Assembly: GCA_011364965.1 (NCBI GenBank) | Contig: RDOB01000001.1 | Span: 64,001-128,000 of the forward strand | DNA from: Candidatus Heimdallarchaeota archaeon | GTDB lineage: Archaea > Asgardarchaeota > Heimdallarchaeia > Hodarchaeales > Hodarchaeaceae | Reading direction: 5' to 3' | Length of the DNA: 64,000 bases | Shown here: in pieces, positions 1 through 64,000 of the stretch | Position numbering within the stretch: position 1 is the stretch's first letter | How the letters are laid out: each line of letters begins with the position of its first letter | Notes under the pieces: generated by a model | What the model saw: only the letters and a program-made list of their open reading frames with translations | What the model was told of the DNA's origin: nothing | The model's database searches: none | Made by a program: the position numbers and the translations under genes

Positions 1-836
1 TCAAGATGCTGCCTTTTCAAGTAAGGTATAAACACAAATTGATAAAATATGTAAGCTATGCCTAAAATAACTACTAAAAAAGTCAACATTAAGTTAAATT
101 GATTTGAACCCGATTCGATGAACATCTGTAAAGCAGTAGGGTCATCTATTATATGATTGATATCGCCTGGACTTAAATTAGAACCTAACCATGCATAAAA
201 AACACATCGAATAAGTGATCCCAATAAAGTAGCAAAAAAATAAGGTTTAAACTTAATCTTAAGAAAACCAGAAGCATAAGAGATTGGATCGAATGCCATG
301 AAGGGAAAAGCTCGAGCAAAAATGATTACACCTGTACCATACTTTTTAATATAAGAATCAATCAATTCTAAAGTGTCCTGACCTAAGAACTTTTCAATCA
401 TTGGCCTTCCTCCTAGTATAGCAATATAATATGTAATAACTCCTGCTACCATGGATCCTATTATACCTAATATTGCTCCTCCATAAACTCCCCAAACTAG
501 TCCAGATGTTAATAAAACTAATTCAGAAGGAATAGGTATCAAAATTCCCTGGATTCCCATGAAAATTATGAATATAATCCAACCCCAATAATCAAGATTT
601 ATGATTGGGATCACAAACCAACGGATCACTTTATCAAAAAGCCAAGTTTCATCTTGCTGCTGAATAATAAGGATAATCCCGCTAAGAATTGCTATAAGAA
701 AGAATATAAGAATCCAAATCCATGTGATTCGATCATGTCCTGAAAAAGTTCTTTTTACGGAATCTATAATCCACACTTTAATTTGAGATAGAAAACTAGA
801 ATCATCAGTGGAACTGGAATCATCTTTCGCAGACAT
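1..836 (-). CDS. DedA/VTT (TVP38/TMEM64-like) membrane protein, 3' end runs off window
   Basis: Manual translation from ATG at 836: MSAKDDSS...GIQGILIPIPSELVLLTSGLVWG...GGRPMIEKF...FARAFPFMAFDPISYASG, typical SNARE-associated/VTT motifs; no stop before position 1. Confidence 0.85.
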   Translation of the reverse strand, partial: MSAKDDSSSTDDSSFLSQIKVWIIDSVKRTFSGHDRITWIWILIFFLIAILSGIILIIQQQDETWLFDKVIRWFVIPIINLDYWGWIIFIIFMGIQGILIPIPSELVLLTSGLVWGVYGGAILGIIGSMVAGVITYYIAILGGRPMIEKFLGQDTLELIDSYIKKYGTGVIIFARAFPFMAFDPISYASGFLKIKFKPYFFATLLGSLIRCVFYAWLGSNLSPGDINHIIDDPTALQMFIESGSNQFNLMLTFLVVILGIAYIFYQFVFIPYLKRQHL

Positions 837-881
837 AATTCTGTTTCCTATTAGATAGGAGTATACTATAACAAATGAAAT

Positions 882-1268
882 CTAAATTAATATAGCATCA
901 ACCGTTCCATGCTGACCCGGACGACTTGTTACCCTCGCTTCTCCCCTTTTGGTTCGGATTATTGCACCTTTAGTTATTATTTTTCTTCTGGCAAAATCAC
1001 GGTTTGCTGAATTGTCAATTACATCTTCAATTTCTACTTTCTCGGTTTTCTTGCCGCTATCATGTGAAAGATTTGCAAATGAACCTAGTTGAAGACGGAT
1101 TTTCCGATTTCCACCTCTTGTTCGAATTATCTTTTTGCGAACTCCTCCTTCGCTAGCAAGAAGTGTTTGGGCTGCAGGCCTTGCTAAATCACGTTTTTTC
1201 TTTTTAACAGCAATATGATAACGCCCACCACTTGGTTTTCTTTTTGATCTTCTCTGTGACCTTGCCAA
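882..1268 (-). CDS. rps8e: 30S ribosomal protein S8e
   Basis: RSKRKPSGGR, RTRGGNRK and VTSRPGQHG motifs; true start probably TTG at 1268 (MARSQRR) rather than 1334. Confidence 0.95.
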   Translation of the reverse strand: MARSQRRSKRKPSGGRYHIAVKKKKRDLARPAAQTLLASEGGVRKKIIRTRGGNRKIRLQLGSFANLSHDSGKKTEKVEIEDVIDNSANRDFARRKIITKGAIIRTKRGEARVTSRPGQHGTVDAILI

Positions 1269-1363
1269 TAGTGTTTCCTCTCTTTTTCTTTTATATACAA
1301 AAGCTGGAATCTTAATTTCTTTGATATCTACCATTTAAAAGGTTATAATCTTGATTTTAAATA

Positions 1364-1687
1364 TCAGTCTCTTTTCCCACTAGGTAATTTTTTCCGACCA
1401 AACTGGGATTTTCTGCCCCCTTTTTTCTTATCATATTGAGGATCTGAAAATAGAGTTGTTTCTTCATTTAAATGAGAGATTTTGTCTTTTCTAGCTGAAA
1501 TAACAAGCCAAGGGTTTTTCGTTGAACCTATAACCTCAATAATCTCACCAATCTTGATATATTTACCTTTTTCTTGTATCAGAGCTGATGAACCTATTTT
1601 AGGAAGGTTTTCACCTATCAACTGCACAACTATCTTCCCTTGGGTAATGATTGGGGATCTTCCAATAATAGGATGTGAATTTGACAT
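1364..1687 (-). CDS. gar1: H/ACA RNP subunit Gar1/Naf1
   Basis: LPKIGS...KIGEIIEVIGSTKNPW matches the Gar1 core; basic G/R/K tail. Confidence 0.75.
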   Translation of the reverse strand: MSNSHPIIGRSPIITQGKIVVQLIGENLPKIGSSALIQEKGKYIKIGEIIEVIGSTKNPWLVISARKDKISHLNEETTLFSDPQYDKKKGGRKSQFGRKKLPSGKRD

Positions 1688-1775
1688 AAACTAGGAATTT
1701 TTTTTTACATATAAAAATAATGTGATTTATACGAGAACTTTTGAAACCTGAAGAAATTATTTAAGTTGTGATAAA

Positions 1776-2996
1776 ATGTTGACATATGATGTCATTATTA
1801 TTGGTGGGGGCCCTGCAGGTTTATCAGCTGCAAACACTACATCTAAATCAGGACTTAATACTATAGTTTTAGAAGAACACGGAAAAATTGGGGAACCTTT
1901 GGCATGCGGAGAAGGTATATCAATTGATAAGATTTCTACCTTAGAAAATATGCCAAATCCTGAGTTTCAACTAGATGATAATGCATTACAGCTTCAGCAA
2001 CACCATAGTTTCGTAGAAAGGATAGTTAGAGCTCAAAGATTCTTTTTTGGTAACACTGGTGTTGCCACTTCAAGCTTAAATACCGTAACCATAAACCGAC
2101 CCCTATTTGATCAACTTATGGCCAAAAATGCAGAGAAAAATGGAGCTCTAATCAAATTAAATACCGCTGTAAAAGGAATCCACCGTAATCAAGGCAAATT
2201 AGAATTAATAACCACACAAGGTAATTTCCAATCAAAAATTGTTATTGGTTGCGATGGTCCTGCTTCGCACTCTGTTAGGATGATGGGACTATCTCCTCCC
2301 TCTAAATATGTACAAGCTGTGGAATACAAAATCGATGGTGTTTTCACTGATGCACTCGATTTTTATTTTAATTTCAATATTCTAAAAATGCATTATGGTT
2401 GGGTATTCCCTAAGAAAGTACACACGAATGTGGGGGTCGTTGTTGATCCGGCCTCTAGTCCAATGAAAATATTAAATTTATTTACTGATTATTTAGAAAA
2501 TAAAGATATCAAAAATGCAAAAATCGTAAGAAAAATAGCTGGCATTATCCCTGCTGGAGGCCCAATCCCAAAATACTATACCGATAATTTTATGGCTGCG
2601 GGAGATGCTGCGGGGATGACAAACTCGATTTTTTATGGTGGAATAGCAATAAGCATCCATTCTGCTGCTTTAGCAGCCCAAATTGCTAAAGATGCATATG
2701 AGACAAACGATTTTAGCGCCAATTTCCTAAAGCAATATGCAGAATTATGTCAGCAGTTTCCTTACACCAATCCGATTATACAGCAAGCTCATGAAATATT
2801 ATATGATTATTTTACTGCAGAAGATCTTGATACTCTTGGAAAATGGTTCAATGGCTGGGATATTACTGAGTTTAGTAAAATGCAAAAAATAAAAATATTT
2901 CTTAAAGCTATGACGAAACCTAAATTATTGAGGAAATTTAATAATGCCAAGACACTTGCACATGGTTTTAGCACGAGTAGGGATTGGGGATTCTGA
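1776..2996 (+). CDS. Geranylgeranyl reductase family FAD-dependent oxidoreductase
   Basis: GGGPAG FAD motif, CGEG, YGWVFPK, GDAAG. Confidence 0.9.
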   Translation: MLTYDVIIIGGGPAGLSAANTTSKSGLNTIVLEEHGKIGEPLACGEGISIDKISTLENMPNPEFQLDDNALQLQQHHSFVERIVRAQRFFFGNTGVATSSLNTVTINRPLFDQLMAKNAEKNGALIKLNTAVKGIHRNQGKLELITTQGNFQSKIVIGCDGPASHSVRMMGLSPPSKYVQAVEYKIDGVFTDALDFYFNFNILKMHYGWVFPKKVHTNVGVVVDPASSPMKILNLFTDYLENKDIKNAKIVRKIAGIIPAGGPIPKYYTDNFMAAGDAAGMTNSIFYGGIAISIHSAALAAQIAKDAYETNDFSANFLKQYAELCQQFPYTNPIIQQAHEILYDYFTAEDLDTLGKWFNGWDITEFSKMQKIKIFLKAMTKPKLLRKFNNAKTLAHGFSTSRDWGF

Positions 2997-3149
2997 CTAA
3001 ATTTCTCAATTTGTGAAATCAAAAGATATTTGTCTGTTTCTTAATTTACATAGAGCTAAGTCAAGATTTAAGTAGATAACACGAGTGTACTTTTTTACGT
3101 TAGAATTACCCGTATTTCAACTAAAACCAAAAACTAAGGATTGACATAA

Positions 3150-3296
3150 ATGAGAAGCAATGCAAAAGCGTTTATTGTCTTAGGACTAGGGATTATTTGT
3201 TTAGCAATCGCTTTATCACCTGAAGAAGTTACGAGATTTATGAATATGATAATTGATTTTACTAAAAGTGCAAAAGCAGGAATTCCAAGTCCTTAG
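3150..3296 (+). CDS. Small 48-aa single-TM protein abutting the 4Fe-4S membrane protein gene
   Basis: MRSNAKAFIVLGLGIICLAIALSPEEVTRFMNMIIDFTKSAKAGIPSP*; stop TAG 3294-3296 immediately followed by GTG 3297. Confidence 0.65.
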   Translation: MRSNAKAFIVLGLGIICLAIALSPEEVTRFMNMIIDFTKSAKAGIPSP

Positions 3297-4217
3297 GTGA
3301 CCACAATGGCATGGCATAAAAAACCCAAGACAAACATAACCAAACTTCGTATATTAAGAATCTTTGTTCAACTAATCATGTTCTTCTTACTAAACCTTGG
3401 TTTTTTTTCAATCGGAGCAACTTGGCTAGTATTGCCAATCAACTACCCTAAATCCCTATATTCATCTTCTGAAGACGCGTTTTTCTTATTACAACGCATG
3501 TTGACTGATTCAATCGTACCATTAATTCCTCTGGCGTCTTTTTTCATCATTGGCTCCGTTTTTGGGCGTCTTTTCTGCGCATGGGGTTGCCCATTTGGAC
3601 TGTTTCAAGATTTGATTGGTGTATTAACATCTCGAATTAAAAAGTACGAACCAACAAGCGAAACTAACAATAGCTTACGTCAAATTGGAGAATTTATAAC
3701 AGGAGCAACTATAATAGTATCCACATTTATTGGAATATCCCTTAGTCTTCAAAACGCTTCTGTGGTTGAAAATGCATTTGGGATATTTATTGATCAACCA
3801 TGGGCAGTTCTTAGTCCTTCTGTGTTCTTATTCACAGTAATTCCATTGCTTTTTTGGTGGGGAGGAATTGAGAATTTCTTTATTTGGGAGAAGTTCGTTT
3901 TAATAGATTTAGTTTTCTGGATTAGATTGCTAATTTTCATATTTGCAATTATATTGGTCATTTATATACCGAAAGGCTGGTGTAGATGGTTTTGTCCAGC
4001 TGGGATAATAATGGGACAGATTGGCAAGCATTCCATCCTAGGATTGGGAAGAAACATCTCAAAGTGCACACATTGTGGGCTATGTGAAGATGTGTGTCCA
4101 ATGGGTGTCAAGATATTAAGCCATAAACCAGAGAAAATCCGAAGTGAACTTTGTACTAATTGTTTGGACTGTATGGCAGTTTGTCCTGAAAACGCGTTAG
4201 AATTAAAATTTCTTTAA
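3297..4217 (+). CDS. NapH/MauN-like membrane polyferredoxin (4Fe-4S binding)
   Basis: GRLFCAWGCPFG and WCRWFCPAG (Cx3CP) motifs plus two CxxCxxCxxxCP motifs; TM helices. Confidence 0.9.
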   Translation: MTTMAWHKKPKTNITKLRILRIFVQLIMFFLLNLGFFSIGATWLVLPINYPKSLYSSSEDAFFLLQRMLTDSIVPLIPLASFFIIGSVFGRLFCAWGCPFGLFQDLIGVLTSRIKKYEPTSETNNSLRQIGEFITGATIIVSTFIGISLSLQNASVVENAFGIFIDQPWAVLSPSVFLFTVIPLLFWWGGIENFFIWEKFVLIDLVFWIRLLIFIFAIILVIYIPKGWCRWFCPAGIIMGQIGKHSILGLGRNISKCTHCGLCEDVCPMGVKILSHKPEKIRSELCTNCLDCMAVCPENALELKFL

Positions 4218-4234
4218 GGAAAAAAATTAATAGA

Positions 4235-4459
4235 TTATTCCCACCGTAACCTATCTATTTCCCGATCTTTTTTTAATTTTTTCTTTATTTTTCGATAATG
4301 ATCTGAACATAAATGAATTCTTTGTACTTTATCACGGATATCAAGGCTCAATCCAGCCTCTTTAATCGCAGCACCCGCTTTCTCCCGTGAAACAGTTTTT
4401 TTACTTTCATTCCCACAATTTTCAATATTACAGGATTTCTTCGATGACATTTCCTTCAC
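4235..4459 (-). CDS. Small basic putative Zn-binding protein
   Basis: Cx4C ... LCxxHY, Lys-rich tail; co-oriented 12 bp downstream of the KaiC-like gene. Confidence 0.65.
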   Translation of the reverse strand: MKEMSSKKSCNIENCGNESKKTVSREKAGAAIKEAGLSLDIRDKVQRIHLCSDHYRKIKKKLKKDREIDRLRWE

Positions 4460-4471
4460 ACAGAATAGTTA

Positions 4472-5221
4472 TTATCCTAAAGGAGTTAATTCAATATGAC
4501 CAGGAGTTGGTTGGAAAGCAAAATCTGTATTTTCAACCTCTGAGAGGGTCATCCCTGGTACTTTAAGTATTTGTAATGCCGATGATGGTTCTTTATCATG
4601 CTCTTTCAAAGTACTGAGTCGAAGAACGCCATCACAATAATGTTCAACTGCTTTTACAATTTGGGGTTCGTGTACATCTCTGTGTATCGTGAGTAAACTA
4701 ACAATACCCATTTCTTTATCAGTTGCTATTTTATGTTGAAGAAAGGCCATTGGTGCTTTTAAAGTATCTGATACTAGAAGAATAGTCGTTAATGAGTCTA
4801 GTACACCTCGTACTGATTGGGAACGGACATGTAGAAGTGATCTACGTATCTGGTCTGTAACTAAACGAGGTTGAGTTATATCGCGTATAATATTTTCTCC
4901 TGTGGCAACAGGTCGGCCTTCGGAATAACCAAAGGGATTTGAAAACGCATCAAGAAAAACTAGTCTTTTCGTTTCAAAAGTAACTTCTGAAATGCTGTAG
5001 GGGACAAATAATGGAGAATAATGAGAGAAGAGATGCTCTGTAGATAAGATATACCCATATTCTCCAGTTCTCAACCCTTCTGATAAAAATTGCACAAGAA
5101 TGTGTTCAGTATTTATCCCGACTTCATCTTCAACAAGAATTATACTCCCTCGTGGAACTCCACCACCTAATGCATCATCTAAGAGAGGAATTCCGAATCT
5201 AGCTCGATCATCCATGGACAT
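4472..5221 (-). CDS. KaiC/RAD55-like RecA-fold protein with degenerate Walker A
   Basis: GIPLLDDALGGGVPRGS N-terminus, VLDSLT Walker B; P-loop reads EDEVGINTE. Confidence 0.85.
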   Translation of the reverse strand: MSMDDRARFGIPLLDDALGGGVPRGSIILVEDEVGINTEHILVQFLSEGLRTGEYGYILSTEHLFSHYSPLFVPYSISEVTFETKRLVFLDAFSNPFGYSEGRPVATGENIIRDITQPRLVTDQIRRSLLHVRSQSVRGVLDSLTTILLVSDTLKAPMAFLQHKIATDKEMGIVSLLTIHRDVHEPQIVKAVEHYCDGVLRLSTLKEHDKEPSSALQILKVPGMTLSEVENTDFAFQPTPGHIELTPLG

Positions 5222-5548
5222 ATTAGTTTCTCCGTTTAAATAAATTAAGATATAATTTAAAGGAATATTACTTAAAAATATTTTATTTCATTTGATTCAA
5301 GTTTCTTCTGTTTGAAGGAATTATGAAATTCCTACAATTTGATAAACTATCTATCAAAGCTTAAAAAATTGCCTATTAACGTGTGACTCTTAATTAGATC
5401 AGAATGAAAAAAAAGGCTTCTATACTAATATATGATTAAAAAAAAATAGATTTCTGGGTATTAAATACAACTAAAAGATGCTGATAAAAAGTTACTAATC
5501 CCTATGAAAAATGTAATTTATAAAATTCTGTAGTTGAAGGACATTTAG

Positions 5549-6343
5549 ATGAAAATTGAATTCTTTGGGATCAAAACTCCGCTCATTGACAATCCTGATA
5601 GCAAGTTCATTCATATTTTTCAAGATAATTTATTCAAAGCAAATTTGAACCTTCTAGATGGCGATATTGTTATCGTTGCCTCCAAATTAATCTCTATTTT
5701 AGAGAAATGCCAAATTTCCCTTGATGATATAAAAAATATCCGCGATGAAGCAAAAAAGACTGCTGTTACAAGCAATCTTGATCCAAAATTTGTTGAAATC
5801 GTCTATCGTGAAGCTGATGAGGTATTAGGAGCAGTTCCAGGTGCTGTTCTCACATTAAAAAATGGAACTTTACATGCTAATTCTGGAGTTGATAGTAGTA
5901 ATTCTGGGGGGAAAAATTATTTGATAACATTACCGAAGGATCCATTTGGAACTGCAGAGCGAATAAGAAGGGAGATTTTTATAAAAACAAAAAAGAAAGT
6001 CGGAGTGATTATTGCGGATTCCAAAACTCAACCTTTAAGGCGAGGAACGTCGGGATTTGCTCTGGGTGTAGCGGGGTTCATTCCAGTTATTGATGATCGA
6101 GGAAAATTAGACCTTTATGGTCGTAAAATGGTTGTTACTACCCGAGCAATTGCTGATAATCTTGTATGTGCAGCAGAAATCTTAATGGGTGAAACGGATC
6201 AAAAAATTCCTATTGTAATTGCTAGAGGGTGCTTAGATATAATTTTCGAAAACTTTTCAGATCCTACCGCAGTGGATAGGCTAATGAAAATGGATCCTGA
6301 ACATTGTATTTATATTGGTCCACTATGGGTTAATAAGCGTTAA
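5549..6343 (+). CDS. cofE: CofE-family gamma-glutamyl ligase (F420-0:glutamate ligase or FolC2)
   Basis: ASKLIS, ANSGVDSSN, GVIIADS, PLRRG, GKLDLYGR, ILMGE motifs. Confidence 0.85.
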   Translation: MKIEFFGIKTPLIDNPDSKFIHIFQDNLFKANLNLLDGDIVIVASKLISILEKCQISLDDIKNIRDEAKKTAVTSNLDPKFVEIVYREADEVLGAVPGAVLTLKNGTLHANSGVDSSNSGGKNYLITLPKDPFGTAERIRREIFIKTKKKVGVIIADSKTQPLRRGTSGFALGVAGFIPVIDDRGKLDLYGRKMVVTTRAIADNLVCAAEILMGETDQKIPIVIARGCLDIIFENFSDPTAVDRLMKMDPEHCIYIGPLWVNKR

Positions 6344-6365
6344 AAATTACAGGAAAAACGAATAA

Positions 6366-7226
6366 ATGGTTATCACATCTGAGTTGGCAGGAATAAAGAT
6401 TGGAGATACATATCCCACTAGGATTATGGCTATCATTAATCTCTCGCCGACCTCTTACTATAAAAACAGCATTAAATCTTCAAAAGATGAAATAATAGAA
6501 CAAATTGAAATGATAGAACATGCGAAAGTAGATTTCATTGATGTAGGAGCAATTTCAAGTGCTCCCAGTTTTCTATATGGAAATCAGGAAAAATTAACTA
6601 TCAAAGAGGAGATTTCGCGCTTAACAGTATTTTTTGCAGCTAATGATGAAGTTAATTCAGATATTCCTGTGTCAATAGACACAGGTTCAGCAAAAACAGC
6701 TGAATATGCGCTTTCAAAAGGTGCCAGTGTCATTAATGACATAACAGGGTTTAAATCAGATCCTAATCTTGCTAAAGTTATTTCAAACTGGAATGCTGGG
6801 GCTGTTATTATGGCATGTAGAAATACCCCTGGTGATGTATACACTATTGAAACTATATGTCATGAACTCGGGAGAAGCATAAAATTGGGAAGAGAAGCTG
6901 GAATCAAGGAATCAAAGATGATTATAGACCCAGGGCTAGGAGGTTGGACAAATGAGAGAAAATCAATTCATGATTATACGATAATTGCCAAATTACCTGA
7001 TATACGTCATTTGAAAAAACCAATTCTTGTTGGAATTTCTAGAAAATCATTTATTGGTAAGATATTAGAAAAAGCACCTGAAGAAAGGTTATGGGGCTCA
7101 TTGGCAGCAACAACAGCAGCAATATTAAATGGAGCTCATGTCATACGTACCCATGACCCTATGGAAACTAAAGATTGTGCTATTATATCTAAATATATTG
7201 CAAAATTAGGTAGGAATCTAGATTAA
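6366..7226 (+). CDS. folP: Dihydropteroate synthase
   Basis: IMAIINLSP, IDVG, SIDT, INDITG, DPG, GISRKSF, IRTHD. Confidence 0.93.
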   Translation: MVITSELAGIKIGDTYPTRIMAIINLSPTSYYKNSIKSSKDEIIEQIEMIEHAKVDFIDVGAISSAPSFLYGNQEKLTIKEEISRLTVFFAANDEVNSDIPVSIDTGSAKTAEYALSKGASVINDITGFKSDPNLAKVISNWNAGAVIMACRNTPGDVYTIETICHELGRSIKLGREAGIKESKMIIDPGLGGWTNERKSIHDYTIIAKLPDIRHLKKPILVGISRKSFIGKILEKAPEERLWGSLAATTAAILNGAHVIRTHDPMETKDCAIISKYIAKLGRNLD

Positions 7227-7574
7227 AATCCTATAAGGTTCAATTTAAACAACTATTAGAACAGGAGATTTTTGATTAGCTGAAAGGGTTCCTAACTTCA
7301 AATAATTACATTATTAAGTAAAAACTCAAATTCATTCAAATAACTCGGATAAATTCTCTATACACGACCAAGGGTAAGATGTAAGTAGAAGTTTATTAAC
7401 GAAACTTCTTAAACCTTGGATTCTTATTGGTTATATAGAAGAGTAATATAATTGTAAGAACCCTGTAATCTAAATTATGGAATCTTAAAGGTAAAAATAA
7501 ATAGAGAGATCAGTACCAATTCATCTCTCACTCTTTAGTTGAACTAAATAATTCGTGTATTGAAGGTTATTTTA

Positions 7575-8177
7575 ATGGCAAATTTAGATGATTTCTTTAG
7601 TGACGATCAGTCCCGAAATGTTGATTCATTGATAGAGGTTACAAAAAAATTCTTTATTTTTGTTTCTCAACTCGCTGAAATTGTAGATGATCTAGAAAGG
7701 AAATATTCACTTTTGAATGGGAGAATCGATGATCTTCTTCAAAAATCGATGTCACCCCCCAGACAACCGCAAATTAACCCTCCAACAGTAAGTACCCCCG
7801 CTCAACCAGTAACAACTCCAACAGCGCCTCCAGCTCCGTCTTCTTTTCCAACTCCGCCTGGATTACCAACACCACCTAGTACAGTTCAACCTGCACCTAT
7901 TCAAGCTACTACACCTCCACCTGCCCCTTCTAACCTTCCTCCATTACCTGGACAGAGTCCCCCATCTAGTCCTTCAATTTTTGGGCAACCTCCACCCCCG
8001 CCAACATTCGGTCAGCAGAACCTACCCTCATCGGGAGGATTAGCTCCTAGTCCAACTGCTGGCCTTGGTCCAAACGCTCCAGCACCTACAGCATCTCCTA
8101 TGAGTTTAAAAGCTCAAATGAACATGGAACTCAAGGAAGCATTTGCTAGAATTCGGAAAGGATGGGATGAGGATTAG
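7575..8177 (+). CDS. Coiled-coil + polyproline protein with C-terminal amphipathic helix and acidic Trp tail (WASP/WAVE-like architecture)
   Basis: N-terminal heptad region, ~115-aa Pro-rich core (PPPPP, LPPLP), ends MELKEAFARIRKGWDED; start ATG 7575 (track gives TTG 7560). Confidence 0.8.
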   Translation: MANLDDFFSDDQSRNVDSLIEVTKKFFIFVSQLAEIVDDLERKYSLLNGRIDDLLQKSMSPPRQPQINPPTVSTPAQPVTTPTAPPAPSSFPTPPGLPTPPSTVQPAPIQATTPPPAPSNLPPLPGQSPPSSPSIFGQPPPPPTFGQQNLPSSGGLAPSPTAGLGPNAPAPTASPMSLKAQMNMELKEAFARIRKGWDED

Positions 8178-8202
8178 TTATAGATTTAATCTACTTCTAT
8201 TC

Positions 8203-9144
8203 TTATTTATAAAGCAGATTTCCAAGATCTCTGAGCTTTTGGATGCCCCGAACTTCAAATTCAAATAATGGAATTTCCTTTAGATTAAAGTCAGAATATA
8301 ACTCCTTGATTTTTTTTAAATTCTCCTGATGATTATTAAACCGAGTATGACAGTATGGACACCCTGAACTTTCAGGTTGCACTTGATTAACAAAAATTTG
8401 ATTTATGGGAAATTGAACTTCATATAATGCTCTAATTAAACGCTCTGTCTCCCATATAGCCATGATATTGGGAATAGTAACAGCTATAAACTCTGTTTCA
8501 GTAGGATTAGCTAAATGAACACGCGCAATTTCGACTTGTTCTTTTAACTCTTCGAGTTTGTCAAATGCTTCATCCTCGCTTGGAATGCCAGTACCTCCAA
8601 GGAAAGTTTTCAAACCACTCATCATACCTCCGAGTTTTCTTCTCATTTTTATCATACGAAAGAGCCAACCTTCAGTAATTTCAGGTAGTTGAAGAAGTTT
8701 AAGTGTATGTCCTGTTGGAGCTGTATCAAAAATAACTAATTCAAATTCAGGGTTTTGTATGAATTCCAAAATCTGAATGAAAGCTACAGTCTCATCAGCG
8801 CCTGGTGGTGATAGAGACGTAGGATCAAGTTCTCCTAAGAAGTCAGATAAAGCCCCAGTTGGATCTTGTGTTTTCACAATGTCAGAATAGTTTTTGATAG
8901 CTTCATCTGTGTTTAATTCAATAGCAGATAACTTAGAAACATTGTTAACATGAGTATAACTATCTCCACCTATCTGTTGATCGAGACTATCCGAAACTGA
9001 ATGTGCAGGATCAGTAGATACCAGAAGTGTCTGTATTCCAAGATCTGCAGCGTATATAGCAGTAGCAGTGGCCATAGTAGTTTTTCCAACCCCGCCTTTT
9101 CCACCAAAGAATAAAAAGTGTTTATCAAAAATCAAATTATTCAT
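8203..9144 (-). CDS. GET3/TRC40/ArsA-family ATPase
   Basis: GKGGVGKTT, STDPAHS, DTAPTGH; single ATPase domain, Met-rich insert and CPYC motif. Confidence 0.92.
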   Translation of the reverse strand: MNNLIFDKHFLFFGGKGGVGKTTMATATAIYAADLGIQTLLVSTDPAHSVSDSLDQQIGGDSYTHVNNVSKLSAIELNTDEAIKNYSDIVKTQDPTGALSDFLGELDPTSLSPPGADETVAFIQILEFIQNPEFELVIFDTAPTGHTLKLLQLPEITEGWLFRMIKMRRKLGGMMSGLKTFLGGTGIPSEDEAFDKLEELKEQVEIARVHLANPTETEFIAVTIPNIMAIWETERLIRALYEVQFPINQIFVNQVQPESSGCPYCHTRFNNHQENLKKIKELYSDFNLKEIPLFEFEVRGIQKLRDLGNLLYK

Positions 9145-9273
9145 ATTTTCCCGAGAAGTAATTATGAAGATGAATCTTTTGGAATCTGCGAGGTAGAAAA
9201 TTTTGATAATAAATAAGAATCTTTAACAAGATTTGCGAAGGGGGGTGAAACATACTTCATTGGTGACTTATTC

Positions 9274-9876
9274 ATGAATCACAGGGTAAATCGAGGTATT
9301 TACAAGGGTCTTATGATTACAGTAATTTTAGTTATATTTCTACCCTCTATTTTATCAGAGGAAACTGTTAATGCCAATATAACTACAACAAGCATAGATT
9401 TCCCGAAATTGTTTGTTATAAAATCTGTCGAAAAATCTGAAGTATATTTGGGAGATAGTTTCACTGTTACTATTACAATTAAGAATTATGGAAACCAAAC
9501 TGCTTATAATGTTACTTTTAGTGAACAATTAAATAATCCTTGGGTTTTTGAGGTCTCTGGTATTACTAAACTTTCTTATAATCAGATTGGAGAAAATGAA
9601 ACTAAGCAATTCAGTTATATTATTATAGCTAAATCTCTGGGGAGGTATCAATTAAATGCAGGCAAAGTTGATTATTACGATTCTGAAGTCAATCCAAATA
9701 AGTATATTGCATACAGTAACTCACCAGAAATCATAGTAAATGCAGAACCTGAGGATTTTTCGCTAGAAAATTTCAATGCAGCGATTTCACTTCTCTTAAT
9801 TCTGTTAATTGGAAATTTTCTTCTGATTGCGCGTTTAATCTCCCAAAAACTGAATAGACGCAAAAATGACGGTTAG
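9274..9876 (+). CDS. TRAP-beta (SSR2)-like Ig-fold type I membrane protein
   Basis: Signal peptide, one Ig-like domain (KLFVIKS...G..FTV...IKNYG..TAYNV...F.VSG), C-terminal TM and basic tail, 200 aa. Confidence 0.7.
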   Translation: MNHRVNRGIYKGLMITVILVIFLPSILSEETVNANITTTSIDFPKLFVIKSVEKSEVYLGDSFTVTITIKNYGNQTAYNVTFSEQLNNPWVFEVSGITKLSYNQIGENETKQFSYIIIAKSLGRYQLNAGKVDYYDSEVNPNKYIAYSNSPEIIVNAEPEDFSLENFNAAISLLLILLIGNFLLIARLISQKLNRRKNDG

Positions 9877-9887
9877 GTGGTCTCACA

Positions 9888-10448
9888 ATTTTTATACAGG
9901 AAAAGAATATTCCTGCGCAATTAGTTGATAAACAGGTTATCATTTGGGATCCTGAATTAGGAAGTGAGGTCTATCAATTGGGATACTTTGGGAAACCAGT
10001 GGGTATAAGAAAACCTAAATCCCCAAGATTCGATCGTCCACTGGAATTAACATTACTTGAAGCATTATTCCTATTTAAGAACAAACAAATTAGAATATTT
10101 GAAGAACCAGAGAATTTTATGGATGAAAAAACATTTTTTAAAATATGCATTGAAAGATTCACTAAGTTTGAAGATTTATACGCAGTTTATTCAGATCTCA
10201 GGAGTAAACGGTACATTGTTAGACCGGGATTGAAATTTGGAACGGACTTTGCCGTATATCGAAGAGGCCCAGGAATTGATCATGCTCCATTCCTCCTATC
10301 TATCTTTCCTAGGGATTCAACAATTGGACCTATTGATTTAGTTCTTTCAGGAAGATTAGCAACTTCAGTTAGGAAAAGATATGTCATAGCAACTGTACTT
10401 TCTGACCAACAAATCAGATATTATGTTTTTCAGTGGAATAGACCTTAA
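9888..10448 (+). CDS. endA: tRNA splicing endonuclease catalytic (alpha) subunit
   Basis: GLKFGTDFAVY..GPGIDH...SVRK (Tyr/His/Lys triad); homologous frame is open upstream of TTG 9978 to 9870, start uncertain. Confidence 0.9.
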   Translation: MFIQEKNIPAQLVDKQVIIWDPELGSEVYQLGYFGKPVGIRKPKSPRFDRPLELTLLEALFLFKNKQIRIFEEPENFMDEKTFFKICIERFTKFEDLYAVYSDLRSKRYIVRPGLKFGTDFAVYRRGPGIDHAPFLLSIFPRDSTIGPIDLVLSGRLATSVRKRYVIATVLSDQQIRYYVFQWNRP

Positions 10449-11104
10449 GAGTCAAAAGCTGATGAATAGATCCCTGCTTTAGGTTCGAAAAATTCTCCTG
10501 ATTCAAGTAATTCGGTAATAGCTGCATCTATTTGCTCTTCATCAATTTCTGCAAAGAATTCTACTATTTGAGAAAATGAAACACCATTCCCTTCATCTAG
10601 TTCTCTAACAACCTTCAAAAGCTTGGATTTTAAATCTTCTAACGAAATAATACCTAAATCAAGGCCCGAGACTTGAGCTTCTTCTATATGAGCTGAAATT
10701 TGCTTTTTAGATAATTCTTGAAGTACCTTAAGTCTGTGAACTAAAAACCAATTATCATCAGTAACGTAATTGACAATATTGGGTCTAACAAACACATCCA
10801 ACTCCTCATCTGACTGAGAAATTTGTATAAAACCTAATACCTCAATTTTGGCCCATTGGGGATACTTGTCTAATACCCCATCCCATGATTTAATGAAAAT
10901 GCACCCACTTCCATCTTCCAATTTTAGTCCTCTATAGTTATTACTCCCAGTTTGGTTTTCAGTAATGACTCCTATTAGCCAAACACGAGAAATAACAATT
11001 CGATCAATATCAATTAGTTGCCAGCGATCTTCATCATCTTGTATGAGTTCAGCTCGGTTTAATTGCTCGATCCTCATTTTTCTATATGGGTTAGATCGTT
11101 GCAT
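10445..11104 (-). CDS. Replication protein A 32-kDa-like subunit (OB fold + C-terminal winged helix)
   Basis: SRVWLIGVI...LEDGSG OB fold; GVSF...AITELLESGEFFEPKAG.Y wHTH. Confidence 0.85.
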   Translation of the reverse strand: MQRSNPYRKMRIEQLNRAELIQDDEDRWQLIDIDRIVISRVWLIGVITENQTGSNNYRGLKLEDGSGCIFIKSWDGVLDKYPQWAKIEVLGFIQISQSDEELDVFVRPNIVNYVTDDNWFLVHRLKVLQELSKKQISAHIEEAQVSGLDLGIISLEDLKSKLLKVVRELDEGNGVSFSQIVEFFAEIDEEQIDAAITELLESGEFFEPKAGIYSSAFDS

Positions 11105-11127
11105 AAAAATCCCTTAGTCAAAGTATG

Positions 11128-11577
11128 TTACATAATCCATTTTTCATTAATTTGTGTATAGCTTTGGAGTTCATTCTCCTTGAATAAGATTCCTAATTCA
11201 TATTTTGCCCGATCAGGTTGATCTGACGAATGAACAATATTTTTAGTCAGATGTAGACCTAAATCTCCCCTTATTGTACCAGGTTCGGCTTCTGGGGAGT
11301 TTGTTGCTCCACAGAGTTTCCGCACTACCTTCACTGCATTGGGCCCTTGTATTGCTAATGCTACAATTGGTCCAGACATTATAAATGCTTTCAAAATAGG
11401 GAAAAAGCTTTTCTTGAGATGAATATCATACAACTGCTCAATAGTTGAATCAGTAAGAATCTCCATTTTCAAACCTATAATTTTTAAGCCTTTCTCTTCA
11501 ATTCGTGAAATTATTTTTCCTATTAGTCCTCTTTGCACAGCATCAGGTTTAATCATTAAAAGAGTTGTTTCAATCAC
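11128..11577 (-). CDS. ndk: Nucleoside diphosphate kinase
   Basis: IKPDAVQR, PGTIRGD, NIVHSSD. Confidence 0.97.
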   Translation of the reverse strand: MIETTLLMIKPDAVQRGLIGKIISRIEEKGLKIIGLKMEILTDSTIEQLYDIHLKKSFFPILKAFIMSGPIVALAIQGPNAVKVVRKLCGATNSPEAEPGTIRGDLGLHLTKNIVHSSDQPDRAKYELGILFKENELQSYTQINEKWIM

Positions 11578-11958
11578 TTCTGTTCGCTTCCTTTTGGTGT
11601 ATAGTTTTCCATGAGCGTGATAAAGCCTATGGGATGCATGGAAAATTTGATATCTGTATTACGTGAAATAAATTGTTTTTATATTAATGAATAATCTATC
11701 CCACACGAATTGGATCTCTTTTGGTAGATTAAACCTACTCCTTATTCTCATATTAAAATTCTTTTTTGGGATTTCTAAGGTTATTTTATGTCTTTATTGT
11801 AACTCAATGTCTTATTTCTCAATTCAGAAAGAAAAAAAGATTATAAAAATTGTCTTAATTGTCGCTCTTGCTCTGTAATTTTTCTTTGATTAAAAAAAAA
11901 TCATTTGTCAAGGAATTCAAGGAAAGAAAATTATTATTAACAAAGGAAACGTGACAAT

Positions 11959-14406
11959 ATGTTTACAACGTTTATGGATTTGGGACTCTTTGAACAGTTA
12001 ACCCTAATGATAGTTATCATCGTGGCCATTATTTCTTTTATCTATTCATGGTGGTTACGAAAGGATGTACTCAGTCATGACGCGGGTACCGCGGAAATGC
12101 GGAAAGTATGGGAAGCAATCAATGAAGGAGCCAATGCTTATCTTCGGAAACAGCTCAGAACGATTCTTCCAATAGTTATTCTTTTAACTGTAGCATTATT
12201 CCTCAGTGTTTACCTTGTTCATCCCTCAGAAGCTGCGGCGGTAGAGTTTGGACGTTTTGGTGAAGAAAATGCAATTATAATCGTTGCAGTTGGTCGAACC
12301 CTTGCATTCATAATGGGTGCATCGTTTTCAACTATGGTTGGACAATTCGGAATGAGAATTGCAGTTCAAGGTAATCTGAGAGTAGCAGCAACTGCTGCAA
12401 AAAGCACAGATGCTGATGGAAATCACATTGACATAGGCAAACGATATAATAAGGCGCTTTCAGTGGCCTATCATGCAGGAACAGTAACTGGTATGCTCAC
12501 TGATGGATTCGGTCTCTTAGGAGGAACAATTATTTTTATAATATTTGGTACGGCTGCGCCTGATGCACTACTTGGCTTTGGCTTTGGTGGAACCATTCTT
12601 GCCCTCTTTATGAGGGTTGGAGGTGGAATATATACAAAAGCAGCTGATGTTGGAGCTGATCTGGTTGGAAAAGTAGAGAAAGATGTACCAGAAGACGATC
12701 CACGAAACGCAGGAGTGATAGCCGATCTTGTTGGTGATAATGTTGGCGATTGTGCAGGAATGGCTGCAGATATCTTCGAGTCATATGAAGTTACAATTGT
12801 TTCATCATTGATTCTAGGATTAGTTTTATACGGATTAGATGGACGTATAGTATGGATTATGTTTCCGCTAATTATTAGAGCTGTTGGAGTCATTAGCTCC
12901 ATGGTGGGAACATATGCAGTTGCCTTATGGAAAACACCTGATGCTGAAAAAGCAATGTTTCAGTCCTATGAGATATCTAGTGCTATTACTATCTTAACTT
13001 CTTTTACTATAGCTACATTCTATGCTGGAGATTGGAGAATGGGGCTATTAATTGCCATAGGAGTCTTACTTGCTGTTTCATTCAACCCAATTACTGCTAG
13101 ATTTACAGCTAAGAAAGGTGGACCTGTTGTAGAGGTTTATGAATCCACGAAGGGAGGCCCAGCAACAACTATTCTCAGTGGAATAGCTCTTGGATATGAA
13201 TCAAGTGTTTGGGCCCTTGTCACGATTTGTATTTCTTTTATCCTAACAATCGTTACTTTTGTTATTTTACCAGGAAACGCTCAATTACCTTTAATTGGAT
13301 CGTTCCTTTCAGGAAATGCAATCGTGATTGATCCAGCACACATTGGTGAAGCAATTTTATATGGAATCGCGTTGATTGGTATAGGTATGCTTTCCCACAC
13401 AGGTAATAATGTTGCAATGGATTCTTTTGGACCTATAAGCGATAATGCCCAAGGAATTGCAGAAATGACTGGAATGGATGAGGAATCCAGGAAAGTACTT
13501 GAAGAATTAGATGCTGTCGGAAATACTACAAAAGCTATTACAAAAGGTGTGGCAATTGCGTCTGCAGTGATTGCATCCGTAAGTCTATTCGCATCATTTG
13601 TGACCGATGTGGGAATTGTTGCTAGAAATCTAGGTTTAACTAGTCCATTAGCATACGGATTAAGGATAAATATTCCTGCAGTATTCGTAGGTTTGCTTCT
13701 TGGTGGCGCATTACCATGGATTTTCTCAGCATTTAATATAAGAGCTGTAAGTCGCGCCGCTGGGCAAACTATTGACGAGGTTCGACGACAATTCAAAATT
13801 CCAGGAATTATGGAGGGTACTAAAAAGCCAGAGTATGGACGTGTTGTTAACATTGTAACCGCGGCCGCTCAAAAAGAATTGATCAGTCTGACCATTCTAG
13901 CTGTAAGTGCACCGATTTTTATTGCGATATTTTTCACATTGTCATTGAGTATTTTTGGTGGTAATTTTGATCAACAGCTAATTGGATCAGGTGTAGAAGC
14001 TTTAGGCGGATTTCAAGCTGGTATTATTGTCAGTGGACAACTATTAGCAGTTTATATGTCGAATGCAGGAGGTGCTTGGGACAATGCTAAGAAGGCCATC
14101 GAAGATGAACCTCGAGATCTTGCTAAAAATACAGGAAAAGGCTCTGAACGGCACATGGCAAGTGTTGTTGGAGATACTGTTGGCGATCCACTCAAAGATA
14201 CAGCAGGGCCTGCATTGAATCCAATGATTAAGGTTATCAACTTGATCAGCCTTATACTTGCACCTCTCTTAGTACAATCATACCAAGATCAGAACTTGCA
14301 ATTGATCCTCGCAGTTGTAGGCATTTTTCTTTTTATTGCCTTTATATGGGCATATCGTAGAAGTTCAAGTAAATCTGCGCTATCTTTGGATAATATCACG
14401 AAATAG
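11959..14406 (+). CDS. hppA: Membrane-bound pyrophosphatase, K+-independent H+-pumping type
   Basis: DVGADLVGKVE, DNVGD, GDTVGDPLKD; GNTTKA (Lys) signature of the K+-independent class. Confidence 0.95.
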   Translation: MFTTFMDLGLFEQLTLMIVIIVAIISFIYSWWLRKDVLSHDAGTAEMRKVWEAINEGANAYLRKQLRTILPIVILLTVALFLSVYLVHPSEAAAVEFGRFGEENAIIIVAVGRTLAFIMGASFSTMVGQFGMRIAVQGNLRVAATAAKSTDADGNHIDIGKRYNKALSVAYHAGTVTGMLTDGFGLLGGTIIFIIFGTAAPDALLGFGFGGTILALFMRVGGGIYTKAADVGADLVGKVEKDVPEDDPRNAGVIADLVGDNVGDCAGMAADIFESYEVTIVSSLILGLVLYGLDGRIVWIMFPLIIRAVGVISSMVGTYAVALWKTPDAEKAMFQSYEISSAITILTSFTIATFYAGDWRMGLLIAIGVLLAVSFNPITARFTAKKGGPVVEVYESTKGGPATTILSGIALGYESSVWALVTICISFILTIVTFVILPGNAQLPLIGSFLSGNAIVIDPAHIGEAILYGIALIGIGMLSHTGNNVAMDSFGPISDNAQGIAEMTGMDEESRKVLEELDAVGNTTKAITKGVAIASAVIASVSLFASFVTDVGIVARNLGLTSPLAYGLRINIPAVFVGLLLGGALPWIFSAFNIRAVSRAAGQTIDEVRRQFKIPGIMEGTKKPEYGRVVNIVTAAAQKELISLTILAVSAPIFIAIFFTLSLSIFGGNFDQQLIGSGVEALGGFQAGIIVSGQLLAVYMSNAGGAWDNAKKAIEDEPRDLAKNTGKGSERHMASVVGDTVGDPLKDTAGPALNPMIKVINLISLILAPLLVQSYQDQNLQLILAVVGIFLFIAFIWAYRRSSSKSALSLDNITK

Positions 14407-14447
14407 GATTGGAACTGAGTTTCAATTCCTATTCTTTTCCTTTTTTT
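14402..14447 (+). terminator. Hairpin plus T-tract terminator of hppA
   Basis: AATAGGATTGGAAC / GTTTCAATTCCTATT imperfect inverted repeat followed by CTTTTCCTTTTTTT. Confidence 0.6.
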
Positions 14448-14555
14448 CAGTTTCTAAATATCTTAGAAAAACTCAATACTAATTTCAATAAACCCCTTAT
14501 TGATCTGTTTTTAGTAGCTGGCCATCTAAATTAAGCAGATTGAGGTCCTACGAAA

Positions 14556-15098
14556 ATGTATTATCTAACGAGAATTCGTGAAACCGTACGTGTTCCACCA
14601 AACCGTTTTGGGGATCGTATTGAAGATGTTATCCTAGATCTCTCAAGAAGCAAAAATGAAACTACTATTGGGGGAGATATTGGGATGATTGTTGCCATTC
14701 TAAATGTTAATGAGATCTCTCCAGGAAGAATAGTCCCGGGAGATGGAGCTACTTTCCATGATGTCGAATATGAAGCACTTACATTTCGACCAATCGATGA
14801 TGAAATCACTGAAGGAGAAGTTGTTGAGACGACCAAATTCGGTTTTTTCATGAGGATTGGATGTACAGATGCATTAGCACATATTAGTCAGATTTCTGAT
14901 GAATATTTCCAGATGTCATCACGTGCATCAGGAGTTCTTGTGGGACGAGAATCTGGACGTACTATTAGACCAGGGGATTTGGTTCGAGGTAAAATAATAA
15001 CTGCTACAGTTGACCATGTCAGCATGAAAATCGCAGTAACAATGAAAGGGGAAGGATTGGGATTAAAAAATTGGTTAAAAGAAGAACAAAAGGCATAA
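14556..15098 (+). CDS. rpo7: RNA polymerase subunit Rpo7 (E')
   Basis: VRVPPNRFG, GRIVPGDGA, S1 domain, GLG.K.W. Confidence 0.95.
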   Translation: MYYLTRIRETVRVPPNRFGDRIEDVILDLSRSKNETTIGGDIGMIVAILNVNEISPGRIVPGDGATFHDVEYEALTFRPIDDEITEGEVVETTKFGFFMRIGCTDALAHISQISDEYFQMSSRASGVLVGRESGRTIRPGDLVRGKIITATVDHVSMKIAVTMKGEGLGLKNWLKEEQKA

Positions 15099-15110
15099 AA
15101 GGTAATAGAA

Positions 15111-15302
15111 ATGAAGAAAAAGGCATGCAAAAAATGTAATAGTATCGTTGATGGTGAACAGGTATGCCCTATTTGTAAAACACACAATCATCTCTCCAAA
15201 AGCTTCTCTGGCATGGTAATTATCAGAGATATTGATAAAAGCAAAATTGCCAGAAAATTGAACATTAAAAGGCCTGGAAAATACGCTATTAAAGTTAGGT
15301 AG
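15111..15302 (+). CDS. spt4: Transcription elongation factor Spt4 (RpoE'')
   Basis: KACKKC...CPIC...PGKYAIKVR. Confidence 0.95.
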   Translation: MKKKACKKCNSIVDGEQVCPICKTHNHLSKSFSGMVIIRDIDKSKIARKLNIKRPGKYAIKVR

Positions 15303-15309
15303 ATGATAT

Positions 15310-15882
15310 TTGGGTTATAAACTTCCAAAATCGTTAAGATCGGAACTTCGGACTCCTATAGGTCAGCTCTTTACTGGGAGCGGGAAGTATCCTGCAAAAA
15401 GAGTAGTGAAATTCATTGAGGAAAATAATTCTATTTTAAGTATCTCAATCGGAGATTTTTGTACTAGGTCGTTATTGGATATAAAATTTTACCCTGATGT
15501 CGTTATTTATGATGGGAAAACTAAACGTCATAGTACACTCTCATTGGATCTTAACTTTTATCATAAATTCGAAACTGTTAATCCCCCAGAGTGGATTTTA
15601 TTCCAAGCAAAGAAGGTTATTGAGAATGCAATTAACTTTAATACTGTAAATAATTCCCGCGTAGCTGTCCGGATTGATGGTGAAGAAGACCTACTGATAA
15701 TTCCTACTATCACCCTTGCTCCTCTGGGCGCTACAATAATATATGGACAACCTCCAATGGTAAATACCGAGGAGGGAATTGTGGCAGTAGTAATATCACC
15801 TTCATTAAAAAACATGATGCAGAAACTATTAGAAAAATTTGAATTTCACGAGGAATGGGCAAATGGAAACAACAATCCTTGA
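15310..15882 (+). CDS. GTP-dependent dephospho-CoA kinase (DUF359)
   Basis: IGD, DGKTKR, VNPP, DGEEDL, YGQP; conserved position between spt4 and rps24e. Confidence 0.9.
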   Translation: MGYKLPKSLRSELRTPIGQLFTGSGKYPAKRVVKFIEENNSILSISIGDFCTRSLLDIKFYPDVVIYDGKTKRHSTLSLDLNFYHKFETVNPPEWILFQAKKVIENAINFNTVNNSRVAVRIDGEEDLLIIPTITLAPLGATIIYGQPPMVNTEEGIVAVVISPSLKNMMQKLLEKFEFHEEWANGNNNP

Positions 15883-16165
15883 GGAAAAGTATAATCAACT
15901 TATCGGTCGTAAAGAAGTCGATGTACTAGTAACTCACCTTGGAGAGAAAACACCAACGAGAGAGGCAGTTAGATCTAAAATTGCAGCATTATTGAATATG
16001 GATTTAGAAAATGTAGTCATTCAATCGATTATTGGACATTTTGGAGAACCAAGATCCCGTGTAACTGTGCATTGCTATGAAAATGCAGAAGATGCATCCA
16101 TTTATGAACCAATTTATAGATTAAAGCGTAATAAAATCATTGAAGACGAGAAATCAGAGAGTTGA
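15863..16165 (+). CDS. rps24e: 30S ribosomal protein S24e
   Basis: [14 protein letters not shown]..., YE; start ATG 15863. Confidence 0.93.
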
Positions 16166-16170
16166 AGGGA

Positions 16171-16332
16171 ATGCCTATCAGAAGAAAGCCAGCAAATGAA
16201 TATTACGATGTTGATTATAAGAAGGGAGCATTTAAAAGAACCCGTAAAACATGTCCAAGATGTAAAGGATCCTTTATGGCAAAACATAAAGATAGAAGTT
16301 CCTGTGGTCTCTGCGGATATACAGAATTCTAA
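16171..16332 (+). CDS. rps27ae: 30S ribosomal protein S27ae (missing from ORF track)
   Basis: [53 protein letters not shown]. Confidence 0.95.
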
Positions 16333-16353
16333 AAATTAGTAATTGATAATCTT

Positions 16354-17346
16354 ATGGACCCCCAAAAAACCCCAGTAATTCTAGGCTTGGAGGGAACTGC
16401 TCATACAGCAGGAATATCAGTCGTAAAAGGTTCTGAAATCCTGATTAATAAATCTACAACTTATTTGCCTACTCAAGGAGGAATTCATCCTCGTGAAGCT
16501 GCAGATTATCTCTCCAAGCATTATCCATTGCTTTTACAAGAGGTAATCAACGAACTCTCCATTAATCTGAAAGAAATTGATGCAATCGCATTCTCAAGAG
16601 GTCCTGGTCTTGGGCCGTGTTTACGTATCACCGCTACAATTGCTAGAGCGTTAGCATTATATCTTCAAAAACCTTTAATCGGTGTAAATCATTGTATTGC
16701 GCATGTAGAATTAGGCCGAATGATTACTCCAGCAAGGGATCCAGTAGTTCTATATGTAAGCGGCGGTAATACTCAACTGATAGCGTTCTTAAATCAAAAG
16801 TATAGAATTCTTGGCGAAACCCTTGATGTGGCTATTGGTAATGCCTTGGATGCACTTGGGCGGTCTTTAGGATTATCTCACCCTGGAGGCCCAAACATCG
16901 AAAGAGAGGCCAGTGAAGGGAAAAAATTATTACTTTTGCCATATACAGTTAAAGGAATGTCTTTTTCATTTTCTGGAGCAGTCACTGCTGCTCAAAGGTT
17001 AATAAATGTAGAATCAGTCCAAGATATTTGTTTTTCATTTCAAGAGTATACATTCTCAGCTTTAGCTGAAGCAACCGAAAGAGCACTATCCTGTACAAAA
17101 AAACCTAGTGTTCTGCTTACTGGGGGAGTCGCAGCTAATATGAGATTGAGACAAATGATACAAAATGTAGCTGACGAACAAGGAGTAGAATTTCATGTTG
17201 TTCCAAAACACCTAGCTGGGGATAACGGAGCGATGATTGCGATGGCAGGAACGCTTATGTATAAAGTTGGAGAATTCGTAGAGATAATTAAAAGCTCCGT
17301 AAGGCCTCGTTGGCGAACAGATCAAGTAAAGGTGAGTTGGTTATGA
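16354..17346 (+). CDS. kae1: KEOPS t6A synthase Kae1
   Basis: LGLEGTAH, GGIHPREAA, VNHCIAHVE, SGGNT, DNGAMIA. Confidence 0.97.
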   Translation: MDPQKTPVILGLEGTAHTAGISVVKGSEILINKSTTYLPTQGGIHPREAADYLSKHYPLLLQEVINELSINLKEIDAIAFSRGPGLGPCLRITATIARALALYLQKPLIGVNHCIAHVELGRMITPARDPVVLYVSGGNTQLIAFLNQKYRILGETLDVAIGNALDALGRSLGLSHPGGPNIEREASEGKKLLLLPYTVKGMSFSFSGAVTAAQRLINVESVQDICFSFQEYTFSALAEATERALSCTKKPSVLLTGGVAANMRLRQMIQNVADEQGVEFHVVPKHLAGDNGAMIAMAGTLMYKVGEFVEIIKSSVRPRWRTDQVKVSWL

Positions 17347-17990
17347 AAAGAAATCCACATAAGGAACTCGCTAAAGGAGCTGAAGCTATAATTTACCAAG
17401 GAAGATTCCTAAATTTCAAAGTTATTCTTAAAAAGAGGGTTCCGAAATTATATAGGTTGCCTGAGATTGATTATAGAATTAGAACCCAACGTTTAAGAAG
17501 TGAAGCAAAAACCATGGTTTCAGCATGGCAATGTGGGGTCCGTGTACCAGAATTACTTGGAATCGATCTTGAGAAGACTACTTTAATCTGTAAATTTATA
17601 GAAGGGGACTTGTTATATACAGCAGTTAGAACACACGATAGTATTCAAAAAATCTTTTTTAAAGTTGGAGAAGAAATAGCCCATCTGCATGCAAATGACC
17701 TGATTCACGGAGATTTAACTGTTTTTAATGTTATAGTTACGGAGAAATTGATTCCCTACATTATCGATTTCGGTTTAGGAGGATTTTCTGGAGAATTAGA
17801 GAGGAAAGCGGATGATTTATTAACTTTTTATAGTACATTGAAAGCTATTACTCCAAAAAACAAGCAATTATTTGAAAATTTTAAACAAGGATATATAAAT
17901 GGCTATTCTGAAGGAATACAAGCCTTAGAACAAATGAGAAAAATTATGAGTAGAGCACGATACATTGCTCGTGAAAATAGATTAGAATGA
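17343..17990 (+). CDS. bud32: KEOPS kinase Bud32
   Basis: KGAEA, K.YR, HGDLT, IDFGLG; ATGA overlap with kae1. Confidence 0.95.
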   Translation: MKRNPHKELAKGAEAIIYQGRFLNFKVILKKRVPKLYRLPEIDYRIRTQRLRSEAKTMVSAWQCGVRVPELLGIDLEKTTLICKFIEGDLLYTAVRTHDSIQKIFFKVGEEIAHLHANDLIHGDLTVFNVIVTEKLIPYIIDFGLGGFSGELERKADDLLTFYSTLKAITPKNKQLFENFKQGYINGYSEGIQALEQMRKIMSRARYIARENRLE

Positions 17991-18027
17991 TTTTAATATA
18001 ATCTAATTGCTTTAGGGACGTAAAAAT

Positions 18028-18783
18028 ATGAAATTCAAGGTTTATACAGAAAAAATGGAATTATTAAAGAAATGTAAGACATTTATTGGAGGTTGGCACG
18101 GCTTAGGTGAAATTGGCTATATTACAGTTTCCCATCTTGTGCAAGAGCTGAATCTAGATCGAATCGCAAGCATTCTATCCAGTGGTGCTCCCCCTTTCAT
18201 ATCAGTTCAGGATAAAATTTTACGATTGCCATTTGAAATATATGGAAAAGAAGGGTTGGATTTTGCGGTTTTTATTCCTCATCTACAACCATATCGTCAT
18301 GTTCAGATTGAATTTTCAGAAAAATTAACAGAATGGATCTTAGATAATGATAATTTTGAAGTTGCATACTTCTTAGGAGGAGTTGATAAAAGATTGAAGT
18401 CATCAGAAAATAGTTTACAGTACATTCCAACAAGAGCCTTCTTCAATTATCCTGCTCTCCCTGAAGATTTCACTGAGGAAGTGGAAGCAAACTTACTTGA
18501 CCCAGGCTTATTTGTTGCTGGACCTCTAGCTATTATGCTAGGTTATTTGGATATGAATGCTTTCCCTGCCATAGGATTGCTTGCATATGCAGAGAGAGAA
18601 CGTCCAGATCCCTTAGGAGCAGTTTCTGCAATCAAGAAGTTGAATTCTCTTCTTAATGTGGAAATAAAAACAGAGGAGCTAATTAAAAACGCTCAAACGA
18701 TAGAAGAAGAGATTAAGCGCCAGTTAGCTCCCATGGAAGAGACGGATAAAGACAAATTAACTGCTAGACGGATGTACACTTAA
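18028..18783 (+). CDS. PAC2-family proteasome assembly chaperone with C-terminal HbYX (MYT)
   Basis: GGWHGLGEIG, LGG, PDPLGA, C-terminal MYT. Confidence 0.88.
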   Translation: MKFKVYTEKMELLKKCKTFIGGWHGLGEIGYITVSHLVQELNLDRIASILSSGAPPFISVQDKILRLPFEIYGKEGLDFAVFIPHLQPYRHVQIEFSEKLTEWILDNDNFEVAYFLGGVDKRLKSSENSLQYIPTRAFFNYPALPEDFTEEVEANLLDPGLFVAGPLAIMLGYLDMNAFPAIGLLAYAERERPDPLGAVSAIKKLNSLLNVEIKTEELIKNAQTIEEEIKRQLAPMEETDKDKLTARRMYT

Positions 18784-18797
18784 TCTACTTTATTAAC

Positions 18798-19610
18798 CTA
18801 TTTACCATAACGACGTTGACGTGATTGATAAACGCGAATAGCTCTCCAAAGATCAATTTTCCTAAAACCTGGGAAGAATACATCTGCAAAATAAAGCTCA
18901 CTATAAGCTGATTGCCAAGTTAAAAAACCAGAAAGACGTTCTTCACCAGAAGTTCGTATAATGAGATCAGGGTCGGGTATACCATTAGTATAGAGATGCC
19001 GTTCTACCACGATTTCATTAATATCTTCGGTTTTCATTTCCCCTTTTTCAATTTTTTTCGCAATGGATCTAATTGCGTCAATCATTTCAGCCCTGCCTCC
19101 ATAACCAACGGCTATGATTAATGTAGGTCCATGTTCATCGGTTTTTGTACTTTCAACAGCATCATGAATAGCATCTTGGACATTCTTGGGTAATAGATGA
19201 GTTCTACCAATAACTTTGATCTTTACATTTCGCTTTTTAATTTCGGGATGGCCTACAATCTCCCGAAAGGTTTTTTCGAAAATTGACATTAACTGTTGTA
19301 CTTCTTCCTCATTTCGCTGAAAATTCTCTGTAGAAAACGCATAAAGTGTTAGATATTCAATTCTAAGATCCCACATCCACTTTAGTATTTCTTTCAGCTT
19401 CTCTCTTCCCAGTTGGTGGCCATAAGTAGCAGGTAGGTTTTTAGCTTTTGCATAACGGCGGTTCCCATCCATAATTAAAGCAACGTGTTGAGGATGAATA
19501 CCTTGTTCAATTCCATCTTTTATCTGAGCCCAAAGACGCCGTTCATATAATCGATATAGAATTGAATCGAAATTGAGCTTCAAGTGGTAATCACCAGAAC
19601 ATTTTAGCAA
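18798..19610 (-). CDS. uppS: cis-prenyltransferase (UppS family)
   Basis: HVALIMDGNRR, YAFSTENF, RTSGEERLSGF, RRYG. Confidence 0.95.
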   Translation of the reverse strand: MLKCSGDYHLKLNFDSILYRLYERRLWAQIKDGIEQGIHPQHVALIMDGNRRYAKAKNLPATYGHQLGREKLKEILKWMWDLRIEYLTLYAFSTENFQRNEEEVQQLMSIFEKTFREIVGHPEIKKRNVKIKVIGRTHLLPKNVQDAIHDAVESTKTDEHGPTLIIAVGYGGRAEMIDAIRSIAKKIEKGEMKTEDINEIVVERHLYTNGIPDPDLIIRTSGEERLSGFLTWQSAYSELYFADVFFPGFRKIDLWRAIRVYQSRQRRYGK

Positions 19611-19791
19611 GACTTGCTTTTAATTTTAAATTAAATGGAATGATTCCTCCGCAATTAGTATACCATCAAAGATCATATAAAAAATTAGTTCAACTCTCAT
19701 GTAGTTAAAAAAAAATTTACATTCTTGGAACAATATGCACTATCGTATTCATAAGGGAGTAATAATAACTAAAGAAATTTAGAAAAATAAA

Positions 19792-19906
19792 TGCGGGGGG
19801 TGAGATTTGAACTCACGAACACCTACGTGACTAGGATTTTGACCTATTAGTACTCACCAAACAGGACCTCAACCTAGCTCCTTTGACCTGGCTGGGAAAC
19901 CCCCGC
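19792..19906 (-). tRNA. tRNA-Leu(GAG) with 30-nt canonical intron (37/38; intron 19837-19866)
   Basis: Reverse complement GCGGGGG...CTAGG TTGAGG[intron]T CCTAG...GTTCAAATC...CCCCCGCA; long variable arm; strict BHB (TTGA/TCAA helix, GG|T and AA|T bulges). Confidence 0.93.
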
Positions 19907-20042
19907 ACAGTTATGAATTTCATTTTTATGATTTATTTTCATGTATTTTATACAAAATGCTTTTTCAACCGATTTTATTAATTTTTTTTGTTTCGGAGTT
20001 CTATTTCAACATTTTTTTTGAAAGATATGATTTAGGGAGTAA

Positions 20043-20405
20043 TTATTTTACAACTATCACATATTCTCTTAAAGCTACTTTAAACTCTGATATAGCTTTT
20101 GTTGAGAAAAGTCGCAACATTAAACCACCGGCTGAAAATGAATAAACTTGTTCATCATCTTGATCACGTGTTCTAAAGGAAGTTGCGTTATACACGATTT
20201 TAGCATTGGAATATGTGGAAGATGCTGGTGCCTTTTCACGAGGGAATATATCTATTTCAAACTCCTTAATATCCTCCATTGGTACAACTTTTGATGGTAT
20301 TTCAATTTTTCCACGAATGGCCTTTTCTTCATCTCTAAAATCGATAAGCCAAAGATCATTGTCCGTATCTTCTTCGATTCGCATTCGCTCAGCTTTTATA
20401 TTCAT
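20043..20405 (-). CDS. rpo8: RNA polymerase subunit Rpo8 (RpoG, RPB8 homolog)
   Basis: 120-aa beta-rich protein with FSAGGLMLRL, matching the RPB8 SFGGLLMRL signature. Confidence 0.8.
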   Translation of the reverse strand: MNIKAERMRIEEDTDNDLWLIDFRDEEKAIRGKIEIPSKVVPMEDIKEFEIDIFPREKAPASSTYSNAKIVYNATSFRTRDQDDEQVYSFSAGGLMLRLFSTKAISEFKVALREYVIVVK

Positions 20406-20420
20406 TAAATTGTCCCCGTT

Positions 20421-20879
20421 TTATGTTTCTGGAGCCTGTGTTTTTGCATAACGATCAAATATAGCCCGAACACGATCAGCAACGGGTCCAGAACCTTCAA
20501 CACCAGTTTCAGAGACTTTTACTCTTTCCAAGACCACAATAAGCCCTGCTTCATCATAAACCTTAACATCACCAGGCCGTCGGAAAATTTGTTCAAGTTC
20601 TTCCTTCAAACCAGAAAGATCAAATGGAGCTTCTTCCAAATAAATTTCAGAAACTTGATCTCCATTTATACATATTCTGTGAAGTTCTGTAAGTTCTCCC
20701 TCTCGTTTTGCTTTGACAAGGACACATGTAAGAGTTTCAGGATTAACTCCTTTTAATTCCCCAACATATTTCTTTGCATTTTTTAGAATAACAGCAACCC
20801 GTTTATTTGTAAATGCGGTGATTTCTTTCTGATAACCTCGTTTAGCTGCACCTAGCATACTCAAACCTAATGCCTCCAA
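20421..20879 (-). CDS. Lsm protein with C-terminal domain (SmAP3 type)
   Basis: Sm1 (YVGELKGV) and Sm2 (ICINGDQV) plus extension DEAGLIVVLERVKVSE.GVEGSGPVA. Confidence 0.85.
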   Translation of the reverse strand: MEALGLSMLGAAKRGYQKEITAFTNKRVAVILKNAKKYVGELKGVNPETLTCVLVKAKREGELTELHRICINGDQVSEIYLEEAPFDLSGLKEELEQIFRRPGDVKVYDEAGLIVVLERVKVSETGVEGSGPVADRVRAIFDRYAKTQAPET

Positions 20880-21079
20880 TCTTGAAGATTATCCACTATA
20901 AGCGGTATAGAGTCAAATATTGGCAAGAATACCAAAATAATAAGATCTAATTGCCCAGATATCATAGACTGGGCATATTATAATCAGATTAGACGCCCTT
21001 TGCTTGGTTTAAATTCTTTACCAGAAAAGGTAGGAATTAAGCAGGATTAGCTTAATTCCCCCTATAGCTACATAAGGAG

Positions 21080-21388
21080 CTATCGAGATTCTAATTCACG
21101 TGTTTTTTTATACAATTCCCAATCAATGTTCGTTTTTAGAATCCTCTCAATTTGAACACCTGAATCGACTTTATAGCCAAAAATTAATACCATTTCTTCA
21201 GGAAACGTCTCAATTAGAATATCAGGGGTTAGAGTAAATTTAAATTCCGCAAACTCATCCGAAACAAGAATTGAATCACTGCCAACAGATTTAACCTTAC
21301 CATATAGCTGAAATTTGGTACCAGATGTTAAATTAGCAAGAGAAAGTATTGTAACTTCTCCATAGGGCATAATGGATCTTCTTCTCAC
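21080..21388 (-). CDS. Replication protein A 14-kDa-like subunit (OB fold)
   Basis: RRR...P...I, LYGKV, VSD, VLIFG, and DWELYKKTRELE trimerization-type helix, like Thermococcales RPA14. Confidence 0.7.
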   Translation of the reverse strand: MRRRSIMPYGEVTILSLANLTSGTKFQLYGKVKSVGSDSILVSDEFAEFKFTLTPDILIETFPEEMVLIFGYKVDSGVQIERILKTNIDWELYKKTRELESR

Positions 21389-21633
21389 ATAAAAACCTTC
21401 TCAATATCAATGATAGTATACAATACTGAATTATTTCAAGGTAATGCTCAATTGCAATTCAAAGATTAAGCTTCAATTTAATATTATTAAAATATTAAGC
21501 TTAGCAATTTTTTAAATTTCTCTAACAGTCATTAATCAATAATAGTTTAAAGTTGAAATTATTAATTTTTTCCAATATTATAATCCTCTTACTATCAACC
21601 TCCTTAAAAAATGTGAAGAAAAGAGCTTTTAAT

Positions 21634-21966
21634 ATGCAGTTCTGTGAATGTGGGACTCTATTAGTCCCTAATAGACTGGAAGACGGTACAATTATGATGA
21701 AATGCCCCGCATGCGGAAATACTGTGAATTCCGAATCAAATGCGGAAGCTTTCGAGATTAAACAGGTAATTCGGCACTCTGAAAACGAAAAGATGGTAGT
21801 AGTTGACGAAGAAGTTAATACAATGCCAATTGCTACCGTAAAATGTACTAAATGTGGAAATAATGAAGCTGTTTATTGGCAATTGCAGACTAGAAGCGCC
21901 GATGAAGCATCCACTACGTTTTATAGATGTAAAAAGTGTAAGTTTACATGGCGTGACTACGGATAA
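21634..21966 (+). CDS. tfs: Transcription factor S
   Basis: MQFCECG Zn ribbon; QTRSADE; start ATG 21634. Confidence 0.95.
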   Translation: MQFCECGTLLVPNRLEDGTIMMKCPACGNTVNSESNAEAFEIKQVIRHSENEKMVVVDEEVNTMPIATVKCTKCGNNEAVYWQLQTRSADEASTTFYRCKKCKFTWRDYG

Positions 21967-21980
21967 AGATTAGTATTAGA

Positions 21981-22667
21981 TTACGCTTTTTCTATAACTA
22001 TTATTGCATGCTTTTTTTCAAACGTATCAATTGTAGAAAATTCAAGAATTGATAAAGAAAATTTATCCTCTAATTCTTTCATTTGGTTTGAAAAAACTTC
22101 CTCAGGCTCTAATGACACATCTATACTTTGAGATTTGATAGCTAATACCCCTTTACCCCCCTGTTTCAAAAATTCATTCGCGTTTCTTCCAAAAATAGTC
22201 GCTTGATCCGGCTGCGCAACATCTTGATAAATTAAATCAACAGAAAAGATAAATTTTGAATATTCTTCGGGTTTTCTAGCATCTGCTAGGATAGGTACTA
22301 AATTTGTGCGCTGCTCAGATAATCTAAAAAACTTTCTCATTACTTTGGGGGAGAATTCAATGCCATAAATAAGCCCTTTATCTAAAATATCAGAGAAATG
22401 AGAAGCAGTAGTCCCTGTCGACACCCCTAAATATAATATTTTTTCATCAAAAATTTGTGGAAGTTGTTTCATTCCAGATAAATATGCTGCTGCAAATTTT
22501 GATCTATAAGGATCCCATGTTCGGTATTCTACTCCTTCAACATTAATAAGCTGTTCGCCATAAACAGCTTTTCCAGGAGTCTTATTTTGTGTAACTAAAC
22601 GCGGCTTCTCATCTTTCAATATGTACATTCCTTCGATATATGTTTTTGAAAGCTTCATCATAATCAT
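21981..22667 (-). CDS. flpA: Fibrillarin
   Basis: WDPYRSK, LYLG..TGTT.SH, DVAQPDQ. Confidence 0.96.
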   Translation of the reverse strand: MIMMKLSKTYIEGMYILKDEKPRLVTQNKTPGKAVYGEQLINVEGVEYRTWDPYRSKFAAAYLSGMKQLPQIFDEKILYLGVSTGTTASHFSDILDKGLIYGIEFSPKVMRKFFRLSEQRTNLVPILADARKPEEYSKFIFSVDLIYQDVAQPDQATIFGRNANEFLKQGGKGVLAIKSQSIDVSLEPEEVFSNQMKELEDKFSLSILEFSTIDTFEKKHAIIVIEKA

Positions 22668-23923
22668 CCCTTTTTTTTAAAGTCCTTTGATTTCCCAGAT
22701 TTCTTTCCATAAGGCCTTTTTCGATCTTGTTTTCCTCTCTTTTTAGGCTTTTGTCGCTTTTGTCGCTTTTGCTCAAGTTGGCGCTCAGATGGTTCTGGAA
22801 ATGTAGCTTTAATCTCATTGACTCTTTTTTCTAGGTCTTGAAGGAGAGTAGGACCAATAAATTCTCCACTAAAGAAATCTACACGAGCAGCAATACTAAG
22901 TTTTCCCGCTAAAGCTCGTGCGATCTTTCCTCTTTGATGTTTTTTAGCAGAGTGCAAAAATGGGGACTGAAAAATCACACCATGTTTTGGAGGATCCTCT
23001 CCCGATTTCAAATGCCTGAATAAAGCTTTTTCTGCTCCCAAAACTTGTATTGTTCCGGAAGATGATTTCGCTAGGTTTTCTAAGCTTCCTACTAAAGCTA
23101 TTAACCTAGCACCCAACAAGCTACCTACCAAACACTGAATATTGGGTGCCACCTCTTTCATACTTTCATCTATATATTTTTCCAAACTATCTTTTATCCT
23201 AAGAATTTCGACGCCAAACGTGGCTAGCTCGGATATTGGTTTCATGTCGAAATGAGAAATACTGGCGCCTAGTGAATGTTGTGCAGCTTCTAGTATCAAG
23301 GACCTTCTTTTCTCTGAAATATGGGATAATAAATCCTCTTGTATCTCTTCTCGTGTTTGACCTTTAGTTTTAGCTAAAAGCGTGATATATTGAGAGTTAT
23401 CTCTTACTAAATCCTGAAGCTCAGGAAAATGAATACTATACCATTCTGATAATCTAGCGTATATTAAATTGAGAATTGAATTAACATCATCAATACTATT
23501 GATAGCTTGGGCTATATATATATCTCGTGCTTCAACTTGGTCTCTTAGGAGCGATCTAGTATATTCTAGAGCTTTTAACCGCATAATGGAATCATATTTC
23601 TGAGTAGGATATTTTTTCTCGCAATAATCAAGAATTGTTTTACGAAATGTAGCAAATTCACCCGTATTTGTGAATCTGACATTTTTATAGCCTATTTTCC
23701 TTAGGTAAGTGTTTAATACTTGATTATCAGATACTATCTCCTCGTTGAGGTCTGTAATCAATTCAAGTAACTTTTGATTATTATTTATAAGAAACTGCTC
23801 TAGGTTTTCGTCTTTTATTTCATCTTCCTCAAGAAATGAAATTGAACCAATGATATCAGTTTCGCTATCGTTGTTTACTTCACCAATGAAAAGCTTAGTG
23901 GCTGTTATCAGAATATATTTCAA
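22664..23923 (-). CDS. nop5: C/D box RNP subunit Nop5
   Basis: EWYSIHFPEL, IQVLGAEKALFR, PPKHGVIF, AARVD; K/R tail. Confidence 0.96.
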   Translation of the reverse strand: MKYILITATKLFIGEVNNDSETDIIGSISFLEEDEIKDENLEQFLINNNQKLLELITDLNEEIVSDNQVLNTYLRKIGYKNVRFTNTGEFATFRKTILDYCEKKYPTQKYDSIMRLKALEYTRSLLRDQVEARDIYIAQAINSIDDVNSILNLIYARLSEWYSIHFPELQDLVRDNSQYITLLAKTKGQTREEIQEDLLSHISEKRRSLILEAAQHSLGASISHFDMKPISELATFGVEILRIKDSLEKYIDESMKEVAPNIQCLVGSLLGARLIALVGSLENLAKSSSGTIQVLGAEKALFRHLKSGEDPPKHGVIFQSPFLHSAKKHQRGKIARALAGKLSIAARVDFFSGEFIGPTLLQDLEKRVNEIKATFPEPSERQLEQKRQKRQKPKKRGKQDRKRPYGKKSGKSKDFKKKG

Positions 23924-24049
23924 GTTTTAACACCTTTTTCTGAGGATCAAGCGGAATCTTGTAACCATAAAATTGTTTCTTTTTCACTTTTTATTAAAGA
24001 TAACAAATAAAAAAAAGCTTAAATTCCAAATCATTAAATTGAATTTTTA

Positions 24050-24301
24050 ATGAGTTGTTCAGAAAAGAAAAGAGGATTATTCTTGAGCAAGATTGAAGAT
24101 AACAACGGCATAGAAGGTATGAATTCGCGTCAAAAACCTATTAGTATTAAAATTCCGGATCAAATCCTAATACTTATTGATAATTTTGTACGATTAGAGA
24201 GATATGAGTCGCGATCACATTTCCTTAGAATTGCCATTGAAGAATTGCTGAAACAAGAATTGGGAACGTGGGAAAAGCTCGTGAACCAAATATCAGAATG
24301 A
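24050..24301 (+). CDS. Ribbon-helix-helix (CopG/MetJ) protein
   Basis: ISIKIP...ID..V....YESRSHFLRIAIEELL. Confidence 0.8.
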   Translation: MSCSEKKRGLFLSKIEDNNGIEGMNSRQKPISIKIPDQILILIDNFVRLERYESRSHFLRIAIEELLKQELGTWEKLVNQISE

Positions 24302-24306
24302 TCTAA

Positions 24307-24933
24307 ATGGGATTCTACATGTTTTCGTTTTCTAAGACAGAAAGACAAGATCTACTCCTAGGAACCTTAATTTTCACCTTAGTTGAGTTATCAGTGATTG
24401 TTTATCAGTTTAATATTTTCTCCAATGTAAATATTGAATTCTTTGGATTTTTAGCACTTGTTGGAATCTCATGTATCCCTTTATTCCTATTCCATGAAAT
24501 AGCGCACAAATTGACAGCTCAGGGATATGGTTTATACTCAGAATTCAGATTAAACAAACAGTGGGCGATTTATTCTCTGTTAACAGTTTTAATCCCTTTT
24601 AAAATTATTGCACCAGGCGCAGTAATAACAACTGGAACTTTAGATAGAGATATCAATGCCCGTATCGCGATGGCTGGACCCTTAGTTAATCTACTATTAG
24701 GAGGAGTCTTTTTTATCTTGATATTTATTACAAATAGCGAGTGGAGGTTAATTTTCTTATTTACGAGTAAATTTACATTCGATATTGCCCTCTTCAACCT
24801 CCTTCCCTTTTCAATTTTAGATGGTTCAAAAATAATCATCTGGAATAAATACGTTTATTACCTTCTTATCTTCATTAGTGTTTCAATGTGGCTTTTTCAT
24901 CCATTTGGATTATTTGGGATGGTATTATTGTGA
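24307..24933 (+). CDS. Site-2 protease (M50) membrane metalloprotease
   Basis: HEIAH, AGPLVN, FNLLP..LDG. Confidence 0.92.
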   Translation: MGFYMFSFSKTERQDLLLGTLIFTLVELSVIVYQFNIFSNVNIEFFGFLALVGISCIPLFLFHEIAHKLTAQGYGLYSEFRLNKQWAIYSLLTVLIPFKIIAPGAVITTGTLDRDINARIAMAGPLVNLLLGGVFFILIFITNSEWRLIFLFTSKFTFDIALFNLLPFSILDGSKIIIWNKYVYYLLIFISVSMWLFHPFGLFGMVLL

Positions 24934-25340
24934 TAAATTTAACTGGACGTGAACGGAATGTACTCTTATTTTGTACTTTAATAACCATCGGTGCAATATT
25001 AACCAGTTTTATCCTCAGCTTCGCAGAGATAAAATTTCTCATAATTGGTACGTCCTTAACTGCTGAAATGGCCTTAATTGGATATATTTATGTCATATCT
25101 CCTATGAAATATCAATCCACATCTACAAGGTATTATAATAAAAGAATAATAAATAGAAATTCGACATTTGCTCCTAATATTACACCTCCACCTCCTGTAT
25201 CCAAAAAAACTGTTTTAAAGGGAAAATGTGATCAATGTAGTGAGCTTGTACTAATGGGATTTACCTGCTCTTATTGCCATGGTTATTTTTGCACCTTGCA
25301 TCGTCTGCCTGAAAAACATTCCTGTCCAGCACTCAGATAA
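24930..25340 (+). CDS. Membrane-anchored AN1-type zinc finger protein
   Basis: Two TM helices, PPPP linker, CDQC...FTCSYC...FCTLHRLPEKHSC; GTG start at 24930 overlaps the protease stop. Confidence 0.85.
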   Translation: MINLTGRERNVLLFCTLITIGAILTSFILSFAEIKFLIIGTSLTAEMALIGYIYVISPMKYQSTSTRYYNKRIINRNSTFAPNITPPPPVSKKTVLKGKCDQCSELVLMGFTCSYCHGYFCTLHRLPEKHSCPALR

Positions 25341-26897
25341 TTATTGAGAAAAAAAAGCATGTAGTATCTCTGATATTAACAAGTTTAATATACTGAAGAT
25401 CAGGAAAACATAATAAAGAGATTGAGAGAGAAATGAACCTCCTAATCCTAGGCTACGTATAAATCCGATCAGTAAAATGAATAAATAGACTATCTCAATA
25501 AAAAATATTTTGTCTAAGGGGATTTCTTCGCGAATTTTGATCGATTGGATGGTTTTATTATCCAGTAAATGAAATTTTGGAGTTCGTACGAACTCTCCAC
25601 CTTGAAAAAAAAGACCAGTAATTGTACCGAAACCCATTCTAACAATTAAACCTGCGCCCCAAAATAGGAATAAGGGTATCAATAGTATATGCCATAGTGG
25701 TCTATTAGCTCTTACAATAGTTATCATATAAGTGATTATACCGCAAATTGTGGCTATCGAGAAAAAGATACCAAATACAAATACTGAATCAGCGCGATAT
25801 TGCGAGAAGTACAATAGAAATGAACCAGTTATTGTATTAATAAGGATCATTAAGGGAACCATATATGTAGTTAAATGTAGAATCCCTTGTACTCGTGATT
25901 TATCGTGATTTCCTGATAGAAAAAGCTTTAAGTTCTTAATAATGTTTTGGGAAAAGCCTTTAGACCATCTACTTTGCTGTATTATCCAGCATCGCAACGT
26001 TGGAGGAATCTCTTGACGGTTCGTTGCATCTCTAATGTACAGAATATCGAACCCTAACATTTGTGCCCTATAAGCAAGATCTAAATCTTCTGCTAATGTG
26101 CGTGAAGACCATCCTCCACTTTGTTCTATAACAGATTTTCTCCAGACACCTCCAGTCCCATTGAAATTCATAAAAGCATTTCTTTGTTTCCTGCCAGGTT
26201 TTTCAACAAGGAAATGTTGATCCAAACCAATAGACATTGCTTTTGTAAAGAGTGAAAAGTCCAAATTAGAGTGATCCCAACGTGCATTAACAGCTCCAAT
26301 TCTCTCATTACTCTTGAAATAATGTATGATTTGCTCCAAGAATAGTGGATTTACCTGAAAATCAGCATCAAATATCGCTATAAATTCGGAGGTGATACTT
26401 TTGATTCCATTTTCCAATGCTCCTGCTTTATATCCATCTCGATTTTCACGGTGGATAATTTCAAAATTAAATCCTTTATTTGTCAACTTAGCGACCTCAG
26501 AGGATATAATGCTAGAGGTATGATCAGTAGAATCATCAAGAACTTGAAACTTCAATAAATTTTTCGGATAAAGAAGTTTGGTTATCTCTGTAAGGGTTGA
26601 TTTTATAACTTTGGATTCATTATATACGGGAAGCTGTATAGTAACGCTGGGAAGCTCATTATCCTTGTAATGAGATTTGGCGACTGGATCTACCCAATTT
26701 CTTGACGAAATTGCTAGTAAAAGCATATTTATAGGATATGGAATAAGAATCAATCCAGAAATTATATTTAAGGATAGTAATAGATAGAAAGAACAAATAA
26801 TAATAGTTTCCACTTCATTCCTTCCATTTGAGCATGAATGGTAGCAGATTATCTCGAAGGACTCTTTCTTAAACGAAAGAATTAGGGGATTTTTCAA
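25341..26897 (-). CDS. Processive GT2 glycosyltransferase (cellulose synthase-like)
   Basis: VTIQLPVYNE, VLDDSTD, GYKAGAL, DADF, FNGTGGVWR, EDLDL, QQSRW; C-terminal TMs; start uncertain. Confidence 0.9.
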   Translation of the reverse strand: MKNPLILSFKKESFEIICYHSCSNGRNEVETIIICSFYLLLSLNIISGLILIPYPINMLLLAISSRNWVDPVAKSHYKDNELPSVTIQLPVYNESKVIKSTLTEITKLLYPKNLLKFQVLDDSTDHTSSIISSEVAKLTNKGFNFEIIHRENRDGYKAGALENGIKSITSEFIAIFDADFQVNPLFLEQIIHYFKSNERIGAVNARWDHSNLDFSLFTKAMSIGLDQHFLVEKPGRKQRNAFMNFNGTGGVWRKSVIEQSGGWSSRTLAEDLDLAYRAQMLGFDILYIRDATNRQEIPPTLRCWIIQQSRWSKGFSQNIIKNLKLFLSGNHDKSRVQGILHLTTYMVPLMILINTITGSFLLYFSQYRADSVFVFGIFFSIATICGIITYMITIVRANRPLWHILLIPLFLFWGAGLIVRMGFGTITGLFFQGGEFVRTPKFHLLDNKTIQSIKIREEIPLDKIFFIEIVYLFILLIGFIRSLGLGGSFLSQSLYYVFLIFSILNLLISEILHAFFSQ

Positions 26898-26953
26898 TAT
26901 TTGTTAATACCTTTTTTAAAGATAAAACGCATCCTCTTTTCTAAAAGCAAAAG

Positions 26954-28486
26954 GTGTGGATCATGAACTCAGAGAAAATTACTTCTTTAGATATGGCAAT
27001 TACTGATGTTAATTCAGAATTTTTAGGAATCAATAGACGTCTTTTAATGGAAAACGCGGGTTCAGGACTTGTACATTTAATATTAAAAATAGTTAAAGAA
27101 CAAAAAACCGAAATGAAAGATTTTAATGTTGTAATATTTGCAGGAAAAGGGGGAAATGGAGGAGATGGAATGGTAGTAGCACGTCACATTTCTAGGTATT
27201 ATTCAGTGGCTTTATATTTATTGGGGATCGCCAAAGAAATAGAAAAGCAATCAACTTTAGAGAATTGGAAAATATTAGAAAATATACAAGAATCTGTCTC
27301 TGTTCATCAGATTACTCAAGTAGAACAGGTTAAAAATTTGAATATAAAACCTAATTCCTTGATAATTGACGCTTTACTGGGAACTGGATTAAGGGGTGAA
27401 ATTCGGGAACCTTTAGCTTCGTTAATAAAAGCAATCAATGCATCAAAACGTCAAGGATCTATTGTATTGAGTATTGATACACCTTCTGGGATTGATCCAG
27501 ATTCAGGGAAATCAGCGAAAATTTTTGTGAAAGCAGATTATACAGGAGTTCTCCATAAACAAAAAATTGGATTAAAACCGGAAAACTCAGGGAAAATTCA
27601 TATTATTCCCATTGGAATTCCAAAAGAAGCTGAATTCGTAGTAGGACCAGGTGATTTGAAAGCACTAAAAAATAGATCTAATTGGTCAAAAAAAGGAGAC
27701 AATGGTAAAATTTTGGTAATTGGGGGGAATGAATTATATACTGGGGCTCCAGCATTATCTGGATTAGCAGCGATCTGTGCTGGTGCTGATCTCGTGACTT
27801 TATTTGTTCCTTCAAAGATAAGTGGTGTAATTCGTTCTTATTCTCCAGAATTGATTGTTAAAGAATTTAATGGAAATCATCTTGCACCCGAATTTATTCC
27901 TGAGAAAGAAATTACTGAAAATGACGTAATTGTTATTGGACCTGGCCTAGGCCGACAAGAAACCACGAAACAAGCGATTCATGAGATCCTAAATCTAGAA
28001 GGTATAAATGATCATACAATTATTATTGACGCGGATGCCTTAAAACTAATTAATCTATCTGAAATATCTTCCAACACTATACTCACACCTCATGCGGGAG
28101 AATTTGCATTGATGACGGGAATAAAACTTCCTCAGTCTCAAGATAGTTTTAACCATCGTTTAAAACTATTCTTGGAAATTTCTAAAGAAAATAAAGGAAT
28201 CTGGGTTTTAAAGGGACATTGGGATGTTATAACAAATGGAGTACGATTTAAAATTAATAAATCAGGAACTCCTTGGATGACACGTGGGGGAACAGGAGAC
28301 GTTTTAGCTGGATTGATTGCAGGATTAGTTTCACAATCTATCTCTCCCTTTCATGCATCATGTATAGGAACCTACATTAATGGAAGAGCTGGAGAACTAT
28401 CTGGGGAAAGATTTGGTATTAATGATTTACTAAAAAATATCCCAATTGCCATTAGAGAGAGTTTAGATTTCATTAGGAAGGATTGA
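26954..28486 (+). CDS. nnr: Bifunctional NAD(P)H-hydrate epimerase/dehydratase
   Basis: LMENAG, GNGGDG, DTPSG, GPGLG, DADAL, TPHAGE, GGTGDVLAG. Confidence 0.95.
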   Translation: MWIMNSEKITSLDMAITDVNSEFLGINRRLLMENAGSGLVHLILKIVKEQKTEMKDFNVVIFAGKGGNGGDGMVVARHISRYYSVALYLLGIAKEIEKQSTLENWKILENIQESVSVHQITQVEQVKNLNIKPNSLIIDALLGTGLRGEIREPLASLIKAINASKRQGSIVLSIDTPSGIDPDSGKSAKIFVKADYTGVLHKQKIGLKPENSGKIHIIPIGIPKEAEFVVGPGDLKALKNRSNWSKKGDNGKILVIGGNELYTGAPALSGLAAICAGADLVTLFVPSKISGVIRSYSPELIVKEFNGNHLAPEFIPEKEITENDVIVIGPGLGRQETTKQAIHEILNLEGINDHTIIIDADALKLINLSEISSNTILTPHAGEFALMTGIKLPQSQDSFNHRLKLFLEISKENKGIWVLKGHWDVITNGVRFKINKSGTPWMTRGGTGDVLAGLIAGLVSQSISPFHASCIGTYINGRAGELSGERFGINDLLKNIPIAIRESLDFIRKD

Positions 28487-28503
28487 AATCATATAAAGAC
28501 GGA

Positions 28504-29109
28504 TTAATACTGAATACCAGTTACCTCAAAAGCATCGATCTCTTCCAAGATCGAATAAATTTTCTCAATCGACTGGTAAACGTACTCTTCTTTCTTTGCT
28601 CCAGTGCAAACTAACTTTCCTGATTGAAAAAGTAGTAAAACAACTTTAGGATCCTGCATACGATAGATTAATCCTGGAAATTGCTCTGGTTCGTACATTG
28701 AATGTTCTAAAAGTAGAGCAGCAAGCTCTAAGTTGATTCGTTTTCCCAACGTCCCCGATGCTACAATATTTTGGACGGTAATTGTCGCTTCATGCTTTAC
28801 ATTGTGACCTGCTTGCCTAAGTAATTCAGAAATTACCTCAACTGCTTCCTCAATCATAGGAACTGATTTAGCTCCCGTGACAACTAATTTTCCAGATGAA
28901 AATACTAAAATCGACACTTTAGGCTTTTTAATTTTCACAACTACCCCAGGAAATTGTTCGGGTATATAAGAAACTTGCACATCTCCCGGTAACCTACTTG
29001 CGGCCCTTTCTAATTTTATTTTGCATCTTAGATCAACTGAAGCTACAACATTTTGAACTTCTGCAAATAAATCTTCTCTCTCTGAATCTGTTGACATAAA
29101 TACCACCAC
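28504..29109 (-). CDS. tbp: TATA-box binding protein
   Basis: Two repeats NVVAS/NIVAS, YxPEQFPG, FxSGKLV. Confidence 0.97.
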   Translation of the reverse strand: MVVFMSTDSEREDLFAEVQNVVASVDLRCKIKLERAASRLPGDVQVSYIPEQFPGVVVKIKKPKVSILVFSSGKLVVTGAKSVPMIEEAVEVISELLRQAGHNVKHEATITVQNIVASGTLGKRINLELAALLLEHSMYEPEQFPGLIYRMQDPKVVLLLFQSGKLVCTGAKKEEYVYQSIEKIYSILEEIDAFEVTGIQY

Positions 29110-29211
29110 GGCCTGATCTAGATTTCTTAATAATAATTAAATAATACATGGGAAGTGATTTTGGATTTTGGAACCCAGAAAACTTTAAACTCTCTATATT
29201 TTCCGTGTATT

Positions 29212-29238
29212 TTTATAAGTTTATAAAGTCGTTTATAA
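29212..29238. promoter_or_regulatory. Three tandem TATA-like elements upstream of tbp
   Basis: TTTATAA at 29212, 29220 and 29232. Confidence 0.45.
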
Positions 29239-29640
29239 AGGATTTAAAATCTTTATTAAAAAAATTGCATTAAATGCCTTTTCTCATCATATTTTTCACT
29301 AGAGTCTACTCTTAGAGTAACGACTAAGATATTTTGATAATATTTCTGTAGTGCTATCAAAATATTGCAGGAATAAGAAAACTTATAATTTCAGTTTTTT
29401 AATAAAACTCTGAATTAGCTTTAATGCCTTCTTTCTTATCAAAGAAACTGAAATTCTAAATATTTCTCTATATAATAGGTAAAAATTGCTATTTCGAATT
29501 TTATTGAATTAGATATCTTTAGTAAGAAAGCAAATAGATTATCAAGTTCATTACATATTGAAAAGCTCCAATATACCTCCCATAAATACTTAAAAGCTTT
29601 TTCACAGAATAATTTATGAGTTCTGGAGGGCCGTTTTTCT

Positions 29641-30576
29641 TTGCCACAAGAACCTAAATGTCCCGAATGCGGTAGTGTAGATATAGTTAGTGATTTTACT
29701 AAAGGTACCTCTGTTTGCGCTTCATGTGGATTGGTTCTTGACTTTACACTTGATACTGGACCTGAATGGAGAGCTTATGATTCAAGTGAACTTCAAGAAA
29801 GGTCAAGGACTGGAAGCCCTATTACTCCTCTTAAGGCTGAAATGGGCCTTAGAACTCAAATTGGAAACATCAGAAAAGATATTTCGGGAAAAACGTTACC
29901 TTTTACGTCTCAAACAAAATATAGAAGACTTTCACGTATTGATAATAGGACAAGAAAGTCTGAAATCCGCAATCTACGATTTGCATTAAAAGAATTGAAA
30001 AGAATTAAGAGTCAACTTGAATTACCAGACGATGTTGCTGAAATGGGAGCGATGATTTATAGAAAAGCACTCAAGAAGAACCTAATCCGTGGTAGATCTA
30101 TTGATGGAATGATTGCAGCTAGTTTATATCTTGCCTGTAGGAAGAAAAAACTACCTCAAACTCTCAAAGATATTGCATCAGTTTCTAATATTTCCGCTAA
30201 AGAATTAGGACGATGTATTAGAATTATATTACAAAAATTAGACCTAAAAGTCTCACCAAGTGACTATTCTGCTCTTGTTTATCGTTTAGGTATCAACTTG
30301 CGAGTTACAATGAAAGCTCGACGTCAAGCAGTTAAAATATTAAATATAGCTCGTTCACGAGGGGCTACTGTTGGAAAAAATCCCATGAGTCTTGCTGCTG
30401 CTGCTTTATATATCTCAACTATCCAGACAGGGGAACGTAGAACTCAACAAGAAATAGCTAGTATAGCAAAAATTACTCCAGTAACAATTCGAAATCGTTT
30501 CAAAGAACTAGTTAAAATCTTAGATGCTGAATCGAAAAGAACAGGTAATGATACTTTTAGAACGTTGCTGATTTAA
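29641..30576 (+). CDS. tfb: Transcription initiation factor IIB
   Basis: CPECG Zn ribbon, GPEWRAY, RGRS, two cyclin repeats, VTIRNR. Confidence 0.96.
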   Translation: MPQEPKCPECGSVDIVSDFTKGTSVCASCGLVLDFTLDTGPEWRAYDSSELQERSRTGSPITPLKAEMGLRTQIGNIRKDISGKTLPFTSQTKYRRLSRIDNRTRKSEIRNLRFALKELKRIKSQLELPDDVAEMGAMIYRKALKKNLIRGRSIDGMIAASLYLACRKKKLPQTLKDIASVSNISAKELGRCIRIILQKLDLKVSPSDYSALVYRLGINLRVTMKARRQAVKILNIARSRGATVGKNPMSLAAAALYISTIQTGERRTQQEIASIAKITPVTIRNRFKELVKILDAESKRTGNDTFRTLLI

Positions 30577-30586
30577 TGATTAAATT

Positions 30587-31318
30587 CTAGGTTTCTTCGA
30601 TGGAAGCAATTCTACCATCTCTAATGTGAAATATACGACTAGATTGCCTTGCTATATTCGGATCGTGCGTTACCAAGACCAATGTCTGATTTTCAGTCCG
30701 ATTTACCTCTCTAAGTAATTTAAGAACGGATTGTCCAGTTTCTGTGTCCAAATCTCCAGTAGGTTCGTCTGCAAGTAAAATAGATGGTCGATTTGCCAAG
30801 GATCTAGCAATAGCGACTCTTTGTCTTTCTCCTCCACTCAACTCATCTGGTTTATGATCTTTCCGGTTTAACAAATCAACTTTCTCTAAAAGCTCCAATG
30901 CTCGACTAGTACGCTCATCTTTCGCTACCCCAGCAATTAACATTGGTAATTCAACATTTTCTACAGCGGTAAGAACAGGTAATAGATTATAGAATTGGAA
31001 AATGAAACCAACACTTTTTCTTCGGATTTCGGTTAATTCTTTCTCGTTCGCATTCGAAACATCGCGCCCTTCGATGAAGATTTTCCCTGAGCTTGGATAG
31101 TCGAGAGAACCAATGATATTCAAAAGAGTTGTTTTGCCACAACCAGAGGGTCCCATGATACTTACCATTTCCCCACGATTAATTGTCATATTGATACCTC
31201 TTAGGGCTTCTACTCTCACTTCACCCAAAATGTAGATTTTACGTAGGTCTACACATCTTAAAACAGCATCAGATCCACTGGTATTGGTGTTTGTCATTAT
31301 TTGATCCTCTAAGCTCAA
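30587..31318 (-). CDS. ABC transporter ATP-binding protein (LolD/MacB type)
   Basis: GPSGCGKT, LSGGERQR, ADEPTGDLD, VTHD; no adjacent permease. Confidence 0.93.
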   Translation of the reverse strand: MSLEDQIMTNTNTSGSDAVLRCVDLRKIYILGEVRVEALRGINMTINRGEMVSIMGPSGCGKTTLLNIIGSLDYPSSGKIFIEGRDVSNANEKELTEIRRKSVGFIFQFYNLLPVLTAVENVELPMLIAGVAKDERTSRALELLEKVDLLNRKDHKPDELSGGERQRVAIARSLANRPSILLADEPTGDLDTETGQSVLKLLREVNRTENQTLVLVTHDPNIARQSSRIFHIRDGRIASIEET

Positions 31319-31397
31319 TCCAGCATATCTAAGATAGTATTTATAAATAATTAGATAGAAGTTATTCTACTGGATTAATGGTGGTGCCAAATCAAGT

Positions 31398-31850
31398 ATG
31401 TTAAATAAACTCCTAGAGAATCCTAATGTGCTTGAAATATTATCTCTACTCTGCGAACGTAATATGACATTACCAGAAATTATTTCTGTTAAAAAGGAAA
31501 TAGAAGGACAAAAAATTCTTGCTTTCCTAGGAGAATTGTCATATTACGGAATAATTTCAGTAGAAAAAGAACAGGGGAAGAAGAAGAAAGATAATGATAG
31601 TCAAAACCCGAACTCTCCTCTATTGGGAGAAAATTTCACCCCAATGTCTATATTGGAAATAAATTCTCCTTTTTTTGGGTTATCTGCGATTGAATTCACT
31701 ACTATTTGGGAAGAAGTTAATAAAGATTCTGATAAAGTAGAATTTTTAACCTCTAATCAGATAAATTTTTCTCTTTCACATGAAATTAAAGCGAAATTGA
31801 AAAATTGTGATGTTAAAGAAATTAAAGAGATTTTCACACTATCTGCATAA
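31398..31850 (+). CDS. Hypothetical protein with N-terminal winged-helix-like pattern
   Basis: LLENP..LEIL..L.E..MTL.EI...LGEL..YGII resembles ArsR-like wHTH. Confidence 0.5.
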   Translation: MLNKLLENPNVLEILSLLCERNMTLPEIISVKKEIEGQKILAFLGELSYYGIISVEKEQGKKKKDNDSQNPNSPLLGENFTPMSILEINSPFFGLSAIEFTTIWEEVNKDSDKVEFLTSNQINFSLSHEIKAKLKNCDVKEIKEIFTLSA

Positions 31851-32071
31851 GATTTTTGAAGGTGATGTCTCCTAAAATTAAACAAAACTTAAAATAAAGG
31901 GAGATTTAACTTAAGAATAACCTCAATGCCCAAAATTACCAGAATAAAGACAATTAAAGCCATTAAATAACGAAAAAGTTTTTCAAGACGATTCAAAGTA
32001 GCTTCTACATGGATAATATATCATCCTTTCTCATTTAAAGAAATATCTCTACATTCAAAGGGATTTGGTTC

Positions 32072-33688
32072 TTGTTGTACCGCCAGAATGCAATTTTAAA
32101 TGATTTTGTTAATTTTCTAAAGGCTCGTGGACGATTCCGAGATATTGAATTTATTGAAAATAGTGTTCAAGCCACTCCAAGAATACCAGATCTTCCTTCT
32201 CTGGTATTTTATATAGAAGAATCGCGATCGGAACAGCAATATATTTTGGAAATTCATGGTAACGAATCTGCAGTAATGAATCGTGAAATTGAAGAATTTT
32301 TTAATTTAAATCAATTGAGTTGTAAAAAGATCCGAATAAAGCAATTTATTACCAGCGATAGCAAAGAGCCTCTTTTAGTCGAAATTGAAGGGAGCGGGGA
32401 AATTTTTGATACTTTGAGTAGTGATGTCAATGATTTATTAGCAGATCACGAGCTTGTGGTTGAAAAAACACAGAAAACTCTTTTTTTTAGTAAAATTACA
32501 AAAAACGCAAATCAGATTCCAATTAGACAAATGCAAGTAAAGCGCCCACAAGAACGCTCCTCAACAGCAAGTACGGAAGAAACTGCACGAATTAGAGTAA
32601 TAAAATCCCAAACTGTTGCGAATCATTCGATTACAGAAGAATCAGAAGAAATTTCAAAAGTGGAATCAATTTCCAAGAAACCCCATACTCCGAATAAGAA
32701 AGAAATTCTAAATCATGCAGAACAGGAATTATTTGAGGATTCATTAGAGACTATCAGTCGAGTTGATGATGAAATTCCCGAAAAAGAGCTATTCAGAGAC
32801 GCCCCCTCCCAATCAAGTGGATCTGAAGATTCACAATCAGATCTTTTTAATCCACCTCCTCCCTCAAGGGAATATTCAGACGATATAAGGCCTTACCTAA
32901 AACAAACTTCTTCACTCTTCAGAAAAGATAACTGGGAAGAAGATTTGCCTACAGAAAGGGAAATGGAAATACTTGAACGAACCTATATGCGGATTAAACA
33001 TAGAACAAAACCTGAAATCTTAGCTAAAGATCTTGGAATTGAAGTAGAGGGAGCAGAATCTTATTTAAGAAGTTTAATTTCAAAGGGATTACTACGTACT
33101 CAAGTAGGGTGGTATATTATAAAAAAGAGTCACTTACCCTTCTTTAAAAATACCTTTGCAGATGATTCGAAGAAAAAAAGGAAGAAAAAATCTCCAAGAA
33201 TTTCCCGCGTAGGAGAAGGCCTCACTCCTGAAGAAATTGCAACCATAAGAGCTATTAAATCACGACCTAATCTAAAAGCTCAATCAAACCTATTAACTAG
33301 GCCAACAGGATTAAAACAAAGCGTTCTCAAGGAAGTTCTGCGAAATCTTGTAGACAAAGGAATATTAAGAGTATCTTATGGTTGGTATATACTGAAGGAT
33401 AAACATATTTTAGAACATAAAAGAGGGGAAATCCCGCCTGAAACTACTTCAGAGACTCTTAGTTTCAAGATACCCTCAGAATTGAAACTGTCAGAACCCG
33501 AACAAAGAGTAATCCACGCGTTGCTTCAACGACCCCAGTTTAAAGCACAATCAAATTTACTCACTACTGATGTGAAACTACCTAAAGATCAAATTAAACA
33601 GGTTTTAAGAGATCTAGTAGATAAGAAAATATGTAAGGTGACTTATGGATGGTATACTTTAAAAGATCCTGAAATTTTCCAATCATAG
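32072..33688 (+). CDS. Hypothetical protein with acidic linker and three tandem winged-helix repeats
   Basis: Three ~60-aa repeats, each ending L..KG/K.....GWY..K. Confidence 0.75.
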   Translation: MLYRQNAILNDFVNFLKARGRFRDIEFIENSVQATPRIPDLPSLVFYIEESRSEQQYILEIHGNESAVMNREIEEFFNLNQLSCKKIRIKQFITSDSKEPLLVEIEGSGEIFDTLSSDVNDLLADHELVVEKTQKTLFFSKITKNANQIPIRQMQVKRPQERSSTASTEETARIRVIKSQTVANHSITEESEEISKVESISKKPHTPNKKEILNHAEQELFEDSLETISRVDDEIPEKELFRDAPSQSSGSEDSQSDLFNPPPPSREYSDDIRPYLKQTSSLFRKDNWEEDLPTEREMEILERTYMRIKHRTKPEILAKDLGIEVEGAESYLRSLISKGLLRTQVGWYIIKKSHLPFFKNTFADDSKKKRKKKSPRISRVGEGLTPEEIATIRAIKSRPNLKAQSNLLTRPTGLKQSVLKEVLRNLVDKGILRVSYGWYILKDKHILEHKRGEIPPETTSETLSFKIPSELKLSEPEQRVIHALLQRPQFKAQSNLLTTDVKLPKDQIKQVLRDLVDKKICKVTYGWYTLKDPEIFQS

Positions 33689-33841
33689 ATCTTATTTGAG
33701 TTAATCTTTTCAATATCTAATGATCCCGAAGAGTCAGTTTCATAATTCGAAGAATATATATTATAACCCGTTTAAGGTGTCATTAAATAGAGATTCATAT
33801 CATAGTAAATATCTTCAACAGAATACTTAAGAGAGAACGAT

Positions 33842-34582
33842 ATGGTAGTTGAAAAGGATTCCTCAGATCTTTTTAAAGATTCCACGAATTTAGATAAAGC
33901 TGAACAGAAAAATCTTAAAAAACCTTCTTCTAAGCGTTTTCATAATGATAAATTGATGTTATCAACATTAGCAATAGCAACTATCATTACTTTTTTACTA
34001 TATACTGTCCCTGATTGGGTATTTTATGAAATACCTACTCGAGATATAATTAGTATTCTGCTAGATTTCTTTGGTGTCTTCCATACTTTGATACCAACGG
34101 TAGATCCGAATTCGATCATTCCTGAAACTCTCAGAGGTGGATCTTTTCCTTTTCTGGAGGCAACTATTCAAACCCCAGGAATTCATATTCCGTCAACTAA
34201 CGGCGATTATTGGATAGTAAAAGCATGTACAGGCATGCAAGCAGGATCCTTACTTATCGCTATTATCATGGTAACAGAAGCTACATGGAAAGCTAAAATT
34301 AAAGCGAGTATGGTATTTTTCTTTTCTTTGTTCATTGGAAATGCTTTAAGAATCACTTTTCACCTTTTATGTGTCTATATTCTAGTTAATACTTTTGAAA
34401 TGGATCCAGAGACCGCGTTTTATTGGGCACATGATGTTTCTTCTAAAGTTATAGGATTCTTTGGAACTATATTATTCGCGATAATTATCGAAAGAATGGG
34501 CGTTCCAATAATAGACCAATTTGCAGACTGGTTAGATTATATGTGGTGGAGGGGAAATAAGATTATTGAATCTATTATTTAA
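33842..34582 (+). CDS. Exosortase/archaeosortase family protein
   Basis: Catalytic Cys in VKACTG, Arg in GNALR, His in WAHD; multi-TM. Confidence 0.85.
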   Translation: MVVEKDSSDLFKDSTNLDKAEQKNLKKPSSKRFHNDKLMLSTLAIATIITFLLYTVPDWVFYEIPTRDIISILLDFFGVFHTLIPTVDPNSIIPETLRGGSFPFLEATIQTPGIHIPSTNGDYWIVKACTGMQAGSLLIAIIMVTEATWKAKIKASMVFFFSLFIGNALRITFHLLCVYILVNTFEMDPETAFYWAHDVSSKVIGFFGTILFAIIIERMGVPIIDQFADWLDYMWWRGNKIIESII

Positions 34583-34646
34583 TTTTTTAAATATCGAGAT
34601 CTTCTTCTGGGAGGGAATCCATCATATTATGGTTTTACCTATTCTA

Positions 34647-34846
34647 AAGGACTTCTATTTAGATACTATGTCTTAGGATTCATTCTTTGGGTGAGAGTCT
34701 ACATAATTATAATCCTGTGACAGAAGGAAGTCCTTATGAAAGCGAATAAAACAAAAAAGCGGGTAAAGAGCTAATGATCCTTCGTTCGAATACCTCCTGT
34801 AATTTCAGTAGAAGGAAGTAATTTGTTCCTTTGCTCATCTGAGCTC
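34647..34846 (+). ncRNA. Candidate structured RNA(s): long hairpin plus C/D-like element
   Basis: Nested stems 34647-55/34727-35, 34669-72/34719-22, 34675-80/34711-16; GAGC-TAATGA...CTGA-GCTC at 34768-34846. Confidence 0.35.
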
Positions 34847-34919
34847 AGGTAGGAATCTAAAGCTTCTTAAAGATAAACATGCATTGAGTCTCTCGTTCTA
34901 AAACGATGGTGTGAACTAG

Positions 34920-35099
34920 TTGAGTGTAAGACGAGCCAAGAAAAGAGATGATTCACCGATGCCAGCAACAGGGGCTGGTCTTATAAGATTCTATTCTGAA
35001 TCTGATTCCCCGGGGATTAAAATCGGGCCATACTGGACGGTAGGGATTGCTATTGTCTTTGTTGGTATAATTATTATTTTAAATATACTTCAGGTTTAA
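34920..35099 (+). CDS. Protein translocase subunit Sec61beta (missing from ORF track)
   Basis: TTG start; MSVRRAKKRDDSPMPATGAGLIRFYSESDSPGIKIGPYWTVGIAIVFVGIIIILNILQV*; AGLIRFY and DSPG.K.GP motifs, tail anchor. Confidence 0.93.
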   Translation: MSVRRAKKRDDSPMPATGAGLIRFYSESDSPGIKIGPYWTVGIAIVFVGIIIILNILQV

Positions 35100-35238
35100 A
35101 TAGGAGATTATCTATCTAAAATTTTGAAAACCATCGTTCTGATACCCTAGGAAATAAATTTCCAATAAAAAAGGAGAAAATTAACCTGTTTTTGAGGTAA
35201 TGTTTTTAATAATAAAACGATATAGATGATTTATAAAA

Positions 35239-36141
35239 ATGGATTTCGTGATTAATATGTCTAAAAATATTCCAGTTTCTAAGATTATGACAAAAAGAGA
35301 AGAAGTCGTCACAATGGATATTCCTGGAAATAGGGATCAACTACTAGAAGCAATTCAAGAAACTGGATTAAGTGTATATCCTGTTGTTAAGAAAGGAACA
35401 AACGAACTTGCGGGAATTGTCTCACGTTCAGACCTATTTAAGAACCCTGATGAAACCCAGCTTTCTTTATTGATGATACGCGATGTTGTGACTCTGAAAG
35501 AAACTGATACAGTAATAGCAGCCTCTAAGATTTTTATTCGCCATGTTTTCCAAAGGATTCCGATAGTGGATGAAGATGGAATAACTCTAAAAGGAATTGT
35601 TTCTCGAGATGACATAGTTAAAAAAGTTGTTGTGCCAGCGAAAATTGATATCGAAATTGACTATTATTTTGATAAGAATGTAGCTACAATTTGGGAAGGT
35701 ACTCCCTTACCAGTAGCAGCTAAAATTTTGCGTCTTTGCCATCAAAAAGGATTACCAGTACTCAATGAAACTGAGATGGTTGGCATAATCACTCAAAATG
35801 ATTTTCTTAAAGTGGCAGAGATCTGGGATTCTATGAGTAAAAGTTTAACAGGACATGGCGCTGAAAATGACAGTTCATCTTGGGACAGTGAATCTATTCT
35901 CATCATCGGAGCTAAAACTTTAACACTTCCCAGAAATTTGAAAGTATCAGATATTATGGAGACCAATATTGAAGTTTGTTATTCTTATAGCACTATTGAA
36001 GATATTTCAAGAAAAATGGTTCAAAAGAAAATTGATCAGCTGCCCGTTGTGAGTCCAGATGGATCAATTTTAGGAATTATTAATCAAAAACATGTTATAA
36101 GCGCTTATATCGATTTTATTGAGGGAAAAGTCATCGAGTGA
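35239..36141 (+). CDS. Four-CBS-domain protein
   Basis: Four CBS motifs (YPVV..GIV, IPIV..GIV, LPVL..GII, LPVV..GII). Confidence 0.88.
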   Translation: MDFVINMSKNIPVSKIMTKREEVVTMDIPGNRDQLLEAIQETGLSVYPVVKKGTNELAGIVSRSDLFKNPDETQLSLLMIRDVVTLKETDTVIAASKIFIRHVFQRIPIVDEDGITLKGIVSRDDIVKKVVVPAKIDIEIDYYFDKNVATIWEGTPLPVAAKILRLCHQKGLPVLNETEMVGIITQNDFLKVAEIWDSMSKSLTGHGAENDSSSWDSESILIIGAKTLTLPRNLKVSDIMETNIEVCYSYSTIEDISRKMVQKKIDQLPVVSPDGSILGIINQKHVISAYIDFIEGKVIE

Positions 36142-36174
36142 AATTTATACAATATCTATTCCTGTTCTTCTTCC

Positions 36175-37020
36175 GTGGTACCTCAATTGACCAAAATTAT
36201 TGCTATTCCTGATTCTGCAGTATATGATTGTAGTGATATTCGTTCGAAAACTGATAAAATCTTCCAAATAGCTAGAATTGTAGCTATCTTTGAATTTTCG
36301 GACATTATAATATACCATGACCCTCATCTAAAACCCCGGGAAGCTCATAGAGAACGTAGAATCATCAATCGAATCCTAAAATATGTTGAATGTCCCCAAT
36401 ACTTAAGAAAACGATTATTTCCACTTTCAAGAGATTTTGTAGCTGTAGGAACTCTTTCTCCATTAGCACTTCCTCATCATTCTTTATCAAAAGCAATTAA
36501 AGTGAATGAGTATAGAGAAGCAGCAATTTTTCTCAATCAAGGGAGAGTTCGTGCAGATGTTGGATATTCTCATTTATTAGAGGTAGAATCAGTTCCAAAT
36601 ATTTCCTTTGTTAATCGCACTATGCGAGTTACTGTAAAAATCCAAGAAAAAGATACCACGTTTTTTGCCAAAGTAGTCCCAAAACCTCCTAAAAACGTTT
36701 ATTGGGGATATAAGGTTCATTCCTCTGCAGCTACTTTAACTAAATTATTAAAAGATCGTCCTGAATATAAAATAGCAACCTCTCGAACGTGTCAACCCAT
36801 TTCGGAGATTTCGATTAGCCCTAGTAGGTACAATAATCTATTAGTTGCATTTGGAGGACCTTATCACGGAATACCTGAAATTCTAAAGGCAGATGGTAAG
36901 AAGATCAATGAAATCTTTGATATTTGTATTAGTATCTTAAAACATTATGGAACTCGAGCCTTACGGCTTGAGGAAGCGCTATCAATTACTCTTAGTAGAC
37001 TTCAGGACGTAATAAAATAG
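36175..37020 (+). CDS. SPOUT-family RNA methyltransferase (MTH1/C9orf114 type)
   Basis: IAIPDS, ECPQYLRK, PLALPH, YWGY, AFGGP, GTRALRLEEA. Confidence 0.88.
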   Translation: MVPQLTKIIAIPDSAVYDCSDIRSKTDKIFQIARIVAIFEFSDIIIYHDPHLKPREAHRERRIINRILKYVECPQYLRKRLFPLSRDFVAVGTLSPLALPHHSLSKAIKVNEYREAAIFLNQGRVRADVGYSHLLEVESVPNISFVNRTMRVTVKIQEKDTTFFAKVVPKPPKNVYWGYKVHSSAATLTKLLKDRPEYKIATSRTCQPISEISISPSRYNNLLVAFGGPYHGIPEILKADGKKINEIFDICISILKHYGTRALRLEEALSITLSRLQDVIK

Positions 37021-37124
37021 GGAAGGAAGGAATTAAGGCTTTCATTTTCCTTCAGAACTTTTTAAAATTCCGTATATTCTTCCTTTATATTGATAAGAAT
37101 ATATTTCTTTCCTCCCAAGGATTA

Positions 37125-37235
37125 GCGGGGGTTCCCTAGCCAGGTCAACGGGGACAGAACGCAGTGTATGCGTTGTCTAGACTCAAGATCTGTTAGCGTA
37201 GGCTTTCAGGAGTTCAAATCTCCTCCCCCGCACCA
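37125..37235 (+). tRNA. tRNA-Leu(CAA) with 23-nt non-canonical intron in the anticodon stem; CCA encoded
   Basis: GCGGGGG...ACAG[AACGCAGTGTATGCGTTGTCTAG]A CTCAAGA TCTGT...GTTCAAATC...CCCCCGCACCA; removing 37158-37180 restores ACAGA/TCTGT. Confidence 0.92.
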
Positions 37236-37289
37236 TTTATATTTGTTCTCTACCTTTTAGAAAATCTTAAAAAATAAATTGGTATTATT

Positions 37290-37952
37290 ATGAGCTCAGA
37301 GGATATCATTCCAGGAATCACACCCACACGAATGCAGCTCTTGGATCTAAATCAAAGATTAGAACTTGCAAACAAGGGTTATGAATTATTAAGTGAAAAA
37401 TTGGAAGCTTTAACTGGTGAATTATTCTCTGCTATTGATACATATAAAGAAGCTCGAAAAAGAGTCGAAATCGCTGTCCAAAAATCTTATAAGGAACTTA
37501 GACAACTGGAACTTCAAATGGGGGATTTTGCAATTTCTAAGGTAGCTATGAGTTATCCTCGTCTCTTTTCAATTGAAAGCCAAAAACGTAACATGATGGG
37601 TATTTCTGTACCTATTTTTAGACTTACTAAAGAAATATCAAAGGATTCGATTTTAAATTATTCAATGAGTGAAACAACAGCAAGGTTCGATACTGCACTT
37701 TTGACATTTGAAAGTGCTTTAAAAGCGATAGTTGACCTTGCGGAAATCCATTCTAGCTTAACTAGATTAGCAAAAGAAATAACAGATACAAAACGAAGAG
37801 TTAACGCTCTTAATTACATTATTATCCCGCGCATTAGGGCAACAGTAGCTTGGATCAAGCTAACATTAGCAGAACAAGAGCGAGAGTCTTTTGTACGATT
37901 AAAAAAAGTAAAAAAGAAAATATCAGCTAATTCTATGTCAGAATCGGGCTAA
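37290..37952 (+). CDS. atpD: A/V-type ATP synthase subunit D
   Basis: PTRMQL, GYELL..K, NMMG..VP, TKRRVNAL, EQERE.F.RLK. Confidence 0.95.
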   Translation: MSSEDIIPGITPTRMQLLDLNQRLELANKGYELLSEKLEALTGELFSAIDTYKEARKRVEIAVQKSYKELRQLELQMGDFAISKVAMSYPRLFSIESQKRNMMGISVPIFRLTKEISKDSILNYSMSETTARFDTALLTFESALKAIVDLAEIHSSLTRLAKEITDTKRRVNALNYIIIPRIRATVAWIKLTLAEQERESFVRLKKVKKKISANSMSESG

Positions 37953-38689
37953 CGGATACGCCCACGGCGAAGTCCCGTACGTCTTGCAGCTATCAATCCC
38001 ACTTTTCGACCCGGGGGGGCATTTCGAGATACAGTAGTGGGTTGACCTGGACCCTGATGACTTCCACCACCGAACGGGTGAGTAACAATATTCATCGCGA
38101 CTCCACGTACCACAGGAAAAGCTTTGTGACCTTTTGCCCTCATATATGCTCTTTTAAGACCTGCTTTTAAAAATGGACGATCAGGGCGGCCTCCTCCTGA
38201 TATAACCCCAACCATAGCTCTAGCATTGTTATGAATTGTTTTCATCTTCCGTGAAGGCAATTGAATGATGGTACCTTCTTTAACGTGAGATTTTACCTGC
38301 CCATGCGTTCCAGACGCCCGACAAAGTTTTCCTCCATCTCCGGGTCTCATTTCAATATTGCAGATCCATATTCCTTCTGGAATATTACCGATAGGTAAGA
38401 TATTTCCTACATTTAAAGCTGCTTTTTGTCCTTGCTCGAGGTTTTGACCGATATACACTCCTTCTGGGGCAGGAAGAATACTTTCATCTCCATTGCTATA
38501 CTTAACAAGCATTAATGGTAATCCTCTTCCTCTTTCGTGGATGAAGTCAATAATTGTGAAATTAAGCTTATCATTAATTTCCGCTTCCGAAAGGGGCAGA
38601 TAACGAGATCTTCCCTTCCTTCGATGTGAAAGAGCTCGAAAAACAGAGGTTCCGCGCCCACGACGTTGAACTAAAATACGCTTTCCCAT
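37949..38689 (-). CDS. rpl2: 50S ribosomal protein L2
   Basis: MGKRILVQRRGRG, RGVAMN..HPFGGG, PPGRKVG. Confidence 0.98.
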   Translation of the reverse strand: MGKRILVQRRGRGTSVFRALSHRRKGRSRYLPLSEAEINDKLNFTIIDFIHERGRGLPLMLVKYSNGDESILPAPEGVYIGQNLEQGQKAALNVGNILPIGNIPEGIWICNIEMRPGDGGKLCRASGTHGQVKSHVKEGTIIQLPSRKMKTIHNNARAMVGVISGGGRPDRPFLKAGLKRAYMRAKGHKAFPVVRGVAMNIVTHPFGGGSHQGPGQPTTVSRNAPPGRKVGLIAARRTGLRRGRIR

Positions 38690-38702
38690 GATTTACACCT
38701 TC

Positions 38703-38984
38703 TTAAATTATTCCAACCTCTGTAGCTAGATCTAAGGCACTATGATCAGGAGAAAGCTTTATGAAGGCTTTTTTTTCTCCTCTAGGGGTTATTAAGGTAT
38801 TAACTTTGATAACTTTAACATCATATAGTGATTCAAAGGCATTCCGAATTTCCTTTTTTGTTGCTCTTCGATCAACAATGAAAACTAATGCATTTTCGCT
38901 TAGATTATCCATTTTATTGAATGCTGCTTCTGTGATTAGTGGATATTTAATTATATCCTGAGGTTGTCTAAATTTCAATTTCAT
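38703..38984 (-). CDS. rpl23: 50S ribosomal protein L23
   Basis: IIKYPLITE, KVNTLITP.GEKKA. Confidence 0.97.
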   Translation of the reverse strand: MKLKFRQPQDIIKYPLITEAAFNKMDNLSENALVFIVDRRATKKEIRNAFESLYDVKVIKVNTLITPRGEKKAFIKLSPDHSALDLATEVGII

Positions 38985-39009
38985 TCACTCCGATTAATAT
39001 TCCTATGGT

Positions 39010-39816
39010 TCAGCTCGCTAACTCTGCCTCACGTAAGTATTCGATTGCTGATTTAGTCCAAACTGTTAATCGCCCCGCATGAGTTCCAGGTGCAAGGTGT
39101 TCTGTATTTAAATGATCAACTATAACAACATCTACGCCAGGTATGTTTTTAGAAGCGTCCCTAATTCCTAAATCGGTACCAATCACAATAAGAACAGATT
39201 TACCGCTTTTGTATTTCCGTCCTCTCCTTTTCCCCTTTCCTGGCCGAATTTGGCTGTTTCGACGTTTAGCTTTTGCTATATCAAAAGCTAAACCCAGATT
39301 ATTAAGAGCAATTTGAACTTCTTGTGTTTTCTTTAGTGATTCAAAATCATTAGTTACAATTAAGGGAAGAGATTGAATTTCTTCAATTATATGTCCTCGT
39401 GATTCGACAAGCGTAGCATCTGCTGTTGCAGAGATTGCAGATTTTTTAGCGATAATTTTTTCCTTTTTATTAACTTTCTCTGTAAAATTTTGCTTTCCTT
39501 CCGGTGGGTGAGTTTGTCGTCCACCCACTACGAAAGGATTCAATGCACCTCGGCTTGCTGAATGTGTTCGTGAACCTTTCACCCTTGCTACTCGGGCTGC
39601 ACCTCTCCCTGCACCCCAACTTTCAGCAGTTGTTCTTTTCCCAGCTTGAGGGTCAACTCCGAAGGCAATTTGACGATTTCGGCGACTAGCTAAAACAGTA
39701 CGTTTTATTATATCAGGACGAAATGCTACGGTAAATATAGTTCCTGTGTCTATTTTCTCTTTTTCCTTTCCTTCTAAATCGAAAACTGAGACTTTTGTTG
39801 AACTCATTCTTCTCAC
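39010..39816 (-). CDS. rpl4: 50S ribosomal protein L4
   Basis: AESWG.GRG.ARV, RPGKGKRRGR, LAPGTHAGRL. Confidence 0.97.
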   Translation of the reverse strand: MRRMSSTKVSVFDLEGKEKEKIDTGTIFTVAFRPDIIKRTVLASRRNRQIAFGVDPQAGKRTTAESWGAGRGAARVARVKGSRTHSASRGALNPFVVGGRQTHPPEGKQNFTEKVNKKEKIIAKKSAISATADATLVESRGHIIEEIQSLPLIVTNDFESLKKTQEVQIALNNLGLAFDIAKAKRRNSQIRPGKGKRRGRKYKSGKSVLIVIGTDLGIRDASKNIPGVDVVIVDHLNTEHLAPGTHAGRLTVWTKSAIEYLREAELAS

Positions 39817-39824
39817 CTTTCAGA

Positions 39825-40823
39825 CTAATTTTTAGCAGTAGTACTAATGTAAGTAATTTGTAAGTCTTCTATATCTACCTTTTTGGGTCGAACTGGATCT
39901 CGTATACGAATTAAACGTTTTGCTGGCCCCGGAATACTTCCATGAATCATTACATGTTTCGAGACTTTACCATAACGTTTGAAGCCACTTACTGGAGTCA
40001 CTTCTTCTCCATCATCCCCTATTTTGAGAATCTGCTTGTTATATTCTGTTCTAGTAAAATATCCAAGCTGACCTGCTCTTGGGACAGTCCACATTACACG
40101 AGCGGGGTGCCATGGTCCAATACAGCCGACTACTCTACGCCCTTTTCGCTTTTTCCTTGGCATTATTTTTATTCCGTGTCTTTTCACTGGACCGCTGAAC
40201 CCTTTACCTTTAGTAACAGCATTTATATCAACAAAATCATTTGGGGTATAAATATCGTCCAAATTAACTTTCGAATCTAAATATTCAGCAGCATAATTAA
40301 AGGCCTCTTCAATTGATCCTCCAATTTTTATTTCGATGACATCAGGTGTTTTCTGTGGGAGTCCTGCTTCTCTTGGAGTTGTATGAACAAGCACACGAAC
40401 CTCGGAAATATCTACAAGAGCTTTCCTAGCTTCAGCGATCTCAGCTTTTTTGTTTAATTTCTTTTTAGGAAGTTTTATTCTACGTCCAAGATCTTTGTCA
40501 AGATTCTCTCCCCAGATCTGCTTCACTACTCGAATTGAATTTGTAATATCGTCTGTACCATATAATTGGATACTAAATATAGTAATTGGGGGTGTTTCAA
40601 CAATAGTTACTGGAATAAATTGTTCTTGTTTATAAAAAGGGGATCTCTTATCTGAATTGACAAGTGCAATGTGTGTCATCCCAGCTTTATAACCTATAAA
40701 TCCTAATAATCGGGGTTCAGAGGATTCTGGCCATGTTCTTAAACGGGAGGTCTGCTTGAGTGCTCTCTTTCTACGATAACCCAAAGATCCACGATGAGGT
40801 GCATGTTTTTTTCTATGACCCAT
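39825..40823 (-). CDS. rpl3: 50S ribosomal protein L3
   Basis: MGHRK..AP.RGSL, GYKAGMTH, TKGKG, IGPWHP; start ATG 40823. Confidence 0.97.
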   Translation of the reverse strand: MGHRKKHAPHRGSLGYRRKRALKQTSRLRTWPESSEPRLLGFIGYKAGMTHIALVNSDKRSPFYKQEQFIPVTIVETPPITIFSIQLYGTDDITNSIRVVKQIWGENLDKDLGRRIKLPKKKLNKKAEIAEARKALVDISEVRVLVHTTPREAGLPQKTPDVIEIKIGGSIEEAFNYAAEYLDSKVNLDDIYTPNDFVDINAVTKGKGFSGPVKRHGIKIMPRKKRKGRRVVGCIGPWHPARVMWTVPRAGQLGYFTRTEYNKQILKIGDDGEEVTPVSGFKRYGKVSKHVMIHGSIPGPAKRLIRIRDPVRPKKVDIEDLQITYISTTAKN

Positions 40824-41259
40824 TATAATTGCTCTCCTATTGTTATTCAACTACTTAGAAGGGAGTAGTAAAGAACTAGACTATAGATCAGTCTGTACTG
40901 TTTTGTACACGTCTGAGTGATGCTTTTTCGCTATGTGATTTAAATCCTCCGTACTCTTTCATCTACAGCAAATGAAGTATCTAGTAAATCCAATTACACG
41001 ATCTTCAAGCAATTTCAAGGATAAAGACTGTATAGGGTTTAATATGCCAACTTTCTCATTTGAAAAGCTAAGTTCAGTCAATTTGGGAGGTATTGCACAT
41101 ATATATGTTCTTTTTTTCCTAATTCAATAGGATTCTATCCCATATGGCACTTATATAATACCAAAGATTTCTGCTGATTTGACTTAATTTAAGGTTTAAT
41201 AGACATATCCCTATTCTTAAATCACAGAAATGAAATGAATCATCTGGAAACCGAGAAAA

Positions 41260-41904
41260 ATGAATCTAGAAATTAATAATACAGATGAGGAGGACTATAT
41301 TCCCAAATTAGAGTTTAATATGGATAATCTATACATTTCTATTTGTGATCCTCAAGCAAAAAGTATTTTTAATAATGGATACTTTGGCCAATGGACATCA
41401 GAAGCTGAAGATGAGCTCAAATTGGAACCAGAAGAGATACTTCTTCTTTTAGATAGAGCTCGAATTGAAGTATATCATTCAGAAAACGGAAACCTAATTT
41501 CCCAAAGTGAACTCGTAGCTCATTTTTCCAAAAAGGTTCAGAATTTCTGGAGCAGGTATCTCGTTTATAAAGATTTGAGAAACAGAGGTTACGTGGTTAG
41601 GATTGGAACACGAATAACAGCTCCTTTTCGAATATATCCGAGGGGTAGTAAACCAGGTGAAGCTGTCAGCAAAATTGTCGTGTTTCCGATGCCAGAAGGT
41701 GAGGATTTAAATCTTGATTTTCTTGATCAAATAGTTAAACAAGCAAAAATTGACAGAAAAAAGTTGCTTCTTTCTGTTATAGATAGTTTAGGAGATGTAA
41801 CATATTATCAGGCATCTCAATTAGAGTTAGAACCCAACGAACTCGAATATGAATATCGAGATGAACTCCGTGTGGAGGATCAAAACCTAGAGGAGGAGAA
41901 ATAA
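41260..41904 (+). CDS. tRNA splicing endonuclease structural (beta) subunit
   Basis: YLVYKDLRNRGYVV, D..GDVTYY; catalytic His absent (YPRGSKPGEAVS). Confidence 0.85.
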   Translation: MNLEINNTDEEDYIPKLEFNMDNLYISICDPQAKSIFNNGYFGQWTSEAEDELKLEPEEILLLLDRARIEVYHSENGNLISQSELVAHFSKKVQNFWSRYLVYKDLRNRGYVVRIGTRITAPFRIYPRGSKPGEAVSKIVVFPMPEGEDLNLDFLDQIVKQAKIDRKKLLLSVIDSLGDVTYYQASQLELEPNELEYEYRDELRVEDQNLEEEK

Positions 41905-43794
41905 ATGGAAAGATATGCAATTCTTTCAGATGAAAAAATATATATTCCAGACACATCTGTTATTATCAATGCAGGAATGAGAAAACTTCTGGAAAAGAAT
42001 AAAATTGAAGCAGACTCTAAAATAATTCTCCATGCTTCTTTAATCTCAGAATTAGAGCATCAAGCAAATGAGGGAGAGAAAACGGGAATTACTGGTTTAA
42101 ATGAACTTATTCATCTACGAGAGATTTGTAAACATAGGAATATAGAAATTGAATATGGAGGTCGTCGTCCAAGGCTTTCAGAGATTAAAAGGGCTCATAG
42201 TGGGGAGATTGACGCGATAATTCGAGATTTTGCATATGAACAGAATGGAATTTTGATAACCTCTGATACTGTTCAGAATCTGAGCTCTAAAGCAATTGGA
42301 ATAGAGACATTATTTGTGCCAAGTAAGCGTCTAGATCCGAGTACGAAAAGTTTAAGGATAGAAGAGTATTTCGATAACGAAACAATGAGTATTCATTTAA
42401 AACAGGGAGTTCCAGCTTATATTAAGCGAGGAAAACCAGGAGAAGTCAGGTTTGAAAAATTTTCCGATGAAATCCTTTCCAAAGAATTCCTTAAAAAACT
42501 TGCATACGAAATAACCGAGAAAGCACAAATTTTTGAGAATACTTTTATCGAAATTGACCGACCAGCCTCCACAATCATTCAATATGAAAACATTAGAATA
42601 GTTGTTTCCAAACCACCTTTTGCAGATGGATGGGAAATCACTGCTGTAAAGCCCCTAGTAAAATTAGCTATAACTGATTACAATATATCTAATAACCTCT
42701 TCAAACGGCTAGAAGAAAAAGCAGAAGGAATATTGGTAGCTGGAAGTCCCGGCACAGGAAAAACAACATTTGCTAGAGCATTAGCACTCTTCTATCAAGC
42801 TAAATCAAAGATAATAAAAACGATTGAATCTCCTAGAGATCTCGATTTAAACGCAGAAATTACTCAGTATTCAAAAAATTTTGGTACACACTCGGAGATT
42901 CAAGATATTCTCCTGCTATCAAGACCCGATTATACCATTTTTGATGAAATTCGCGATACTGACGATTTTAAGTTATATACAGATCTGAGACTTGCTGGGA
43001 TTGGTTTAGTAGGCGTAATTCACTCAAGTACAGCAATTGATGCTATCCAAAGATTTATTGGAAGATTAGAGCTAGGTGTTATCCCCAGTGTACTTGATAC
43101 CATAATCTATATTGACGCAGGAAATATAGCACAGGTATTAGAAGTTAAAATGACAGTAAAAGTACCTGCAGGGTTAGTTGAAAGTGATTTAGCAAGACCT
43201 GTTGTACAAGTGCGAGATTTTGAAACTGGTGAACCAGTTTATGAAATGTATACCTTTGGGGAGCAAACAGTAGTAATTCCATTGAATGAGGATGTTATTA
43301 AAGACTCTGAATTGAGACCTCATCTTCAAAAGAATATTGAAGAAGCTATCCAACAGTTCGCCTCAAATCCTATATCTCTTGTCCCAAAAGATAAATATGG
43401 TCGCAGATACGAGGTGAAATGTGCTTCTTCAGACATTCCTTTCATAGTAGGAAGAGGAGGGGAGAATATAAAAATGATAGAAGCAACTTTTAACGTAAAA
43501 CTTGACGTAGATAAATCTGGTACGAATATGGGGAGTTCGGAACTCAATTTACTGCGATCTGAGATGATATCTGGAAAGAAAAGAACTCTTGTAATTAATT
43601 TCCCGAGGAAATGGAGAAACACAAATATAGAATTTTCTTTAAACAATTCTTCTACAGGACAAAATTTGCCGATTTTTGTAGCAACAACTTCGAAGAGCTC
43701 TAAAATTAAGATATCTGCCCGAAGTGAGGTAGGTCATACAATTTTAAACAGTCTAGAAGAAGGTTCAGAAAAAATCTACTGGAAAGTTGTTTAA
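41905..43794 (+). CDS. PINA-type PIN domain + PilT/VirB11 ATPase + KH domain protein
   Basis: PDTS, ELEHQAN, GEIDA (PIN); GSPGTGKTT, ESPRDL, RPDYTIFDEIR; IVGRGG KH. Confidence 0.92.
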   Translation: MERYAILSDEKIYIPDTSVIINAGMRKLLEKNKIEADSKIILHASLISELEHQANEGEKTGITGLNELIHLREICKHRNIEIEYGGRRPRLSEIKRAHSGEIDAIIRDFAYEQNGILITSDTVQNLSSKAIGIETLFVPSKRLDPSTKSLRIEEYFDNETMSIHLKQGVPAYIKRGKPGEVRFEKFSDEILSKEFLKKLAYEITEKAQIFENTFIEIDRPASTIIQYENIRIVVSKPPFADGWEITAVKPLVKLAITDYNISNNLFKRLEEKAEGILVAGSPGTGKTTFARALALFYQAKSKIIKTIESPRDLDLNAEITQYSKNFGTHSEIQDILLLSRPDYTIFDEIRDTDDFKLYTDLRLAGIGLVGVIHSSTAIDAIQRFIGRLELGVIPSVLDTIIYIDAGNIAQVLEVKMTVKVPAGLVESDLARPVVQVRDFETGEPVYEMYTFGEQTVVIPLNEDVIKDSELRPHLQKNIEEAIQQFASNPISLVPKDKYGRRYEVKCASSDIPFIVGRGGENIKMIEATFNVKLDVDKSGTNMGSSELNLLRSEMISGKKRTLVINFPRKWRNTNIEFSLNNSSTGQNLPIFVATTSKSSKIKISARSEVGHTILNSLEEGSEKIYWKVV

Positions 43795-43802
43795 AATTGA
43801 GG

Positions 43803-44522
43803 CTAATATCCTGTGATTTCACCAGAGAATTTTCCGACGATAACTCTATCTGCAGGATTACCAAAGATCCCATTTTCGATTACTCCTGGAATCTCATTTA
43901 TCTGTAATTCGAGATTATGAATTTCATTTGGTGATAAATCAGAGGAGAATAATTTTATATCTACGATATATCCAAAATTGTCACTTATCACAGGACCTAA
44001 TTTTTTTGTTCCTTGTCGTAGACTAACCGCTCCGAATTTCTTCAATAACTCAATTGTTCTCCGCCATCCAAAAGGCAGTATTTCTACTGCGACAGGAAAA
44101 TTTCCTAAAGCAGGAACAACCTTGCTTTCATCAACTATCAAGATGAATTGTATAGATGAATTTCTTACCAGTTTTTCTCGAGTTAAAGCTCCACCTCCTC
44201 CTTTTATGGCCTGTTTTTCTGGGTTTACGCTATCAGCTCCATCAATTGTAATGTCTAGATCAAATTGAGGAAGATCAATAATTTGATGACTGGATTTAGC
44301 AAGAGAGTTTTGAAGATGAATTTTAGTATCTAATGAAGTAGGTACGATCTTCAAATTTCTTAATGCACTTTTATTTAGATAGGAAATTAAATATCGTACT
44401 GTAGTTCCGCTACCAACCCCAATATTCATGTTAGAGGATAAAAAATCGAGAGCTGCTTTCGCAGCAGCTTTTTTTGCAGCAGTTACATCCAAATGGGAAA
44501 TGATTATCTCCCTCGTAGACAA
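43803..44522 (-). CDS. rpiA: Ribose-5-phosphate isomerase A
   Basis: GVGSGTT, DGAD, KGGGGALTREK. Confidence 0.96.
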   Translation of the reverse strand: MSTREIIISHLDVTAAKKAAAKAALDFLSSNMNIGVGSGTTVRYLISYLNKSALRNLKIVPTSLDTKIHLQNSLAKSSHQIIDLPQFDLDITIDGADSVNPEKQAIKGGGGALTREKLVRNSSIQFILIVDESKVVPALGNFPVAVEILPFGWRRTIELLKKFGAVSLRQGTKKLGPVISDNFGYIVDIKLFSSDLSPNEIHNLELQINEIPGVIENGIFGNPADRVIVGKFSGEITGY

Positions 44523-44524
44523 GC

Positions 44525-46183
44525 TTACTCTTCTTTGAATATTTCCCTCAATCTACGTAGTTCTTTCAACATTTCACCTCTTAATTCAGCAATGCTTGTA
44601 GATCTTGCATCAGCAATCAAATCCAGAGGTGATTTATCAGGGGCTGGAGGGGCTACAGAAGGGCTAGGTGCTGGGGGAGGTGTAATACTTGGACTAACTG
44701 AGGGAATTGTTGGAGGAGGAGTGGGAATAGCTTTGGGAGGCGGAGTGGGGGGAGTAACAGGTGTTGAAGGAGGGGGTGAGGGAGCTACGGTAGGTTGCAT
44801 AGCAACAGGTGCTTCTTGTGTATCACTTAGAGCTGCAGCAAATAATGATTCGACATCTTTAGATGCAGGAATCGCACTTTTCTTCCGATACCCTTCTAAT
44901 TGAGCTTTAACAGTACGGTGTTGATCTTGATAATATTTTATGAGGGATTCATACACCCTTGGTCTTAGCTTGTCTTTTCTCGCTGCTTCCTTGATATGCT
45001 TTATCATCGCGTCATTAGACCGATTAATTAGTTCTAAGTAGAATACCATTTCACCAGCATTAGCATCAATATCTGGGATGGATGCTCCACTGGGCAATCC
45101 GCCTAAAGAATCACCTGATTCTTGTGTTTCAAAATAAGCAACGGAACATACAAAAACTAATCCAACCATCGTGATTGCCATCCCATATATATACAGAGAA
45201 TCCCAAGGTAATCCAAGATTTAGAAAACTCAAACCTTCAGCAAGTTCAGGGGAATTAGGAAGTACTAAAACAAGAGAAGTTATAACAACTATAATTCCGA
45301 TAATAAAAATAAAAATCCAGAAAATTTGTATCTTCTTTAAGATTCCATAGGAGTTTTCATTACCCCCAAGTAATGCTAAACCTAAAATAAATACGAAACA
45401 GCCAAATAGAAAGACAATTTGCCAATCTATCCCCAGTGAATCCGAAGGTATTATTCCTAGGTATAACATTAGCGAAAGGAAAAATAGAATGAAACCAACA
45501 AGAGCTACTATTATCCAGAGTATCTTTAATTTGGAAAGAAGGTTTTGATAATTATAGCTTGAAGTAACAAATAAAGGTAAGATACCAATGAAGAGTATAA
45601 CGCCACCAATGATTCCAAAGAGTAACCAATCGAAACCGAGATCAATAATCTCAAGTGCGATAAAGGAACTTGCTAAAATCAAAAATATACCGATTAAAGT
45701 CAATACCATGAAAATTATTTTGAAATCCCACACTCTTTCCTTATCTTGAATACTAAATACGATTGGAGAAAACCCAAATATTATCAGAAAGGTTGAAATT
45801 ATCAAATAGTCAAACCAAGAATGTAGAGGGTCTAAAGGTGCCATACTTCCTGTATAAACCAAAAATGAGTAAATGAGGATCAGAATTCCTAAAGACACAA
45901 GTAAAATTAAATGAAAGTAGATTTTTTTAACTCCTTTTTTTGTTGGAGGATCAAAAACGGCAAAAACTGGGAAAAAACCAATTACCATTAGGAAGAAGCT
46001 AAATGCAAGCACAATACGATAGTTAAAACCTAGAAATAGCCGATCCCAAGTAACAGGAACTCTTAAATAATATACATATGAGGCTAATCCACTGAAGAAT
46101 AAAATCCCAATAATAAAGAGCAATATACCAAGACCAGAGAGAGTCAAAAGAATCCTTGATGATTTTACAACCGTATTTCTCAA
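44525..46183 (-). CDS. Multi-pass membrane protein with repeated TM hairpins and a polyproline + WH2-like C-terminal tail
   Basis: ~10 TM helices in ~5 repeats with recurring W at the second helix; then helical domain, PPPP/PTPPP tracts and IADARSTSIAELRGEMLKELRRL. Confidence 0.8.
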   Translation of the reverse strand: MRNTVVKSSRILLTLSGLGILLFIIGILFFSGLASYVYYLRVPVTWDRLFLGFNYRIVLAFSFFLMVIGFFPVFAVFDPPTKKGVKKIYFHLILLVSLGILILIYSFLVYTGSMAPLDPLHSWFDYLIISTFLIIFGFSPIVFSIQDKERVWDFKIIFMVLTLIGIFLILASSFIALEIIDLGFDWLLFGIIGGVILFIGILPLFVTSSYNYQNLLSKLKILWIIVALVGFILFFLSLMLYLGIIPSDSLGIDWQIVFLFGCFVFILGLALLGGNENSYGILKKIQIFWIFIFIIGIIVVITSLVLVLPNSPELAEGLSFLNLGLPWDSLYIYGMAITMVGLVFVCSVAYFETQESGDSLGGLPSGASIPDIDANAGEMVFYLELINRSNDAMIKHIKEAARKDKLRPRVYESLIKYYQDQHRTVKAQLEGYRKKSAIPASKDVESLFAAALSDTQEAPVAMQPTVAPSPPPSTPVTPPTPPPKAIPTPPPTIPSVSPSITPPPAPSPSVAPPAPDKSPLDLIADARSTSIAELRGEMLKELRRLREIFKEE

Positions 46184-46718
46184 TTCAAGCGTTCTCCTAA
46201 GAGATTATGGTTGAATAACCGTCCACGAGGTTATTTGCGTGATTTACATTTATTTTGTTATTATTAACGTGTATTTCAACCGTTTTATATTACTATGATA
46301 ATTTCGAACGAATCCTTTTAAAATCTAGTGGAATCTAAGAAATATCCCATCCATTCTTTTTATACTCCAATTCCATGTTTTAGGCGTTTATTAAGAAGAA
46401 AGAGTGTTTTTTCACTAAAAGTACTTAAGGAATTTATTATTACTCTCATAAAAGGTGAAATCATTCAAATTTTCCCTCTAAAAAGAAAATTGACCTGAAA
46501 TTGAATATTATTACTTGAACCTATGTGTTATATTGCAAACACCATATAAGAGTGTAATTGGACTTAAATAACTACAAATGAATAATTTAAAGCAACAAAT
46601 AGTTCTATTGGTTTTCTTTTTGATAATTAAATAGTCAATTTGACTAAGAAAAAATAAAAAATAAAATGATAAGAGGAAATTGCAAGTTGAATCTAGTCTA
46701 AAATATATTTGAATATTT

Positions 46719-46833
46719 GCCGAGGTATTCTAGTCCGGTAGGAAGCATGCCTGGAACGTTACTGTAAGGAAATCTTCATACATCAGGCAGCATGTGCTCT
46801 CTGAGCTCAGGAGTTCAAATCTCCTCCTCGGCG
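46719..46833 (+). tRNA. tRNA-Ser(GGA) with 32-nt canonical intron (46757-46788)
   Basis: GCCGAGG...CATGC CTGGAA[intron]A GCATG, long variable arm, GTTCAAATC, CCTCGGCG; CTGG/TCAG helix with AA|C and GC|A bulges. Confidence 0.93.
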
Positions 46834-46984
46834 TTCAATTTACTATAAACAGAGAACATTTTGCAAAGCAAAAATCTAGTAATTAAAAGAAAATAAGACG
46901 CATAATGATAATATAGGTTCACTAAACTCCTTGAAAAATAGAGTAGAATGAATAAACTCGTACTAAAATGGTGGGAATACCGCT

Positions 46985-47431
46985 TTGGAATATAATCATC
47001 AATTAAGAATAGCAGGGGCCGATTGTAGAGGAGACTGGCTAGTCGCACACGCCCTCACGAAGATAAAAGGTGTCGGATATCGATTATCGGAGCTTATTTG
47101 CGAAAAAGCGGATCTGGATCCCGAAATGCGTTGTGGATTTTTAACTGAGGAAGAAATTCAGTTAATTGAGGATATTTTATCAAATTGTCCTGCATTTGGG
47201 ATTCCAGCATGGATGTTGAATCGACAAAAAGATGTCGAAACTGGAGAAGATTTCCACATAATTAGTAGCGATTTAATTGATACATTAAGATTAGATATAG
47301 AACGAGAGAAGAAAACTCGTTCTTATAGGGGGATACGTCACTACCTCGGTCTACCAGTTCGTGGACAAAGAACCAAAACATCGGGACGGGGTGGCGCAAC
47401 GATAGGAGTATCAAAAAAGAAAAAGGCTTAA
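46985..47431 (+). CDS. rps13: 30S ribosomal protein S13
   Basis: IKGVG, IPAWMLNRQKD, YRGIRH..GLPVRGQRT. Confidence 0.98.
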   Translation: MEYNHQLRIAGADCRGDWLVAHALTKIKGVGYRLSELICEKADLDPEMRCGFLTEEEIQLIEDILSNCPAFGIPAWMLNRQKDVETGEDFHIISSDLIDTLRLDIEREKKTRSYRGIRHYLGLPVRGQRTKTSGRGGATIGVSKKKKA

Positions 47432-47454
47432 TTGTATATTAGAGGCGAAATTCA

Positions 47455-48012
47455 ATGGGTGATCCGAGGAGATTACGTAAAAAACTTGAAGGTCCAAGAC
47501 ATCCTTTTAATAAAAGTCGATTTGAAGAAGAAATGCTTTACATGGGTCGATATGGATTACGAAATAAAAAAGAAATATGGAAAGCCCAAACAATGCTTAG
47601 AAAGTACCGAGCTCGCGCGCGAGCATCCCTAGCTTTATCTGAACAACAACGGGAAGAAGAAAGGAAAATACTTGTCAAAAAACTATATCGATTGGGAATT
47701 ATGCCAACAGAAGACGGTCCAACAGATGAAGTTCTATCACTTTCTGTTGAACAATTTTTAAAACGAAGACTTCAATCTCTTGTGTATGAATTAGGATTAG
47801 CAGGCTCCCCTTGGCAGGCACGACAGATGATAAACCATGGACATATTTCAATCCGAGGTCAGAAAGTTACCTCACCAAGTTACCATGTGATTAGAGGGGA
47901 AGAAGAAGAGATTAGTTATTCGCCTAGTTCAGTATTCAACGATCCAGCTCATCCTGGTCTTGCTATGGTTGCCTCAAGTACTCCTCATGCTGAAACGAAA
48001 TCTGATGAATAG
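47455..48012 (+). CDS. rps4: 30S ribosomal protein S4
   Basis: [27 protein letters not shown]. Confidence 0.98.
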
Positions 48013-48022
48013 GGTGAATCAT

Positions 48023-48424
48023 ATGTCGAAAAAAGTTCAAACTCCAACAATAGCTATCGCGCACATTTTGAGTTCCTATAACAATACTATTATTACACTT
48101 ACAGATATGACTGGCGCAGAAACAATTGTAAAATCCTCAGGCGGCCAAGTGGTTCGTGCTGACAGAAATCAATCCTCTCCGTACGCTGCAATGAAAGTAG
48201 GACATGAAATAGCAAGAATTGCTAAAGAACGAGGTATTAAAAGAATTGTAGTCAAAGTTCGTGCCCCAGGTGGTTCAGGCGCACGAAATCCAGGTCCTGG
48301 AGCGCAAGCTGCAATTCGAGCACTAGCTCGGTCGGGTCTGCAAATAACACGAATTGAAGAAGTCACTCCTATCCCCCATGATAGTACCAGACAACGCGGT
48401 GGAAGACGAGGAAGACGAGTATAA
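48023..48424 (+). CDS. rps11: 30S ribosomal protein S11
   Basis: SSYNNT, SSPYAAM, PGPGAQ, TPIPHD...GRRGRRV; start ATG 48023. Confidence 0.98.
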
Positions 48425-48427
48425 TTC

Positions 48428-49408
48428 TTATTTCTTATTCTTTTTCCAAGAAGAAGGATAAGTATCCTTTTGCATCAAAATAGCTTTTGAATTAGCACAA
48501 ATTCCGTTTGTTTCTTCTAAAATCTGCTTTGTTGACAAAGTACTATAAGCTAAACCTACTAATTCGTCCTTCATTGAAAAAATTGCGACTAAATTACCTT
48601 TCTCTATCCCTGAACTCAAACGAATAACGCCTGGAATCGTTAATGCTGCTCCATGACATATTGCATTTATTGCCGAGTCTCGAATATATATTTTAGGCAC
48701 ATCGGAGCAAATAACTTCTATTGGTTTGATAATTTGCCTTATAGGAGCCTCATCATGCTCTTTTTGATAATAATACCAAGCATCATTTAAATCCTGAAGT
48801 GTTACTAGACTCTCCTCTGTAAAGGGGCCAGTTCGGACTCTTCTGAGTTCCTGCATATGAGCGCCTGTGCCTATTAACAATCCGATATCATGACATAATT
48901 TTCGAATATATGTACCTGCTTGACAACTGATTCTTAATAGGGATAATTGACCACTATAATGCTCTAACAACTCAAGTTTATATATTCGACGAACTCTTAA
49001 ACGTCTTTTTACGCTGCTTCTTATTGGAGGGGTCTGGAATATTTTTCCACGAAAATTATTTAATACATCATTCAATTTTTCGGTAGAAATAACGGCATGG
49101 GTTTTCATTACACAAATATATTCCTTTCCAGAAGGAAGTAATACCTGTAAAGCACGAGTTCCTCGTCCCAAAGCAATAGGAAGGCATCCTGTAACAGCAG
49201 GATCCAATGTTCCTCCGTGACCGGCTTTTTTGATATTTAAAATTTGTTTTACCCAGGCAGTAACTTCATGGGATGATGGATTGGCAGGTTTATCTAAATT
49301 TATTATTCCCAATTCAATTAATTCAGGTATAGTACGCAAAACTGGAGGTTTTCCGTACTTTGGATCAGTAAAATAATTCTCAATCTTATTATGGATGATA
49401 GCTACCAT
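48428..49408 (-). CDS. cbf5: H/ACA pseudouridine synthase Cbf5
   Basis: LDKP.NPSSHEV, GHGGTLDP, GTYIRKLCHD, PUA domain. Confidence 0.97.
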   Translation of the reverse strand: MVAIIHNKIENYFTDPKYGKPPVLRTIPELIELGIINLDKPANPSSHEVTAWVKQILNIKKAGHGGTLDPAVTGCLPIALGRGTRALQVLLPSGKEYICVMKTHAVISTEKLNDVLNNFRGKIFQTPPIRSSVKRRLRVRRIYKLELLEHYSGQLSLLRISCQAGTYIRKLCHDIGLLIGTGAHMQELRRVRTGPFTEESLVTLQDLNDAWYYYQKEHDEAPIRQIIKPIEVICSDVPKIYIRDSAINAICHGAALTIPGVIRLSSGIEKGNLVAIFSMKDELVGLAYSTLSTKQILEETNGICANSKAILMQKDTYPSSWKKNKK

Positions 49409-49446
49409 ATTATTGACCTAAACTAATTCAGCACAATGATATCACA

Positions 49447-49725
49447 TCAAAGGTGGATCTTGACTGGAGTTTGGATCTCTTTGACAAAATTAGCTTTCTC
49501 TATCGCTTTTTGAATATCATCGTCGGAAGCATTCCGTTTTATGGGTATAGTGTGTTCTAAAGGACGAAGATGTTTTATATTACACCGACGTCTCTTCACA
49601 GGTGATACACCGCCACCTGAAATCAATACAAAATTAGCATCAACTAGATCTACTATAACTGCTTTTTGCAGAGATTCTCGCCCAGCAGTTTTAACCACAA
49701 CTCTACCAACTTCTAACACAGTCAT
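49447..49725 (-). CDS. rpl14e: 50S ribosomal protein L14e
   Basis: EVGRV.VK.AGRE, VKRRRCNIKHL. Confidence 0.96.
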   Translation of the reverse strand: MTVLEVGRVVVKTAGRESLQKAVIVDLVDANFVLISGGGVSPVKRRRCNIKHLRPLEHTIPIKRNASDDDIQKAIEKANFVKEIQTPVKIHL

Positions 49726-49946
49726 CTTTGATTCCTTCTCTTAATTGGTAAATCTATGCAAATGATTTCTTAAGATTAAGTTTATATCACTTGAATACAA
49801 ACGCATGAACGGATTTATGCTTGTATTTCTGCTTTAACTCATTTGTTGCCTCTTTTGAACTTCCCTTATATGGAATTCCATCATCTCAGGATTCGAATAA
49901 TTGATAGCGCGAATAATAAAACTCTTAGATCTAAATTGGCTTAACA

Positions 49947-50019
49947 GCCGCTGTGGCTTAGTTGGTAGAGCGACAGACTCGTAATCTGTTGGCCGGGGGT
50001 TCAAGTCCCCCCAGCGGCT
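49947..50019 (+). tRNA. tRNA-Thr(CGT), intronless
   Basis: GCCGCTG/CAGCGGC acceptor stem, ACAGA CT CGT AA TCTGT anticodon arm, GGTTCAAGTCC. Confidence 0.96.
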
Positions 50020-50067
50020 TTATTTATGCTTTTAAATATATTTTGGAAATTAAATTAAGTTTTATGG

Positions 50068-50916
50068 TCAATCTAACCAATTACTCTTAAAAAAATCATT
50101 AAATATGTAAATGGGGAAGTTTGAATGATGGTCAATGATTTCGGTTAATTTCTCGATAGCTTCATGGTAATCTTTCTGAACTATTACCTTTAATTCAGCA
50201 CTATCTACTAATCTTTCCAGTTGTGCAAAATATTCCTTGGTTCTGTTTTTCCATTCCCCTCTTGCTCTCCGATCTAATCGATAAATAATCGGGGTCTCAA
50301 TTTCTTTAATTCTCAATCCTTTTTTATTCGCATAATGCCAAAATACCAAAGGAAAAGCATAACCAGCATCTCCGATGGCTGAAGATAATATTTCAGTTCT
50401 ATAACCTTTTAATCCACAAAAAGCATCGGTTAGATTCAAGTTAAAGCATCGGTTTATTGTTCGTGTTATTAGCATGTTTGTAACATATCTATCAACTGGC
50501 ACTTTTGTATTTTGCTTCCAAAACCTGTAGGTCAGATAACGACTTGTTGAAACAATGTGGATGTCAGGTTCTTGAACCATAATTTCTAGAATTTCTTTAA
50601 TACTTACTGGATCATGTTGAAGATCTGCATCAAATGTAATAAGTATGTCATATGCTAATTTTGCATGTTTAAATAATGTAAGAATTGTTTGTCCATATCC
50701 ACGCGGTCCATCTGAATGTCGAATACATTTCAAAGGAAATTTTTTGGATAGATGAAGACAGATATCTTTTGATTTATCTGTACTGCCATCATCAACCAAT
50801 ATGACTGAGATGTCGTAAGTTGAACATTCAGTACTTATAAAATTAAAAAGTGAATGGACACATTCAGATAAATAAGCTTGCTCATTAAATAAGGGGATTC
50901 CAATCAAGATCTTCAT
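50068..50916 (-). CDS. GT2 glycosyltransferase (DPM1-like)
   Basis: IPLFNE, VDDGSTD, FDADLQH, TDAFCGLKGY. Confidence 0.88.
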   Translation of the reverse strand: MKILIGIPLFNEQAYLSECVHSLFNFISTECSTYDISVILVDDGSTDKSKDICLHLSKKFPLKCIRHSDGPRGYGQTILTLFKHAKLAYDILITFDADLQHDPVSIKEILEIMVQEPDIHIVSTSRYLTYRFWKQNTKVPVDRYVTNMLITRTINRCFNLNLTDAFCGLKGYRTEILSSAIGDAGYAFPLVFWHYANKKGLRIKEIETPIIYRLDRRARGEWKNRTKEYFAQLERLVDSAELKVIVQKDYHEAIEKLTEIIDHHSNFPIYIFNDFFKSNWLD

Positions 50917-51185
50917 CGATATTTTTCTCGCTTTTCTTTTAGCTTTTAATGGCAGTAATTTGTGATTGGTTTGATATTTATCAACCCTTTGAATCTGACA
51001 ATGTCGTGATCAGGGATTAATTTGTTATGCTTTCTAATCGTACAAAACGAAGGAACTAAGAATTAGTACCCTTAAATTTTTAAAATCTAATTATTTCCCT
51101 TAAAACAAATCTTAATGAGTAGTATTGGTAATTTTGTGTCTTTTCTTACAGATATAAAAAAAAATAAGGAGACTGAAACAGCGGT

Positions 51186-51614
51186 ATGGCAGATCCTGAT
51201 CCTGAACTTCAAAAAATCCTAAATCAAAAGGTAAAAGTTCTCCAAGCAAGGGCAAAATTCTTTGAAGATGTTAACCAGAATGGTGTTAATAATGTGGAGG
51301 ATCATAATATTAACGAATTAATTTCCAAAAGCCCAATTCCAGTAATTGTAGATTTTTCTGCAGACTCGTGGTGTAAGCCTTGTAAGGTAATGGCTCCGAT
51401 TTACGAGGAACTAAGTCATGAATATGCTGAAAGAGTACTTTTCTTAAAAATCAATACTGATCATAACCGCAGAGCTTCAGAACAATATCGAATAATGTCA
51501 GTTCCTACTTTTATGATGTTTAAAGAAGGAAAAAAATTTGCCCAAAAACTAGGAGCAGCACCAAAACCAAAATTTAAAGCTTGGATTGATGAAGTACTAC
51601 ATCGAATGCAATAG
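51186..51614 (+). CDS. trxA: Thioredoxin with N-terminal helical extension
   Basis: WCKPC, SVPT; N-terminal DPELQKIL. Confidence 0.93.
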   Translation: MADPDPELQKILNQKVKVLQARAKFFEDVNQNGVNNVEDHNINELISKSPIPVIVDFSADSWCKPCKVMAPIYEELSHEYAERVLFLKINTDHNRRASEQYRIMSVPTFMMFKEGKKFAQKLGAAPKPKFKAWIDEVLHRMQ

Positions 51615-51667
51615 CTAAATCTATTAACCACATTGAAGATATAAGTAAATTAATTGAGCGTCTGATT

Positions 51668-51736
51668 ATGAGAGAAAAGTGGAAGAAAAAGCGTTTAAGA
51701 AAGAGAAAACGAAAAGAAAGAAGAAGAAAAGGTTAA
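51668..51736 (+). CDS. rpl41e: Ribosomal protein eL41 (eS32) (missing from ORF track)
   Basis: MREKWKKKRLRKRKRKERRRKG*, matching MRxKWxKKRxRRxKRxRR. Confidence 0.9.
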   Translation: MREKWKKKRLRKRKRKERRRKG

Positions 51737-51848
51737 TGATGTCTTCTCTTGTACTTTTTATCCTAATGTTAATTAGTTAAAATCATTGGAGTTTTTCCCC
51801 TCTCTGCTATTAAAAAGTACTTCTGAGATAAGAAGGAGACGAATTGGG

Positions 51849-52907
51849 ATGATCATTGGTTTTATTGGAGCGCGGGGAACTGTTCCCACTGCAGATATTG
51901 GAACTGTGTCATTCTTGGTCGATAATAAATACTTATTTGAATGTCCTTCTGAAATTGTACAGTCTTTCCAAAGATTCCAAAAGCAATGGCAAATGATAGA
52001 TTTCTCAAACTCGAAAATAATCGCTTTAGGAAAACCTTCTTTCGGAAGAATTAGGTATATTATTCTTTCTCATCTTCATTATGATCATTGGGGAGGATTG
52101 CCACACATAATCCACAGGATCCTATTATTCGAACGAGAAAAGCGATTGAATGAACCTTTGAGAATTATAATTCCCAAAGGATCCACCATTCCATTTCAAA
52201 GAAGAGCTAGTGAAGTTTTCAATAATTTCTGTTCCAGTTTCCTATTAGATGACGCAGAGTTCCTATATCGATTACTCACTATTGAAGTGGGAGATGAAAC
52301 TAGGAAAGTAATTGAGATAACTACTATGGAAGAAGGTCAGACAATAAATTTAGACTCAAACTATTCGCTTTCAGCAATTAAGAATAAACACCTTAATGAG
52401 GGCTCGTTCGCATATAATCTAACCTTTAAAGTCACAAAACTAAATGTAGACAAAGCAAAGTCATTGAATATACCATTTGACCATACTTTGAGAGAAATTG
52501 AAAAATCAGAAGGAGATTTTTATATAAATAATCAAAAAATAAATCGAAATGATATTTTCTATGAAAATTGTATCAAATTATCTTATTCAGGAGATACACC
52601 AATCGATCCAGATTTATTTCAATTTTTTAAATCTACAGATGTGTTAATACATGAATTAACATATTTAAGTACAAATGAAAATTACCATTTGGATTTTCAT
52701 TCAGATATAGAGCCTCTAATTAAATTGTTGAAAAATCTTAGAAATTTAAGAGTCTTCATTCCTATCCACTTTTCAATACGATACACTGAACAAGAAATAA
52801 TTGAAAAACTATCCTCAACGCAAGTAAGTATAAATATTTCGAGTCCCCTTGAAAATATCGTTCTCTTGATTGAGCCAGACAAAGTTATTACTTACGCACG
52901 ACTTTAA
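51849..52907 (+). CDS. RNase Z-like metallo-beta-lactamase
   Basis: SHLHYDH, exosite-like KAKSLNIP, YSGDT, LIHE.TY, HFS.RY; start ATG 51849. Confidence 0.8.
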   Translation: MIIGFIGARGTVPTADIGTVSFLVDNKYLFECPSEIVQSFQRFQKQWQMIDFSNSKIIALGKPSFGRIRYIILSHLHYDHWGGLPHIIHRILLFEREKRLNEPLRIIIPKGSTIPFQRRASEVFNNFCSSFLLDDAEFLYRLLTIEVGDETRKVIEITTMEEGQTINLDSNYSLSAIKNKHLNEGSFAYNLTFKVTKLNVDKAKSLNIPFDHTLREIEKSEGDFYINNQKINRNDIFYENCIKLSYSGDTPIDPDLFQFFKSTDVLIHELTYLSTNENYHLDFHSDIEPLIKLLKNLRNLRVFIPIHFSIRYTEQEIIEKLSSTQVSINISSPLENIVLLIEPDKVITYARL

Positions 52908-52909
52908 GA

Positions 52910-53764
52910 TTACTGAAATGTGTTTTTAAACCATTCTTGTATATTTAAGAATCCTTCTTGCTTTACATATCTACGGAGTATTTTGACAGTCCCAGAACCG
53001 TATTGTATCGCTTTCTTCTGTTGTTTAGCAACAGAATTTTGTAAGCCAATATTTAAAGCTAATTTCCGAAGTAAAGCTTTTCTTACTATTTCTCCATCTT
53101 CGGAGTATATGATATGATCCGTAGCTGGATATGATTGAGCATAATTAATTATATTTTGATCTAGAAATGGATATAATAGTTTGAGTTCGAATTTATCACC
53201 AATTCTTCCTTCCATGGGAAGTTGATTGTATATTAAGCTATTTAAATCATTTTTCATCATTTTTTGTAGCGATTCATAGCCATTGCGTTCAATTTCTAGA
53301 ACATAACGATTATATCCCCCAAATAATTCGTCAGCTCCTTGGCCAAGAAATATACAACTTACATTGAACTGCTCTTTTAATCTTTTTATAGCTAAATACA
53401 TTGGAATTGCCACAGATAGATGTACAGGGGTTTTAATAAAATCGATTTCCTTTAATTCTAATATTATTTCAGAAAGTGTTTGAGAATCCAAAATTTGGGG
53501 CATAAAAGTAAGTCCTAGTTTCTTTGCACCGTAAGCTGCATTCAATAAATCATAGCTATTATCTAATCCAACAGATCCTGCAGCAATTCTTGAGGGTTCC
53601 CACAAAGATACTAGAATTTTCGCTATAATGGAAGAATCAATACCTCCACTATATAGTAACCCTATATAATTACCAGTACTGTGATTTGCTATGAATTTTC
53701 TTAAATAGGTGAGTAATTTGTCCAAATGTACACTCCTGAAATTTCCAGACCACTCGCATTCCAA
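52910..53764 (-). CDS. Asparagine synthetase C-terminal (synthetase-only) domain protein
   Basis: SGGIDS, GQGADELFGGY, YPFLD, K.LLR, KKAIQYGSG; no N-terminal Ntn glutaminase. Confidence 0.88.
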   Translation of the reverse strand: MECEWSGNFRSVHLDKLLTYLRKFIANHSTGNYIGLLYSGGIDSSIIAKILVSLWEPSRIAAGSVGLDNSYDLLNAAYGAKKLGLTFMPQILDSQTLSEIILELKEIDFIKTPVHLSVAIPMYLAIKRLKEQFNVSCIFLGQGADELFGGYNRYVLEIERNGYESLQKMMKNDLNSLIYNQLPMEGRIGDKFELKLLYPFLDQNIINYAQSYPATDHIIYSEDGEIVRKALLRKLALNIGLQNSVAKQQKKAIQYGSGTVKILRRYVKQEGFLNIQEWFKNTFQ

Positions 53765-53850
53765 TTTTAATTTTATTCAGATATTTTCTTCAGTATTTTA
53801 TTAAAGATTTAATCTCAAAAGATTTATCACAAAGATCCCGAAATTGCCAA

Positions 53851-54543
53851 TTGCTAATACACAGCCTTGGTGTCATAGTTTTGAAAGATAAAGAAGATAA
53901 TAATACTTTACGAAAACGATATGAGGCTATTTTCGCTCCATTTGGCAAAATATTAATGAAAACTGGATTAACTCCAAACATGATTTCAATTTTGAGTGTT
54001 ATAGCTAGTATAATTAGCTGTTTTTTTTATGCTCTAGGACCATTCATCGGAGATAGCTGGGGTTTATTAATCGGTACTTTTTTTCTTGGTATTTCATCAC
54101 TCCTAGATATGCTTGATGGATCTTTAGCGAGAGCTCGAGGTTCCGCAGGGCATTTTGGAGCTCTATTGGATCGAACACTAGATCGGGTCTCTGAGTTCTT
54201 TTTTCTCCTTGGATTAATGATAGGAAATTATGTTTATCCTCCTTTAGTATTCTTTTGTTTTGAAGGAATGATAATCGCAAGCTATGTACGTTCTACAGCT
54301 GAAAAAAGAGGAGGATTGAGTATGACTTCCACAAAAGGTATTTTTGAGAGAAAAGAAAAACTTACTCTGTTGTCAATGGGGTGCTTAGCGCAAATACTGA
54401 TTAATGAAGCAATACTTTCAACCTGGTGGCTATTTGAGTTTGGTATCTTGGAAATAGTTATATTAATTATCGGAGTTTTATCAAATATTTCCGCTTTTCA
54501 ACGTTTAATGTATGCTCGAAGTTATTACTCTTCGGTAAATTAA
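53851..54543 (+). CDS. CDP-alcohol phosphatidyltransferase (archaetidylinositol phosphate synthase-like)
   Basis: TPN.IS, DMLDG.LARARG....GALLD..LDR, SYVR..AE. Confidence 0.92.
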   Translation: MLIHSLGVIVLKDKEDNNTLRKRYEAIFAPFGKILMKTGLTPNMISILSVIASIISCFFYALGPFIGDSWGLLIGTFFLGISSLLDMLDGSLARARGSAGHFGALLDRTLDRVSEFFFLLGLMIGNYVYPPLVFFCFEGMIIASYVRSTAEKRGGLSMTSTKGIFERKEKLTLLSMGCLAQILINEAILSTWWLFEFGILEIVILIIGVLSNISAFQRLMYARSYYSSVN

Positions 54544-54546
54544 TTA

Positions 54547-55701
54547 CTATTCGGTATCTATCAATTTCCGCCAACTTGGGCTTTGATCTCGCTTAGCTAG
54601 CTTTTTCTTCTTTGTTTCTGAAATTATTCTTGATAAATTATCCAAGGCCGTGTTTACAGCTTTCTCTGCACCAAATTCAGTACCTTCAGAATTAAATGTA
54701 AAACCTCTATCTGATATTAGCTTTGTACTTGCTGATACGGAAAATTGACCTCGCTTTGACTGAGATAGATTCCTTTTAAATCGAATATGTAAATTACAAT
54801 TACTTCCAAGCCATTTTTCCTCCCGTTTCAATATTGAGAGCCCCTTTCGTACTGTGTGATCCTTTATATCATTATCAGGAGCTTGTTGCACAAATACATT
54901 AAATCCAGTTTTCTTTCTCTGATTTAATGTGAATTGAATAATATCAAGAGGAGTAAGAATTCCATATGAGCCTTTTTTGCCTAGAATTAGCATATTTGTG
55001 CTCTTATTAACAAATTCATCCAAAACCTCTCCAAGTAAAGCATTTTCTGGGACAAAAATTGCATCCTGAATAAAATCTACTAAAGGTAAGAGGTGCCAGT
55101 CTTTATCCCTATCTCCTCCTATATCCCCTGCTGTTGATCTTCTTTCGGGATAGGGACGTAAGAGTGACCTATTATTGATTAATCCTTCGATTTCGCCCTC
55201 GTTATTAAGAACAGGTATTTTACTGAATCCATACTCACGAATTTTAGCTATAGCTTGGCCAATCGAATCTATTGATGAAATAGTTGTTATTTGCCAATTC
55301 GCAGCATCTTTAACAGGCGCTTGCATGATTTGATTCGATTTTGGTAATAAATAGAGCAAGTCAAGGTCCTTGATAGCACCTTTTAGTCTCATTTGTGCAT
55401 TTAAAACTGGTATATATCGAGTTGCTCCATCAATCATCATTTCCCCGATCTCTAAAGGTGTAATATCGTCGAGTTCCCCTATTTGAAGACGAGGAATATC
55501 TTTTCTCATAATTGATTTGCACAATGTCGTCGTGCTGATTCCTTTCCCCACAACGTCATGAACTCGTATCATCCCTTCAAAACGATTAGTTTCATCTAAA
55601 ATCATGATAACATCATGTTTTTCTAGAAAAAAAGTGATAGCTTTTGATATTGGTTGATTTAGCTGAAGAGATGGTACATTCACAATAGGTAAATTCACCA
55701 T
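54547..55701 (-). CDS. CBS-domain protein with C-terminal HPF/RaiA-like domain (HibA-type hibernation factor)
   Basis: Four CBS motifs, then a beta-alpha-beta-beta-beta-alpha pattern ending AVNTALDNLSRIISETKKK. Confidence 0.75.
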   Translation of the reverse strand: MVNLPIVNVPSLQLNQPISKAITFFLEKHDVIMILDETNRFEGMIRVHDVVGKGISTTTLCKSIMRKDIPRLQIGELDDITPLEIGEMMIDGATRYIPVLNAQMRLKGAIKDLDLLYLLPKSNQIMQAPVKDAANWQITTISSIDSIGQAIAKIREYGFSKIPVLNNEGEIEGLINNRSLLRPYPERRSTAGDIGGDRDKDWHLLPLVDFIQDAIFVPENALLGEVLDEFVNKSTNMLILGKKGSYGILTPLDIIQFTLNQRKKTGFNVFVQQAPDNDIKDHTVRKGLSILKREEKWLGSNCNLHIRFKRNLSQSKRGQFSVSASTKLISDRGFTFNSEGTEFGAEKAVNTALDNLSRIISETKKKKLAKRDQSPSWRKLIDTE

Positions 55702-55775
55702 TGATCATCCTCTTCCTGAGAAGAGACTGATATAAAAAGGTTGATTCGAATTAAAGTTGAGAGTTTTTTTGGATC

Positions 55776-57086
55776 TCAAATAGTCTGGCTTTGGGGTCGC
55801 GTTATTTTAACCCTCTTTTTGCAAATAGGACATGCACCTCTAATCTTCAACCACTCAGCTAGATGGGCAAAATGTGCTGGTGAACCACATTCTGGGCATC
55901 GAACCACGCTTGAATCCTCCGTTATCTTCATTCGACAAACACTACAATATTCTTCTACATCACTAACAGAAACCTCACCAATTGGTTCTGAAGAGGAGGA
56001 GGGAAACCCCTGTGCCAATATAGCTAATTTTTTGCCTCTCAAGCGAAATGATTCAGCTGCACGGGGACTAGAAGCTTTTTTCGATGCACGATAAAACAAT
56101 TCAGAAGAGTATCTAGGATTCTCATTCTCATTTGCTAGTGCCGCTTCTGCAAAAATTGAAGCAGGAGTACGATCTCCCAATACTTCAATCAGTTCATCAT
56201 ACATTGCTATTGCTTGGTTGTTCTGCTTTTTCCTTAAAATATCTCGTGCTGAATCGATTGTTTTCAATATACGTTCATATTCTTTTATCTTCTTACCTAT
56301 CATTTCGAATTCAAGATCAGATTCATCTTTTTTCTCGGTTTTAATATTGGAAAAAATATCTTTTGCCATGGAAAAAGATCTACGCATCTTTTCAAAATTT
56401 CCGTTGGTTAAATACTCCTCAACTTCCTTTAAATAATGTTCTAAAGCCATATCGTGCCTTTTAGCTGAAGATAGCAACTTCTTAGCCTTATTGTCCAATC
56501 CGCGCTTCTGCATTTCAGTAGCTGCAGCAATAAGAACGGTATTTGCTTCCTCTTCAGCACCAATTGTCCTTAATAGTTCCGCAGCTTTCATATATTTTTT
56601 TGAATTATAAGCGTGTTTAGCTAAGTTACGAATTGCTTGATCACGATTTGAGATTAAGGAATCATTTTGATCAATAATCTGAATAGCTGCAGGAATATAT
56701 TCCACTCCTCCATGGTCAATAAATACTTTTGCAGCAGCAAAAGGTTTTCCTGCAAATACAAATGCTTTGGAAGCCAAATGATATTCATTAGTATTAATAT
56801 AGGATCGTGCAGCGTCTAAGAAGGCCTGTTGCATCCTATTTGTAGACACTTTCTTCTCAAGTCTCCGGAAAGCCAGAATTTGAGACGCTTCGGGTGTTCT
56901 TAAAACCATTTTGGCTGCGGATTCAATAGATTCTTTTAAGTAATAATCCAATGCTTCAAGATATTTCCCCTGCTGTTCCAATTCACGAGCTCGCTGATGG
57001 CCTTTATTTCGTCTCAGTAAGCTGCTAAAGATAATTATAAGAATAATTGCAATAACTATTATAGCAATGAGATCTCCATTACTCAT
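55776..57086 (-). CDS. N-terminally membrane-anchored alpha-solenoid protein with C-terminal RING finger
   Basis: TM at aa ~5-23, Ala/Tyr-rich helical repeats, CSVC-x12-CPEC-x4-HFAH-LAEW-x6-CPIC. Confidence 0.85.
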   Translation of the reverse strand: MSNGDLIAIIVIAIILIIIFSSLLRRNKGHQRARELEQQGKYLEALDYYLKESIESAAKMVLRTPEASQILAFRRLEKKVSTNRMQQAFLDAARSYINTNEYHLASKAFVFAGKPFAAAKVFIDHGGVEYIPAAIQIIDQNDSLISNRDQAIRNLAKHAYNSKKYMKAAELLRTIGAEEEANTVLIAAATEMQKRGLDNKAKKLLSSAKRHDMALEHYLKEVEEYLTNGNFEKMRRSFSMAKDIFSNIKTEKKDESDLEFEMIGKKIKEYERILKTIDSARDILRKKQNNQAIAMYDELIEVLGDRTPASIFAEAALANENENPRYSSELFYRASKKASSPRAAESFRLRGKKLAILAQGFPSSSSEPIGEVSVSDVEEYCSVCRMKITEDSSVVRCPECGSPAHFAHLAEWLKIRGACPICKKRVKITRPQSQTI

Positions 57087-57497
57087 ACTAATCCAACCAA
57101 CATACTAATTCTAGTCTAGTATAGTTAATAAAAGCCATGTGAATAAATATTGATACTGAGACTCTCTCTTATCTTCATTGTACCAATCAGCAAATAGTCC
57201 CGTATATAGATTTCGTTTCCAGAATAATGAAACTCATTAGCTTTGTAAAGGTTAAGAAATCGGCTATAATACCTCCTAATCTCTTTCGGATTTACCCAGT
57301 ATCTTAATTTTCATGACTCAATTTATGAAATATTCCTCCTAGCCTGTTATCCGAAATCCGACAAAAGCTAGGAATCTTCATTTCACGATTTTTATCGGGA
57401 ATGTGACAGGGGGATAACATCTCGATATTAAAAGGATAACTCACTAATAATATCATAATAATTTCCCATCAAATCTTGAGAAAAAAGAAGTGATATA

Positions 57498-57767
57498 ATG
57501 TCTTCCTGGCAATCTTTCTTCAATCAACTTTCTAAGACTTCAGACAGAAATGTGAAGGACACTGGTATGAACAAAATTTGCTCATGTAATAGAGGAATGC
57601 TGATTTATTCCAACCATTCTTACATTAGTAAAGAGGGTTGTTCATTAAGTGCAGTTTGTTGCGCAATTAATATCGATAAGCATAAGATAAGTCAGTCTCG
57701 AGATTTCATTATTGGAAATGACGTTTCTTCTAAAGTGGTTCCATTAGAGACTTTTATAAGCAGTTAA
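57498..57767 (+). CDS. Hypothetical Cys-containing small protein
   Basis: 89-aa ORF in otherwise unoccupied space, purine-rich GAAGTGA upstream; no recognised motif. Confidence 0.4.
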   Translation: MSSWQSFFNQLSKTSDRNVKDTGMNKICSCNRGMLIYSNHSYISKEGCSLSAVCCAINIDKHKISQSRDFIIGNDVSSKVVPLETFISS

Positions 57768-57776
57768 TCCCTTATT

Positions 57777-59987
57777 CTAATTCTCAACTAATTTGCTGAT
57801 TTTTTTAACTGCTTTTTCCAATAATCCTTGTGCTACGTTCCACTTCAGTCCAGATATTGCCATTGTTTGCCCCCAAGTCCTTCCTTGTAACACTCGCGTA
57901 ATTAATAGAATTTCTTGGGAGTTACTGAGTTTGATGGAGGACTTAGTAACAAAATACTTCATCGTAAGAGCATAAATTGAATCAACAGCAAGTAAAAAAT
58001 TGATTTTTCCTTCTAAATATTGTTTGAGTCTGTATTTCCCACTTGATGTGAGTTCAGGAGCGTAGCTGGGTATATTGTTGCACCATTTGAGTATTTCTTG
58101 AACAATTTCTGGTTCCATCGAATGTAAAGAGTGACGTAACAAGTTTATAAACTGAAGCTGAAAATCTTTTGAAAAACTAGGGATTATCCGCTTTGCAATG
58201 AGACTTAAGGGCTGAATCATTACTAGATTCCAAGTTCCAGTTTCCTTAGTCTTTATAGGTCGAATATGTACAGGAACGAACCCTAATTTCCCCCAAAATT
58301 TGACCAATTTTCTAGTTGCGCCAAAGCTAACCCCTAACCAGTCATTATCATGATTTTTATTAATTAAATGCGATACTGCAACCTTCCCTAGCCCACGATT
58401 CATTAAACTAGGGTGTGTTGCTATACGAACTATCCTCAAGCCTTTCAAATTCGAGAATTCCTCTGAAAAATAGCGAATTATTACACTAGGTATCAAATTT
58501 CCTTCTAGAAATTTACCTGATGTTAACAAAGAAATTTCATCATCATCTAGCAAACCTTCTTCCGAAATTAATATTGAAACAAATAGAAAATTCTTATTCG
58601 TATCTATTTTACTATAAATTCCTTCAAGATAATGTTTTTCGGAATTTGCGAGTAATTCAAGATCGTTTGGTTGATTTCGATAATGAGAATGTAGTAAAAG
58701 CCCAATATGATTACGTAAAATGTTTGAACCTTCTTTTGAGAAAAGCTGATCAGTATTTTTGTAAGATACGCTATTATATTCCTGATTTTCAATATTTTTG
58801 AGATGCTCAGGCAATTCTTGGGCTTCAGCGTTAAGTAGATACACCTTATTAAGGAATTCTTCAATGTTATCCTCAGATAAATACCTTATTGGAGTTTTAA
58901 GCTCAAAATTTGACACATGAATTTTTTCTTGTCGTTCAAGGTATTTTAAAATCTTATATTGAAATCCGCGACCTCCACCTTCATATCCATGAATTGTAGC
59001 AATATATATCTTAAGGACTTTTCTGGCCAAAATAGCTTTGAGAATATCAACTGGTATTGCAGATGCTTCTTCAAAAATTACTAGATTGGCTCTAGATTTC
59101 TCTATCACCTCATCAGGATTCAAATATGTTATTTTTATCTTATTAGATAGACTTAGCTCATATATCATATTATCTTTCTTACGAATCAGGGGATCTCTCC
59201 CCTTTAAAGAAAAAATAAGTGTAATGAACTTAAACAATGTTTGACAATTAGATAAATAGGGGGAGGATATATTAATATAAAAGGGATGTTTAACTTGATC
59301 CGTTAAAAATATCCCAATGGCGATTCCTACTGCGGCAGATTTTCCACGACCTCTATTCGCCGTTAAAACGCTGCAAAAATTAGATGATTTATTATCTACT
59401 AATTTCAATAGGAGAGTATTTATGAATCTCTGCTGTTCCTCGCTAACTGGTATTTCGATTATTTTCTTGGAAAGAGTTATAGCATATGGCATCGGATTAA
59501 ATCGAGCTTGGATTTCCTCCTTTTTTGGATTAATTAGTAGATGTTCAGAACATTCAGATAAATTAGCGAAAAACCATTGCCTAAATATTGATGTTGGAAA
59601 TTTTCCATTCCAACCCTGAAGATATGATTTTAAATCTTGAGATGTTATAAGTAGAAAAATCAAGCCTCCTCCTCTTATGCACTCTAAGAGGATGCACATG
59701 GAATTTGCAGAGATATCTCCCCTAAAATCGATGAAAATGAAATCTATTGTCTGACCTAGCAATCGAGGAATATCCTTTGTGGTATAAAAAAAGATTTTCT
59801 CTAAAGAAGATGAAATTAAATTAAATTTTTCTTGAATTACTGCTTTTAAATGGGATGAATCAGTAATTATTGCCCCAAATGCGTTTTTATTGCTTTCGGT
59901 ATTCTTCAGCCATTCGAAAAGAGAATCCAAACTTATGATTTCATCTTGAAATAAGAATATAGATCGATTATATGGTGTACTAACCAA
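57777..59987 (-). CDS. tmcA: tRNA/rRNA cytidine acetyltransferase TmcA/Nat10
   Basis: LLGQT, ANRGRGKSA, TIHGYEG.GRGF, HYRNQPNDL, RIVRIATHP, GVSFG. Confidence 0.95.
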   Translation of the reverse strand: MVSTPYNRSIFLFQDEIISLDSLFEWLKNTESNKNAFGAIITDSSHLKAVIQEKFNLISSSLEKIFFYTTKDIPRLLGQTIDFIFIDFRGDISANSMCILLECIRGGGLIFLLITSQDLKSYLQGWNGKFPTSIFRQWFFANLSECSEHLLINPKKEEIQARFNPMPYAITLSKKIIEIPVSEEQQRFINTLLLKLVDNKSSNFCSVLTANRGRGKSAAVGIAIGIFLTDQVKHPFYINISSPYLSNCQTLFKFITLIFSLKGRDPLIRKKDNMIYELSLSNKIKITYLNPDEVIEKSRANLVIFEEASAIPVDILKAILARKVLKIYIATIHGYEGGGRGFQYKILKYLERQEKIHVSNFELKTPIRYLSEDNIEEFLNKVYLLNAEAQELPEHLKNIENQEYNSVSYKNTDQLFSKEGSNILRNHIGLLLHSHYRNQPNDLELLANSEKHYLEGIYSKIDTNKNFLFVSILISEEGLLDDDEISLLTSGKFLEGNLIPSVIIRYFSEEFSNLKGLRIVRIATHPSLMNRGLGKVAVSHLINKNHDNDWLGVSFGATRKLVKFWGKLGFVPVHIRPIKTKETGTWNLVMIQPLSLIAKRIIPSFSKDFQLQFINLLRHSLHSMEPEIVQEILKWCNNIPSYAPELTSSGKYRLKQYLEGKINFLLAVDSIYALTMKYFVTKSSIKLSNSQEILLITRVLQGRTWGQTMAISGLKWNVAQGLLEKAVKKISKLVEN

Positions 59988-59993
59988 GAATAT

Positions 59994-60551
59994 CTACCCT
60001 ATTGGGATTTTCTTTACCTTCTTCTTCACCTGACTTAGAATTTCATTACATACTTCAAGTGCCATTTCATGCTCAGTTTTAATATTTTCAACTTCAGAAA
60101 TTATTTTTCTTTGCTCAGTATGAGAAACTTTCCCATCTAATCTTTTTTTAAGGGCATTTAGCCTTGGAAAACTGCTACAAATATGTGAAGAATCTGGTGG
60201 AGAACTTTTTGGATGGGAAATAAAGTCTGCGACTTCAGGGAATAACGCATAGTACAAGCGGGGGCGACCTTTTCCTACTCCTCTCCTTTCTTTCCCAATT
60301 ATCAAGTTATTTCTCTTCAAAACCTCTAGATGTCTGATAATAGACTGAGGATGATCATTGAGTCGTTCAACGAGATCATTCACAAATCCTTCTCCTGTAG
60401 CCAATTCTGCAAGCATACGTCTTCTCGTCCTGTTCGATAAGACCTTTAGAATTTCGTCTAATTCTTCAATATCGAGTTTATTTTTTTGTTCTATCTGAAA
60501 GGTTATAATCTTGAGTATTAATTCTAATTCATCCATAGGTTCATCATCCAT
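59994..60551 (-). CDS. ArsR-family wHTH regulator with C-terminal coiled coil
   Basis: VLSN.TRRRML..L, IIRHLEVL, GRPRLYY. Confidence 0.88.
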   Translation of the reverse strand: MDDEPMDELELILKIITFQIEQKNKLDIEELDEILKVLSNRTRRRMLAELATGEGFVNDLVERLNDHPQSIIRHLEVLKRNNLIIGKERRGVGKGRPRLYYALFPEVADFISHPKSSPPDSSHICSSFPRLNALKKRLDGKVSHTEQRKIISEVENIKTEHEMALEVCNEILSQVKKKVKKIPIG

Positions 60552-60565
60552 TGGTATAAGCCTCC

Positions 60566-61360
60566 TTAAACAAAATATTTTGTACCCATATCCTCATTTA
60601 CTTGTGTATCAGAATTGAGGTCAGATTTAAGTTCAGATTTCCTAAATTCCTCGATTTGTTTTTTTAAATCCGCAAAGGATAGAGAAAAACCGAAATATTC
60701 CTTTGAAAGATATTTTAAAACCTCTAATGATGAAATTGGATCAAAATCAGGTAATGATTCTATTGCAACAACATCAATGGGAATTCTATTAGGTTGGGCC
60801 CAGTAAGTTAAGAAAGAACTGGCAACTTGTCCTGTTAATGTAAAATTCTCTTTAGGAGCTGTATTTATATTAATCACAGAAGAAGCCTCAATTTTATACA
60901 CCTGTGGAAGCTCATCTAAATTCCTTTTATTGGAAAAAACGCCATCAATAAGTATAATTTTTGATACATTCAAATCTTGGTATAATTGATAGAGATTCTC
61001 CGCCAGTTGATAACTGATTATATCAGGAATAGCAAAATTTGTGCTAGTAAAGATATAGGACTGGTTTTTTAGTGAAGTGTATAACAAACTAATAGGAAGT
61101 AAAATTTCACCTGAAGATATTTGAACCATTTCATTAAAATAGTTGGAAAACACTCCTGCAATCTTTTTAGTATTCACTGATATTTTCTGAAGTTCTTTGG
61201 TAACTATCTGGCCTATAGATCCGTAGTAACCTAACATCTCTATAACAATAGCCCCGGGTGGAACGTCAGATTGCTTATGAACCATAAATTTGAGGTTCTC
61301 TTCTTCATCAGCCTTCTCTAACCAATCTTCAATTTCTCCAGTTAATTTCTCGATATCCAT
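60566..61360 (-). CDS. Divergent PAC2-family proteasome chaperone
   Basis: G.YGSIGQI, IILIDG, DPISSL..L, C-terminal KYFV. Confidence 0.75.
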   Translation of the reverse strand: MDIEKLTGEIEDWLEKADEEENLKFMVHKQSDVPPGAIVIEMLGYYGSIGQIVTKELQKISVNTKKIAGVFSNYFNEMVQISSGEILLPISLLYTSLKNQSYIFTSTNFAIPDIISYQLAENLYQLYQDLNVSKIILIDGVFSNKRNLDELPQVYKIEASSVININTAPKENFTLTGQVASSFLTYWAQPNRIPIDVVAIESLPDFDPISSLEVLKYLSKEYFGFSLSFADLKKQIEEFRKSELKSDLNSDTQVNEDMGTKYFV

Positions 61361-61384
61361 GTTAATCTTTCTCCATCTATTGTT

Positions 61385-63568
61385 TTACTTCCGAGTAATA
61401 TACTGCCCTATTGCTAAATTGAGATCAATTTCTTCAATCACTGGTTTTTTCTTTTCAATGTAAGCTCTCTCTTCCTCTTTACTTAAATTCTTTAGAGGAT
61501 TTTTGTTTTCAGCGAGAAAACGGTTGATAGAGATAAAGATCGCACGGGAAACAATCCCTTTGAGATCTGCTCCAGTTAAACCATCAGTTCTTTTCGATAA
61601 GTCCATAAGGGATACTTTGGGTGAAAGAGGTTTTGATTTTGTTAATACTTGAAATATTTCTAATCGTGATTTTTCATCTGGTAATGGAAGATCGATCACT
61701 CGTTCAAATCGACCAGGTCTCATTAAAGCAGGATCAATAATATCTGGACGATTTGTGGCAGCAATGACTATAACATCATTTAATTCCTCAAGTCCATCCA
61801 TCTCAGTTAGTAGTGTTGTCACAATACGATCACTCAAATTAACATCTGAGCTTTTCGAGCCTCTAGAGGGAACTATGGCATCAATTTCATCAAAAAATAT
61901 AATACTAGGTGCAGCAAGTCGAGCTTTTCTGAAGGTTTCTTGAATTGCCTTTTCACTTTCACCAGCCCATTTAGAAAGTATTTCGGAACATTTTAATGTT
62001 ATAAAATTACGAGATGATTCATTTGCAACAGCCCTCACCATTAATGTTTTTCCTGTTCCAGGTTTTCCAGTTAAAAGGAGACCTCTTGGTATTTGACTCC
62101 CCATATATGAGAAAAGATGGGGATGCATACTTGGTAACTCGATAATTTCTTTCAATTCATCTTTTATTTTGTTTAAACCTCCCACTTGATCCCAAGTGAC
62201 AGTGGGGATCTCAACAAAGACCTCTCTTAGCGCGCTTGGCTTCATTTCTGCTAATGCGGCTTCAAAATCTGCTTGTTGCACAGTAATTTGATTTATAATT
62301 TCCATGGGTATTTCTTCTCCCCAAACGATCTTCGGAAATACTCGTCGAATAGCGCGCATTGCAGCTTCTTTCGTAAGTGAAGCTAGATCTGCTCCAACGA
62401 ATCCATGAGTTCTTCTTGCTATTGCTTCTAAATCAACATCTTTTCCTAAGGGCATCGACCTTGTGTGGATAGTCAGAATTATAAGACGTCCATTTTGATC
62501 AGGAACTCCTATCTCGATCTCTCGATCAAATCGACCTGGACGTCTTAACGCAGGATCAATAGCATTTGCACGGTTCGTTGCACCAATGACAATAATTTCG
62601 CCACGACTTTCCAATCCATCCATTAAAGCTAGCATTTGAGAAACAATTCTTCGCTCTACCTCTCCAGCGCCTTTATCATCTCGTTTCGGTGTAATACTAT
62701 CTATCTCGTCAAGAAAGATTATACTAGGTGATTTTTCGCGAGCTTCGTCAAAATAGGCCCGAATTTTCTGTTCACTTTCACCATAGAATTTGGACATTAC
62801 TTCTGGTCCAGAAACATGAATGAAGTGAGAATCTGTCTCATTAGCCACTGCTTTTGCCAGTAAAGTCTTTCCAGTTCCTGGAGGGCCATACAACAGGACA
62901 CCTTTTGGCGGTTCTACCCCGAGTCTTTCGAATAGCTCAGGATACCTCATGGGTAATTCCACCATTTCCCTTATTCGTTGAATTGTTTCATCCATCCCTC
63001 CAATATCTTCATATGCTATTTTTGGTATAACTTTGTATTCAGTAATTAGATCAGAAGCCTCAAAGTCTGAGGTAGTGGTTTCTATGATTGTTTCTTTATT
63101 TACTATTGCAGATTTGATGGGAGGAGTCAAACCAATTACTTTATATTCGAATCGATTACCCATATATTCTACAGCTATTTTATCATCAATAGACACTGGT
63201 CTACCTTGAAATTTTTGATATAAGAACGATTCTATGTTTGAAATACGAATATTATTTTTTGGAGAGACCAGAATCACTTTTTGAGCAAAATTTGATACTG
63301 CTTTCTTGATGTATACAATTTCATCTAAACGAACTCCGGCGTTAGTTCGGATTGTTGTATCAATAGCAATTGTTGAAAGATCCGCGTCAGTAAAGGAAGC
63401 CCAAACAATAGCGGTTGTTTTTTTATTTCCAGGGCCTTTAATTTCGATAACATCACCTTCAATCAAACCAAGCTCTTTTATATTAATTTTTGAAATTCGA
63501 GCTCGTCCTTTTCCTACATCCTGATAATGCGCTTCCTTTACTTTTAACTGAAGTCCTGATTTAGACAT
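61385..63568 (-). CDS. cdc48: Cdc48/VCP AAA+ ATPase
   Basis: N-domain plus two AAA modules GPPGTGKT and [13 protein letters not shown]. Confidence 0.97.
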
Positions 63569-63607
63569 AGAAATCGTTATCTCCCATAATTCTCAGCATA
63601 AGAACTT

Positions 63608-64000
63608 TTAATCAACTTTAACCTTCATTCCTTCTTTATCAGGGCATGATTGTTTTTTCAATTCAACCTCTAACACACCATTTTTGAACTTGGCTACTGC
63701 AGACTCAGGAATTATGATACAGGGCAATGTTAGCTCTTTATAATACCTTCTACGTCCATCTTTAGATTCAGCTTGAATTAAAAGACTATTATCTGTAGAA
63801 GAAAGGTCAATATCTTCTTTAGTCACTCCTGGAATTTCTGCTATGATTCGGAGATGTTCTAAATCGTCAATAATATCTATTAAGGGTTCACGTTCATCTG
63901 AAAACCGTTTTTCTCCACTTACTTGACGTTTGGGTGTATTTCCGAATCTTTCCACCCTTGGACGTCCATCGGGGCCTTGAGTCATTCTGAATCCCCAAAC
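63608..64000 (-). CDS. hsp20: Small heat shock protein Hsp20, N-terminus outside window
   Basis: VWGFRMTQGPDGRP...FGN, EPLIDI, AEIPGV, KNGVLEV, VKVD; frame open to the window edge. Confidence 0.93.
   Translation of the reverse strand, partial: VWGFRMTQGPDGRPRVERFGNTPKRQVSGEKRFSDEREPLIDIIDDLEHLRIIAEIPGVTKEDIDLSSTDNSLLIQAESKDGRRRYYKELTLPCIIIPESAVAKFKNGVLEVELKKQSCPDKEGMKVKVD

Follow-up and report, generated by a model that had tools for sequence, protein, structure and literature searches.

Asgard archaea possess an actin cytoskeleton that drives crawling and the growth of protrusions (PMC13716822), yet the regulators of this actin known so far are profilins and gelsolins only (PMC13716822), and a filament polymerase, a nucleator and a membrane tether have yet to be identified in them (PMC13716822). 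Some Asgard profilins bind polyproline of the VASP type weakly, at millimolar affinity, and most of those tested do not bind it (PMC8410842). In VASP itself, the EVH2 region comprises a G-actin site (residues 223–239), an F-actin site (residues 259–278) and a tetramerising coiled coil (PMC10340426). Among archaea outside the Asgard group, arcadin-2 of Pyrobaculum docks through a C-terminal peptide in the hydrophobic groove of crenactin (PMC5173319). The tails of Asgard ESCRT-III proteins, for their part, have been reported to carry MIM1- and MIM2-like motifs (PMC7240154). Our literature searches found no Asgard WH2, VASP, formin or MIM adaptor built like the protein described here, in which a long N-terminal helix, a disordered proline-rich arm and a short, highly conserved end helix follow one another within 200 residues.

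The gene lies in the window, by which we mean the whole stretch of 64,000 nucleotides analysed, taken from the genome of a Candidatus Heimdallarchaeota archaeon. It occupies 7575–8177 on the forward strand as a stop-free reading frame of 200 codons closed by TAG at 8175–8177, and the opposite strand is interrupted by stops throughout. Three stretches of protein quoted in an initial annotation of this DNA all occur in its translation. The start codon is likely to be ATG 7575, because homologues share the equivalent Met; an alternative TTG at 7560 would add five residues that are unconserved among homologues. The features of the gene are as follows.

7575–8177, forward strand: whole gene, an open reading frame with orthologues in 21/21 genus genomes and a profile match in 170/201 Asgard genomes.
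7584–7598, forward strand: acidic-aromatic motif, residues 4–8, Leu-Asp-Asp-Phe-Phe, in which Asp5, Phe7 and Phe8 are invariant in the order.
7587–7751, forward strand: long N-terminal helix, residues 5–59, from AlphaFold2 and PDB profile matches.
7752–8093, forward strand: disordered proline-rich arm, residues 60–173, from AlphaFold2 and orthologue comparison.
7845–7877, forward strand: pair of proline motifs, residues 91–101, Phe-Pro-Thr-Pro-Pro then Gly-Leu-Pro-Thr-Pro-Pro, from the 27-sequence alignment.
7935–7952, forward strand: Leu-Pro-Pro-Leu-Pro-Gly, residues 121–126, better conserved than any other short motif in the arm.
8094–8174, forward strand: end helix and acidic tail, residues 174–200, the most conserved block of the family.
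8163–8165, forward strand: codon of Trp197, invariant in the genus, not in the order or the family.

The order of parts proposed in the initial annotation, namely a presumed pairing helix, a proline-rich arm, an amphipathic end helix and an acidic tail, is right. Modelled with the family alignment, the protein showed a helix at residues 5–59 (pLDDT >90 across residues 20–55), an unstructured stretch at residues 60–177 (pLDDT about 50–60 in the arm) and a second helix at residues 178–199 (pLDDT about 88). The second half of the N-terminal helix is heptad-like and is presumed to form an oligomerising coiled coil. The pattern of residues 4–8 (hydrophobic, acidic, acidic, hydrophobic, Phe) was maintained in most of the wider family, its columns being unconserved in the most divergent members. 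Across orthologues the arm varied in both length and sequence and retained its richness in Pro. Within it, Pro98 and Pro101 were invariant and Pro95, Pro100 and Pro103 nearly invariant in the alignment of 27 sequences; Leu121, Pro122, Leu124, Pro125 and Gly126 of the Leu-Pro-Pro-Leu-Pro-Gly motif were invariant (n = 27 sequences); repeats of the type Gly-x-Pro-Pro-x-Pro-Gly were present in one to five copies in distant homologues.

No sequence relative was found in Pfam, NCBIfam or PDB for any part of the protein. Pfam hmmscan with the whole protein and with its termini returned nothing except a sub-threshold match to CCDC93_CC over residues 1–65 (E 0.096), and an NCBIfam search with the 200-residue protein gave no match. 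Profile searches of PDB recovered only GCN4-type, generic and designed coiled coils for the N-terminus, and for the end helix a plastin EF-hand helix, a designed coil and an integrin tail, all of them noise. When HMMs of the N- and C-terminal blocks were run against the six-frame reading frames of the genome, the gene itself was the sole significant match.

Relatives were recovered from other Asgard genomes. The gene was present in 21/21 other genomes of the genus and in 2/2 genomes of a second family of the order, and the alignment of 27 sequences contained invariant columns in both helices, with block 174–200 nearly invariant, Trp197 included. In the two second-family genomes the protein is shorter and lacks the Trp, but has Leu-Pro-Pro-Pro-Pro-Gly repeats and shares both the acidic-aromatic motif at the N-terminus and the end helix. 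Further full-length relatives, of 150–220 residues, came from searching 1.84 billion representative proteins with a profile, and a broader profile then matched 170/201 Asgard genomes (77/85 of those of high quality, 23/28 families), mostly once per genome, with matches spanning the whole model in reading frames of 130–240 residues; the narrower alignment used as query matched Hodarchaeota-type genomes only. The window protein itself matched the full-length family profile at E 2.5e-49 with all blocks aligned, and named members of the family include those of Hodarchaeales, Thorarchaeota and Freyarchaeota. A search of the ESM Atlas returned unnamed Asgard clusters only. Judged from these matches, the conservation of the 200-residue protein exceeds chance by far. 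The gene belongs, as profile searches delimit it, to an unnamed, undescribed and near-universal Asgard family and, with matches in 170/201 genomes across the phylum, is therefore not a curiosity of Hodarchaeales.

The end helix recurred in several contexts. Glu185-Leu186 was invariant family-wide, and at E up to 0.01 a profile of the end helix alone matched little else in a genome than a single site, where the Asgard family's protein ends. Its marginal additional matches, and the longer reading frames matched by the broad profile, included two small GTPases. One, of 475 residues (L097, G076:C36, 299–1723), is RagA/Arf-like (Pfam E 7e-22) and carries in its tail a coil, a Lys/Pro-rich arm and the end helix, that is, the whole module; the other (L098, G133:C3, 984–2000) is of the Ras family (E 3e-37), the end helix following directly after the G domain. 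These GTPase-tail modules we take to be true relatives of the module in the window protein. A further form of 270 residues (L099, G181:C91, 353–1162) comprised an N-terminal membrane anchor, a coil, an arm of Ala-Pro repeats and the end helix. Two proteins of 290–310 residues from a sister family within the class (L095, G166:C33, 996–1925; L096, G178:C19, 985–1845) bore the end helix in two to three tandem copies: the usual N-terminus and arm were followed by two short helix-Gly-Leu-Lys/Thr-Lys motifs (in L095 at residues about 164–178 and 201–213, some 35 residues before the basic helix at 236–257), then by a basic end-helix copy with an acidic run and a final end-helix copy. In some Hodarchaeales homologues the arm itself contains an additional copy of the end helix. 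No protein of >350 residues with an end helix of the Hodarchaeales type was found, and a Hodarchaeales-type N-terminal profile run against 101 genomes gave no fused forms, gelsolin fusions included. That small GTPases and a membrane-anchored protein also carry the end helix therefore points to a portable docking motif, displayed on the flexible arms of coils, membranes and GTPases and sometimes in tandem. Many eukaryotic and bacterial actin assembly factors have tandem short helices that follow proline-rich tracts.

The end helix also closes a PAC2-family protein (L023, G018:C162, 752–1447, forward strand; Pfam E 1.4e-21) encoded in a different genome of the genus. A fragment of 48 codons of the family's N-terminus lay 1.3 kb away on the reverse strand (2763–2909), and a RagA-like GTPase gene stood between the two (1485–2642, forward strand). 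We read this arrangement as an inversion that split a second copy, or else as an assembly error; a functional fusion seems the less likely account.

The end helix of one clade resembled a known F-actin-binding peptide. The query was block 259–278 of human VASP, its sequence as printed in PMC10340426. Searched against 121 Asgard genomes, it matched in 14, all of them among the 34 of Thorarchaeota type, and gave no other match in those genomes; in 9/14 the match was the family's own reading frame, and the other five were the ends of family-sized reading frames. E-values per genome were weak (0.012 to 0.5). In Thorarchaeota orthologues the end helix is shorter and is preceded by a run of Gly; their local alignment scores against the VASP block were 52–56, or 38–40 without the Gly run, exceeding those of all 12,855 background reading frames of the window's genome (maximum 37) and being reached by at most 1/2000 composition-preserving shuffles. 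A fourth Thorarchaeota orthologue scored lower, at 35, and a Lokiarchaeia-like form was intermediate (score 24, p 0.02). The end helix of the window protein, at a score of 21, stood at chance level (shuffle p about 0.08–0.18; 737–1317 background reading frames did as well). The Thorarchaeota end helix is thus significantly like the F-actin-binding peptide of VASP, whereas the window's helix, the positional orthologue of the Thorarchaeota one, has diverged. The likeness comes from one clade, and may reflect the convergence of short basic amphipathic helices.

We suggest, as a possibility rather than a probability, that the family is a multivalent actin adaptor of the Ena/VASP kind in which the order of the parts has been permuted. 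The N-terminal coiled coil would pair or oligomerise the protein; the proline arm, with motifs of the formin-FH1 and VASP types, would recruit profilin or another proline-binding protein; and the amphipathic, basic end helix and the acidic tail behind it would dock on a conserved cytoplasmic partner, most likely the cell's actin, as filament or as monomer. The whole would then correspond to the proline-rich region and EVH2 half of an Ena/VASP protein, the oligomerising coil having shifted to the N-terminus, and would tether actin or feed it at filaments without activating Arp2/3. The genome encodes one actin-family gene, at 1465–2616 of L030, and a profilin-like protein, at 1501–1869 of L029 (a weak profilin match), so the parts that an actin adaptor needs are present in it. 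It is a good deal more doubtful that the family is the long-missing Asgard actin polymerase or tether, its end helix homologous to the F-actin-binding block of Ena/VASP.

The initial annotation had likened the protein to a minimal nucleation-promoting factor of the WAVE/WASP type; on that reading the C helix and Trp-acidic tail would activate an Arp2/3-like complex, and the order typical of the WASP family (coil, polyproline, amphipathic basic helix, acidic end with a Trp) is indeed shared. The Trp, however, whose lack of conservation the annotation itself had named as refuting, was specific to the genus: Trp197 was invariant only there (27 sequences), and outside the genus its position held Leu, Ile, Met or Ala or was absent, the acidic tail being mostly retained. 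Nor was the N-terminus, likened to those of WAVE, BRK1 and CCDC53, of that type, for Pfam and PDB profiles gave generic coiled coils only and found no WAVE homology. Neither the whole protein nor residues 165–200 matched WH2 by hmmscan at E up to 10, and a whole-genome scan with PF02205 matched neither the window gene nor its tandem-helix relatives. PF00022 recovered a single actin-family gene from the genome (87% complete), and therefore no Arp2 or Arp3 partner was found. With the Trp unconserved, no WH2, a generic coil and no Arp found, the protein was not filed as a nucleation-promoting factor; that reading is largely refuted and deserves next to no credence, whereas the looser claim, that of an adaptor with possible contacts to profilin and actin, still stands. 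An ESCRT adaptor, in which the end helix would be a MIM1-like and Leu-Pro-Pro-Leu-Pro a MIM2-like ligand of the Vps4 MIT domain, so that the protein recruits or regulates Vps4, was also considered. The genome encodes a Vps4 with a MIT domain, the helix is C-terminal after a Pro-rich linker as in MIM1, and Leu-Pro-Pro-Leu-Pro fits the published MIM2 pattern. By eye, residues 185–196 parallel the C-terminal helix of the genome's Snf7-family protein encoded beside Vps4, and the window helix aligned with that Snf7 tail at a score of 29 (shuffle p 0.001); but 192 background reading frames of the genome matched the Snf7 tail equally well, other family members scored 12–18 (p 0.2–0.8), and the Freyarchaeota form, at 24 (p 0.019), was equalled by 1020 background reading frames. 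Further, the end-helix HMM found neither Snf7 tail among the 12,855 reading frames of the genome; the Snf7 core, which the genome's two Snf7 proteins match at 49 and 57 bits, is absent from the window protein (no Pfam match); the variable number of Pro repeats and the tandem helix copies are not MIM-like; and no ESCRT gene was found among the neighbours of 10 homologues. Co-folding of Vps4 MIT (residues 1–82) with residues 160–200 gave ipSAE values of 0.26 and 0.25 (mark 0.32) in runs without controls, which is evidence neither way. Binding to Vps4 thus gained no support and is improbable. A compact ESCRT-III locus (L026, G000:C16, 136–2628) consists of two Snf7-family genes followed by Vps4 with its MIT domain, and across the six genomes of the genus from which the second Snf7 tail was recovered, its sequence varied little or not at all.

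A stronger competitor to the actin adaptor is a tether in small-GTPase signalling or membrane trafficking, that is, a soluble scaffold that makes no direct contact with actin and whose end helix docks a GTPase, a longin- or roadblock-type regulator or another trafficking factor. The occurrence of the end helix on RagA/Arf-like (L097) and Ras-family (L098) GTPases and on the membrane-anchored form (L099) favours it, as does a broken second copy of the family lying among three small-GTPase genes in one genome of the genus. The same attachments fit a trafficking partner and actin equally well: eukaryotic GTPases commonly act directly upstream of actin assembly factors, and for that reason the fusions are compatible with an actin partner and do not exclude one. 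No GTPase gene is conserved beside the free-standing gene, and a purely trafficking role would leave unexplained why the Thorarchaeota helix is like the actin-binding block of VASP; we regard such a role as unlikely. Gene order might instead suggest a factor in membrane-protein biogenesis that partners the Get3-type ATPase and the TRAP-beta-like protein encoded next to it. All 21 other genomes of the genus have the gene at the equivalent position, preceded by a CofE-like gene and a dihydropteroate synthase gene and convergent with a Get3/ArsA-type ATPase gene. The CofE-like and dihydropteroate synthase genes (5549–7226 in the window) are an almost fixed upstream pair throughout Hodarchaeales, and the Get3/ArsA-type ATPase and TRAP-beta-like genes (8203–9876; Pfam E 7e-12 for the latter) stay nearby despite several local inversions, the gene remaining beside or near a Get3/ArsA-type gene in the window and in L061, L062 and L066; the shared block contains TRAP-beta, a KaiC-like ATPase, CofE and dihydropteroate synthase. 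Such a block, however, is ordinary conserved synteny within one order. Distant lineages have unrelated neighbours at this gene, Get3 is missing from the vicinity of one Hodarchaeales locus, and the window protein shows no resemblance to Get1, Get2, Get4 or Get5 in Pfam or NCBIfam, so that a role with Get3 is very improbable. The neighbourhoods of 10 homologues contained no actin, profilin, gelsolin or ESCRT gene, and gene neighbourhoods are uninformative as to the partner. The window also encodes, at 4472–5221 on the reverse strand, a KaiC/RecA-like ATPase that matches PAXNEB (Elp4-like) weakly and recurs in the same block of other Hodarchaeales.

A protein found in roughly 85% of sampled Asgard genomes is a concrete candidate for the missing actin regulator, and one that is cheap to test, being soluble and 200 residues long, with peptides of 27 residues enough for binding tests. 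If the more doubtful reading is true, in which the family is the missing polymerase or tether and its end helix homologous to the VASP block, the core of a eukaryotic actin elongation factor (an oligomerising coil, a profilin-recruiting proline arm and an actin-binding helix) would be older than eukaryotes, with its links to small GTPases and membranes already in place. If the partner differs from actin, the protein would still be an unnamed, near-universal Asgard adaptor worth naming.

Compared with known systems, the protein shares with WASP and WAVE the order of its parts, and a Trp in the acidic end only in the genus of the window; WH2, a conserved Trp, the WAVE homology domain and Arp2/3, which belong to those systems, were not found here. 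With the MIM tails of ESCRT-III it has in common an amphipathic helix at the C-terminus, reached through a Pro-rich linker, and, in the genus, the parallel to the Snf7 tail, but the Snf7 core is missing and the likeness is not family-wide. The tails of Asgard RagA/Arf-like and Ras-like GTPases, of which no description was found in the papers searched, carry the same end helix, in L097 also in the order coil, arm, helix; the window protein, unlike these, has no G domain and represents the free-standing, near-universal form. Arcadin-2 is the sole archaeal precedent found for the proposed docking of a C-terminal peptide on actin; it comes from another archaeal lineage and from a crenactin gene cluster, it depolymerises crenactin filaments, and a PDB profile search found no sequence similarity between it and the end helix.

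Ena/VASP proteins differ from the Asgard family in several respects. There is no profile-level homology between them; the window protein has 200 residues and other Asgard members about 130 to 240; EVH1 is absent here (no Pfam domain was matched, and the N-terminus is a single long helix); a G-actin/WH2 block is missing from the window protein, whose helix resembles that of VASP no more than chance would give; and the coil, C-terminal in Ena/VASP, is N-terminal in the Asgard family. What they appear to share is a coiled coil, a Pro arm with motifs of the Gly-Pro-Pro type and a short basic amphipathic helix, and in the tandem-helix relatives L095 and L096 the motifs of the Leu-Lys-Lys-Val type that lie about 35 residues before the basic helix resemble, by eye, the spacing from GAB to FAB in VASP.

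Follow-up and report, generated by a model that had tools for sequence, protein, structure and literature searches.

A membrane protein of Asgard archaea with a proline-rich arm and a near-invariant terminal helix, a candidate docking peptide for Vps4

The 64,000-nucleotide stretch of a Candidatus Heimdallarchaeota genome analyzed here (the window) contains a gene for a ten-helix membrane protein that ends in a proline-rich arm and a near-invariant helix. We tentatively read this gene as encoding a cytoplasm-facing membrane tether with a docking helix, for which the MIT domain of Vps4 is the leading candidate partner. The ten-helix anchor would hold the protein in the membrane, with a short helical hairpin at the membrane face, and a disordered Pro-rich arm of about 65 residues would extend the terminal amphipathic helix into the cytoplasm. 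It is very probable that this helix serves as a docking peptide for some conserved cytoplasmic partner. Identifying that partner as the MIT domain of the Vps4 ATPase is a slightly more guarded proposal than the tether reading as a whole, and actin, the second candidate, seems an unlikely one.

Results

The coding sequence (44525-46183, minus strand) specifies 552 amino acids between a TTG start and a TAA stop (44525-44527). An AGGAG motif (46194-46198, minus strand), which from its sequence may act as a Shine-Dalgarno-like element, lies 10 nt upstream of the TTG, and the N-terminus is kept in homologues; together these favor the TTG start of the 552-residue form over that of the 540-residue database form. 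Downstream is rpiA, for ribose-5-phosphate isomerase A (43803-44522, minus strand; Pfam identification in syntenic loci), whose own TTG start falls 2 nt past the stop codon of the membrane gene. With so narrow a gap, co-transcription of the two genes is likely. Searches of Pfam and NCBIfam with the whole protein and with its parts assigned no family, and the literature searched held no description of this tether.

A first-pass annotation of this DNA had described a multi-pass anchor followed by a helical segment, a Pro-rich arm, and a helix at the C-terminus, an architecture that hydropathy, AF2, and alignments all bear out. Its count of about ten transmembrane (TM) helices in about five hairpins was likewise accurate. 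Hydropathy finds ten hydrophobic segments in the 552-residue protein, and the membrane domain (residues 1-352; 45128-46183, minus strand) is predicted by AF2 to consist of ten TM helices with pLDDT >90. Its five 2-TM units can be aligned with one another, have Gly positions in common, and in four of five cases carry an LG[FIL][DP]W turn. The predicted inside loops hold 14 Lys and Arg residues versus 2 in those outside, which points to an N-in, C-in topology and thus to the cytoplasmic tail that the annotation's actin reading presupposed. No fold match to the 10-TM domain emerged from Foldseek against the PDB (best E 0.21) or from a structure search of the ESM Atlas (TM <=0.24 by query).

Beyond the last TM helix, residues 372-452 (44828-45070, minus strand) are predicted to form a cytoplasmic helical hairpin with a third helix (AF2 helices 376-402, 408-437, and 440-452), and they carry the conserved motifs KEAxRxDKxRPRVYESLxKxY and LFxxAL, with columns that are invariant in homologues. 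In a wide VIA-align search only the hairpin (372-440) had matches, and these were generic helical hairpins with Z of about 9. The individual matches (among them the ESCRT-I headpiece, the cytoplasmic domain of Prometheoarchaeum OST1, CdvA, and CHMP4B) were rejected because such a score is below the meaningful level for helical proteins. In two short positional orthologues the juxtamembrane helix resembles SHOCT (PF09851) below threshold (E 0.06-0.29; 11-13 bits versus a cut-off of 27); the 552-residue protein itself has no SHOCT match, and a protein-language-model Atlas search with residues 365-552 gave no usable match.

The 10-TM anchor is an innovation of one lineage. All 22 genomes of the window's genus have it, counting the window's own, as does a single genome from a sister family, together 23 of 400 Asgard genomes. 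Searched against 1.84 billion representatives, a profile of the domain retrieves only 39 proteins. A pan-Asgard 10-TM family is ruled out by the same narrow range, established by GTDB-based searches. The position of the tether gene is kept throughout the phylum: at the same locus, adjoining rpiA, PIN-ATPase, and EndA, 11 diverse Asgard genomes encode shorter proteins that combine this arm and tail with one to three TM helices.

On either side of the gene, and of every positional orthologue, are the S13-S4-S11 and L3-L4-L23-L2 operons, and it is this fixed place among ribosomal operons that makes the ribosome or a translation factor a conceivable partner of the helix. A further conserved machine that it might dock is Cdc48, of which the genome has three paralogues. 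In eukaryotes, the membrane proteins gp78, Hrd1, and RHBDL4 dock the Cdc48 N domain through their VIM or VBM tails, and the Arg-rich ELRRLREIF of the tail bears what we take to be a loose resemblance to VBM motifs. However, a position among housekeeping genes can reflect inertia alone, the orientation of the gene and its positional orthologues relative to rpiA varies, and the paired Ala that is the signature of VIMs is missing from the sequence. We therefore regard a partner of this group as improbable.

The arm that separates hairpin and tail (residues 453-517; 44633-44827, minus strand) is predicted to be disordered, with AF2 pLDDT of 41-58. It comprises 64 residues, 42% of them Pro, and among the 26 family members in which its boundaries could be set it spans 59-82 residues with 34-49% Pro. 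The strings PSPPPS, PPTPPP, PTPPP, and TPPPAP singled out in the first-pass annotation are all present, as is the C-terminus IADARSTSIAELRGEMLKELRRLREIFKEE at 44528-44617. The longest Pro run of the arm is three (PPP), a point against the WH2 reading.

The C-terminal 35 residues, SPLDLIADARSTSIAELRGEMLKELRRLREIFKEE (44528-44632, minus strand), are predicted to form a single continuous helix from 519 to 551 (pLDDT 80-86), and they are under protein-level purifying selection stronger than that on neighboring ribosomal proteins. They are identical in homologues that are only 39-62% identical overall. Comparison with three relatives reveals synonymous differences at 16-23 of 36 tail codons and non-synonymous differences at none. 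For the same genome pairs, identity is 35/35 in the tail, 47-50% in the whole protein, about 90% in S11, 85-88% in S13, and 57% in rpiA.

The tail is also a portable module. Related tails terminate proteins that have no TM helix or between one and three, among them a soluble 238-residue protein of the same genome (tail RATGIAILRKQMLTELKKIR), and the 10-TM domain also occurs without arm or tail. The consensus across this tail superfamily is [ST]x[IV][AG]xL[RK]xEM[LM]xE[LI]x[RK][LI][KR]x followed by two hydrophobic residues.

That several families within one genome bear related helices would be expected if the end helix mainly self-associated, as a coiled coil or as the VASP-tetramer-like bundle that the annotation had offered as its own alternative, thereby clustering tethers or pairing them with soluble proteins that have related helices. 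I531, L534, M538, L542, L545, and I548/F549 recur at a spacing of 3-4 over about 20 residues, a span longer than MIM1, and conservation on all faces of the helix is expected if several surfaces are buried. Yet simple coiled coils usually tolerate substitutions, whereas here we count 0/35 changes versus 10-15% in ribosomal proteins, and the upstream hairpin already provides an assembly element. Self-association as the main function is thus doubtful in our view. Neither the tail profile nor the tail peptide retrieved a WH2, CHMP, or VASP chain among PDB sequences, the sole match being the designed helical repeat protein dTor_3x33L. A Pfam "OAR motif" falls on DARSTSIAELR in 25 of 40 family members at 11-14 bits, below the cut-off of 20.1, and we regard it as a chance resemblance.

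In the first-pass annotation this tail was a WAVE-like WH2 motif, and the protein a membrane-embedded actin regulator. Judged by its sequence, the tail has no recognizable WH2 actin motif, and the WH2 reading is not supported. PF02205 gave no match at E<=10 on the protein, its C-terminal 193 residues, or its last 53, and a whole-genome WH2 scan (E<=10) placed none on this gene. WH2 is also absent among the 25 listed of 33 families matched by 40 family members (E<=1), and PDB phmmer and profile searches returned no WH2-bearing chain. Of the two elements on which the comparison had been built, LRRL is kept in orthologues, whereas IxDARS is variable, being replaced by VVGTARS, VVGSARS, or KAADTQS in distant members; Gly536 varies in the tail superfamily as well. 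The stretch equivalent to the LKKT-type motif reads L-[KNTA]-E-[LI], in which the counterpart of the second Lys is a Glu throughout the 40 family members and 14 superfamily tails. Instead of a helix followed by an extended motif, AF2 runs its one helix straight through this stretch. Proteins with a WH2 motif (PF02205) and an upstream Pro-rich region, such as WASP, WAVE, and WIP, do have the same layout, a Pro-rich segment and then a short conserved C-terminal helix, in a lineage with actin. The present protein differs from them in lacking a profile match, in its invariant Glu at the LKKT position, in its continuous predicted helix, and in its short Pro runs. We know of no WH2 protein with a membrane-embedded anchor.

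Outside the WH2 family, the protein might still be a membrane-to-actin tether or regulator whose arm provides spacing or a site of weak profilin binding. The host does have a true actin, as the annotation supposed (442 bits to Pfam Actin), whose 73-84% identity across the phylum fits an invariant ligand, and the gene of a soluble paralogue whose tail is related is located 11 kb from that of actin. Furthermore, proteins are known to bind the actin fold by a terminal helix carried on a flexible arm (PMC5173319), and some Asgard profilins weakly bind polyproline (PMC8410842), although the measured affinities are 0.3-3.3 mM (PMC8410842) and the Pro runs here are short. A Pfam Profilin search found no match in this genome, but it found none in control genomes either and is thus uninformative. 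The features that separate the tail from WH2 also count against an actin tether, as does the lack of close linkage, in the gene neighborhoods, between actin genes and the membrane gene or its positional orthologues. On balance we think such a tether unlikely. No more can be claimed for a broader conjecture, in which proteins with an anchor, a proline arm, and an end helix are pan-Asgard missing links between membranes and eukaryote-like machines and, at its boldest, the helix binds lokiactin; we hold this to be improbable too.

A different resemblance makes Vps4 the leading candidate. Asgard forms of the MIM1 tails of Vps2/24/46-class ESCRT-III proteins, which are read by the MIT domain of Vps4, have been described (PMC7240154). 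By comparing the terminal segments of 20 distinct ESCRT-IIIB homologues from Asgards we derived a Glu-centered, MIM1-like consensus, [ED][LI]x[KE]E[LI]x[KR]L[KR], that the core of the tail resembles (EMLKELRRLR, residues 537-546; 44546-44575, minus strand); compare, for example, IAELEKELNRLK with the tail NEMLKELKRLR. The strict pattern misses the tail owing to Met at the first hydrophobic position, all other positions agreeing. Our relaxed motif, which admits Met there, was chosen after seeing the tail, so the comparison is partly post hoc as well as short. In relaxed form the motif is rare in the organism's own proteome, with seven occurrences in 958,000 ORF residues of its genome. Four of the seven fall in the last 30 residues of their proteins, including ESCRT-IIIB and the protein studied here; shuffles give 0.1. 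By hhalign, GEMLKELRRLRE aligned to QELQKELEKIKK in the same register with P 2.8e-4, a short match with a probability of only 41%.

The eukaryotic MIM1 consensus is (D/E)xxLxxRLxxL(K/R), from which the tail, reading MxxELxxLR, departs in that the central Arg is replaced by Glu and the first Leu by Met. Asgard ESCRT-IIIB tails themselves have Glu where eukaryotes have Arg, and the present tail resembles them in its core, acidic-hydrophobic-x-x-E-L-x-basic-L-basic. As in ESCRT-III MIM1 tails, an amphipathic helix (519-551) stands at the very end of the protein behind a flexible, Pro-containing linker, here the disordered arm. It is this combination of core pattern and terminal display that suggests the MIT domain of Vps4 as partner. 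Unlike the ESCRT-III proteins, the carrier is a polytopic membrane protein without an ESCRT-III core: Pfam finds no Snf7 match on it, and the two Snf7 genes of the genome are located elsewhere, on C16. Its helix also has Met in place of Leu/Ile, is about twice as long as MIM1, and is extended by an N-cap that is conserved and, C-terminally, by two more hydrophobic residues.

The single MIT domain of the genome (C16:88840-89094) makes up residues 1-85 of a Vps4 whose gene adjoins the two ESCRT-III genes. Its basic residues R65 and K67 show little or no variation across Asgards, as would suit a ligand with acidic positions. At the level of the genus, the ESCRT-IIIB tail GLP[ST]PDIRSQELQKELEKIKK is near-invariant, with one S/T change in 2/21, and MIT helices 2-3 are near-invariant too, so that an invariant MIT ligand is plausible at this level. 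Across the phylum, the identity of the MIT domain is only 29-46%, far below that of actin, which counts against Vps4. This divergence weighs less because the 10-TM form is confined to a single genus and sister family and the MIT domain is near-invariant in that genus. A prediction of the complex between the tail and the organism's own Vps4 MIT domain, run without controls, gave ipSAE values of 0.06 and 0.09 versus a mark of 0.32, which speak neither for nor against binding. Gene neighborhoods show no linkage of ESCRT genes to the membrane gene in its own genome or in sampled genomes, a point against Vps4. Conservation also extends to both flanks of the core, to the S-x-x-E helix cap STSIAE upstream and to the hydrophobic IF after RLR. 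The doubled length of the conserved helix and the invariance of STSIAELR and IF are not explained by MIM1 binding; a plain MIM1 does not account for these flanks, which implies a longer interface or a second function.

Discussion

Asgards have actin, ESCRT-III/Vps4, and elaborate membranes, but the membrane attachment of such machines is almost uncharted. If the MIT domain binds the terminal helix, the protein may concentrate Vps4 at the membrane, may be a Vps4 client, or may compete with ESCRT-III tails, and Vps4 would be engaged independently of any ESCRT-III core. A MIM1-type ligand in this position would, as far as we know, make this the first archaeal protein outside ESCRT-III for which engagement of Vps4 is predicted, and would suggest that MIT-MIM recognition was a general recruitment code already before eukaryotes. 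Should the helix bind actin instead, the protein would constitute a membrane-actin link of a design unknown in eukaryotes. The candidate docking peptide is short, a helix of 25-35 residues, and well enough defined to be directly testable with recombinant partners.

Other recruitment systems resemble our proposal of a terminal docking helix. The C-terminal peptides of arcadin-2 from Pyrobaculum and of ParR bind a hydrophobic groove of crenactin and ParM, respectively (PDB 5LY3, PMC5173319), a contact that in arcadin-2 depends on Trp (PMC5173319). In these proteins, too, a head that is globular or serves assembly is joined by a flexible segment to a C-terminal helix, which docks a conserved partner that forms filaments, but they have no sequence similarity to the tail, which lacks Trp, and arcadin-2 comes from another archaeal lineage. 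The CdvA protein of Crenarchaeota binds membranes and recruits the ESCRT-III homologue CdvB through its C-terminal E3B peptide, and bacterial ZipA has a TM anchor, a P/Q-rich arm, and an FtsZ-binding end. Membrane attachment, a long flexible region, and a terminal element that recruits a cytoplasmic remodeling or cytoskeletal machine are common to both and to the architecture presented here, whereas the sequences and folds are unrelated; the CdvA coiled-coil gives a sub-threshold match in only 1 of 40 family members (E 0.11).

Gene, topology and predicted structure

The membrane gene occupies window positions 44525..46183 on the (-) strand; it has a TTG start, with an AGGAG 10 nt upstream, and specifies 552 residues. 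We prefer this start to that of the 540-aa protein-database form because the first 15 residues are kept in homologues. The ORF and architecture described in the first-pass annotation are real, comprising ten membrane segments by hydropathy, a helical segment, a proline-rich arm and an end helix, and the proline-rich strings and C-terminal 30 residues quoted there are all found in the translation. Lys and Arg number 14 in the loops predicted inside versus 2 in those outside, which places both the N-terminus and the last 200 residues, tail included, in the cytoplasm. An AlphaFold2 model built with 40 homologues (mean pLDDT 81.5) places ten TM helices, all scoring pLDDT above 90, ahead of a hairpin of two helices (376-402 and 408-437) and a further helix (440-452). 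A disordered stretch at about 453-517 and a single helix at 519-551 (pLDDT 80-86) follow. The membrane domain consists of five two-helix units that are mutually alignable with common Gly positions, and the turn LG[FIL][DP]W recurs in four of the five. We found no fold match for this domain and no description of the 552-aa protein in the literature searched; the protein belongs to no described family.

The TTG start of rpiA lies 2 nt past the membrane gene's TAA stop (window 44522-44527, (-)), so the two are probably co-transcribed. rpiA also adjoins relatives of the membrane gene in other Asgard genomes, sometimes convergently.

An exceptionally conserved tail

The protein is real and strongly constrained. 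Its overall identity to seven close database homologues is 39-62%, yet their last 35 residues are identical, and across 40 diverse members the block STSI[AS]ELRGEMLKEL[RS]RLR[ED]IFKE[ED] is invariant. Comparison of the membrane gene with three relatives shows synonymous differences at 16-23 of 36 tail codons and no non-synonymous ones, so the constraint is on the protein rather than the DNA. Identity in the same genome pairs is about 90% for S11, 85-88% for S13, 65% for the PIN-ATPase, 57% for rpiA and 43-48% for the membrane domain; these values put the tail under tighter constraint than ribosomal proteins. Within it, STSIAE reads as a putative S-x-x-E helix cap, and the sole PDB sequence match of the tail is a designed helix-cap-helix repeat with the same cap pattern. 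The Pfam 'OAR motif' also matches DARSTSIAELR (residues 525-535, window 44579-44611) below threshold in 25 of 40 members (11-14 bits against a cut-off of 20.1); the resemblance, to the ...SSIAALR... motif that paired-like homeodomain proteins of animals carry, is probably fortuitous.

The tail had been proposed to be a WAVE-like WH2 motif behind a polyproline tract, making the protein a membrane-embedded actin regulator. Pfam WH2 gave no match at E<=10 on the whole protein, its C-terminal 193 aa or its last 53 aa; a whole-genome WH2 scan at E<=10 left the membrane gene untouched; and WH2 was absent from the best 25 of 33 families for the 40 members at E<=1. Nor did any WH2-bearing chain turn up when all PDB chains were searched by profile and by single sequence. 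Where LKKT has its second Lys, the tail has an invariant Glu, and a Gly with the potential to interrupt the helix is variable in the tail superfamily; the model helix is continuous. The 'IADARS' stretch that had been matched to WAVE is VVGTARS, VVGSARS or KAADTQS in distant members among the 40. The 64-aa arm (42% Pro) lacks a long polyproline tract, its longest Pro run being three; Asgard profilins bind polyproline with measured affinities of 0.3-3.3 mM (PMC8410842). No test thus supports WH2, and the actin-nucleator reading lacks support as stated; we consider actin an unlikely but possible partner.

Distribution and evolution

Protein-database source labels assign the ten-helix family to Thor-, Odin-, Hermod-, Loki- and Heimdallarchaeota, that is, to many Asgard phyla. 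Among GTDB representatives, the ten-helix profile matches 23 of 400 Asgard genomes, 22 of the window's genus and one of a sister family. Run against 1.84 billion representatives, the profile matches just 39 proteins. Because the domain is so confined, the submitter labels of the MAGs carrying it look unreliable. At 84-97% identity, the tail occurs on 556-628-aa ORFs in all 22 genomes of the genus (GTDB species representatives, the window's genome included), five of which have a tandem second copy, and on long ORFs in none of 60 other representatives drawn evenly across the phylum. Some profile matches are 370-400-aa proteins with ten helices and neither arm nor tail; free-standing paralogues of this kind (381-399 aa) stand at other loci in same-genus genomes G120, G118, G105, G108, G106, G115 and G114.

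In 25 of the 60 other genomes the whole-protein profile also picks up proteins of 200-350 aa, the match resting solely on its C-terminal part; we fetched 20 neighbourhoods of these. Eleven loci encode 268-349-aa proteins in which one to three TM helices are combined with a helical segment, a proline-rich arm and a tail related to that of the membrane protein (lost in one through a gene break), located 37-166 nt from rpiA and followed by a PIN/ATPase/KH gene and a tRNA-intron endonuclease. As this synteny is shared with the window locus and four close-homologue loci, we regard the short tethers as positional orthologues of the membrane gene. A second subfamily is soluble, about 200 aa long, and lies beside a 90-130-aa ORF in 8 loci (L145, L147-L153); this constant neighbour has no Pfam family and is a candidate partner or co-factor. 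Because the ten-helix form is confined and short positional orthologues are widespread, we conclude that the ancestral gene is a small membrane tether widespread in Asgard archaea and the ten-helix anchor a lineage-specific elaboration, arising either from repeated hairpin duplication or from fusion with a free-standing ten-helix paralogue.

The same arm and helix thus occur on a ten-helix anchor, on a one- to three-helix anchor or on soluble heads: the module is portable. That portability, with the occurrence of the ten-helix domain without the module, argues that the anchor serves merely for positioning, the cytoplasmic module being the seat of function. Most probably the protein is a membrane tether that holds out a docking helix to a cytoplasmic partner.

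Likeness to ESCRT-IIIB tails

Two ESCRT-III genes and Vps4 lie in a row on contig 16 of the same genome, and the C-terminus of its ESCRT-IIIB protein is ...PSPDIRSQELQKELEKIKKG. We gathered 20 distinct ESCRT-IIIB C-termini across the phylum; their consensus, [ED][LI]x[KE]E[LI]x[KR]L[KR], has Glu where eukaryotic MIM1 has Arg. For the tail superfamily the consensus reads E-M-[LM]-x-E-[LI]-x-[RK]-[LI]-[KR] (for example, NEMLKELKRLR against AELEKELNRLK). With the two alignments as sole input, hhalign aligned GEMLKELRRLRE to QELQKELEKIKK (P 2.8e-4, probability 41%). A relaxed motif allowing Met at the first hydrophobic position occurs 7 times in the 958,000 residues of the genome's ORFs, and four of the seven occurrences fall in the last 30 residues, including those of ESCRT-IIIB and the membrane protein, against 0.1 in shuffles; this statistic is partly post hoc because the strict ESCRT-IIIB-derived pattern has no match in the membrane protein's tail. 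Within the genus the ESCRT-IIIB tail is nearly invariant (one S/T change in 2 of 21), as are MIT helices 2-3; phylum-wide, the MIT domain has an invariant R65 and a nearly invariant K67.

Consensus, register, rarity and near-invariance together make a MIM1-like tail our most specific lead, and on this comparison the Vps4 MIT domain is the leading, if tentative, candidate partner. Unlike ESCRT-III tails, the membrane protein's tail adds a conserved upstream cap and two hydrophobic residues after RLK, both unexplained by MIM1. It seems doubtful that the tail serves mainly for self-association, and equally so that it docks some other machine, for instance Cdc48 or the ribosome; a partner outside all these candidates is a slightly better prospect than either, though still unlikely. 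The tail peptide is short and directly testable. The genome has three Cdc48-type AAA ATPases (window 63299-63550 (-), C13:154328 and C12:19268), one beginning at the window's very end.

Other proteins with proline arms and end helices

A soluble 238-aa protein of the same genome (C11:389860-390636, (+); L006:877-1593) has a helical head, a Pro-rich arm and the tail RATGIAILRKQMLTELKKIRTVVSEDQQ (tail HMM E 0.018), by sequence clearly related to that of the membrane protein. Its gene lies 11 kb from the actin gene and adjoins a family-B DNA-polymerase-like ORF. In the window, a 205-aa protein (7560-8177, (+)) has a helix at its N-terminus, about 120 aa of proline-rich sequence and an end helix of a different kind, MSLKAQMNMELKEAFARIRKGWDED, that looks conserved; it seems to represent another family of head, proline arm and end helix. 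Its gene is convergent with that of an ArsA/Get3-like P-loop ATPase at 8203-9144 (-).
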